In this document: piece by piece, positions 1 to 37,578 of the stretch
Layout: the number at the start of each line of letters is the position of its first letter
Position numbering within the stretch: the stretch's first letter is position 1
Assembly: GCA_001823505.1 (NCBI GenBank)
Contig: MHUS01000010.1
Span: 39,785-77,362, forward strand
Direction: 5' to 3'
Length of the DNA: 37,578 nt
Source of the DNA: Candidatus Yonathbacteria bacterium RIFCSPHIGHO2_01_FULL_51_10
GTDB taxonomy: Bacteria > Patescibacteriota > Minisyncoccia > Phycocordibacterales > UBA1539_B
The notes under the pieces: model-generated
Databases searched by the model: none
What the model was told of the DNA's origin: nothing
What the model saw: only the letters and a program-made list of their open reading frames with translations
Program-made: the position numbers and the translations under genes

Positions 1-896
1 AGTCCACGTTTCTCTACGAGCTCGTCCACAAGAACCTGCAGGCGCGATTTGAGCATAAGTACCGAAGCAACGAGGTTTTTAATTGCGAGAGTTTTTCCGG
101 GACGGAGTACTTGCATCGTACTGTGCTCATAGACCAATCACCGATCGGGCGCACGCCACGATCCAATCCGGCCACCTACACCGGTGCCTTTACCTTCATT
201 CGTGACCTATTCGCAGAGACGGAGGAGGCGCGTATTCGCGGTTGGGGACCGGGGCGATTTTCCTTCAACGTGAAGGGCGGCCGGTGTGAGACCTGTCAGG
301 GTAATGGCACGATCGCGGTGGAAATGCACTTCCTTCCGACGGTGTACGTGACCTGTGATGTGTGCGAGGGTAAGCGTTTTGAAAAAGAGACGCTTGAGGT
401 CAAGTATAAAAAGAAAAATATCTATGAGGTGCTCCGCATGACGGTTGAGGAAGCGTTTAGTTTTTTTGAGGATATTCCGGCCATTTATGATCGACTTAAA
501 ACCTTGATGGATGTTGGGCTCAGCTACCTTGAGCTCGGTCAGTCGGCGACAACGCTCTCCGGCGGAGAGGCGCAGCGAGTTAAAATTTCCTCAGAACTCT
601 TTCGTCCCTATCATGAAAGCACGATCTATCTCCTTGATGAGCCGACCGTAGGGCTTCACTACGAAGACGTCCGTAAGCTGATCGAGATACTCCAGAAGCT
701 GGTTGACCGCGGGAACTCAGTTGTTTTGATCGAGCACAACATGGATGTGATCAAGAGCGCTGACTATGTCATTGATATCGGCCCTGAAGGAGGTGCCGGC
801 GGGGGGAACATCGTCGCACGCGGCACTCCGGAGCAAATTGCAGCGAACGCGAAATCCCACACGGGGAAATATTTGAAAAAGGTGCTGAAGAAATAA
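1..896 (+). CDS. uvrA: excinuclease ABC subunit A, C-terminal part (5' end lies outside the window)
   Basis: Frame is open from base 3. Translation includes [20 protein letters not shown], Cys pairs CETCQGNG / [12 protein letters not shown] signature LSGGEAQR and Walker [12 protein letters not shown] stop at 894-896. Confidence 0.95.
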
Positions 897-930
897 AGGA
901 TCCCCGCGGCAAGCCGAGGAGCTAATAGAA

Positions 931-958
931 AAATGGCCCCGTCGAAACGGAGCCATTT
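931..958 (+). terminator. imperfect hairpin between convergent uvrA and the 110-aa ORF
   Basis: AATGGCCCCG (932-941) pairs with CGGAGCCATT (948-957) with one mismatch and a 6-nt loop. The T tail is weak. Confidence 0.35.
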
Positions 959-972
959 GTGATAGGCGTCAA

Positions 973-1305
973 TCATCGCGCAGCTCCAGAGGCGTCTACG
1001 CGTAATTGATTCCATGCCTCGTCGCATACAGCAGGCGGTACTGCGCGGGGGCGCCCTTGCCGCAATTTAGCATATTTTTTAGTGAAGGAATTGATCAAGG
1101 TACGGTTGATCTCACCCGTTTGGTCGAGAACACATCTCGTTGGCTGAAAATAAACCTCCTGCTTCCCAAGAAGAAACCAGAAAGCTCCGTCCACCTCTTT
1201 TTTTCGTGGGACCAAATTCCCCATACTTCCATGGAAACTCCCCTCTATCGCGTCGTACAATCCCGGGAACACACGTTCCATCAGCAATAGTTGCGGTACT
1301 TTCAT
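973..1305 (-). CDS. hypothetical protein, 110 aa (second gene of orphan bicistron)
   Basis: ATG at 1305 is preceded by SD AAGGGAGA (1312-1319, minus) at 6-nt spacing. Its start overlaps the stop of the upstream ORF by 4 nt (ATGA). No motif I recognise. Confidence 0.55.
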   Translation of the reverse strand: MKVPQLLLMERVFPGLYDAIEGSFHGSMGNLVPRKKEVDGAFWFLLGKQEVYFQPTRCVLDQTGEINRTLINSFTKKYAKLRQGRPRAVPPAVCDEAWNQLRVDASGAAR

Positions 1306-1724
1306 GAGTATTCTCCCTTGGAAAATACGAGAAGGGTTGAACCATTTAATACTTCAAAAGACCCGGCCGCGACAAGAGTTGCTCGATTCTGTTGCCAAAG
1401 CACCTCGCAGATCTTGGCAACAACAATGCGCGAATAGATGACATCGTTCTGCTGGCCGTGGAGCAATTCAAGTGTTTCTGCACAGGCCTGCGCTACGAGC
1501 TCAATCATCTCACATTTTTCCATGCGCGATCCGGCAGGGATGTAACCCCTCATTACGAGAAGTGCCCCCGTTGAGACCATCAGTTCAACTTCAGAAATTA
1601 TAACGCGGACTGTCGTACGGAGGTTTCTCGTGCTACACCTTGTACGCACTTCATTCCCAATCACCCGACTGACATGTTTTCGTGCGTGGATCAGCCATTG
1701 ATCTGTTGTCGTTGCTACGCTCAT
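1302..1724 (-). CDS. hypothetical protein, 140 aa (first gene of orphan bicistron)
   Basis: The ORF track starts at a TTG (1859) that would overlap uvrC. The internal ATG at 1724 has SD AAGGGGG (1734-1740, minus) at 9-nt spacing and lies downstream of a sigma70-like promoter. No motif recognised. Confidence 0.5.
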   Translation of the reverse strand: MSVATTTDQWLIHARKHVSRVIGNEVRTRCSTRNLRTTVRVIISEVELMVSTGALLVMRGYIPAGSRMEKCEMIELVAQACAETLELLHGQQNDVIYSRIVVAKICEVLWQQNRATLVAAGSFEVLNGSTLLVFSKGEYS

Positions 1725-1758
1725 GGCATCGTACCCCCTTCGTGGTTGCTCTTTATGT

Positions 1759-1786
1759 AGCATAGCGCGGGTAAGCAAAACGTCAA
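1759..1786 (-). promoter_or_regulatory. sigma70-like promoter for the orphan bicistron
   Basis: On the minus strand: TTGACG (1786-1781), 16 nt, TATGCT (1764-1759), about 28 nt upstream of ATG 1724. Confidence 0.45.
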
Positions 1787-1798
1787 GGGCTGCAAGGT

Positions 1799-1826
1799 TT
1801 GCCCAAAGCTTTTTGGGATGTATACT
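1799..1826 (+). promoter_or_regulatory. promoter of uvrC (leaderless-like geometry)
   Basis: TTGCCC (1799-1804), 16 nt, TATACT (1821-1826), then 8 nt to ATG 1835. No SD. Confidence 0.45.
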
Positions 1827-1834
1827 GCCGTCAT

Positions 1835-3043
1835 ATGAAATGGACCGCCAGGGTTTCAAAAACTCTCCCCAAGACTCCCGGGGTGTACCAATTCATCGGG
1901 GAAAAGGGGAAGATCCTCTATATCGGTAAGGCGACATCACTGCGTGACCGCGTGAGAAGCTACTTCGATGTTGATATTGCAGGCACGCGCGGTGCTCATA
2001 TCCAAAACATGGTGGAACGGGCACGGCGCGTAAAAGTTATTCCCACCGACTCGGTCCTTGAAGCGCTGCTGCTTGAAGCGGAACTCATCCGAGCTCATCG
2101 CCCTCCGTCCAACACAAAAGAGAAAGACGACAAGAGCTGGAATCACATTGTCATCACCGACGAAGATTTTCCGCGGGTACTCATTGTCCGTGGGAAGGAG
2201 CTTCGGGATGGTACCAACGAGAAGCTGTTCAAGGTCAAACGGGTATTTGGGCCATTCCCGCACGGCACCACTCTGCGAGAAGCGCTGCGTATCATTCGAA
2301 AGATCTTTCCGTTCCGTGATAAATGTACTCCAGGGATAGGGCGACCATGCTTTAATGCGCAGATCGGCCTTTGTCCCGGGGTGTGTGTGGGGACAGTGAG
2401 TAAGGCAGAGTACGCAAAAACTATCCGCAGCATTATGCTGTTTTGCGGCGGCAAGAAGAAGCAACTCATCGCGACACTCAAGCGTGAGATGAACGCTGCG
2501 GCAAAGAAATTTGAATTTGAAAAAGCCGGCAAGATACAGCGTACAATATTTTCCCTTGAGCACATTCATGATGTGGCGCTCCTTAAGCGGGAGGCAGTTT
2601 CTTCAGTGATCCGCATTGAAGCATACGACATTGCCCATATGAGCGGTAAGGCCATGTCAGGGGCTATGACCGTCATTGTGGACGGGGAGCCTGATCATGC
2701 GGAATATCGCAAATTCACCATCAAGTCAGTGCAGGGGAGTAACGACACTGCCGCGCTTAAAGAGGTCCTTGCGCGGCGCTTTGCGCATCCTGAGTGGCCT
2801 TATCCGCGACTTATCGTCATTGACGGCGGCTTGGCGCAAAAGAATGCTGCGGAAGCGGTTCTAAGAGAGTTGGGAGTTGGTATTCCCGTGGTAAGTGTGG
2901 TTAAGGATGACCGCCATCGCGCGCGGGAGATCATGGGGGAGAAGCGCTACGCAACACAGTTTGAAAAAGAGATCATTCTCGCGAATGCGGAGTCCCATCG
3001 CTTTGCGCTGAAGCATCATAAAGTATTGCGACGCCTTACATGA
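1835..3043 (+). CDS. uvrC: excinuclease ABC subunit C, short form (402 aa) without C-terminal (HhH)2 domain
   Basis: GIY-YIG (PGVYQFIGEKGKILYIGKATSLRDRVRSYF). UVR-like helix pair (LKREMNAAAKKFEFEKAGKIQRTIFSL). RNase H-like nuclease domain (IEAYDIAHMSG...YRKFTIKS...LIVIDGGLAQ...ESHRFALKHH). ATG 1835 chosen over TTG 1799. Confidence 0.9.
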   Translation: MKWTARVSKTLPKTPGVYQFIGEKGKILYIGKATSLRDRVRSYFDVDIAGTRGAHIQNMVERARRVKVIPTDSVLEALLLEAELIRAHRPPSNTKEKDDKSWNHIVITDEDFPRVLIVRGKELRDGTNEKLFKVKRVFGPFPHGTTLREALRIIRKIFPFRDKCTPGIGRPCFNAQIGLCPGVCVGTVSKAEYAKTIRSIMLFCGGKKKQLIATLKREMNAAAKKFEFEKAGKIQRTIFSLEHIHDVALLKREAVSSVIRIEAYDIAHMSGKAMSGAMTVIVDGEPDHAEYRKFTIKSVQGSNDTAALKEVLARRFAHPEWPYPRLIVIDGGLAQKNAAEAVLRELGVGIPVVSVVKDDRHRAREIMGEKRYATQFEKEIILANAESHRFALKHHKVLRRLT

Positions 3044-3070
3044 AAAGGGGCCTCAAGGTGAGGCCCCTTT
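3044..3070. terminator. bidirectional intrinsic terminator
   Basis: Perfect 12-bp stem AAAGGGGCCTCA / TGAGGCCCCTTT with a 3-nt loop. A-run and T-run flanks sit between convergent uvrC and 3098-3358. Confidence 0.75.
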
Positions 3071-3097
3071 ATGAAAGTCGCAGATTTTTTCTTTGAC

Positions 3098-3358
3098 TTA
3101 CACTCTGCGTCTTCGTGCTGGTCGGCGATACATTACTGCGTCTGCTGAAAAAATTGGGTTCATTCCTACGTTGTGATGCCCCGGAGGAATGACAACCGGG
3201 TTACCTTTACGAAGTAAGATGAGCGATAAGCAGTGCCCCATCTCATCGCACTGGACTACTCGCGCTACTTCAAAGGACCCCCTTCCAAATATCGCTCGTC
3301 CTGCTTTCTTGAGGTACACCTTCTTCCCCTTTTCACTCTGCAGTTGTGTCGTTGCCAT
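3098..3358 (-). CDS. hypothetical small basic protein, 86 aa
   Basis: ATG 3358 is preceded by GGAGGG (3365-3370, minus) at 6-nt spacing. Arg-rich C-terminus (RRPARRRRV). The longer ORF-track start (3448) would run into its own promoter. Confidence 0.55.
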   Translation of the reverse strand: MATTQLQSEKGKKVYLKKAGRAIFGRGSFEVARVVQCDEMGHCLSLILLRKGNPVVIPPGHHNVGMNPIFSADAVMYRRPARRRRV

Positions 3359-3391
3359 ACAGTACCCTCCGGTCTTTGTTGTGAGGCGCCT

Positions 3392-3420
3392 ATAATAGTA
3401 TGGATTTGTGTTTTTGTCAA
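3392..3420 (-). promoter_or_regulatory. sigma70-like promoter for the 86-aa gene
   Basis: Minus strand: TTGACA (3420-3415), 17 nt, TATTAT (3397-3392). Confidence 0.55.
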
Positions 3421-3431
3421 TTACCATTTGT

Positions 3432-3461
3432 TTGACAAAACACCACATACTATGCTATAAT
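3432..3461 (+). promoter_or_regulatory. sigma70-like promoter for the 203-aa membrane protein gene
   Basis: TTGACA (3432-3437), 18 nt, TATAAT (3456-3461). SD GGGAGG lies 6 nt before ATG 3497. Confidence 0.6.
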
Positions 3462-3496
3462 ACAGCCAGAGTAAATTACTTTAAGGGAGGCCCTAG

Positions 3497-4108
3497 ATGG
3501 GCACTATCATCTTTTGTTTGATTCTGGTACTGACAGGAATGTCGGTATGGGTGTTCTTTAAAAACGTGACGGGAGCAAACACCCGACCAAGCATTCTTGC
3601 ATGGTTTATCATCTCTATAACTACCGGCATCGCGCTTGCTTCGTTTCTCTGCAATCTTTCTGTTTTGAATGAAGCAAACATCGCTAAAGGTGCGCTATTT
3701 TTCGCAAATTTTGGTGCATCGGTTGTGATATTTTTACGGCTGCTATACTTGGGAGGCTACAACTTGAAACTTAGCGTGTTCGATAAAGTTTCAAGTGTTG
3801 CGGCTACATGGATTCTGATATATTGGTTTTTGTCAGATGATCCAGTTGGCGCAAATCTCTGCACACAAGGACTTATGATCATCTCTTACTGTTTAATTAT
3901 CGAGAGAGTCGTGAAAACAAAAGGGAAGAGTGATAATCGTTTGTTTTGGTGGTGTGCGGTTGGGATGAGCATTTTATCTCTCGTCTCTATCCAAGGTGGT
4001 GGAATCCTTGAAGCGGTAAACACATATCGGTCGATTATTTCGACCAGTGCCGTTCTTGGAACAATCTACTATTTCCGCGTTAAGCAATGTGCTCAGAAAG
4101 TTACCTGA
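3497..4108 (+). CDS. hypothetical multi-pass membrane protein, 203 aa
   Basis: Several hydrophobic 20-aa segments, a strong SD, its own promoter and terminator. No family recognised. Confidence 0.7.
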   Translation: MGTIIFCLILVLTGMSVWVFFKNVTGANTRPSILAWFIISITTGIALASFLCNLSVLNEANIAKGALFFANFGASVVIFLRLLYLGGYNLKLSVFDKVSSVAATWILIYWFLSDDPVGANLCTQGLMIISYCLIIERVVKTKGKSDNRLFWWCAVGMSILSLVSIQGGGILEAVNTYRSIISTSAVLGTIYYFRVKQCAQKVT

Positions 4109-4122
4109 GCACGCAAGGACTC

Positions 4123-4153
4123 ACCGCGCATTCGCAAGAATGCGCGGTTTTTT
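4123..4153 (+). terminator. intrinsic terminator
   Basis: ACCGCGCATTC / GAATGCGCGGT stem, GCAA loop, followed by TTTTTT. Confidence 0.7.
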
Positions 4154-4176
4154 GTTCATGCCCCTTCACCACCTTT

Positions 4177-4629
4177 TTAACCTAAAAGTTCTTCGACCAC
4201 TTGTTTGACATCGTTTCCATCTGCTTTGCCGCCCAGCTCTTTGATGACCGCGCCCATGAGCATGCCCATCTTTGCTTTGTCGGTTACGCCAAGTTCCACT
4301 TTCTTGGTTTCCGCCACTTTTCTGATCTCATCTTTAGACATGGTCGCGGGGAGATACGTTTCAAGGACGGCAAGTTCTTCTTTTTCTTGTTCGGCAAGTT
4401 CCGGACGCCCACCTTTTACAAACTGGTCTATCGAGTCTTTGCGCTGTTTCGCAAGACGTTTGATGACTGCGAGTGCGGCATCATCGGCAAGTTCGTCCTG
4501 CGGCTTCATACCCTTCGCAACCAGTTCGTTGGTGAACGCGGTAAGCATGCCCCGCAGAACGCTTAGTTTAACAACCTCTTTTGCACGCATGGCCTCTTTG
4601 ATCTGGCCACGAAGCTCTTGATGGATCAT
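4177..4629 (-). CDS. yqeY: GatB/YqeY domain protein
   Basis: Full-length resemblance to the YqeY family: LRGQIKEAMRAKE..LSVLRGMLTAF..VIKRLAKQRKDSI..AELAVLETYLP..MGMLMGAVIKELGGKADG. Confidence 0.9.
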   Translation of the reverse strand: MIHQELRGQIKEAMRAKEVVKLSVLRGMLTAFTNELVAKGMKPQDELADDAALAVIKRLAKQRKDSIDQFVKGGRPELAEQEKEELAVLETYLPATMSKDEIRKVAETKKVELGVTDKAKMGMLMGAVIKELGGKADGNDVKQVVEELLG

Positions 4630-4687
4630 ATGAATGTTTATGAATTAGAATAGGAGCATTATAGTACAACGGTGGATTGACGGCATA

Positions 4688-4716
4688 TTGACTTTAAAAC
4701 TTATTTATGGTAATAT
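4688..4716 (+). promoter_or_regulatory. sigma70-like promoter for the GGDEF gene
   Basis: TTGACT (4688-4693), 17 nt, TAATAT (4711-4716). Confidence 0.5.
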
Positions 4717-4755
4717 ACTAAAAGGTTGTACACTATTGTAAAAAGGGGGTGCAAG

Positions 4756-5382
4756 ATGGCAAAGAAAGATTTAGATGGTAGCAAAAAGGACCTCGAAAAA
4801 CGGTTGCGGAAACTCGCGATCGAAAATAAGCAATTGAAGATTGCGCTGGAGCGCGCGAATGCAATTGCTTGCTATGATTCTCTCACCGGAGTATACACTC
4901 GGAGAGAACTCATGGAGCATGGAGAGTACTTCATGAAGCTTCTCAATGGACGTTACATTGAAGGAAACATGCGAACGGTACGCCCACATATGACTGAGCT
5001 CGCGGTGTGTTTTATTGATCTCAACGATCTAAAGAAGATTAATAATACACAAGGGCATCATTCGGGGGACGAAGCACTCGCAAGTTTTGCTCAGTGCATC
5101 AAGGAAAGCATACGCGACACAGACGTCCTTGGACGCTATGGTGGGGACGAATTTGTTGTTTTGTTCCCAAATCAGTCGCTTGTGGACGCAAGAAAGATTG
5201 TTCGCAAGATGCGTGCATCTATTGGTCGAACAGTCACTGGGAGAAATGGGATTCCTCTCAGCGCCTCGTTTGGCGTAGCATCTACGTCTGAAGGCCATAC
5301 AACACTTTCAGATCTGATGGCGATTGCGGATGGACGAATGTATCGTGACAAGGATAGGCAAAAAAAGGGCAGGGCGGCTTAA
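4756..5382 (+). CDS. diguanylate cyclase (coiled-coil N-terminus plus GGDEF domain, 208 aa)
   Basis: YDSLTGVYTRR, intact RYGGDEF active site, RxxD (RDTD) five residues upstream (I-site position). ATG 4756 with SD AAGGGGG preferred over TTG 4726. Confidence 0.9.
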   Translation: MAKKDLDGSKKDLEKRLRKLAIENKQLKIALERANAIACYDSLTGVYTRRELMEHGEYFMKLLNGRYIEGNMRTVRPHMTELAVCFIDLNDLKKINNTQGHHSGDEALASFAQCIKESIRDTDVLGRYGGDEFVVLFPNQSLVDARKIVRKMRASIGRTVTGRNGIPLSASFGVASTSEGHTTLSDLMAIADGRMYRDKDRQKKGRAA

Positions 5383-5396
5383 TTACGCTCACCCCG

Positions 5397-5431
5397 CGGC
5401 GGGACTGGAAACAGCCCCGCCGTATTTTTTT
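5397..5431 (+). terminator. intrinsic terminator
   Basis: GC stem CGGCGGG / CCCGCCG with a 12-nt loop, followed by TATTTTTTT. Confidence 0.6.
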
Positions 5432-5477
5432 GCCCAAAATACACCCATAGCAACTTTTTTGATATACTGTTCCCAAT

Positions 5478-8240
5478 ATGGCGCACCAAAAAACACTTCC
5501 CTGGCACTCATTTGGACTTGAAGAATCCAACAAACATCTTCGCACTAACTTTGAAAAAGGCCTCACCAACGAAGAAGCAGTTGCGCGTCTCAGAAAATAT
5601 GGAGCAAATACGTTCGGAGAAATACAGCGCGAGAGCATCTTCTTGCGCGTCTTCACACAATTCAAAAATCCGCTCGTCGCAATGCTCCTCATTGGGTTTT
5701 TTGCAACACTTGTCTTTAAGGAGTATCTGGACATGACAGTGATCCTTGCCGCGCTCTGTATCAATGTCATTGTCAGTATCATCCAAGAAGCCCGTGCAGG
5801 AAAAGCATTTGAGAAACTCGTCTCCTCGCAGGAGCGCACTGCGCAGGTCATGCGCGATGGGGAGAAGAAGCTTATCTCCGCTCGTGACCTGGTCTTGGGT
5901 GACATTATTTTTCTTGAGACCGGTACGCGTGTGCCCGCGGATGCACGAATCATCGACGAGCGGGACCTCAGTTTTGATGAATCGGCGCTTACCGGGGAAT
6001 CAATGGAAACGGAGAAAGCGGCCGGCAGGCTTCCTTTGGAAATGCACATCGCCGAGCGCACGAACATGGCGTGGATGGGGACGCTTGCGGTGTCAGGAAG
6101 AGGGAAGGCGGTTGTTGTCGCAACAGGAGAGCGGACAGAGATGGGTGACATTGCCATAAGCTTGAATGATCTTGCTTCAGAGGCAACCCCGCTTCAGAAA
6201 AGCATTCATCGTCTCGCAAAGACGCTGGCTATCATCGCGGCCGGCGCAACTGCGCTCATCTTCGCCTTGGGTATCATGCGCGGACATCAGTTTTCCGAAA
6301 TGGTGCTCATGGCAGTCTCCGTGGGGATCGCCGCAATGCCCGAGGGGCTTCCGGTGGCAGTTACGGTCACGCTCATTATCGGGATGGAGGCGATCCTCCG
6401 ACGCGGGGGACTGGTACGTAATCTCCTTGCGGCGGAGACATTGGGGAGCACCACTATTATTTTGACTGACAAAACGGGTACGCTCACAAAAGCGGAGATG
6501 GAGGTTGCTCAAACGATCGCCCCGGACCATCTCGTGTCTGAAAAGAAGCATGCTGCCGGTGTGTCGGGGGCGCACGACGAGCAGATCCTTACCATGGCGA
6601 TCCTCGCCTCGGATGCATTCGTGGAAGGACGCGAGAGTCCACTTGCCGAGTGGGTGGTGCGCGGTCGGCCGGTAGAACGTGCGATCGTCCGCGCGGGGCT
6701 TGAGTCGGGGATAGACCCGAATGAACTTTTTCGTGAGACGCCGCGCATTGACTTCATGTCGTTTCAGTCCGAACGACGTTTTGGCGCGTCACTCCATAAA
6801 GGCACAAGCAAAACGATGCGGCATCTTTTTGTGACCGGCGCGCCAGAGTTCCTTCTGGCGTCATCGTCGTTCGTTCATATTGGGGATAAGCGCGTGAAGC
6901 TTACCGGCGCAATGCGCAAAGATCTTGAGGCGGTGATGCGACGCGAAAGCGCGGCAGGGATGCGGCTCATCGCAGTGTCGTATAAAAATGTGACATGGGA
7001 GAAACTCCCCCATGAGTCCGATCCAAATCTCGAGAAAGAAATGCTCGGTCAACTTACCTTCGGCGGGATCATCGCACTCCATGATCCACTTCGTCCTGAT
7101 GCTCGCACCGCGATCGAGACTGCACAAAAAGCAGGTACACGCGTCATTATGCTCACGGGCGACAACAAAGAGACCGCGCTTGCCATCGCCGAGAAGGCGG
7201 GAATCGCGCCGCAAGGAAGTCGTGCCGTTACGGGAGATGAAGTTGAAAAAATGACGGATAGTGAGCTTCTTCACGCACTCCGCGAGATCTCAGTCTTTGC
7301 GCGCGTGCTTCCGCACCAGAAGCTTCGCATCGCGCGGATCTTAAAAGGCGAGGGCGAAGTGGTGGCAATGACCGGAGACGGGGTGAACGATGCCCCGGCG
7401 CTTCGTGCGGCGGATATCGGCGTCGCACTCGGTGGCGGTACCGAAGTTGCCAAAGAAGCATCTGATCTCGTGCTCCTTGACGGCAGTTTCTCGGTCATCG
7501 TCGCGGCGATAGAAGAGGGGAGGCGTATCTTGGATAATTTAAAAAAGATCGTTTCGTATCTGGTGTCTACCAGCATGAGTGAAGTATTCATTGTGGGAGG
7601 TGCGCTTGTGGTGGGGGCACCGCTCCCGCTTTTGTCGTCGCAGATCATCTGGACGAAGATCGTAGAAGAAGGCTTCATGAATTTTGCATTTGCATTCGAG
7701 CCCAAAGAAGACAATTTGATGCGTCGCAATCCGCAAAGCTCATCAATGCGCACTATCCTCACCCCCAAGGTCAAGCGGCTCATTCTACTTATGAGTGTTA
7801 TCACCGGGGTGTTCTTGATCGGTTTATATTTCACGCTTCTCGCATTCGGCATGTCGATCGAGAAAGCACGCACATTGATGTTCATCGCGATCTCCATCGA
7901 TTCCATTTTCTTCGCGCTCTCGCTCAAAAATCTCCACAAGCCGATCTGGCGCATTCCTATTTTCTCAAATCGCTATCTTGTCTTCGCGCTCATCGGAAGT
8001 ATCGGCGCACTTATTTTGGCACTTGTTCTGCCACCACTACAGAAACTTCTCGCTATCGTTCCGGTGGGGATGGACGACATGGGGTTCATCATCGCGATCG
8101 GACTCATAAACCTCGTGGTGGTGGAGAGCGCGAAATATGCGGTTTTTCGCCACGATCAGCTTGAACACTTGAGCCAAAAGGAGCAACAGGAAACCAAAGA
8201 GGAGGGTGCGGCGCGCAGAGCGCGCCGCCTCGTGCGATAG
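5478..8240 (+). CDS. cation-transporting P-type ATPase (P2A, Ca2+/Mg2+-type), 920 aa
   Basis: TGES, DKTGTLT phosphorylation site, PEGLP in TM4, MLTGDNKETA, MTGDGVNDAPAL, about 10 TM segments. Confidence 0.95.
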   Translation: MAHQKTLPWHSFGLEESNKHLRTNFEKGLTNEEAVARLRKYGANTFGEIQRESIFLRVFTQFKNPLVAMLLIGFFATLVFKEYLDMTVILAALCINVIVSIIQEARAGKAFEKLVSSQERTAQVMRDGEKKLISARDLVLGDIIFLETGTRVPADARIIDERDLSFDESALTGESMETEKAAGRLPLEMHIAERTNMAWMGTLAVSGRGKAVVVATGERTEMGDIAISLNDLASEATPLQKSIHRLAKTLAIIAAGATALIFALGIMRGHQFSEMVLMAVSVGIAAMPEGLPVAVTVTLIIGMEAILRRGGLVRNLLAAETLGSTTIILTDKTGTLTKAEMEVAQTIAPDHLVSEKKHAAGVSGAHDEQILTMAILASDAFVEGRESPLAEWVVRGRPVERAIVRAGLESGIDPNELFRETPRIDFMSFQSERRFGASLHKGTSKTMRHLFVTGAPEFLLASSSFVHIGDKRVKLTGAMRKDLEAVMRRESAAGMRLIAVSYKNVTWEKLPHESDPNLEKEMLGQLTFGGIIALHDPLRPDARTAIETAQKAGTRVIMLTGDNKETALAIAEKAGIAPQGSRAVTGDEVEKMTDSELLHALREISVFARVLPHQKLRIARILKGEGEVVAMTGDGVNDAPALRAADIGVALGGGTEVAKEASDLVLLDGSFSVIVAAIEEGRRILDNLKKIVSYLVSTSMSEVFIVGGALVVGAPLPLLSSQIIWTKIVEEGFMNFAFAFEPKEDNLMRRNPQSSSMRTILTPKVKRLILLMSVITGVFLIGLYFTLLAFGMSIEKARTLMFIAISIDSIFFALSLKNLHKPIWRIPIFSNRYLVFALIGSIGALILALVLPPLQKLLAIVPVGMDDMGFIIAIGLINLVVVESAKYAVFRHDQLEHLSQKEQQETKEEGAARRARRLVR

Positions 8241-8270
8241 AGACACAAGAATGATATACTTCTTCTCAAC

Positions 8271-9398
8271 ATGGACTCGCTACTCGTTATCATCATCGCC
8301 ATTATCGCCGCTGTAATTGGTGCCACTGTGGTATTTTTTGTGGTCAAGGGCAATGCGTCAGGAGTACCTGCCCAGAACCAAAACGACGGTCTCATGCTCC
8401 TCCAGAACCAGATCCAGGGCTTCCAGGCGCAGATCGGCGACCTTGTGAAGACGGTAGACGCAAAGCTTGGCGACTCACAGCGTGATATGCGCGAGACCAC
8501 ACGCATTCAATTCTCAGAATCCCAGAAGCTTATCCAGTCAACCAATGAACAAGTCACCAAACACTTGATCGACGTCGCAAAAGGTGTCGCGGAGGCGAAT
8601 GAAGCGAGCAAGCAGGTGTTCACGATCGCAGATCAACTCCAAAACCTTGAGAAGGTCCTGAAGCACCAGAAACAGCGCGGGAACTTGGGTGAGGCAAGCT
8701 TGGAGCTCTCGCTCAATAACATCCTTCCACCGGATGCGTACGAGATGCAGCATCTTTTTCCGGGAGGAGATCAGGTTGATGCGATCATCAAAACAAAAGA
8801 AGGGGTTATCCCCGTGGACGCAAAGTTCTCACTCGATAACTACAACCGCGTGGTGAATGAGGATGATCCGGAGCGCAAACTGCTCCTCGAAAAAGATTTC
8901 CGTAATGACCTCAAGAAGCGCATTGATGAGACTGCAAAATATATCCGCGTAAAAGACGGCACGCTGCCGTTCGCCTTTATGTACATTCCCGCAGAAGGGA
9001 TCTACTACGACCTGCTCATCAACGACGTGGGGTCCAAGGTGAATGCCCGAAGCTTGATCGACTATGCGTACACGGAAAAAAACGTGATCATCGTATCGCC
9101 CACGACATTCTCTGCGTATCTGCAGGCAGTTCTCTATGGCTTTAAGGCGTTCAAGATAGAGGAGTCGGCAAAAGAGATCGCCAAGGAGGTGGAGAAGCTC
9201 GCACGCCACCTGCGCGCGTATGATGAACATTTCAAAAAAGTTGGGAAGTCGCTGGGCACCACCGTGAACCACTATGATGCCGCGCAGAAGGACTTTGGGA
9301 TGATAGAGAAGGATGTCTTTAAGATCACGGCAGGCAAAGCAGAGATCGGTTTTGAGGCCTTGGCGCTCGATAGGCCCGCGGATGAGGCGGGGGAGTAA
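8271..9398 (+). CDS. rmuC: DNA recombination protein RmuC
   Basis: N-terminal TM helix, coiled coil, then RGNLGEASLE..QVDAIIKT..VIPVDAKFSLDNY, typical of the RmuC nuclease-like domain. Confidence 0.9.
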   Translation: MDSLLVIIIAIIAAVIGATVVFFVVKGNASGVPAQNQNDGLMLLQNQIQGFQAQIGDLVKTVDAKLGDSQRDMRETTRIQFSESQKLIQSTNEQVTKHLIDVAKGVAEANEASKQVFTIADQLQNLEKVLKHQKQRGNLGEASLELSLNNILPPDAYEMQHLFPGGDQVDAIIKTKEGVIPVDAKFSLDNYNRVVNEDDPERKLLLEKDFRNDLKKRIDETAKYIRVKDGTLPFAFMYIPAEGIYYDLLINDVGSKVNARSLIDYAYTEKNVIIVSPTTFSAYLQAVLYGFKAFKIEESAKEIAKEVEKLARHLRAYDEHFKKVGKSLGTTVNHYDAAQKDFGMIEKDVFKITAGKAEIGFEALALDRPADEAGE

Positions 9399-9417
9399 AG
9401 TAGCTTCACAGAGAAAC

Positions 9418-9498
9418 TTGACATTGATCAAGACGGGCGGCAAGCAATACAAAATGGTTCCGGGTCAGACGCTTAAGATCGAGAAGCTTTTTGACGAG
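9418..9498 (+). pseudogene. rplU: remnant 5' end of ribosomal protein L21 gene (about 27 codons)
   Basis: From TTG 9418 it translates to MTLIKTGGKQYKMVPGQTLKIEKLFDE. Region 9425-9498 aligns gap-free to 11051-11124 of the intact rplU (64/74 nt by hand count). Homology stops after 9498, and the frame runs into unrelated sequence to TGA 9609. Confidence 0.7.
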
Positions 9499-9546
9499 CC
9501 AGACGCAAAAGAAGAGGGTTCGGGGTTGAATGTATCACGAAAATTA

Positions 9547-9575
9547 TTGACAGATTTTATTAAGTATGCTACACT
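9547..9575 (+). promoter_or_regulatory. sigma70-like promoter for the 92-aa orphan
   Basis: TTGACA (9547-9552), 17 nt, TACACT (9570-9575). Confidence 0.45.
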
Positions 9576-9649
9576 AATTTTAGTAAACAGGCAGTACTTT
9601 GTAATTTGATTATCCTCGAGAAATCGAATCGACCTGAGGAGGAGTGGAG

Positions 9650-9928
9650 ATGACTAAACTAAGTGCAGTCAGAGTAGAAAACCTGGTTGGTGGGCAAATG
9701 TACTTCCTCGTTGATTACACACTTAAAGCAACGTGTAGTAAGCCATTTATCGTATGTGGTGTTCGACGGAAGGACTCGCATGGACACACATGGACGTGGA
9801 AAATCCTTATTAAAAAAGCCGACGGTTCGCGGGCATGGGTTCCAGACGCATATTGGTTTCAGTTCTTTAAATTCACACCCTTCGCATACAGAAATAAAAG
9901 GATCGAGCTTGGACAAGCACCACTGTAA
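9650..9928 (+). CDS. hypothetical protein, 92 aa, aromatic-rich
   Basis: ATG 9650 is preceded by GAGGAGGAG (9636-9644). It has its own promoter and terminator. No family recognised. Confidence 0.6.
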   Translation: MTKLSAVRVENLVGGQMYFLVDYTLKATCSKPFIVCGVRRKDSHGHTWTWKILIKKADGSRAWVPDAYWFQFFKFTPFAYRNKRIELGQAPL

Positions 9929-9947
9929 CCTATGATCAAAACTTCAT

Positions 9948-9993
9948 GATAACGTACCTAGGCACTTTGCACTTTATGGTACGTTATTTTTTT
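9948..9993 (+). terminator. intrinsic terminator (long loop)
   Basis: ATAACGTACC / GGTACGTTAT stem with a 19-nt loop, followed by T7. Confidence 0.55.
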
Positions 9994-10044
9994 GCAAAAT
10001 CCCACATGTTTTAGGATTGTCATATAAGTGTTACAATAATATTT

Positions 10045-10920
10045 ATGATAACAAAAATTGCATTACTACAAATAAATGCGGGGGAAACTGTCTTTGAAAA
10101 TTTTGAGATTGCTAAAACTCATATTGAAAAAGCGGCACAAAATGGAGCTGACATTGCGCTTCTCCCCGAATTATGGAATGTTGGGTACACATCTCCCGAT
10201 GAGTACGTATTCGGGAGGGACACCTGGGGTAAATCAGCTTTTTTCGTGGGAGATAGCGAGTTTGTAAAATACCAAGAGCTTGCGAAGGAGGTGGGGATCG
10301 CTATCCTATTGCCATTTTTAGAAAAAAATACTCAGGGAAATTTTTATAATTCCGCAACGCTTATCGACTACACAGGAGAGGTTATTTTACATTATCAAAA
10401 AGTACACACGGTGGATAAGGCGTGGGAGATACTATTTACGTCAGGAGAGAATTTTCCGGTTGTTGATCTAAAAACAAAAAAAGGGATGGCAAAAGTAGGT
10501 TGTATGATTTGCTACGACAGAGAGTTCCCCGAATCAGCGCGAATCCTTATGCTCAATGGTGCAGAAATAATTTTGGTTCCCAATGCGTGCGTTTTGGATA
10601 GTAATCGGTTAACGCAATTTCAATCTCGCGGGTTTGAAAATATGCTTGGAGTTGCAATGACTAATTATCCAAAACCAAAATTTAATGGCAAATCTTGCGC
10701 ATTTGACGGAATGCGTGTTAAGGGAGAGGACTACAACCCTCTTGTGGTTATGGCAGACGAAGAAGAGGGCATCTGGTATGCTAACTTTGATATCGATATA
10801 TTGCGAGCATATCGTGAGAAAGAAATCTGGGGTAATGCTTATCGCAAACCAAGATTGTATGGAAAACTCACTGAGGACAACATTCACCAACCCTTCGTAA
10901 GGAAAGATGCACGGCGCTAG
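10045..10920 (+). CDS. carbon-nitrogen hydrolase (nitrilase superfamily), 291 aa
   Basis: Glu-Lys-Cys triad contexts: ALLPELWN, HYQKVH, GCMICYDREFPE. The gene is AT-rich relative to its flanks. Confidence 0.9.
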   Translation: MITKIALLQINAGETVFENFEIAKTHIEKAAQNGADIALLPELWNVGYTSPDEYVFGRDTWGKSAFFVGDSEFVKYQELAKEVGIAILLPFLEKNTQGNFYNSATLIDYTGEVILHYQKVHTVDKAWEILFTSGENFPVVDLKTKKGMAKVGCMICYDREFPESARILMLNGAEIILVPNACVLDSNRLTQFQSRGFENMLGVAMTNYPKPKFNGKSCAFDGMRVKGEDYNPLVVMADEEEGIWYANFDIDILRAYREKEIWGNAYRKPRLYGKLTEDNIHQPFVRKDARR

Positions 10921-10974
10921 ACGAGTTTGCATATTACCGCAAACATACTTGCATTTCTTTTGAAATAGGGTAGA

Positions 10975-11355
10975 ATGGTTCCCATTATGGCTACAAAGGC
11001 AACAACAATGACGACAAAAAAGCTCTCTAAAAAAGAGGGGGATTTCGCGGTGATCAAGACAGGAGGCAAGCAGTACAAAGTGGTCCCCGGTCAAACGCTT
11101 AAGATCGAGAAGCTCTCTGATGAGCTCAAGGCGGGGGACGCAGTATCCTTTGATCAGGTGCTCCTCGTCACGGCGGGAGGCAAAGTGTCCGTAGGCACCC
11201 CCACCATCGCAGGTGCGACCGTCAAGGCAGAATATGTCCGCGGTGGCAGGGCAGACAAGATCACCGTGATCAAATACAAGCAAAAGAGTCGCTATTTTAA
11301 GAAGCGCGGCCACAAGCAGCCCTTCGCGGAGGTAAAGATCTCAACGATTAAGTAG
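10975..11355 (+). CDS. rplU: 50S ribosomal protein L21 with an unusual Lys/Thr-rich N-terminal extension
   Basis: AVIKTGGKQYKVVPGQTLKIEKL...DKITVIKYKQKSRYFKKRGHKQPFAEVKI. The start is uncertain. ATG 10975 overlaps a TAGAAT -10 (10971-10976, with TTGCAT at 10949-10954), so ATG 10987 or 11008 may be the real start. Confidence 0.92.
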   Translation: MVPIMATKATTMTTKKLSKKEGDFAVIKTGGKQYKVVPGQTLKIEKLSDELKAGDAVSFDQVLLVTAGGKVSVGTPTIAGATVKAEYVRGGRADKITVIKYKQKSRYFKKRGHKQPFAEVKISTIK

Positions 11356-11361
11356 CAAAAT

Positions 11362-11389
11362 AAAATCCCCGAGCATGCTCGGGGATTTT
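11362..11389 (+). terminator. intrinsic terminator
   Basis: Perfect 28-nt palindrome AAAATCCCCGAGCA/TGCTCGGGGATTTT, with A and T runs in the arms. Confidence 0.75.
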
Positions 11390-11410
11390 GCAACTTCAGT
11401 ACGATGGTGG

Positions 11411-11518
11411 TCAGTCTTCGTCGTTCAAACCAGACACATCCAGGAATTCTTTAAAAAGAAGCCAGCCGATCAACAAGACTGCTATTCCAAGCAATATGAA
11501 TTTTAACCATAAAGGCAT
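11411..11518 (-). CDS. small membrane peptide, 35 aa (not in ORF track)
   Basis: MPLWLKFILLGIAVLLIGWLLFKEFLDVSGLNDED. SD AAAGGAGAA lies upstream. One TM helix plus an acidic tail. Confidence 0.5.
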   Translation of the reverse strand: MPLWLKFILLGIAVLLIGWLLFKEFLDVSGLNDED

Positions 11519-11565
11519 GGCGTGTTCTCCTTTGTTGGTGTTCGGAACAATTCTCTAGTACTCTG

Positions 11566-11685
11566 CTACTCTTTTTGTCGCTCTGCAGGGGCTCTTTTCC
11601 AGAGCGCGTACAGTCCAGCAATCAACAAACCAATGAGTACGAGGATTATCCCCGCACCACCTACAATTGTTTCGATAATCTGCAT
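11566..11685 (-). CDS. small membrane peptide, 39 aa (not in ORF track)
   Basis: MQIIETIVGGAGIILVLIGLLIAGLYALWKRAPAERQKE. SD AAAGGAGAA at 5-6 nt spacing. It starts 21 nt after the stop of the preceding peptide gene. Confidence 0.5.
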   Translation of the reverse strand: MQIIETIVGGAGIILVLIGLLIAGLYALWKRAPAERQKE

Positions 11686-11706
11686 CTGATTTCTCCTTTG
11701 GTTGAA

Positions 11707-11838
11707 TTAATTCGTGTGCCAATCGTCGTATTCGTCACACGCTTCTTGCTCAACTGCCGAATTTCTCAGAAACCGCAAGACGAAGACAGCCAGACAAAGA
11801 ACCAGTGCTACTCCTACAATAGCGAGCGCTATTTTCAT
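11707..11838 (-). CDS. small membrane peptide, 43 aa (not in ORF track)
   Basis: MKIALAIVGVALVLCLAVFVLRFLRNSAVEQEACDEYDDWHTN. SD GGGAGG at 8-nt spacing. It starts 24 nt after the stop of the 98-aa gene. Confidence 0.5.
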   Translation of the reverse strand: MKIALAIVGVALVLCLAVFVLRFLRNSAVEQEACDEYDDWHTN

Positions 11839-11862
11839 TGCAAGTACCTCCCATTATTAAGC

Positions 11863-12159
11863 TCATTCGATTAGCGAAAAATTATTCTTGGAAAGATTTT
11901 GAATCTCCAGTAGAACTTCCCCATCGAGATTAGCTGGATCATTTTCGTTTCTCGGCGAAGTCGCATCTTTGCGCCATAGGTCAAACAAAGAATCCTTGAT
12001 CGCCCAAGCAAACGCGAGTGAAATGAGGGCAATGTCAAACAGCCAAATGTCCGGATTTTTTGAGGGATGACTTACCTTGTCAAAGATGAGAACCAAGGGG
12101 AGTGCCAATACGAGTAAAACGGTCAATACGACCGCCGTTCTTCGGATGCATTTCTTCAT
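11863..12159 (-). CDS. hypothetical membrane protein, 98 aa (two predicted TM helices)
   Basis: ATG 12159 is preceded by AAAGGAGA. Hydrophobic segments AVVLTVLLVLALPLVLIF and IWLFDIALISLAFAWAI. Confidence 0.6.
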   Translation of the reverse strand: MKKCIRRTAVVLTVLLVLALPLVLIFDKVSHPSKNPDIWLFDIALISLAFAWAIKDSLFDLWRKDATSPRNENDPANLDGEVLLEIQNLSKNNFSLIE

Positions 12160-12196
12160 CAGAGCTCTCCTTTGTCGTGAGGAACAATTCCCTAAT

Positions 12197-12225
12197 ACTC
12201 TAGCGCTACGGTTTTAAATAGTCAA
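12197..12225 (-). promoter_or_regulatory. sigma70-like promoter for the small-membrane-peptide operon
   Basis: Minus strand: TTGACT (12225-12220, overlapping the recR stop), 17 nt, TAGAGT (12202-12197). Confidence 0.5.
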
Positions 12226-12839
12226 CCGCGGTTTTTAAGCGCGTTCTTAAGCGTCTCTTTGTCGGCGTATTCAAGCTCAGCGCCCGTGGAGAGTCCGCGG
12301 CCGAGGGCGGTAACCTGAAGGTCGTATTTTTTTAGGAGAGATTCAAGCGTTTTTGATATATAGAGCGCGGTGTGTTCGCCTTCGGCATTGGCGCTCGTAG
12401 CCAGGATGATCTCACGGAGGCCATCTTCTTTTGCTGCGCGTTCAACCTCAGTAAGGAGCTCTCGAATACGGATTTTCTTTGCCGGTTCTTGCTCTAGAAA
12501 GGGGAGGGAGCCGCCCAATACAAAGAACCGCCCGCGATATGCATCGCTCGCGCGGATCGCATCAAGGTCGGTGTCCCGCTCCACGGCCATCATGAGTGCC
12601 GGGTCACGCCCTTTGTCAGAACACTCAGGGCAAAGTGCGACTGATCCTGTGTTGGGATAAAATCGGAAACAGTGCGGGCATTGTGCGCTGGCTTTCTTGA
12701 GGGCTGCCAACGCCGCCTCAAGTGCTGAGATCTCTGCCGGCCCGCGAGAAAGCAGGTGATAGACGAACCGCTTCGCCTGCCGCGGCCCAACCCCGGGGAA
12801 TTTTAAAAACTTTTCTGCAAGTGTTTGAAGTGCGTCCAT
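12222..12839 (-). CDS. recR: recombination protein RecR
   Basis: KFPGVGPRQAKRFVYHLL HhH motif, C4 zinc finger CPHC...CPEC, Toprim region VERDTDLDAI...ILATSANAEGE. Confidence 0.95.
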   Translation of the reverse strand: MDALQTLAEKFLKFPGVGPRQAKRFVYHLLSRGPAEISALEAALAALKKASAQCPHCFRFYPNTGSVALCPECSDKGRDPALMMAVERDTDLDAIRASDAYRGRFFVLGGSLPFLEQEPAKKIRIRELLTEVERAAKEDGLREIILATSANAEGEHTALYISKTLESLLKKYDLQVTALGRGLSTGAELEYADKETLKNALKNRG

Positions 12840-12841
12840 GG

Positions 12842-14272
12842 CTAGAAGTCGTCAAGGTTATCTCGAGCGCTCGGCGTGGCTGCCGCATTTCCGTATTCAC
12901 CACCCTCGATCGTAAGGAACGTGGCCTGTCTTTCATCAAAGTAGAGCTCTGTTTTCCCCGTGGGACCGTTGCGGTGCTTCTCGATCAAGATTTCGGCGAT
13001 ATTGGGGCGGTCGGAGTTTTGGTTCATCTTGTCGTCGCGGTGGATGAACATAACCACATCGGCGTCCTGTTCGATGGATCCTGAATCACGGAGGTCGGAG
13101 AGGCGAGGGCGATCCCGGCGCTGCTCAACCGCACGAGAAAGCTGGGAGAGCGCCAGGACCGGCACGCTGAGCTCTTTGGCGAGGCCTTTGAGCGCACGCG
13201 AGATCTCGGTCACTTGGTTGACCATGGAATCGTAGTTTCGTGATGGCGCCATGAGCTGAAGATAGTCCACGACAATAAGCCCCAGACCATGCTCGGCTTT
13301 GATCCGGCGAGCCGTGGCGCGCATTTTGGTGATCGTGTTGGCGGACTGCTCGTCAATATATATCGGTGCCTGTGCAAGGCGCGCCATGGAGTCACGGAGG
13401 CGCTCAAAGTCCTCATCGGACGTGATCTTGCCGGTGCGCAGTTTCCATCCATCCACGCGAGCCTCAGCGGCAAGCATGCGGTCAGCGAGCTGCTGGGAAC
13501 TCATTTCAAGCGAGAAGATACAGACCGGGGTTTGATGCTTAAGAGCCGTCTGACGGGCAATATCAAGCGCCAGGGAGGTCTTTCCCATGGATGGACGAGC
13601 AGCGAGGATGATGAGGTCCTCCGGCTGGAGTCCGGCGAGCTTGTTGTCGAGGCCGGGGAAGCCCGTGGGTACGCCGCGGAGCTTCTCGCGGCCGTTGTGC
13701 AAGCCATCAAGACGATCCCACGCCACATCGAGCGTATCAGAGAGTGAAAGGTACTGGTGCGAGGTCCCCAGAGAGCTGACTGACATGACCTTCTTCTCCG
13801 CCTCTTCCAAGAGCTGGTCGATATCCTCCGCTTCGCTGTACCCCAACTCGGCGATGGTATCGGCGGCCCCAATAAGATTGCGAAGGATATACTTGCGACG
13901 CACGATCTCGGCATAGTAGGTTGCGTTCGTTGCGGACGGCACCACACTTACGATCTCGGCAAGGTACGCATTGCCACCAACTTGTTCAAGCATTCCTTTT
14001 TCTTTCAGGCGCGATGACACCGAGAGAAGGTCGATCGGCTCACGGCGCGTGTGGAGCTCAAACATCGCCCGAAAGATCATACGGTGCTTTTCTGCATAGA
14101 ATGAATCATCGTTGATAAGGTCCGCGACATCGTGCATCGAGTCGGGCTTGAGCATAATAGAACCCAAGAGCGCGCGCTCTGAATCAATGTTTTGAGGTGG
14201 AACGCGGAGCGATTCACGGAATTGTTTTTTTGACGTTTTTTCGCGTTCTTTGGAGACAGGCATAGGAGGCAT
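12842..14272 (-). CDS. dnaB: replicative DNA helicase DnaB
   Basis: PPQNIDSERALLGSIM N-terminal domain, Walker A ARPSMGKTS, LIVVDYLQLM, RALKGLAKELSVPVLALSQLSR. No intein. Confidence 0.95.
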   Translation of the reverse strand: MPPMPVSKEREKTSKKQFRESLRVPPQNIDSERALLGSIMLKPDSMHDVADLINDDSFYAEKHRMIFRAMFELHTRREPIDLLSVSSRLKEKGMLEQVGGNAYLAEIVSVVPSATNATYYAEIVRRKYILRNLIGAADTIAELGYSEAEDIDQLLEEAEKKVMSVSSLGTSHQYLSLSDTLDVAWDRLDGLHNGREKLRGVPTGFPGLDNKLAGLQPEDLIILAARPSMGKTSLALDIARQTALKHQTPVCIFSLEMSSQQLADRMLAAEARVDGWKLRTGKITSDEDFERLRDSMARLAQAPIYIDEQSANTITKMRATARRIKAEHGLGLIVVDYLQLMAPSRNYDSMVNQVTEISRALKGLAKELSVPVLALSQLSRAVEQRRDRPRLSDLRDSGSIEQDADVVMFIHRDDKMNQNSDRPNIAEILIEKHRNGPTGKTELYFDERQATFLTIEGGEYGNAAATPSARDNLDDF

Positions 14273-14303
14273 TGTAGCATAGCGTTAAGAACCCGCACCG
14301 ACC

Positions 14304-14317
14304 AAAACGGGGAAAAT
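14304..14317 (-). promoter_or_regulatory. conserved 14-nt upstream motif ATTTTCCCCGTTTT (copy 1, upstream of dnaB)
   Basis: Exact copy of the motif at 17164-17177. Its 3' end is 31 nt from the dnaB ATG (14272), the same spacing as for corA. Confidence 0.5.
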
Positions 14318-14405
14318 CCGTGGAGAAGATGGGGATTTCAAATGGATGGGGGGGGGTAAGTTAAATGGGTGAGTATACGGTAATGGATACTGCGGGCACA
14401 AAAAC

Positions 14406-14434
14406 TTGCCTTGTCTAAATTAATATGTTATAGT
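14406..14434 (+). promoter_or_regulatory. sigma70-like promoter for the 68-aa orphan
   Basis: TTGCCT (14406-14411), 17 nt, TATAGT (14429-14434). Confidence 0.5.
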
Positions 14435-14499
14435 ATCAAATAGACTATTGGTTTTCCTCACACCACAAAAAGTGGGGGTACAGCAAAAAGGAGGATGTA

Positions 14500-14706
14500 A
14501 TGAAACACACAAAAAGTAGTCTTACGCGATTAGTAACGCTTTGTGTACAAGTTGCCGAGAAAGGATACGAGGGTGGTTTTCCGTATGAAAGCGCTGCGGA
14601 AAATAGTGGTGAAACAATAGGACGACTTGCCGCGGTTCTCTTGGAGACAGCTCTTCGTGACGAAACTGTTGCTAAGGCTCTAGGTATCAAAGTAGCTACC
14701 AAATAA
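14500..14706 (+). CDS. hypothetical soluble protein, 68 aa
   Basis: ATG 14500 is preceded by AAGGAGG at 6-nt spacing. It has its own promoter and a strong terminator. No family recognised. Confidence 0.6.
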   Translation: MKHTKSSLTRLVTLCVQVAEKGYEGGFPYESAAENSGETIGRLAAVLLETALRDETVAKALGIKVATK

Positions 14707-14730
14707 CACAAACTGCCTCGTTAGTTATTC

Positions 14731-14766
14731 AATAAACGCCACCCGAGAAGGTGGCGTTTATTTTTT
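14731..14766 (+). terminator. intrinsic terminator
   Basis: 13-bp stem AATAAACGCCACC / GGTGGCGTTTATT, 6-nt loop, followed by a T run. Confidence 0.8.
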
Positions 14767-14801
14767 GCTCTATCTAACTAACCAACCGACTATTTTTCAG
14801 T

Positions 14802-14837
14802 TGTCATTTTTAGTGACGACCGTCACTAAAAATGACA
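14802..14837. repeat. perfect 17-bp inverted repeat with 2-nt spacer
   Basis: TGTCATTTTTAGTGACG ac CGTCACTAAAAATGACA, located between the 68-aa gene terminator and the cysS stop. Confidence 0.9.
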
Positions 14838-14880
14838 TAGGAGATAAAAATTTATACGCAGACATAGCGCAGCGTGCAAT

Positions 14881-16227
14881 TTAGCCTATGCGTGACAACC
14901 TGAAACCTTTTGGCGTATCCATCACCTCATATCCAAGGGTGGTAAGCTCGGCACGAATTGCATCGGCGCGTTTCCAGTCCTTCGCACTGCGCGCTTCCTC
15001 GCGCTTCGCGGCAAGGAGAGCAACTTCTTTTGGAACAGGATCTTTTTTGAGTCCCTTGAGGCCGAGTCCGAGCACCTCATCGAAAACAACGAGGGTGGCC
15101 CGCTTGTTGTGTGCCGCTATTTTTTTGTCCTTGACCAATTGCCAGACCACAGCGAGTGCTTTTGGGGTATTGAGATCATCCACGAGCGCATCAAAAAATT
15201 TCTTTCTGTATGAAGTACTGATTACACCTTTTGCCTTCGGGAGTTCCAGAAACGCATTTTGGAGCTTCTCGAACGCATGCTGTGCGCCCGTGAGTGCCTC
15301 CCAGGTGAAGTTCATCGTTGCGCGGTATTGCGTCCCAAGAACAAGATAGCGAAATGCGAGCGAAGAGAATCCGTGCTCGCGGATACTCGCAAGTGTTATG
15401 ATGTTGCCAATGGACTTGGACATTTTTTGGCCATCTACCATCACGAATGCCGTATGGACCCATGCTCGCACGAATTGCCTTCCTGTTGCCGCCTCAGACT
15501 GGGCGACCTCGTTCGTGTGATGCGGAAAAATGAGGTCGATGCCCCCGGTATGGATATCGATGGTCTCTCCAAGTTTCTCCATTGCCATCGCTGAGCACTC
15601 GATATGCCATCCCGGTCTGCCTTTCCCAAATGGCGCGTCAAAGCTGTTCTCGCCGTCCTCCGGTGTCCAAAATTTCCACAATGCGAAATCCCGCGCATCA
15701 TTTTTGGCATACTCATCGCTTTCAATTCGTGAGCGTGTGCGCGCATCAATCTTTAATCGAGCAAGGCGGCCATATCCCTTGGATTTTGAAATATCAAAAT
15801 AAATTCCGGCTTCAGTGCGATACGCATACCCATTGCTGAGAAGCTTTTGTATCAGCTTCACCATTCCCTTAATGTGACCAACGGCGTGGGGGAGAATACC
15901 CGGGACTTTTATTCCAAGACTTGCGGTGTCCTCCAAAAATAGGTCTTCGTAACGTTTGGTGAGCGCCGAAAGGGGAACGCCTTCTGCGATGCTCCGCTTA
16001 ATCGTTTTATCATCAATGTCGGTGATATTCATCACGTGCTTTACTTTGTATCCTGCTGCCTCAAGTGCACGTTTCAAAATATCATTGCTGATAAATGCCC
16101 GAAAATTCCCAATATGCGCAGAATCATACACCGTCGGTCCGCAGCTATACATAGAAACACGCCCCTTCATGAGGGGTTGGAAGATCTCCTTCTTGCGGGT
16201 GAGCGTGTTGAAAAATCTTAAAACCAT
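14881..16227 (-). CDS. cysS: cysteine--tRNA ligase
   Basis: HIGNFR (HIGH) and KMSKS motifs. ATG 16227 (MVLRFFNTLTRKKE) is preferred. The ORF-track extension to 16293 lies inside corA. There is a 10-nt overlap with the corA stop. Confidence 0.95.
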   Translation of the reverse strand: MVLRFFNTLTRKKEIFQPLMKGRVSMYSCGPTVYDSAHIGNFRAFISNDILKRALEAAGYKVKHVMNITDIDDKTIKRSIAEGVPLSALTKRYEDLFLEDTASLGIKVPGILPHAVGHIKGMVKLIQKLLSNGYAYRTEAGIYFDISKSKGYGRLARLKIDARTRSRIESDEYAKNDARDFALWKFWTPEDGENSFDAPFGKGRPGWHIECSAMAMEKLGETIDIHTGGIDLIFPHHTNEVAQSEAATGRQFVRAWVHTAFVMVDGQKMSKSIGNIITLASIREHGFSSLAFRYLVLGTQYRATMNFTWEALTGAQHAFEKLQNAFLELPKAKGVISTSYRKKFFDALVDDLNTPKALAVVWQLVKDKKIAAHNKRATLVVFDEVLGLGLKGLKKDPVPKEVALLAAKREEARSAKDWKRADAIRAELTTLGYEVMDTPKGFRLSRIG

Positions 16228-17132
16228 CGTTTGTATTTGAAGAAACCAGCCGTAAGTGTGCCGATCGCGAGCATCAGTAAAATGACAACCCAAAAACCAT
16301 TTGGTCCTTCAACAACCGGCATATTGTCAGCATTCATGCCAAAAATAGCAGCCATCAGGGACAACGGCAACATGGTGAATGTCATGATCGTAAGCACTTT
16401 CATGGTCTCGTTCGTCTTTGTGGTCAACAGCGATGAATTTGTTGAACGGAGCTCGGTAAGCGTTTCTTTGTGCGCGTCCATGAGGCTTGCCACCTTGAGA
16501 TACTCGCCGGTAATAGCTCGCAGATAGTAGAGAAAGTCATCGCCAAACAATTTATGTCCGGCCAGTTCGAAGGAATCAAGAACGTCGCGGTGGTACCGGA
16601 TGGCTTGTTTGAAAGTGAGCAGGTCGCGGTTAATGCGCGAAAGCGTCTCAACCATCATTGCCTCCTCGCCCGAGAACATGCGCGCGGTGGCCTTCTCAAG
16701 TCGAGTGTCAACGAAGTCGAGTTCGTCGATGAGCGATTGATACAGCTCACGAATAATATAAAAGAAAATAAACCCGGCATGGTCTCCGATATTGCTCTTG
16801 TCGAGTATGGAATTAACTTCGAACACCTTCGAAAATTCATGGAGCGGATCGATCACCTCATAGTGCGTGGTGATGATGAATTTCTTCCCGATAATGAAAT
16901 CAACCTCTTGTTCCGTGCGCTTGCCATGCTTGTGAGTGATGGTAGGGAAGTGGAGGATGAGATAAATAAAGTCGCGATAGAGATCAACGCGGGGACGAAC
17001 GCTTAGCGACATGAGCTCATTGCCCAAGATCGGCGGGACGGAAAACTCTTCCATGACCACGCGCACTTCTTCTTCCGTTGGTGATTCAAGGTCAACCCAA
17101 ACAAGATCTTTGTAGGTGTAGCGGGAAATCAT
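16218..17132 (-). CDS. corA: magnesium/cobalt transporter CorA
   Basis: Cytoplasmic domain plus two C-terminal TM helices with a FGMN motif (AAIFGMNADNMP). Confidence 0.92.
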   Translation of the reverse strand: MISRYTYKDLVWVDLESPTEEEVRVVMEEFSVPPILGNELMSLSVRPRVDLYRDFIYLILHFPTITHKHGKRTEQEVDFIIGKKFIITTHYEVIDPLHEFSKVFEVNSILDKSNIGDHAGFIFFYIIRELYQSLIDELDFVDTRLEKATARMFSGEEAMMVETLSRINRDLLTFKQAIRYHRDVLDSFELAGHKLFGDDFLYYLRAITGEYLKVASLMDAHKETLTELRSTNSSLLTTKTNETMKVLTIMTFTMLPLSLMAAIFGMNADNMPVVEGPNGFWVVILLMLAIGTLTAGFFKYKRWF

Positions 17133-17163
17133 ACGATGTGATAATTAGCGACGCAGAGCGAGT

Positions 17164-17177
17164 AAAACGGGGAAAAT
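17164..17177 (-). promoter_or_regulatory. conserved 14-nt upstream motif ATTTTCCCCGTTTT (copy 2, upstream of corA)
   Basis: Exact copy of 14304-14317. It lies 31 nt from the corA ATG (17132). Confidence 0.5.
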
Positions 17178-17245
17178 ATTTTTTCTCGTTTTCGAGCCGA
17201 GGAGCTAATATAGGTTCAATACCTCTATTATACGCTCCCTCGCGT

Positions 17246-17274
17246 TTGACCACAAGTCTCGCCTCTGCCATAAT
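17246..17274 (+). promoter_or_regulatory. promoter of the S41 protease gene (leaderless-like geometry)
   Basis: TTGACC (17246-17251), 17 nt, CATAAT (17269-17274), then 6 nt to ATG 17281. No SD. Confidence 0.5.
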
Positions 17275-17280
17275 ACGCAA

Positions 17281-18567
17281 ATGTTCAAATTCTCGCGTAC
17301 CTCTTTTGCCGTTACCGTTATCGGGATCGGATCCATCATCATTGCTTTCAATGTCGGCTTTTCGGCCGGTACCTATGCCTATGGCGGGGCAACAAACAAC
17401 CAGTCAACGGCATCAACCACACCGCCCAACGAGTTATTTTCAGATATTTTTGCCGGACAGGGGGGTGAAGATACATCGGCCCCGCCGGGTATCGACCTCT
17501 CGGAGGTTTGGGCTGTCTGGCACCTCATTGATAGTAAATACGTTTCCACAACAGCGTCAACAACAGAAGATACTCCGGAGAGTCGCGTTGATGGAATGAC
17601 GGCAGGGTTAGTTGCATCGCTCGGTGATCCGTACACCGTCTTTATGCCTGCGAAGGAAGCGTCGTACTTCAATGAAGAGATCAGCGGCAACTTCGTGGGG
17701 ATCGGAGTAGAGATCGGAATGGACGACAACATCCTCACGGTCATCGCACCCCTTAAGGGAACGCCCGCCGCGCTTGCGGGAATTCTCTCGGGGGATAAGA
17801 TCATCGAGATCGATGGCATCCCGACCGCAAATATGGATACCGATGCGGCCATCACCCGTATTCGCGGAGAGGCGGGGACCACGGTCACGCTTACGGTGCT
17901 CCACAACGGCAGCGACACAACGGTAAAGATCCCTGTGAAGCGCGCCACCATCAACATCCCGACCGTAGAAACAGAGGCGCGTGCTGACGGCGTCTTTGTC
18001 ATCCATCTTTACAGCTTCTCGGCAAATTCACCCTCGCTTTTCCGTGATGCACTCCGCGAGTTCATTCTTTCGGGTGACTATATGCTCGTGCTCGACCTTC
18101 GCGACAACCCGGGAGGATACCTTGATGCCGCGGTGGACATGGCGAGCTTCTTCCTGCCGCAAGGAACAGTGGTCGCACGAGAAGATTTTGGCGGGAACAC
18201 CTCTGAAAATATTTACCGAAGCAAGGGCTACGATATTTTCACTGACCAACTCAAAATGGCGATCCTCATAAACCAAGGGAGCGCCTCTGCATCAGAGATT
18301 CTTGCCGGCGCTCTTTCGGAACATCATAAAGCGACCCTGATCGGCGAAAAGAGCTTTGGGAAGGGTTCGGTACAAGAGCTCGTACCACTCAAAGATGGCG
18401 CTTCACTCAAAGTTACCGTTGCTAAATGGCTCACCCCCAACGGGCACTCTCTTATTCATAACGGTCTTGATCCGCAAATAACCGTGATCACGACCAAGAA
18501 GGATGTTGAAGCGGGTATCGACCCGCAGCTCGAACGCGCGGCTCAGTTCTTGATCAAAGGATCTTAA
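17281..18567 (+). CDS. S41 family C-terminal processing peptidase (membrane anchored, PDZ domain)
   Basis: N-terminal TM, PDZ ([40 protein letters not shown]), [40 protein letters not shown]. Confidence 0.9.
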
Positions 18568-18578
18568 AATACAAATTT

Positions 18579-19028
18579 ATGAAAGTTATTTTCTTGCGTG
18601 ATGTGCCAAAAGTAGGAAAAAAGGGGGAAGCGAAGGATATATCAGACGGATATGCCCGCAACTTTCTCTTGCCACGCAAACTTGCTGAGATAGCCACGAG
18701 TGACGCACTCGCCCGACACCAGACCGCGCAAAAACATGTCGAGGAACAACGCGCTACAACCGAAGCAACCTTACGTAACCACATTGCGAAGCTCAAAGAT
18801 GCTGCACTTCACATAACGGCAAAAGCGAGCCCTCAGGGACATCTCTTTGCAGGTATCGGTGCAGCAGAGATCGCATCACTGGTGAAGAAAAATATCGGCA
18901 TAGAACTTGACGAAAAATTTTTCATACTTGATCACCCGATCAAGACCGTCGGCATCCACACCCTAGCTGTGCGTGCGGGCCGCATTGAGGGGACCGTCAC
19001 CGTCACGGTCGAATCCGCAGGAGCGTAG
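18579..19028 (+). CDS. rplI: 50S ribosomal protein L9
   Basis: [36 protein letters not shown], a canonical L9 N-terminus. Confidence 0.93.
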
Positions 19029-19046
19029 GGAAGATATCGCGACAGC

Positions 19047-19075
19047 AAAAAAGCCCCCGAGGCGGGGGCTTTTTT
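19047..19075. terminator. bidirectional intrinsic terminator
   Basis: AAAAAA GCCCCCG agg CGGGGGC TTTTTT between convergent rplI and rpmA. Confidence 0.8.
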
Positions 19076-19092
19076 GAACAACGATGCTCTAT

Positions 19093-19368
19093 TTATGAGA
19101 CTACATGGACGATGCTCCTGCGCTCAGTCTTGCCTGTGAAGGACGTTTTTCGTGTCACTGCGAAGGCAACCGTGCCATCCTGTGCCGCGAAGAGCGTATG
19201 GTCTTTGCCGACCGATATATTCTTGCCGGGGAGGATCTTTGTACCGCGCTGGCGGACAATAATGTTACCCGTTTTTACTTTTTCACCGGCATACCGCTTA
19301 ACCCCCAGGTATTGTGGGTTTGAGTCTCGAAGGTTATGCGCGGTTCCGCCTGCTTTTCTATGTGCCAT
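19093..19368 (-). CDS. rpmA: 50S ribosomal protein L27
   Basis: [44 protein letters not shown], canonical L27. Confidence 0.95.
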
Positions 19369-19397
19369 AAGTAACTAAAATGTGTATAATATGTCCC

Positions 19398-19790
19398 ATG
19401 AGTATACGGGATGTCCAGGAAAAAATCAAGGGCTCCGTGGTCCCGGTACTCCACAGGCATCGCGGGGACATTTTTGTCGGGGCGATCATACTTTTGGTTG
19501 CCTTTGTGGGGTTTGGCTTGGGACGCCTCTCGGTGACTCCGCAGACACTTTCGCCGGCCGCCCCTTCCGGAGTAACCCAAAATGCCAGTGTCGCCGTGGC
19601 GGCCAATACCCCTGTCTCGGACGGGGCGGAACAGCGAGTGGTCGCCTCAAAGAGCGGCAGCCGGTACCATTTACCGGATTGCCCCGGGGCGCTTCAGATC
19701 AGCGATTCGAACAAGGTCTGGTTTGCATCCCGTTCGGAAGCAGAGAAGGCAGGATACACTCCCGCCTCGAACTGTAAGGGATTACAATAA
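19398..19790 (+). CDS. membrane-anchored protein with C-terminal Ada-like/'sunset' metal-binding domain
   Basis: TM helix IFVGAIILLVAFVGFGLG. C-terminus SKSGSRYHLPDCPGALQISDSNKVWFASRSEAEKAGYTPASNCKG. ATG 19398 lies 7 nt after TATAAT (19385-19390). Confidence 0.7.
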   Translation: MSIRDVQEKIKGSVVPVLHRHRGDIFVGAIILLVAFVGFGLGRLSVTPQTLSPAAPSGVTQNASVAVAANTPVSDGAEQRVVASKSGSRYHLPDCPGALQISDSNKVWFASRSEAEKAGYTPASNCKGLQ

Positions 19791-19827
19791 AAATTATATT
19801 TAAATTTTAATCATTAACGAAACACCC

Positions 19828-20271
19828 ATGGAACGAAACGATCTCTCATACGGCATCATCCCACTCTTCCGCAGCGGGAACCAATGCATTCAACTCCTCA
19901 TCCAGGACCATCATGGTAACTGGGGCTTTCCCAAGGGACATCCGAAGGAAGGAGAGACCGGATTTGAAACGGCGCTTCGTGAGCTCTACGAAGAAACCGG
20001 CATCACGGACTGCAATCTTTTGCCGGGGATCTCATTTACTGACAACTATCAATACACCGCTGAAAATGGCGACAAGGTCAACAAAACAGTAACGTACTAC
20101 CTTGCTGCTGTTAACGATCCACGCATAGAGCAAAAAGATACCGATGGCGAGATCAAGGCGACACTATGGGCAGATGCCGAAACCGCGCTCAAGACTCTTA
20201 CGTTTGAAAATCGCAAGAAACTCATCAATGAAGTCCAACAATACCTCCACTCGCAAAATCTTATCCAATAA
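19828..20271 (+). CDS. NUDIX hydrolase (Ap4A-hydrolase-like)
   Basis: Nudix box GFPKGHPKEGETGFETALRELYEETGI. Confidence 0.9.
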   Translation: MERNDLSYGIIPLFRSGNQCIQLLIQDHHGNWGFPKGHPKEGETGFETALRELYEETGITDCNLLPGISFTDNYQYTAENGDKVNKTVTYYLAAVNDPRIEQKDTDGEIKATLWADAETALKTLTFENRKKLINEVQQYLHSQNLIQ

Positions 20272-20291
20272 CTTTTACCGCATCTCATTAT

Positions 20292-20885
20292 ATGATCGTT
20301 ATCGATGCAGAAATGTCTGGGCTTGATCCGCACGCAAATTCCATTGTCAGCGTTGGTGCTGTTGATCTTGAGGACCCCTCACGCCAATTCTACGGAGAGT
20401 GCCGCGTGTGGGAGGGTGCAGAGATCGATCCCGAGGGACTTGCGGTAAATGGCTTTAGTGAAGCACAGGTTCTTGACCCAAAAAAGAAATCTCTCGAGGA
20501 TCTTATGCGAGAATTTTTTGCGTGGATCGAAATTTCAACCGATCGAACACTCTGCGGACAGAACGTCGCACTTGATCGCAATTTTTTGAATGATTCATTT
20601 CGCCGTGCAGATGTGCCATTTCGTTTTGCTCACCGTAATGTTGATACGCACTCGGTTGCGTATGCATATTTTCGCTTACATGACACAGAGATCCCTCTTA
20701 AGGAGAGCGACAAGCAATCCGCGCTCTCGCTTGATAAGATCCTTGAAATGCTGGGTCTCCCGCCAGAGCCACGCCCCCACATCGCCCTAAACGGCGCCCT
20801 CCTTGAGGCCGAGGCCTTCTCGCGCATGGTCTACGGCAAAAATCTTTTGCCTGAGTTTGCGCAGTATCCGGTACTCAAGCCATAA
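20292..20885 (+). CDS. DEDD-family 3'-5' exonuclease domain protein
   Basis: Exo I VIDAEMSG, Exo II GQNVALDRNFL, Exo III region HIALNGALLEAEAF. The His is present, but the usual Asp five residues later is Gly. Confidence 0.75.
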   Translation: MIVIDAEMSGLDPHANSIVSVGAVDLEDPSRQFYGECRVWEGAEIDPEGLAVNGFSEAQVLDPKKKSLEDLMREFFAWIEISTDRTLCGQNVALDRNFLNDSFRRADVPFRFAHRNVDTHSVAYAYFRLHDTEIPLKESDKQSALSLDKILEMLGLPPEPRPHIALNGALLEAEAFSRMVYGKNLLPEFAQYPVLKP

Positions 20886-20898
20886 AATTCTTAACTGA

Positions 20899-20927
20899 TT
20901 GACAGACTGCTCCTCGTTCTGTATTGT
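20899..20927 (+). promoter_or_regulatory. sigma70-like promoter for the 313-aa membrane protein gene
   Basis: TTGACA (20899-20904), 17 nt, TATTGT (20922-20927). Confidence 0.5.
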
Positions 20928-20989
20928 ACAAAATAGTAAAAGCAGTAGTTATTCGACATTCCCGCGTCTCAACATCGGAGGATTACGTG

Positions 20990-21931
20990 ATGAATACATT
21001 GAAGAAGTGGTGGCACGGTCTGGCAATTGCGGTTGCGTTCATGTCAGGGTCGGCATTCGGTCTTTTGATCGGCGACACATGGTCGGCAGTTCTGTCGGGA
21101 GTGGCGCTTGCCGGAAGTATGGCATGGATCCTCACTTTGGACTGGACATTGTTCCATCTGCGCTTCAACGAGCTCTCAGCACGCATGTCTGTAGCAGGTG
21201 CCGGCAAAGCAATGGGCGGATTTTTGTTCGCACTTGGCAAATTTATCTGGTCAGTACCCTATAGCCTCGTGGTGAACGCGGCATATCGGCGACTCCTCGT
21301 GGCACTGGCATTTCTGGTTGGACTCGTAATGATTCAGTGGATGATCTGGGTTCCTATCCTCAATTTACTCCAAGAAGCAGAGGGGCGTGGAAACTTTCTT
21401 TCGCTTACTCTCAGTCTTGGGCTGTTGCTCCTTTCTCCTTCATTTCTCGCGTTCGTCATTGCAGGGGCAATTGTCTTTATCGCATCGCCCCGTGCCTACA
21501 GACACACGCCGGATAACAGTATGGCGGGACATGATCCCTTCGGAAGATTCATGTTTGATTGGCTGACGCAGTTTATTGAAAGCGAGAAAAGTACCACTTT
21601 CGCACTCATTGACCTCATACTGATACGAGGCTGGAATGCACTGCGAATGATTGTATTCCCGTTTGTCTTTGCTGTGTGGGGGACGTACGTCCTCGCCACA
21701 AAAAAGACCGGACTTTCAGCGTTTTGTGCCATGGGCTTAGTGTCCATCCAACTAGCAGTTTCGCATTGGTTTGGTGGCATCATTACCTCAAACCCAAACT
21801 TCTGGCTCCTGCTGGTTATTGGTGCCGGCGTCGGGGTGTGGCTTGGCGGGAAGATCCACGACGGGCTTGATGCGAAGATCTCTATTTGGAATTTTCAAAA
21901 ACCCAAGCTGACATTCGCGTCTCAACAATAG
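20990..21931 (+). CDS. hypothetical multi-pass membrane protein, 313 aa
   Basis: ATG 20990 is preceded by GGAGGA (20977-20982). About 8 hydrophobic segments. No family recognised. The ORF-track TTG 20924 lies inside the promoter. Confidence 0.7.
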   Translation: MNTLKKWWHGLAIAVAFMSGSAFGLLIGDTWSAVLSGVALAGSMAWILTLDWTLFHLRFNELSARMSVAGAGKAMGGFLFALGKFIWSVPYSLVVNAAYRRLLVALAFLVGLVMIQWMIWVPILNLLQEAEGRGNFLSLTLSLGLLLLSPSFLAFVIAGAIVFIASPRAYRHTPDNSMAGHDPFGRFMFDWLTQFIESEKSTTFALIDLILIRGWNALRMIVFPFVFAVWGTYVLATKKTGLSAFCAMGLVSIQLAVSHWFGGIITSNPNFWLLLVIGAGVGVWLGGKIHDGLDAKISIWNFQKPKLTFASQQ

Positions 21932-21949
21932 TCGTAGTGGTGTCAATGT

Positions 21950-21990
21950 AGCGGCGAGGATGGACAAACCATGCCTCGCCGCTTTTTTTT
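21950..21990 (+). terminator. intrinsic terminator
   Basis: AGCGGCGAGG / CCTCGCCGCT stem with a 14-nt loop, followed by T8. Confidence 0.8.
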
Positions 21991-22025
21991 CGTTAGTCTT
22001 TTAGAGGTCGGCCCTCCAAATTTTT

Positions 22026-23207
22026 TTAAATGTCGCCTTTCTTCTTCGTCGGCTTAAGCATCACGGTTTGTTTTTTTGTTCGGAAGGCGAGGATCTCTTC
22101 TTGCTCGGGGTCGGGTAGGGTAGGGAGAAGCTTCTCAAGTTTCTTTTCATCAGGCTCAAGTATTTTATTCCATACGCCGAGCTTTTGTAGAATTGGCTCG
22201 AGTTTTTCAATATCAAACGCCGTGCGATCAATAACACTCTTCGTGATATAGCCCGGACCGCCAAATACGCGATCAACTTTTTCCTGTTCCATATACCCGA
22301 GAATGATCCCGCGTAGTTCTGCAACTCGTTTTTTCTCAGTGTCGCCTTGCGCCTTAAGCTCAAAGAATTCTCTGATAGCCTCAGCAACTTCAGCTTCGTT
22401 CGGCGCAGGCATCTCCTCGCGCTTGTACTCATGCGACCACATGGGGCAGATCTTGCGATAGCCACAATAGTTGCAGAGCCCCGAGGGCATCGGGGGGAAG
22501 TTGTCTGTCTCGGTGCTTTTTTCTACGGCGCGGACTGTTTCAAGGATCGTCTTGCGGAGACGCTCAGCAGTGTCTTGAGAGGGGACCGTCGAGATCTTTT
22601 CGTTGTGCTTTAAAAAGTAAAGACTTGTCTTAATGCTTTCAGGTTTGAGGTGCGGCCAGCGATGAATGATGGCAAGGTGGTAAAGCCCCAATTGGAGGTT
22701 CTGCTCAAGATCTTTTTGTGAAGGCATCTTTTTCCCGGTCTTGTAGTCGATGATCTCGTACACATCGGACTCGGGATCTTTGTCAATGCGGTCAATGATA
22801 CCCGCAAGCGTGTGGATCTTGCCCGACACTTCATCAAGAAGCTCAATAGAAAACCGTCCTTCGAGCTCAATGACATTGAATGTCCACGGCTGATTTTTCT
22901 TATAAAAATTCTTAATGATCTTGACGCCTTCTTCAAAATATAATTTTTCTTCCGCATCTTTGTGTTCGGGGTCCGCCCATTCAATTTTAAGAGATTTTTC
23001 CTGGAATCGGTCTGTGTAAAAATTAATGACTTCATCGAGGGTGGGGTAGAGGGGGTTGTGCTCAAACATATATTTAAGCGCGGAGTGCACCAGGGTGCCA
23101 AACACCGCCTCAATGCGTTTGGGTGCTTTGATCTTATCGATGACCTGATATTTATACTTCCGAGGGCAGATCTTGTAGGTCTCAAGGGCGGAATACGACG
23201 TTCGCAT
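22026..23207 (-). CDS. PD-(D/E)XK nuclease (Cas4/AddB-nuclease-like, Cys-cluster type), 393 aa
   Basis: N-terminal YKICPRKY Cys, GIIDRID...YEIIDYKTGK (D...E-x-K core), LQLGLY, C-terminal CNYCGYRKIC triad. Confidence 0.85.
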   Translation of the reverse strand: MRTSYSALETYKICPRKYKYQVIDKIKAPKRIEAVFGTLVHSALKYMFEHNPLYPTLDEVINFYTDRFQEKSLKIEWADPEHKDAEEKLYFEEGVKIIKNFYKKNQPWTFNVIELEGRFSIELLDEVSGKIHTLAGIIDRIDKDPESDVYEIIDYKTGKKMPSQKDLEQNLQLGLYHLAIIHRWPHLKPESIKTSLYFLKHNEKISTVPSQDTAERLRKTILETVRAVEKSTETDNFPPMPSGLCNYCGYRKICPMWSHEYKREEMPAPNEAEVAEAIREFFELKAQGDTEKKRVAELRGIILGYMEQEKVDRVFGGPGYITKSVIDRTAFDIEKLEPILQKLGVWNKILEPDEKKLEKLLPTLPDPEQEEILAFRTKKQTVMLKPTKKKGDI

Positions 23208-23228
23208 TAACCTATTTTAGCACAAAAC

Positions 23229-23254
23229 AACCCCCCGTCTGAAGACGGGGGGTT
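23229..23254. terminator. intrinsic terminator after the 77-aa gene
   Basis: AACCCCCCGTC tgaa GACGGGGGGTT. On the minus strand it is followed by GTTTTGTG, and on the plus strand by TT. Confidence 0.65.
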
Positions 23255-23267
23255 TTCCGGTCTATGT

Positions 23268-23501
23268 CTACCGGTAACTGTGTCGCGGGGAGACCTTGCC
23301 GGCCAAATTCTTTAAGACTTTATCTGGTCCATCGATGGCCATACCAAGAAGGAAAAGTGGCCATAGAGGTGCGAGCACGAGACACATCCAGCTCGCTGTC
23401 AGAAAAAACGTACTCACGGTCTTTTCCTTCTTGTAAAACGAAACGAAAATAACTGCAAACACTAGGCCAAGCCTAATGCCCACTTCAAGGTAGTTTTGCA
23501 T
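23268..23501 (-). CDS. hypothetical small membrane protein, 77 aa
   Basis: ATG 23501 is preceded by AGGAGG (23510-23515, minus) at 8-nt spacing. Two hydrophobic segments. Confidence 0.65.
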   Translation of the reverse strand: MQNYLEVGIRLGLVFAVIFVSFYKKEKTVSTFFLTASWMCLVLAPLWPLFLLGMAIDGPDKVLKNLAGKVSPRHSYR

Positions 23502-23566
23502 TCTGTGCTCCTCCTAAGGTTAAAAAGGATTTAACAAAAAATGGAAACCTCGAACGTCCTTGTGGT

Positions 23567-23595
23567 ATTATATCACAAACGTTACTTTTTTGCAA
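23567..23595 (-). promoter_or_regulatory. sigma70-like promoter for the 77-aa gene
   Basis: Minus strand: TTGCAA (23595-23590), 17 nt, TATAAT (23572-23567). Confidence 0.55.
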
Positions 23596-23650
23596 TAGTA
23601 TGTATACGTAGTATTGGCGTGGGGAACCCGCTACCTGGTATGATAATGCG

Positions 23651-24469
23651 GTGAACACTCAACAGAAGGAATTCGTCCATATAATAAAGCGATTTTATAG
23701 GAAAAACCGGCGTGACCTGCCGTGGCGGAAGACGACCAACCCCTACAAAATCCTGGTGTCGGAGGTGATGCTTCAGCAAACGCAAGTGTCACGGGTGGAA
23801 AAGAAATATCCTGAATTTTTGCACGCATTTCCGACCATGCGCTCACTCGCAAAAGCTCCTACCGCAGACGTATTGAGGGTTTGGCAGGGGATGGGGTACA
23901 ATCGTCGCGCACTCGCATTGAAGAAGGCCGCAGAGGCCATTGTGAGCAAGTACAAAGGCAAAGTTCCCAACGACCCGGCACTCCTCGAGAAACTTCCCGG
24001 TATCGGTCCTTATACGGCACGAGCGATCTCTACATTTGCGTTCGATCAACCCGAGGTGTTCATCGAAACAAATATCCGGCGAGTGTACATTCACCATTTT
24101 TTCTCACTTGGATACCCGACGTCCAAGTTGGTACATGATACAGAAATCATGCTCCTGATCGAGACAACGCTCGATAAAAAGAATCCGCGAGAATGGTACT
24201 GGGCGCTCATGGACTACGGAGCGCACTTGTCTAAACAGGCCAAAAATCCCAATCGAAAAAGCGCGCATTACGTGAGGCAGTCAAAGTTCAAGGGGTCAAA
24301 CAGGGAAGTGCGCGGCAAGATCCTCAAGCTACTGACAGAGCGCCGTATCGTCACTGAGTCAACACTTACAAAATCCATACCACATGACAATCTCGCGCCA
24401 AATCTCATCGCGCTCGAGCACGAAGGATTCATTCAAAAACATGGCAAAACCTATACAATCAAAAATTAG
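23651..24469 (+). CDS. HhH-GPD DNA glycosylase, MutY-like N-terminal domain, cysteine-free, 272 aa
   Basis: RDLPWRKTTNPYKILVSEVMLQQTQV, GMGYNRRA, LPGIGPYTARAI (HhH-GPD). There is no Cys anywhere, so no [4Fe-4S] loop. The short C-terminal domain is not MutT-like. GTG 23651 lies 6 nt after TGgTATGAT. Confidence 0.8.
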   Translation: MNTQQKEFVHIIKRFYRKNRRDLPWRKTTNPYKILVSEVMLQQTQVSRVEKKYPEFLHAFPTMRSLAKAPTADVLRVWQGMGYNRRALALKKAAEAIVSKYKGKVPNDPALLEKLPGIGPYTARAISTFAFDQPEVFIETNIRRVYIHHFFSLGYPTSKLVHDTEIMLLIETTLDKKNPREWYWALMDYGAHLSKQAKNPNRKSAHYVRQSKFKGSNREVRGKILKLLTERRIVTESTLTKSIPHDNLAPNLIALEHEGFIQKHGKTYTIKN

Positions 24470-25109
24470 AGAGGCGCGAGCGCAAAAGGTACTTTCCGTA
24501 CTCAAGAAATTGTTCCCTAAGGCGGGAATGATGCTTCGCTACTCCAACAACTGGGAGCTTTTGGTTGCGGTGGAGCTTTCTGCGCAGTGTACCGACAAAA
24601 AAGTGAACGAGGTGACCGAGAGACTCTTTAAAAAATACCGAACGCTTGAGGACTATATCAATGCGGACCAAAAGAAGTTCGAGCAAGATATTTTTTCTAC
24701 CGGGTTCTATCGCAATAAAACAAAAAATATTCTCGCTGCGGCAAAATTTATTACAGCGCGTCACCATGGGAAAATCCCAAAGACGATGGGGGAGATGCTT
24801 GAGGTCCCGGGTGTGGCCCGCAAGACCGCCAATGTGGTCCTGGGCAATGCCTATGGGGTAGTGGAGGGTATAGCCGTCGATACCCATGTAAAGCGTCTGG
24901 TGAGGCTCTGGGGGCTTAGCAGTGAATCAACTCCAGAGAAGATCGAGTGCGATCTTATGACGATCATTCCAAAAAAAGAATGGTTCGACTTTACCTACAA
25001 AGTCATTGAGTACGGGAGAAAATATTGCCCTGCAGCTCCTCGACACGACCACACGCACTGCCCGGTGACCGCAGCGCTCGCGAAGAAGCCTTCGTCTGGA
25101 GGTGAATAG
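24441..25109 (+). CDS. nth: endonuclease III family DNA glycosylase/lyase
   Basis: WELLVAVELSAQCTDKKVN, LEVPGVARKTANVVL (HhH plus catalytic Lys context), IAVDTHVKR (Asp). The C-terminus has only two Cys (KYCPAAPRHDHTHCP). ATG 24441 overlaps the upstream gene by 29 nt. Confidence 0.88.
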   Translation: MAKPIQSKIREARAQKVLSVLKKLFPKAGMMLRYSNNWELLVAVELSAQCTDKKVNEVTERLFKKYRTLEDYINADQKKFEQDIFSTGFYRNKTKNILAAAKFITARHHGKIPKTMGEMLEVPGVARKTANVVLGNAYGVVEGIAVDTHVKRLVRLWGLSSESTPEKIECDLMTIIPKKEWFDFTYKVIEYGRKYCPAAPRHDHTHCPVTAALAKKPSSGGE

Positions 25110-25140
25110 GCAGCATTATAGGGCGGGGTAGGAAAAGAGC

Positions 25141-25174
25141 TAACTTACGCACAATATATCTTTTGCGTAAGTTA
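25141..25174. terminator. hairpin between convergent nth and the M23 peptidase gene
   Basis: TAACTTACGCA / TGCGTAAGTTA stem with a 12-nt loop. T-rich sequence follows on the plus strand. Confidence 0.45.
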
Positions 25175-25251
25175 TGTTGAATTCTTTTAACCTACCACAT
25201 AGATCAAGCACCCTGCCCACACCTGCAATGCCTCAAAAGGCGCCTGTCGCG

Positions 25252-26556
25252 CTATGGGAGCGCCGGAAGGTAGTCCATGGGGTCAAGGTATCCATTAAGC
25301 GCGCCTATAGGCATGGTATAGGTAGCATTGCATACTTTGCTTGGACGCGACTGCACACTTACTGCTTGGCTCGCGTACACACTTAAGTGCAGGTGCGGTC
25401 CGGTTGAATATCCGGTATTGCCACTGTAGCCGATCAGGTCACCCGCCTTCACTTGCTGTCCCTGCACAACCTTAATAAGCGAAAGATGCGCGTACGTTGA
25501 GGCAAGACCATTGTTGTGCCGTATGAAGACCCATTTGCCAAAGGATGCGCGAGGGCACGCAAGGTCAGTGTCGCCCGTGCCCTCTATGGTGCCATCTGCG
25601 CCCGCAAAGATCTGCGTGCCTATGGGCGCGTTGAAGTCCATGCCATTATGTCCCTTACCGCTATACGCACCGCTCCGCGCAAAATCAGTGTCGCCGAAGT
25701 ACTGCGTGATCAAAATAGACGCAAGCGGCCACAAGAGCGGCGCAGAACCTTTCGCGGGCAAAAGTGATGGATTGATGATGGAGTGCAATTGAGCCTCGTA
25801 GTCGGTAAGCTCTTTTTCAAACGCATCTTTAAGCGCGATCTTTGCCGCGAGGATCTTTTGATAGTTGGCTTCCTTGTTTTTGGTCTGAGTGAGCAATTGA
25901 TTCTTCTCCGTTTTACTTGAAGCAACGATCGCCTTACGATCCCCTAACTCTGACTGCAGCGTCGCGAGTGACTTTTGCTGTACCTGCTGTTGGGTTTTTT
26001 TATCCTGAAGATCGGTTCGGGTTGCCGTGAGATCAACAATATGGTCATGAAGCGCCTGCTGGAGCTGCTCGATCGCCGTAAGACGCCCCAAAAAATCCGC
26101 GAGTGATTCGTCTGAAAACATGACCTCGACAAGCGAAGATTGGTCCAATGCGTCCACCGTACGGATCATCGCCGCAATATCCTGCGTGCTCTGCCCAATA
26201 TGCGATTCCGCATCCCCTATCTCGATACTTGTCTTTTGAATGCCATACGTCGTAGCGTCAAGTTTGTTTTGCGTAAGTTTAAGATCCGTTTCCAATTTTT
26301 TCTGCGTTACCGTTAAAGTGTTGACTACGCCCTTAAGGGTCTGCGCTTCCTTGCCGGTTTGCTCCACTTGTTTTTGATAGGTACTGATCTCCGCTTTGAG
26401 CTGATCGATGTCCGTGGCTTTACTTTGGATCTTTTGGTTGAGGTCAGTGATCGTATCGGCGGACACGACAGGAAAAGGGAAAACTCCCGAAAGCGCGGTA
26501 GCGCAGATCGTTCCAACTAAAATTTTTAAATATCGTGATCGGAAACATGCAACCAT
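25252..26556 (-). CDS. M23 family peptidoglycan DD-metalloendopeptidase with long coiled-coil (EnvC-like)
   Basis: Signal/TM, about 230 aa of heptad-like Q/K/E-rich region, then GHNGMDF...GYSGNTGYSTGPHLHLSVY. Confidence 0.9.
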   Translation of the reverse strand: MVACFRSRYLKILVGTICATALSGVFPFPVVSADTITDLNQKIQSKATDIDQLKAEISTYQKQVEQTGKEAQTLKGVVNTLTVTQKKLETDLKLTQNKLDATTYGIQKTSIEIGDAESHIGQSTQDIAAMIRTVDALDQSSLVEVMFSDESLADFLGRLTAIEQLQQALHDHIVDLTATRTDLQDKKTQQQVQQKSLATLQSELGDRKAIVASSKTEKNQLLTQTKNKEANYQKILAAKIALKDAFEKELTDYEAQLHSIINPSLLPAKGSAPLLWPLASILITQYFGDTDFARSGAYSGKGHNGMDFNAPIGTQIFAGADGTIEGTGDTDLACPRASFGKWVFIRHNNGLASTYAHLSLIKVVQGQQVKAGDLIGYSGNTGYSTGPHLHLSVYASQAVSVQSRPSKVCNATYTMPIGALNGYLDPMDYLPALP

Positions 26557-26566
26557 ATAAATAGTA

Positions 26567-27922
26567 TTACGTCGTTAATGCGCGTACCGCATGCGCAATA
26601 CGCTCAAGGGTCTCGCTCTTTCCAATGACACCGGCAATAATGAACGGATCAGGAGAGCGCTCTTTCCCCGAGAGAGCGTAGCGGAGAGGCCAAAGAACCG
26701 CTCCCCTCCCCTCCTTCTCAGCGAACCCCCAAATCGCTCCCTTGACGCCCGGAGCGGTGAATTCATTGGGAGTCAAGCGCTCGAGAGCGTCAGCCACCGT
26801 CTCAAGGCGCATAGCGGTCTTCGCATGATCTCGCTCGTCTTTCCAGAGAAGCGACTCGGCGACATACCCCGGAAGCGCGAAAAAATAATCGTATTCTCCA
26901 TTGTCGCACGCAACCTTGATCTCATGCAGTGTATGTGCACGCTCGATCATAATGGGGAGCATACTCCGCAATCGTTCTTCATTCCACTGTGGCATGAGTT
27001 TTAATCTCGGAGGAATGATCGCAAATACGTCTTCAAACAAAACTCCCGGTGAAAGTTTTTGGAGATATTGCCGGTTGATCCAGTTGAGCTTTTCCGTATT
27101 AAAAATAGCGCCGCCTTTTTGGATCTTGCTCAGATCAAACAATTCGGTCAGTTCATCGATGGAAAAGATCTCTCGTTCGTCTCCCGGATTCCACCCGAGA
27201 AGCGCCAAGAAATTGACGATCGCATCGGGGAAATATCCCAGATCACGATACTCGGTGAGCGCTACGGCACCATGGCGCTTTGAGAGCTTGGAACGGTCAG
27301 GCGCAAGAATGAGTGGCAGATGGGCATAGATCGGCCGCGGTGCACCAAGAGCCTCCCCTATCAAAACCTGACGTGGAGTGTTGGCGATCCCGTCATCACC
27401 ACGGATCACATGCGTGACACCCATATCGGCATCATCGACGACCACGGCAAAGTTATACAGCGGCGTATCAAGATCTTTGGCAATGACAAAATCCCCGAGT
27501 TCGGTTGTGTCGACACTGATGTCCCCGCGTACCTCATCGCGAAACGTTACGAGCTTGCCCGGATTCTTGAAACGGATCACCTCCGTGCGCTTTCCCTCGC
27601 CGCCTTCTTCCGCAGAAACATATGCCGCGCCAGACGCGATCAGCGCCTCAAGCTGCTTTTTGTAAATTGCTCCACGTTCTGACTGACGCGCAAACTCGTC
27701 ATGCGTGAAGCCGAGCCAGCGCAGTCCCTCAAGAATGTTGCTCTCGTATTCCGTGGTGGAGCGTTCCTTGTCCGTATCTTCAATACGCAGAATGAACTTG
27801 CCGCCGTGCTTGCGCGCATACAAAAAATTAAAGAGTGCCGTACGCGCGCTTCCCACATGGAGCACCCCTGTGGGGGACGGGGCGAATCGTGTGACGACAG
27901 ATGAAGTGTGGTTTGATTCCAT
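26567..27922 (-). CDS. gltX: glutamate--tRNA ligase
   Basis: RFAPSPTGVLHVGSARTALFN (HIGH-type), KLSKRHG (KMSKS-type). ATG 27922 lies 4 nt after the murG stop. The ORF-track start 27976 overlaps murG. Confidence 0.93.
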   Translation of the reverse strand: MESNHTSSVVTRFAPSPTGVLHVGSARTALFNFLYARKHGGKFILRIEDTDKERSTTEYESNILEGLRWLGFTHDEFARQSERGAIYKKQLEALIASGAAYVSAEEGGEGKRTEVIRFKNPGKLVTFRDEVRGDISVDTTELGDFVIAKDLDTPLYNFAVVVDDADMGVTHVIRGDDGIANTPRQVLIGEALGAPRPIYAHLPLILAPDRSKLSKRHGAVALTEYRDLGYFPDAIVNFLALLGWNPGDEREIFSIDELTELFDLSKIQKGGAIFNTEKLNWINRQYLQKLSPGVLFEDVFAIIPPRLKLMPQWNEERLRSMLPIMIERAHTLHEIKVACDNGEYDYFFALPGYVAESLLWKDERDHAKTAMRLETVADALERLTPNEFTAPGVKGAIWGFAEKEGRGAVLWPLRYALSGKERSPDPFIIAGVIGKSETLERIAHAVRALTT

Positions 27923-27926
27923 GATG

Positions 27927-29081
27927 TTATTCTTGAGGTTGTGCTTCCATGCGGCGGTGGTCAACGAGGACTGCAACGATCTGTTGCGTTATCTTTGCCG
28001 CGGCGTTGTCTTTGGCGAATGCCTTCGCAGCGGATGCCATACGCTTGCGCCGCTCCGGATCGTCCATGACCGCGTTTATTTCGGCGGCGAGAATATGCGG
28101 CGTAAGATTTGCCTCGTCGATCACTTCACACGCACCGGCTTTTGCATAAATATAGGCATTTTTGCGCTGATGATCTCCGTGCGCGATCGCAAGGGGGATC
28201 ATGATCGACGGCAATCCCCACGATGCAAGCTCAAAAACGGTTGACCCGGCGCGCGAGATGACGAGATCGGCAATCCCCGCGGCTCGAACCATTGCTTCAT
28301 CATTGAGATATGCCAGGGGCTTGTAACGATGCGCGTTGGGATTATTCTCAAGCGTCAACGCGGACGTCTGCTCCACTTCCGTGAGATTAAGCGGACCGGT
28401 CTGATGAATGAGCTGGTAGCGCTCGACGAGCTGAGGTAGGGCTTCCACGATTCCATCATTGATGACCTGCGCTCCTTGTGACCCACCCAACACAAACAGC
28501 GTGGGGAGTGCCGGATCAAGACCGAAAAATTCATGAGACCCTTCCCGGATCGGTGCTTGTATCTCATGACGGATCGGCGCACCAGTAAAAGCTGTTTTAC
28601 CTTGAGGAAAATATTGAGCAGCTTCAGGATACGACACGGCGATCCGCTTGGCGAATTTCCCCGCCCAGCGGTTGACCCGCCCCGGCACGGCATCTGACTC
28701 ATGAATGATCACGGGGATACGCAAGAGGCGCGCCGCGAAAAGTGTCGGGAAGCTCGCATACCCACCCTTCCCGATGACCACGTCAGGGTAGAGCGCAAAG
28801 AGCATGCCGATCGCGTGAACACAGGCAATGCCCGTCTTGAACATATCGATGATGTTTTCGGAAGATGCGGCACTGGTATAGGTACGCATCTTCCCCGTTG
28901 AGAGACGTTTAAAGATGAGGCGGTGCTCAAAGAGCGCCCGCTCGTCATAGGGCTTATCGGCGATAAAATACATCTGGACGTTGGCGATCCTCCGTTCCTC
29001 CAAAAGAGCCCCCAGCTCTTGAGCGATAGCGATGATCGGGTAGAAATGCCCCCCGCCTCCTCCTGCAAAAACTACTTTCAT
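27927..29081 (-). CDS. murG: undecaprenyldiphospho-muramoylpentapeptide beta-N-acetylglucosaminyltransferase
   Basis: MKVVFAGGGGGHFYPIIAIA, GGSQGAQ, and its position after ftsW. Confidence 0.93.
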   Translation of the reverse strand: MKVVFAGGGGGHFYPIIAIAQELGALLEERRIANVQMYFIADKPYDERALFEHRLIFKRLSTGKMRTYTSAASSENIIDMFKTGIACVHAIGMLFALYPDVVIGKGGYASFPTLFAARLLRIPVIIHESDAVPGRVNRWAGKFAKRIAVSYPEAAQYFPQGKTAFTGAPIRHEIQAPIREGSHEFFGLDPALPTLFVLGGSQGAQVINDGIVEALPQLVERYQLIHQTGPLNLTEVEQTSALTLENNPNAHRYKPLAYLNDEAMVRAAGIADLVISRAGSTVFELASWGLPSIMIPLAIAHGDHQRKNAYIYAKAGACEVIDEANLTPHILAAEINAVMDDPERRKRMASAAKAFAKDNAAAKITQQIVAVLVDHRRMEAQPQE

Positions 29082-29103
29082 AATTGGAATAATATAATGA
29101 TTT

Positions 29104-30210
29104 TTATGTTGATTTGGTCATGTACCGCGAGATATTCAGGACGATTCCCACCCCCACAAGCACTGCGAGCAATGCCGATCCGCCATGGCTTATGAACGGC
29201 AGCGGGACGCCCGTAAGAGGGAAAACACCGATCATTGAGGCAATATTAATGAACGCCTGCGTTACAATGAGTATAACAATTCCAACGACAACAAGTCCAC
29301 TAAACTGGTCGGGAGCCCGCCGGGCAATCACGAGCCCGCGAGCTCCAAAAAGAAGGAACGCAACGAGGATGCTCATTGCACCAATAAATCCAAATTCCTC
29401 CGCCGCAACGGCAAAGATGGAATCTCCGACCGGCTCCGGCAGATAGTAATATTTCTGGAGACTTTTCCCGAAGCCGCGTCCTGATATTTGACCTGAGCCA
29501 ACCGCGGTAAGTGATTGCTTGAGCTGATACCCTGCTCCCTGCACGTCCCGCTCAGGGTGGATGAAGGTCGTGAGGCGGCTCACCACGTGCGGTTTGACCG
29601 ATGCAAACAAACCGAATCCAATGACACCTATGAGAACGATCATGCCGACATGCTTCCATGGTACTCCGCTGACAACAAGCATCGCAAATGTCGCAATGGC
29701 AATGATACCGAATGTGCCGGTATCCGGCTCCATGAGAACAAGTGCTCCCGTGACCGCCATCAACACACCAAACGCAATGGTTCCCTGCAGTGAACTTCGC
29801 GCACTCCCTTTTAGTTTTGAGAGAAACGCCGCAAAATAGATCACGACGCCCAACTTGAGAAATTCTGATGGTTGCACCGAAAACGGCCCCAGATAGATCC
29901 AGCGTTTTGCTCCACCGGACGAACCTCCTATCCCGGGGATGAACACAAGCGCGGCAAGGATCATGGTGGCGATCAACAACACGAGTGCGTACGATCGCCA
30001 GAAGCGATACGGAATGTATGATGCCGCAACACACCCCACCCCCCCACAGATCAGCCCGAAGACGATCTGACTTATCAGGATATTGGAGAATACCTCGCTC
30101 CCCTTCTTCGCAAAGATGCCCAGTGACGCTGAATAAAAAATAATAAGTCCTCCCATGATGAGCGCGAGGAGGAGGATAAGCAGTTGTTTGTCGACACCGT
30201 GATCACGCAT
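29104..30210 (-). CDS. ftsW: SEDS family lipid II flippase/peptidoglycan polymerase FtsW
   Basis: About 10 TM. GAKRWI..GPFSVQPSEFLK, DTGT, FIGAM, PLTGVPLPFISHGGSA. ATG 30210 is preferred because the extension to 30279 overlaps mraY. Confidence 0.9.
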   Translation of the reverse strand: MRDHGVDKQLLILLLALIMGGLIIFYSASLGIFAKKGSEVFSNILISQIVFGLICGGVGCVAASYIPYRFWRSYALVLLIATMILAALVFIPGIGGSSGGAKRWIYLGPFSVQPSEFLKLGVVIYFAAFLSKLKGSARSSLQGTIAFGVLMAVTGALVLMEPDTGTFGIIAIATFAMLVVSGVPWKHVGMIVLIGVIGFGLFASVKPHVVSRLTTFIHPERDVQGAGYQLKQSLTAVGSGQISGRGFGKSLQKYYYLPEPVGDSIFAVAAEEFGFIGAMSILVAFLLFGARGLVIARRAPDQFSGLVVVGIVILIVTQAFINIASMIGVFPLTGVPLPFISHGGSALLAVLVGVGIVLNISRYMTKST

Positions 30211-30221
30211 AGGAGTACCTG

Positions 30222-31277
30222 TTAGCCCATCAGCGCGATGATCATGCCGATGATCGCAAAGATCACCGAAATTATCCAAAAGCGCATGGTCACTTTATAC
30301 GACGGCCAGCCGAGTGCCTCGAAGTGGTGATGGATCGGCGCCACCAAAAATATTTTTTTTCCGTTGCGGAATCGTTTGGAAAGCGTCTGAATGATCACGG
30401 ACCCGGAACTCACAAAAAGCGGTAGCGCAATAATGGGCAAGACAGCGACCTCATGCGTAAGGAAGGCAACCACCGTAAGAGATGTCGTAAGCCCCAAGAT
30501 CCCCGTCTCAGACATGTAAAAACGAGCGGGGGGAATATTAAACCAAAGAAACGCCAATGTCCCCCCGACGATGACCGCGCAAAATGCCGCAAGATCGATG
30601 TAATTTTCAAAAAATGCAATACCGGCGTATGCAGAGAAGATGGCAGCCATCACTCCACCGGAAAGACCGTCAATGCCGTCGATCACCCCACCGGAGAACA
30701 GCGCAAGCATGACAAGCATAAAGAATGGAATGAATGCCCATCCAAGATCAACTTCTCCGGCAAACGGAATTGCGATTGATGTGACGTCAAGCTTGAACAT
30801 GAACCACCACGCACCAATGAACCCGATAAGCAGCACCAGGGCAATGCGCTTCTTTAAAGCGAGTCCTCCGGCAACATATCCACCCTTCCCCGCGACCTGA
30901 AGCAAGTCGTCCGCAAGTCCAATAAGTGAAGCGGTAATAAGTACAAACAGCGGCAACCATGTCTGACTGCGACTGAGAAAATCAAGTTTCTGTGTCACAA
31001 CACTGGGGAACAAATGAGAGATCATCCAAATAATTGCGATGGTCAAAAGTGCACTTGCCCAGATGATGATCCCGCCCATGCGCGGCGTTTTTTTAACCTC
31101 GTCTTTGTGTAATGATGCAGAAATTGGAGCGGCTCCCCCATCAAGCGCTTTCTGTACGCTCTGCTTCTTCCACGCCTTATGTTTGTAGAGATAATGAGTG
31201 AGAATGGGCGTGATGGCAATACCTATAAAGAAGGCTATCGCCGCCGGCGCAAACACTTTCACTACATCTATGATCAT
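30222..31277 (-). CDS. mraY: phospho-N-acetylmuramoyl-pentapeptide-transferase
   Basis: KKTPRMGGIII, GLADDLL, IDGIDGL, VAPIHHHFE. Confidence 0.95.
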   Translation of the reverse strand: MIIDVVKVFAPAAIAFFIGIAITPILTHYLYKHKAWKKQSVQKALDGGAAPISASLHKDEVKKTPRMGGIIIWASALLTIAIIWMISHLFPSVVTQKLDFLSRSQTWLPLFVLITASLIGLADDLLQVAGKGGYVAGGLALKKRIALVLLIGFIGAWWFMFKLDVTSIAIPFAGEVDLGWAFIPFFMLVMLALFSGGVIDGIDGLSGGVMAAIFSAYAGIAFFENYIDLAAFCAVIVGGTLAFLWFNIPPARFYMSETGILGLTTSLTVVAFLTHEVAVLPIIALPLFVSSGSVIIQTLSKRFRNGKKIFLVAPIHHHFEALGWPSYKVTMRFWIISVIFAIIGMIIALMG

Positions 31278-31324
31278 TCCTATAGTATACCCGGCAGCGA
31301 GAGATATGCAAAAATGGCTTTTTG

Positions 31325-32410
31325 CTATTGCACTTTAAGATTTTTCCCCTCCGCAGAAATTGTTGCAATGGCCGCGCGGGTGAGTGCCTCGATGTCAGAG
31401 AACCTCCCCTCTGTGGTGGAGGCAAGAACAACGATCACCACGGGGCGACTGAGTCCTGCGTCAACAATAACGGCAAGATTCCCTCCTGCCAGAGACGTAT
31501 ACCCGGTCTTTGACGCGATGATCCCGGGAATATCCAGAACACGCTCGTTGGTATTCGTTGCCGTGTGCGAAAAAGCTTCAAGCGATGAAACCGTTACGGC
31601 GGCGGATGAAGTATCATTAAAAATTTCCGGATGAGTACCCAGTGCGTACGAAAAAAGTTGTGCGGTGTCGCGCGCCGAGCCATACGCTCCAGCTTGCGCA
31701 TCATCACGATCAAGTCCGGTTACGCTCAGGTATGACGTCTCCGTAAGCCCGAGTGCTTGCGCACGCTCGTTCATTTTTAGCAGGAAGGCTTTTTCCGGAG
31801 AAGCCCCGTCATTTATGGGCGCATCTCCTGCAGAATGTTTCAAGGTGCGCCCGACTGATGCTGCTATGGCATGCGCGCCATCGTTGGATGATCCAACCAG
31901 AGTAAGCGCGAGAATATCACGCAGACGAAACTGCTCTGACGAGCGGAGTCCTGAGTCCCCCTCAATAGCAATGTCTGCGGGGCGAATGGTAACCAGTGTG
32001 TCGCGCGAAGATTCTTCTGCGGCAATAAGCGCTGTCATTATTTTTGTAACGGAAGCCAGAGGAAGCCGCGTGTTGGCGTTTTTTTCAAAAAGTACGTTGC
32101 CCGTGGCGATATCGAGGACATAGGCGGCGCGCGCATCAAGAGCAACATCGGCAAAGGGGTCTTTTGGGGCAACGAAGGCTGGCGGTGTGGCTACGCGAGG
32201 GGGATACACCTTTGCGAGCGTGGAGCCTTTCTCTGGAGCTGCATCTTTTTGGAGTATTGCTCCTCCTACGGTCGCGAGAAGGACAAGGGCAAGAGCAAAT
32301 CCAACACGCACAGACTGAGGCGGAAATCCCTCGAGATCGAAGCCGTGCTGGGGAGTTCCCCGTTGAGGCTCTTCCTTGTATTCATTGTTGTAATTAAATT
32401 CATCACTCAT
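31325..32410 (-). CDS. D-alanyl-D-alanine carboxypeptidase (S11, PBP5-type)
   Basis: SVTK (SxxK), SSND (SxN), KTGYT (KTG), N-terminal TM. ATG 32410 overlaps the scpB stop by 8 nt. ATG 32422 or 32482 is also possible. Confidence 0.88.
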   Translation of the reverse strand: MSDEFNYNNEYKEEPQRGTPQHGFDLEGFPPQSVRVGFALALVLLATVGGAILQKDAAPEKGSTLAKVYPPRVATPPAFVAPKDPFADVALDARAAYVLDIATGNVLFEKNANTRLPLASVTKIMTALIAAEESSRDTLVTIRPADIAIEGDSGLRSSEQFRLRDILALTLVGSSNDGAHAIAASVGRTLKHSAGDAPINDGASPEKAFLLKMNERAQALGLTETSYLSVTGLDRDDAQAGAYGSARDTAQLFSYALGTHPEIFNDTSSAAVTVSSLEAFSHTATNTNERVLDIPGIIASKTGYTSLAGGNLAVIVDAGLSRPVVIVVLASTTEGRFSDIEALTRAAIATISAEGKNLKVQ

Positions 32411-33065
32411 GCGTATTCTCATCTTTATTTTCTGAAGAAGTATCGTCCATACCGACCTCACCTTCGTCACCGTATTCATCATCTATCTCAAGTTCTTCGT
32501 CAGCTGAAAAAACCTCAGGTGACGCTGCCTGTTCCGAAGGCGTGCCCGCCTCAAACGTGACGAGCTCATCTCGTATAGCGGTAAAGTCGGGCAGGTCCTC
32601 CGGCCGCGCAACGCCCAAATGCGAGAGGAGGTCAAAGGTCGGGCGGTACCGCGGCACACGTGCGTTCACACCCCCCTCAACACGCTCGATCAACCCACGC
32701 ACGAGAAGCGAACGCACAATGAACGCCGAGTTCACGCCGCGAATGTGGTCGATCTGGCTGCGGGCGACCGGGCCGCGGTAAAGAACGATCGCAAGAGTCT
32801 CGATCCCCGCCTTACCGATCTCACGCGAAAGTTCTTCTTTGAGGAGTCGCTCGATCAAGGCGCTCGCGGGCTGTGCAGTGGCAAGCATTGCGGCGCTATT
32901 CGTCCGCATGAGCGCGAGCCCACTGCCCGCGAGGTGCTCCTCGAGCCGCGCGAGAGCCGCGGTGACCTCCTCCCCGCTCACCCCGAGCATTTCGGCAAGC
33001 TTCGCCTCCGTTACCGGCTCGGCTTTGTAAAATAAAATTGCTTCGATCTGAAAATGAAGTTCCAT
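32403..33065 (-). CDS. scpB: segregation and condensation protein B with acidic C-terminal tail
   Basis: IEAILFYKAEPVT...IETLAIVLYRGPVARSQIDHIRGVNS..VRSLLVRGLI. Confidence 0.9.
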   Translation of the reverse strand: MELHFQIEAILFYKAEPVTEAKLAEMLGVSGEEVTAALARLEEHLAGSGLALMRTNSAAMLATAQPASALIERLLKEELSREIGKAGIETLAIVLYRGPVARSQIDHIRGVNSAFIVRSLLVRGLIERVEGGVNARVPRYRPTFDLLSHLGVARPEDLPDFTAIRDELVTFEAGTPSEQAASPEVFSADEELEIDDEYGDEGEVGMDDTSSENKDENTHE

Positions 33066-33071
33066 ATTGAT

Positions 33072-33803
33072 CTATCGATACTGCGGCACACCCACATCCT
33101 GCGCTTCAATGGAGATGTCCTCGAATGTCGCGTGCTGGATGACATCGATCACGCCTTGCTTTGTCAATTCAAGAAGTGCAAGAAATCCGATGATCACCTC
33201 TTTCTTTTCCTTCTCTCCCCCACCGACGAAGTCCCGGAAACTCATCTTGAGCGCCGCGGCCACACGGTCGCGCAGCCGATCCATGGTTTCCTCAATACTC
33301 ACGATGCGCTTCACGATGACCTTGGGGAGCACTTCTACTTTAGGGAACCGTCCGACCACCTCACGGATGGCGAGCACCAATGCCCCAGGGTTCGTCTCCG
33401 CGTCCGGGGCAAACACCGTAGCGCGCGTGCCTCGATCACGTCGAGCAAACAGAAACTCTGTGCCAAAGCGCTCGTGGAGCGTATGTGCCAGCGTACGATA
33501 CCGCTCATAGAGCTTGAGCCGTCGTTCGAGGTCGTCAATACTTGATTCCTCCTCACGCGAAAGCGTGAGTGTCGGCAAGAGCGAGCGTGATTTAATGAGC
33601 ACCAAAGTTGCGGCAACGAGCAAGAACTGCGCGGTGTCCTTAAGCGGCATGTCGGCGATCCCCCGGACGTAGACCAGGTAGTCGTCCGCGATCTGCGAAA
33701 GCGAGATCTCGTTGATGAGCAGTTTGCGCTTTTCAATGAGCGACAAAAGAAGGTCAAGCGGACCCTCAAAACCCGTAGTTTTTACCTGAAATGCCGTATC
33801 CAT
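33072..33803 (-). CDS. scpA: segregation and condensation protein A (kleisin)
   Basis: FEGPLDLLLSLIEKRKLLINEISLSQIADDYL. ATG 33803 is preferred, and 33845 is possible. Confidence 0.9.
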   Translation of the reverse strand: MDTAFQVKTTGFEGPLDLLLSLIEKRKLLINEISLSQIADDYLVYVRGIADMPLKDTAQFLLVAATLVLIKSRSLLPTLTLSREEESSIDDLERRLKLYERYRTLAHTLHERFGTEFLFARRDRGTRATVFAPDAETNPGALVLAIREVVGRFPKVEVLPKVIVKRIVSIEETMDRLRDRVAAALKMSFRDFVGGGEKEKKEVIIGFLALLELTKQGVIDVIQHATFEDISIEAQDVGVPQYR

Positions 33804-33845
33804 TGGGCTATCATACCATACCAAGAGCACCGGCACAGCAGTCAA

Positions 33846-34484
33846 CTACGGCAAATGCGCGTGGTCGTTCCAGGAAATGAGCTTCCAGTGAGTTTTGCCA
33901 CACGACACGCAGGGGCCGTAGTCAGCGATGGTTATCCCCGTATTTGCAGTCGGTGTCGCATGAGAAAATTTCCTAAATACAGCTGGCTCAAGTTCCTCAC
34001 CGAAAATCATACACATCATGAGCATACGCATAAAAATGCTGTGTGATACAACAACCAAATGCTCATCTGAATGGCTTCCAATGAACCGCAATGCTTCAAG
34101 GGCGCGCTGTTTCAAATCATTGAAACTTTCATCATCGGAGTACTTCCAGTCTGGGTTATCTCCATTCTCCTTTCGCTGCCGCGTATACTCTTGGATAAAT
34201 TGGCTATCGTAGTGTTCACCGGCATACCCTGTTGGGTATCTACGTTCTACAAAAAGCTCGGATGATTCAACCGGCAACCCAAGGCATTCGCTTATGATCT
34301 TTGCGGTTTGCTGTGCACGAACAAACGTACTCGCGATAATTCTTGTATTGGGGATATTTTTGAGACGCTTCGCTACAAAAGCCGCCTGTCGCTCTCCATG
34401 CTCAGTAAGCAGAGCTTCTCCCCCAAAATTAATACGTTGAACATTTTCTTCACTCTCTCCGTGCCGAACAAAATACACCCTCAT
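33846..34484 (-). CDS. histidine phosphatase family protein (phosphoglycerate-mutase-like)
   Basis: VYFVRHGESEEN (RHG motif), a downstream SH motif (VVVSHS). Confidence 0.85.
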   Translation of the reverse strand: MRVYFVRHGESEENVQRINFGGEALLTEHGERQAAFVAKRLKNIPNTRIIASTFVRAQQTAKIISECLGLPVESSELFVERRYPTGYAGEHYDSQFIQEYTRQRKENGDNPDWKYSDDESFNDLKQRALEALRFIGSHSDEHLVVVSHSIFMRMLMMCMIFGEELEPAVFRKFSHATPTANTGITIADYGPCVSCGKTHWKLISWNDHAHLP

Positions 34485-34485
34485 G

Positions 34486-35826
34486 TTAATTGCTGTCCGG
34501 TTTAGAAAGCAGTGTGTCGATACGGTTGAGGTCGCGGGGAAAGAGCGTTGCTTGCTTCACGTTCTCAATCCCCAAGAGCTTCGCCGTGAGCCGCTCAAGC
34601 CCGATGGCAAGTCCACCTTCGGGGGGCATGCCATACTTGAAGGCCTGCAGATAGTACGAGAATTTTTCCGGCTTGAGTCCCCATGCTTTGATGTTCTCAA
34701 CAAGCTTGTCGTACTCGTGGATACGCTGGCCACCCGTCGTGATCTCCACTCCGCGAAAAAGGAGGTCGAAGCTTTTGGTGAAGCCGGGGTCTGCCTCATC
34801 CTCGTAGGTATAAAATGGACGCTTCTTCACCGGATAGTGCGTAATGAAGGCAAAGTCGGAGCCGAATTCCTTCTTGGCATATTCAGAAAGCCAGCGCTCA
34901 TGCTGCGGCTCAAGGTCGGGCTCCTTGGTGCAATCCTCACCGAATTCTTTTTTGATGATCTCCTGCGCCTCGCGAAGCTTCCAGGTGGGGATCTTCTCCC
35001 CTACTGTAGGGATTTCTGCCTTAAAGAGTTTGAACTCATGCGTGCAGTCCGCCGCAAGCACTTCGGAAAGATACGTCAAAAACCGCTGCTCGAGCGCCAT
35101 GATATCGGTGTGGTCCTTGATGAAGCCCATTTCCAGGTCAAGACTTGTATATTCATTGAGGTGGCGCGTGGTGCTGTGCTTCTCGGCTCGATACATGTTG
35201 CCGGTTGCAAAGACACGCTCAAAAACCCCCACAAGGATCTGTTTGTAGAGTTGTGGACTCGTCGCCAAGTACGCCGTGTGGCCAAAGTACTCCACGGGAA
35301 ATACCGCAGCACCCCCCTCTGCATCACTACCGGTGAGCTTAGGAACCTGTGCCTCGGTAAATCCTTCTCCGATCAAAAATTCTCGGAACGCATTGATGAT
35401 GCGTGCCTGTACGCGGAATACCGCCTGCACCTCTTGACGGCGGAGCGTTAAGGGCAAGTTGTCAAGATACGTGTCAAGGTTGAGCTCTGAGTCCTTGTCG
35501 AAGGGTAGCTCTTCCGCGCGCGCGAGTACTTTGATCTCCAGCACTTCAATTTCAATAGCGCCTGTCGGCAAGTCAGCATTCACCATTTTTTCCGGACGCT
35601 TATTGACTTTGCCGCGGATCTCCACGACCCACTCAGGGCGCACCGTCTGAGCAGCCGCATGCGCTTCTGCGTTGTTGGGCAATGCAACCATCTGTACGAG
35701 CCCGCTCTTGTCGCGCAGGTCAATAAAGATAAGCTTGCCGTGGTCGCGCCGTACGTCGATCCATCCCGCGATGGATACTTCCCCCCCTATCTTCCCCGGC
35801 AGATCGTTAATGTATGTTCGTTCCAT
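34486..35826 (-). CDS. aspS: aspartate--tRNA ligase, archaeal/eukaryal-type class IIb (446 aa, possibly non-discriminating)
   Basis: OB-fold N-terminus, SPQLYKQ, motif 2 YRAEKHSTTRHLNEYTSLDLEM, motif 3 GGLAIGLERL..LFPRD. SPQ rather than SGQ favours Asp over Asn. Confidence 0.8.
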   Translation of the reverse strand: MERTYINDLPGKIGGEVSIAGWIDVRRDHGKLIFIDLRDKSGLVQMVALPNNAEAHAAAQTVRPEWVVEIRGKVNKRPEKMVNADLPTGAIEIEVLEIKVLARAEELPFDKDSELNLDTYLDNLPLTLRRQEVQAVFRVQARIINAFREFLIGEGFTEAQVPKLTGSDAEGGAAVFPVEYFGHTAYLATSPQLYKQILVGVFERVFATGNMYRAEKHSTTRHLNEYTSLDLEMGFIKDHTDIMALEQRFLTYLSEVLAADCTHEFKLFKAEIPTVGEKIPTWKLREAQEIIKKEFGEDCTKEPDLEPQHERWLSEYAKKEFGSDFAFITHYPVKKRPFYTYEDEADPGFTKSFDLLFRGVEITTGGQRIHEYDKLVENIKAWGLKPEKFSYYLQAFKYGMPPEGGLAIGLERLTAKLLGIENVKQATLFPRDLNRIDTLLSKPDSN

Positions 35827-35828
35827 AA

Positions 35829-36917
35829 TTAATGTGATTCGTTTTTGAGAGTTAATCCTATTTTTTCGCGCACATCCTGCATGGTCTTTTGTGCTTCAGC
35901 ACGAGCTACTTCTCCCCCCTCTCGCAAGATCTGCACGACCATGTCAGGGTCACGAGCGAGATCCTCGCGACGGCTGCGCAAAGGCGCTGTGAATGCGCGG
36001 ATGTTATCAATCAAGATCTCTTTGGACTCTTTGTAACCGATGCCACCCTCCGTGTAGCGCTTGCGGAGCTCCGGGAGGTCAGCGCCACTCACGAGTTCAT
36101 GGAGTGCAAACACCTTGCAGGTGGCGGGATCCTTGGGCTCATCCACTCCTTTTGAGTCGGTCGGGATCGACATGACCGCTTTCTTGATCTCCTCGTCTGA
36201 GACGAACAGCCCAATGACATTGCCGTAACTCTTGCTCATCTTGCGTCCGTCGGTGCCGGGGACCGTCTTCACGTCTTCAAGAATGAGCGGCTCGGGAATC
36301 TTGAACGTCTCGCCGAATACGCGATTGAACTTTTGTGCCGTGTCTCGTGCGATCTCGATATGCTGCTTTTGATCAAGACCGACCGGCACCACATCAGCGC
36401 CGTACATGAGAATATCCGCCGCCATGAGAATGGGGTAATCAAAAAGCCCGACGTTGACGCCCCTATACTTTACTTCTTCTAGGTGCTCATACATGTCTTT
36501 GAGTTTTTCCTCGGTCAGTTCTTCTTTCTTTTGATGTTCATCTCCAAGCATACTTAACAGAAGATCCTCGTTTTTGTTCGTAGCATCCTTGAACGCATGT
36601 GCACGCATGAGATACGGCACCGTGGTGATGGTGTTAAAGATCCACGCAAGCTCAGCCACCTCTGACACGTCAGACTGGAGGAACAGGGTTGTTTTCTTTG
36701 GGTCAATGCCGATCGCGAGGTAGTCCAATGCGAGGTCTAAGGTAAGCTTGCGGAGGAGCGCGCCGTCGGAGACGCTGGTGAGGGCGTGGTAGTTGGCGAT
36801 AAAGATGAACTGACGGTATTCATCCTGACGGTCCACAAACTGGCGCATCGCGCCAAAGTAGTTGCCCAAATGCACCTGCCCGGTCGGTTTGACCCCTGAA
36901 AGCAATGTTTTCTTCAT
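35829..36917 (-). CDS. trpS: tryptophan--tRNA ligase
   Basis: LSGVKPTGQVHLGNYFG (HIGH-type), KMSKS. ATG 36917 lies 6 nt after TGgTAGTAT. The ORF-track start 36923 is a GTG inside that spacer. Confidence 0.93.
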   Translation of the reverse strand: MKKTLLSGVKPTGQVHLGNYFGAMRQFVDRQDEYRQFIFIANYHALTSVSDGALLRKLTLDLALDYLAIGIDPKKTTLFLQSDVSEVAELAWIFNTITTVPYLMRAHAFKDATNKNEDLLLSMLGDEHQKKEELTEEKLKDMYEHLEEVKYRGVNVGLFDYPILMAADILMYGADVVPVGLDQKQHIEIARDTAQKFNRVFGETFKIPEPLILEDVKTVPGTDGRKMSKSYGNVIGLFVSDEEIKKAVMSIPTDSKGVDEPKDPATCKVFALHELVSGADLPELRKRYTEGGIGYKESKEILIDNIRAFTAPLRSRREDLARDPDMVVQILREGGEVARAEAQKTMQDVREKIGLTLKNESH

Positions 36918-36923
36918 TTCCAC

Positions 36924-36952
36924 ATACTACCAGAAAATGCCCCTGACACAAA
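36924..36952 (-). promoter_or_regulatory. promoter of the trpS-led operon (leaderless-like geometry)
   Basis: Minus strand: TTTGTG (36952-36947), 17 nt, TAGTAT (36929-36924) with an upstream TG, then 6 nt to the ATG. Confidence 0.45.
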
Positions 36953-36982
36953 AAAACAGCGGGTCCCGAAGGAACCCGCTGT
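36949..36982 (-). terminator. intrinsic terminator of the right-edge gene
   Basis: Minus strand: ACAGCGGGTTCC ttcg GGACCCGCTGT (imperfect) followed by T7. A second small hairpin GTGGAGA/TCTCCAC lies at 36990-37008. Confidence 0.75.
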
Positions 36983-37018
36983 GGTTAGGGTGGAGATAGT
37001 TTCTCCACAAAGGTTTGA

Positions 37019-37578
37019 CTACGAAATAGCGAGGGTTGAGCGTGGACTGCGCCCGACAGCCACGAGACCGAGAATGCCGGAGGCGAAGAGCCAAGCTGCT
37101 GCCGGCACGGGTACCGATGACACGGGCACCTGTGCTATGGCCAGCATCTCCTGCGAGACGTCGAGAGGATTCGGTGTATACACCATCATCCCCGAGAACA
37201 CACTGGCGTCATGTGCCCCACTTGTCGCCTGCGTCAGATAGCTCTGCGCAAGCGAATCAAGGGTAACCGCTCCAGGCGTCATGATGTTCCAGATCGCCAA
37301 ATTGATGGCTCCCTGGTCTGTGGGCGTTGCCGCAGGCAGTATCGCCTGTGAAAAAAGCCACCCGACTTGACTGTACTTCACCGGATCGGGCCCGAACTTG
37401 CCGGCACCTCCGATGAGAGCACTGGCGTCATTGGCATCAGCCGTCCATGTCTGACCAATGTGACTGTGCGTGAAAAAGTCGTCACACATCATCAGCACGG
37501 GCAGCCCATCGATCGTCCCGGTGTAAAACCCGGCATACACACCGTTGGTCACGATGCTATTGCCGACTCCGGTGAGCT
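37019..37578 (-). CDS. secreted protein with PEP-CTERM-class (VPxPA variant) C-terminal sorting tail; 5' end outside window
   Basis: The frame is open to the window edge. The C-terminus is VPVPAAAWLFASGILGLVAVGRSPR..., that is a Pro motif, a hydrophobic helix and basic residues. It is GC-rich relative to its neighbours. Confidence 0.6.
   Translation of the reverse strand, partial: LTGVGNSIVTNGVYAGFYTGTIDGLPVLMMCDDFFTHSHIGQTWTADANDASALIGGAGKFGPDPVKYSQVGWLFSQAILPAATPTDQGAINLAIWNIMTPGAVTLDSLAQSYLTQATSGAHDASVFSGMMVYTPNPLDVSQEMLAIAQVPVSSVPVPAAAWLFASGILGLVAVGRSPRSTLAIS

Follow-up and report, generated by a model that had tools for sequence, protein, structure and literature searches.

CPR bacteria have tiny genomes with few recognisable mobile elements, and gene gain in these organisms is, to our knowledge, poorly documented. 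In the groundwater bacterium Candidatus Yonathbacteria RIFCSPHIGHO2_01_FULL_51_10, a fragment of the ribosomal protein gene rplU lies downstream of rmuC and is separated from the complete rplU gene by two genes of low G+C content, and the question raised by this locus is how the fragment and the two genes came to be there. The original prediction, drawn from a stretch of 37,578 nucleotides (hereafter the window, whose positions are used throughout), was that a cassette had been inserted with replacement of the 5' end of rplU. The insert and the scar beside it are real and instructive, and they are no new class of mobile element; we consider the arrangement to be probably the scar of homology-facilitated illegitimate recombination (HFIR) with a sister lineage, in a hot spot between rmuC and rplU.

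Results

A gapless direct repeat links positions 9425-9499 to 11051-11125 (65/75 nucleotides identical, offset 1626) and was recovered with E = 6e-21 when the rplU region was compared with the window by BLASTN; the 64 of 74 identities first counted by hand for 9425-9498 and 11051-11124 were reproduced by the computed alignment. The longest identical run within the repeat is 20 nt. Over the in-frame part the two copies share 62/72 bases, far above the similarity of any two L21 N-termini placed by chance, since either copy shares just 44-54/72 with the rplU genes of eight relatives and 50-54/72 with the nearest of those sampled. By this comparison the copies are each other's closest relatives, and both encode a V and a D that the other rplU sequences compared do not have. 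Shuffle tests gave no homology past the 75 nt on either side (p 0.17-0.93), and partial rplU duplicates, sought in 92 related loci, were found only in this genome.

Relatives' contigs often break in the rmuC-rplU interval (L001, L088, L089), which suggests strain variation at the site and would fit an assembly artefact in which two co-occurring strains were joined via shared rplU k-mers. Against this, 13 contigs obtained with various samples and assemblers (ENA scaffold and k141 contigs, Logan, JGI) match this part of the window at 99.9-100% identity, and nine of them span the left junction and 12 the right; moreover, the left junction at 9499/9500 is not within repeated sequence, and the repeat is only 75 nt long with 87% identity. 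Both junctions of the predicted insertion are thus supported at the assembly level, and to the extent that assemblies can tell, misassembly is ruled out; we find the artefact barely credible. The sampled population of this genome is clonal.

The left copy (9425-9499, plus strand) comprises 25 codons of the L21 core, about codons 3-27. It is contained in an open reading frame of 63 aa (9418-9609, plus strand), which starts with TTG 19 nt past the stop codon of rmuC (8271-9398, plus strand; Pfam RmuC, E 9e-53) and which matches Pfam Ribosomal_L21p only partially, over profile positions 4-41, at 24.7 bits against a cut-off of 27. This reading frame is a gene fragment and not a gene. Neither remnants of an extension or promoter before the copy, at 9399-9424 (p 0.93), nor an rplU continuation after it were found: homology to rplU stops sharply at 9499/9500, presumably an illegitimate junction, and a filler of 47 nt (9500-9546) then leads to the promoter of the inserted module. 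This filler does not significantly resemble rplU, the module as it occurs in other genomes, or any of the loci retrieved. In more distant relatives rplU starts about 20 nt after rmuC in a compact rmuC-TATAGT-ATG geometry; the left copy does not have this geometry, and its GG codons lie 10-13 nt nearer to rmuC than those of the compact-type genes. The suggestion that the fragment marks the position at which rplU starts in cassette-free alleles did not hold, since promoter, extension and ATG are all missing from it.

The intact rplU gene (10987-11355, plus strand) encodes a full-length L21 of 122 aa, with 112 bits against Pfam PF00829 (cut-off 27) and 109.6 bits, or 110 when rounded, against TIGR00061 (cut-off 43.7). 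Its start is the conserved ATG at 10987, although the mechanical reading frame begins at 10975; the ATG and the MATK... start are kept in relatives, and 122 aa is also the call in L081. The right repeat copy (11051-11125, plus strand) lies inside this functional gene, downstream of a Lys/Thr-rich extension (10987-11043, plus strand) that is typical of the clade. The native promoter (10949-10976, plus strand) consists of TTGCAT (10949-10954), a spacer of 16 nt and TAGAAT (10971-10976); it is kept in an alignment with L087, L088, L090 and L091, and its region has 26/29 nt the same as in L091 and L092. Promoter and extension had been regarded as atypical, but the nearest relatives (P0003-P0008, 75-86% identical) have both as a rule, including the cassette-free L087 and L090, so that they are no evidence of import. 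An Rfam scan of 9200-12300 gave nothing near threshold and no L21 leader.

Under HFIR with a sister lineage, a left copy that lacks promoter, extension and TATAGT-ATG alike would imply either an unusual rplU start in an unsampled sister or a second deletion. No lineage with an unusual start is required if a circularised donor carrying the module, the promoter, the extension and core codons 1-27 was integrated by a single Campbell-type crossover in the rplU 5' region, and if a later deletion, perhaps favoured by the silencing of a truncated L21, stripped the left copy of both promoter and extension. Such a course of events would also account for the direct repeats around the insert and for the abrupt end of the left copy on its right side. 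Two additional steps are required, however (circularisation and deletion), a deletion ending exactly at the extension/core boundary would be a coincidence, and the stretch at 9399-9424 bears no trace of extension or promoter; we regard it as very improbable.

The rmuC gene is followed by rplU on the same strand in 64 of the relatives examined, and in the closest cassette-free ones, L087 and L090, only 141 nt separate rmuC from the L21 core, which bears out the reading of the cassette as an insertion relative to an ancestral rmuC-rplU adjacency. Cargo of 0.8-2.6 kb lies between the two genes in 13/64 relatives, and eight of the ten such cargo reading frames scanned have no Pfam match. The ATPases of L001 and L091 are 95% identical (dS 0.64), whereas their RmuC proteins are only 67-70% identical (dS saturated) and their cargo is different. 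L088 and L090 are 96% identical from recR rightwards and agree at 289/297 in the rplU core, but are unrelated upstream of the promoter and share only 30/90 in the extension, and the breakpoint between them is the extension/core boundary, where the repeat of the window starts. These alignments demonstrate a recombination hot spot, in which rmuC alleles, cargo genes and the rplU extension are swapped among near-identical genomes. Exact-protein look-ups of RmuC, L21 and the hydrolase, made to find a donor or cassette-free allele within the species, gave the same arrangement only; a search for L21 homologues returned nothing between 86% and 100% identity, and the exact back-translated pattern KQYK[MV]VPGQTLKIEKL had no match in metagenome contigs.

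The ten differences between the copies comprise eight synonymous third-position changes and two replacements (M/V and F/S), as first read, and over 24 codons dS is 0.91, dN 0.036 and dN/dS 0.04. The spread over codon positions expected under neutrality, for a segmental duplication followed by pseudogene decay, was not found (P 0.002-0.012); in simulations of a local duplication with one copy neutral, two or fewer non-synonymous codons were seen in 0.2-1.2% of runs. Within this basis of 24 codons and 10 differences, the earlier claim of divergence under purifying selection, as opposed to local duplication with decay, is upheld, and the pattern argues that the copies diverged in two lineages. 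Third-position G+C (GC3), taken in frame, is host-like in both (left 0.71, right 0.67), so neither was derived from the low-GC source of the cassette.

A partial copy of rplU made locally, for instance by unequal crossing-over or by slippage during replication when the module inserted, with decay of the left copy thereafter, would agree with the copies being each other's closest relatives with the same host-like GC3, with V>M and S>F both mapping to the left copy when relatives serve as outgroups, and with the lack of any donor lineage among our search results. However, a dN/dS of 0.04 with eight synonymous changes is improbable if one copy was neutral throughout, and a dS of about 0.9 predicts many non-synonymous changes and probably indels, none of which are seen; gene conversion could mask decay, yet it would erase the synonymous differences too. 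A local origin is thus quite unlikely.

Between the copies lies a module that spans from its own promoter to the stop codon of a hydrolase gene. The promoter (9547-9575, plus strand), found by a promoter scan as TTGACA-17-TACACT with TG before the -10 (10/12 matches), forms the left boundary of the conserved module and is kept in L095/L097 and L108; in L108 its -35 shares bases with the stop codon of the preceding gene, which is pgk-like by eye. A conserved leader motif, CTCGAGAAATCGAAT (9614-9630, plus strand), stands 5' of the ribosome-binding site of orf92; it has exact 14-15-nt matches in L093/L094 and L095-L097, is also seen in the alignment and has no stable fold. The orf92 gene (9650-9928, plus strand) encodes an aromatic-rich protein of 92 aa that had been taken for an orphan, which it is not: it is the conserved partner of the hydrolase in a module found at other loci in Paceibacteria, and its homologue lies directly 5' of the hydrolase gene (62% identical in L095-L097, 80% in L108). 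Among 1.84 billion representatives there is just one other 50%-identity cluster; no match was obtained in Pfam, NCBIfam or PADLOC and no relatives in a profile scan of metagenome contigs, and an AlphaFold2 model from a three-sequence alignment was too poor for fold search (pLDDT 50). A hairpin with a 10-bp stem and a U run (9949-9993, plus strand; MFE -16.6 kcal/mol, z -3.5), a putative intrinsic terminator or attenuator, sits between orf92 and the hydrolase gene and has an equivalent in L108 (z -3.8).

The module ends with a carbon-nitrogen hydrolase (10045-10920, plus strand; Pfam CN_hydrolase, E 1e-33), whose 116.8 bits against PF00795 (cut-off 23.2) place it in the nitrilase superfamily; it is far under every NCBIfam equivalog cut-off and, with 108 bits against a cut-off of 410, is no equivalog of AguB, nor of another named enzyme. 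In an alignment with PDB 1j31 the PEL, KvH and iCyD motifs, which we take to hold the Glu-Lys-Cys catalytic triad, are conserved. Orthologues with 72-83% identity occur in five different contexts. The same module follows SHMT in L095-L097 and the pgk-like gene in L108, and only in L088 is the hydrolase upstream of the rplU promoter, with no rplU fragment visible there. The sole relative recovered from viral contigs, in a scan with the hydrolase, was 38% identical, and PADLOC assigned nothing to the hydrolase or to the cargo beside it, its one match being a generic RmuC-domain one for rmuC. The low G+C content first noticed in spot counts was borne out, with 0.375-0.43 in the interval against 0.50-0.59 in the flanks; GC3 is 0.42 in orf92 and 0.38 in the hydrolase gene, compared with 0.60-0.71 in the ATPase gene, rmuC and rplU. 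In its composition the cassette is foreign. The hydrolase has a dS of 1.0 between the window and L088, whereas host genes of that pair are saturated (pS 0.75-0.85), which argues for horizontal transfer of the module.

No integrase or transposase appears among the precomputed Pfam assignments for the genes of the 16.9 kb surrounding the insert (L081), in line with the first reading of the locus, and none is annotated within about 8 kb; the insert contains no genes besides orf92 and the hydrolase gene, and no terminal inverted repeats with arms at its borders were found. The left repeat abuts the insert at 9499/9500, while the right repeat, at 11051, lies about 105 nt past the insert edge (about 10946), the sequence between being the clade-conserved promoter and extension. 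A site-specific element or genomic island was rejected on the grounds that there is no recombinase, that the repeats do not abut both ends and that the target sites elsewhere are other ones; an IS element or composite transposon was rejected in the absence of a transposase and of border inverted repeats, and a diverged repeat of 75 nt is unlike an exact target-site duplication of 2-15 nt. A MAFFT hint of a decayed rplU fragment at the left border of the module in L095 was also rejected, by local alignment against shuffles (p = 0.2). The L095 flank weakly resembles the rplU promoter (p = 0.016), a likeness that probably reflects a shared promoter consensus. Since the module occurs at other loci without a significant rplU-like flank, rplU is not a specific integration target.

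These results bear on the replacement first proposed, in which a resident rplU began at 9418 and a cassette carrying promoter, extension and the first 27 core codons replaced its 5' end, in the manner of an island that targets rplU. The geometry of the repeat (left fragment, insert, complete gene) fits this proposal, as do the signature of purifying selection, the rplU start about 20 nt after rmuC in distant relatives, and the comparison of L088 with L090, in which the segment upstream of the core, extension included, is exchangeable. The promoter and extension thought to be imported are, however, the clade norm and present in the cassette-free L087 and L090, the GC3 of the right copy is host-like, unlike that of the cassette, and the left copy has neither an ATG nor a TATAGT, with its GG codons displaced towards rmuC. 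An element that targets rplU also accords poorly with the absence of a recombinase and with the other positions of the module. Replacement in the form proposed is unlikely and its targeting part is not supported, but a replaced 5' end is possible as a sub-case of HFIR.

Discussion

According to HFIR with a sister lineage, which we favour, the left copy would be a dead rplU fragment, derived from a sister Yonathbacteria lineage or from the resident gene by integrase-free recombination. DNA of a close relative (synonymous divergence about 0.9) would have entered the cell and undergone homologous recombination at one end, in a conserved flank, which would be either rmuC with the ATPase gene or the rplU body with the genes that follow it; at the other end an illegitimate joint would have formed at 9499/9500, within codon 27-28 of the L21 core. 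Because this joint would lie upstream of the crossover by homology, the core's first 25 codons would be doubled, with one set in the fragment and one in the working gene. A close relative is the proposed donor because the copies share 62/72 bases compared with 50-54/72, the V and D residues and a host-like GC3. The module between the copies may stem from a lower-GC Paceibacterium, and would relocate between genomes without a recombinase of its own. The HFIR mechanism, and the arrival of the module and the scar as one event, we infer, the topology from one junction only; either the rmuC side or the rplU side may have been imported.

In HFIR, linear DNA is integrated by homology at one end and by an illegitimate joint at the other (PMC3240628), and the process is known from natural transformation in Acinetobacter baylyi, Streptococcus pneumoniae and Pseudomonas stutzeri (reviewed in PMC3240628). 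Our locus is similar in having foreign DNA beside a conserved anchor with no integrase, what would be an illegitimate joint at one end and a homologous one at the other, and a small insert of foreign composition. It differs in that the process would be read from a fossil that an uncultured CPR bacterium has left in nature and was not observed, and in that the joint would have given a partial duplication of the anchor gene, whereas deletion is more usual in HFIR. An explanation proposed for Rhs and T6SS loci follows the same logic: orphan fragments that were displaced there still carry some of the constant region (PMC5361080 and the work on Rhs C-terminal displacement that it cites). As in those displacement arrays, a conserved gene segment would anchor incoming variable DNA with no dedicated recombinase, and a displaced orphan with a diverged repeat of the constant region remains; here, in mirror image, it is the 5' end and not the 3' tip that would be displaced, the anchor is a ribosomal protein gene and not a toxin, and there is a single scar and not an array. 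Integrative elements with att sites in tRNA, tmRNA or protein genes likewise leave foreign DNA flanked by an imperfect gene-end repeat with the target intact, but our locus has no integrase, the module is not site-specific where it occurs in other genomes, and the right repeat is found about 105 nt inside native promoter-plus-extension sequence and not at the border of the insert.

A broader reading, which we hold to be rather doubtful, is that the conserved rplU 5' core and rmuC form a recurrent, recombinase-free homologous anchor in Paceibacteria, of which this scar would be the first fossil intermediate. The L088/L090 breakpoint and the rmuC swap between L001 and L091 point in this direction; only one scar was seen among 92 loci. 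If true, promoter-to-stop modules, rmuC alleles and even the L21 extension would be exchanged between lineages at this anchor, as a 5'-end counterpart of the tip displacement of Rhs and T6SS loci.

For this clade, the analysis also corrects an annotation trap, in that the Lys/Thr-rich extension of L21 and its separate promoter are native and not acquired. The locus itself represents a concrete and datable case of a foreign two-gene module in a hot spot beside an essential ribosomal gene, and the scar, if our favoured explanation is right, would be the sign that DNA of a sister lineage took part.

Results and discussion

The window comes from a Paceibacteria/CPR genome of the Rifle aquifer, and its intact L21 is 100% identical to the annotated L21 of Candidatus Yonathbacteria bacterium RIFCSPHIGHO2_01_FULL_51_10. 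The gene order is GGDEF, P-type ATPase, rmuC (8271-9398), an rplU fragment (9425-9499, in an ORF at 9418-9609), orf92 (9650-9928), a C-N hydrolase gene (10045-10920) and intact rplU (10987-11355), with four tiny ORFs, recR and dnaB on the opposite strand. The interval from fragment to hydrolase is AT-rich, as originally predicted, with a G+C of 0.375-0.43 versus 0.50-0.59 and a GC3 of 0.42 and 0.38 for its two genes versus 0.60-0.71 in the ATPase, rmuC and rplU. Relatives were collected by an RmuC scan with one genome per GTDB species (80 loci). In 64 of the relatives examined, rmuC and rplU, in that order, shared a strand, and recR and dnaB usually came next in convergent orientation. This adjacency is therefore ancestral and the cassette an insertion; none of the 80 loci had the hydrolase or orf92 at this position.

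The diverged direct repeat of the rplU 5' end was real: 9425-9499 aligned without gaps to 11051-11125 at an offset of 1626, with 65 of 75 nt identical (BLASTN E = 6e-21). In frame, the left and right copies shared 62/72 nt, while the rplU genes of eight relatives matched either copy at only 44-54/72 nt. The copies were each other's closest relatives, with derived residues in common and a host-like GC3 (0.71 and 0.67), and eight of their ten differences were synonymous, as first noted, the others being M/V and F/S. Homology ended sharply at both edges, with no significant similarity past the repeat on either side in shuffle-calibrated local alignments of the flanks (p 0.17-0.93). The scar was found in this genome only, a second rplU piece being absent from all 80 RmuC-scan loci. 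Both junctions were crossed within a set of thirteen contigs, 99.9-100% identical to the window here, that came from different samples and several record sets (scaffold and k141 contigs of ENA, Logan, JGI), and misassembly, a concern of the original prediction, is therefore very unlikely at the assembly level.

The right copy had been thought unusual for its own promoter and Lys/Thr-rich N-terminal extension (10987-11043), but both are typical of the clade. Each of the closest L21 proteins, P0003-P0008 (75-86% identical), opens with an extension rich in Lys, Thr and Ala (MATKATKKTAAGSDFAVI... is one example), and the promoter, CTTGCA(A/T)-N16/17-TAGAAT with an ATG about 10 nt later, is kept in four related loci regardless of the upstream gene. 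Two of these, L087 and L090, are cassette-free (GGDEF, rmuC, 141 nt, L21 core); in L091 an unrelated 171-aa ORF separates rmuC from rplU, and in L088 a C-N hydrolase, 82% identical, lies directly upstream of rplU. The window promoter matches its L091 and L092 counterparts at 26/29 positions, and the conserved start is ATG 10987, giving 122 aa. The right copy is the native form, and its promoter and extension, as common traits of the clade, provide no evidence of import. In this extended type the ATG is about 10 nt past the -10 box (10949-10989; TAGAAT, ATG 10987), and the rplU mRNA is probably leaderless or near-leaderless, as it also appears to be in the compact type described next.

It is the left copy that is unusual. 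It starts 27 nt past the rmuC stop; a TTG (9418) in its reading frame lies 19 nt past that stop, and promoter, extension and ATG are all missing. A compact rplU type occurs in more distant Paceibacteria (L076, L006, L030 and others), with TATAGT right after the rmuC stop, an ATG 8-10 nt later and GG codons 47-50 nt past the stop; its -35 must lie within the rmuC coding end. Compared with that type, the left copy has no TATAGT, only a TTG, and its GG codons at +37, and so is a clean example of neither known rplU 5' architecture.

The 92-aa product of orf92 is not the orphan it was taken for, as homologues adjoin the hydrolase gene elsewhere. In L095-L097 a 97-aa homologue (62%) lies directly upstream of the hydrolase (79%), between SHMT and DUF2914/ArgS, and in L108 a homologue (80%) precedes the hydrolase gene start, the module there directly following a gene that resembles, by eye, a pgk C-terminus, whose stop codon the module -35 overlaps. 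DNA homology across contexts runs from the module promoter (TTGACAGAT...TATGCTA) to the hydrolase stop; a leader motif of 15 nt, CTCGAGAAATCGAAT, is conserved as well, as is a terminator-like hairpin 3' of orf92. The cassette is a conserved, relocating two-gene module. The orf92 family is very small, with a single further cluster at 50% identity in a set of 1.84 billion representatives, and its predicted structure (pLDDT 50) is too poor for use. The hydrolase belongs to the nitrilase superfamily; its PEL, KvH and iCyD motifs, which we take to hold the Glu-Lys-Cys triad, are conserved relative to PDB 1j31, and it matched no equivalog of a named enzyme. Between the window and L088 the hydrolase dS was 1.0, whereas rplU, recR and dnaB were saturated (pS 0.75-0.85), and its GC3 in the window, 0.38, is like that of low-GC Paceibacteria and unlike that of the host; the hydrolase gene has moved horizontally.

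The motif CTCGAGAAATCGAAT is a TCGA-GAAA-TCGA mini-palindrome in the leader of the small ORF preceding the hydrolase (exact 14-15-nt matches at window 9614-9630, L093:6522-6536 and L095:6277-6290); it occurs even in L093/L094, whose small ORF is no orf92 homologue. A role as operator or processing site is possible; no stable fold of the whole leader was found around 9614-9630. The SHMT-context module (L095:6300-6610, L097:1466-1772) has about 300 extra nt between leader and orf92 homologue that are missing in the window, with a called 52-aa ORF there in L097 (1475-1633). A 12-mer, TTGCATATTACC, is located just 3' of the hydrolase stop in the window (10926-10939) and just 5' of the module promoter in L095 (6188-6199), and a circular-permutation relationship between the module ends is possible. 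There is also a weak resemblance between the L095 flank and the window rplU promoter (local alignment p = 0.016), probably through a shared promoter consensus.

An integrase-mediated island is not supported, because the Pfam annotations of 16.9 kb around the insert include no recombinase, in keeping with the absence of integrase and transposase first reported, the right repeat is set about 105 nt into native sequence, and the module has no site specificity across contexts. For the last reason it is also not the rplU-targeting element first considered.

The rmuC-rplU interval is a recombination hot spot. Between L001 and L091 the ATPase C-termini were 95% identical (dS 0.64), whereas rmuC was only 67-70% identical with saturated dS and the downstream cargo differed, so rmuC alleles have been replaced by recombination between close relatives. 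The rmuC genes compared (L001:6001-7119, L091:1012-2070) are homologous to window 8271-9398; those of L087 and L090, 50-57% identical to all others, appear to form a third, divergent class of allele, and in both of these genomes GGDEF and rmuC have no ATPase between them. Identity between L088 and L090 was 96% from recR onwards and 289/297 across the core of rplU, but 47/60 in the promoter and only 30/90 in the extension, and the two were unrelated further upstream (hydrolase versus rmuC). Their breakpoint falls at the extension/core boundary, the same place where the window's repeat begins, and the low-complexity extension, unrelated between the regions compared (L088:1300-1830, L090:5900-6425), seems to change, by exchange or rebuilding, without the core. 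In 13/64 relatives 0.8-2.6 kb separates rmuC from rplU, and 8/10 scanned cargo ORFs had no Pfam match.

The spacer between rplU and recR (11356-12221, minus strand) is likewise AT-rich (0.44 G+C), with tiny ORFs of 35, 39, 43 and 98 aa that look like membrane proteins, judging from their hydrophobic sequences. Three of these ORFs are closely preceded by direct repeats of 22-30 nt with 80-82% identity (11535-11564/12172-12201; 11679-11700/12153-12174). This spacer holds one 85-aa ORF in L087, a 78-aa ORF and DUF1653 in L090 and nothing in L088, and thus there is variable DNA on both sides of rplU. Directly after the rplU stop, a perfect 14-nt palindromic hairpin (11362-11389; AAAATCCCCGAGCA/TGCTCGGGGATTTT) is probably a bidirectional terminator for rplU and the convergent small ORFs.

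Over the 24 codons shared by the two copies, the Nei-Gojobori method gave Sd 8, Nd 2, dS 0.91, dN 0.036 and dN/dS 0.04. When a local duplication was simulated with one copy decaying neutrally and the other constrained, only 0.2-1.2% of runs gave no more than two non-synonymous codons in ten differences, so both copies were in working genes for most of their divergence, and the earlier argument for purifying selection on both was sound. With a dS of 1.4 to L091 and 2.9 to L092, the second lineage was closer than any sampled genome; given the mutual closeness and host-like GC3 of the copies, it was a close, high-GC sister and not the low-GC genome that supplied the module.

Homology-facilitated illegitimate recombination, a described mechanism (PMC3240628), fits best. 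Linear DNA from the sister lineage would have found a homology anchor in one conserved flank and formed an illegitimate joint at 9499/9500; a joint placed 5' of the homologous crossover would duplicate the first 25 core codons. The proposed scar is analogous to those in the displacement model of T6SS and Rhs loci, where orphaned fragments retain part of the constant region (PMC5361080). Two directions are equally compatible. Either the resident gene began near 9418 and the module, promoter, extension and core arrived together, or the module, promoter, extension and rplU were resident, as in L088, and the ATPase/rmuC with a 5' piece of rplU would have arrived from the left, which agrees with the exchange of rmuC alleles in relatives. 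Of the original prediction, then, insertion stands relative to the ancestral adjacency in 64 relatives, and replacement of the rplU 5' end is the first of these directions. Either direction requires a sister lineage, outside the present sample, whose rplU start was unusual. Campbell-type integration followed by deletion, a less likely alternative, would dispense with such a lineage, but at the cost of more steps and a coincidental deletion endpoint.

With recombination facilitated by homology as the preferred reading, the feature is a recombination scar at the edge of an islet that was gained horizontally within a hot spot, and events of this kind are known. The rplU core may also, though less probably, be an anchor that CPR bacteria use repeatedly to exchange cargo without a recombinase.
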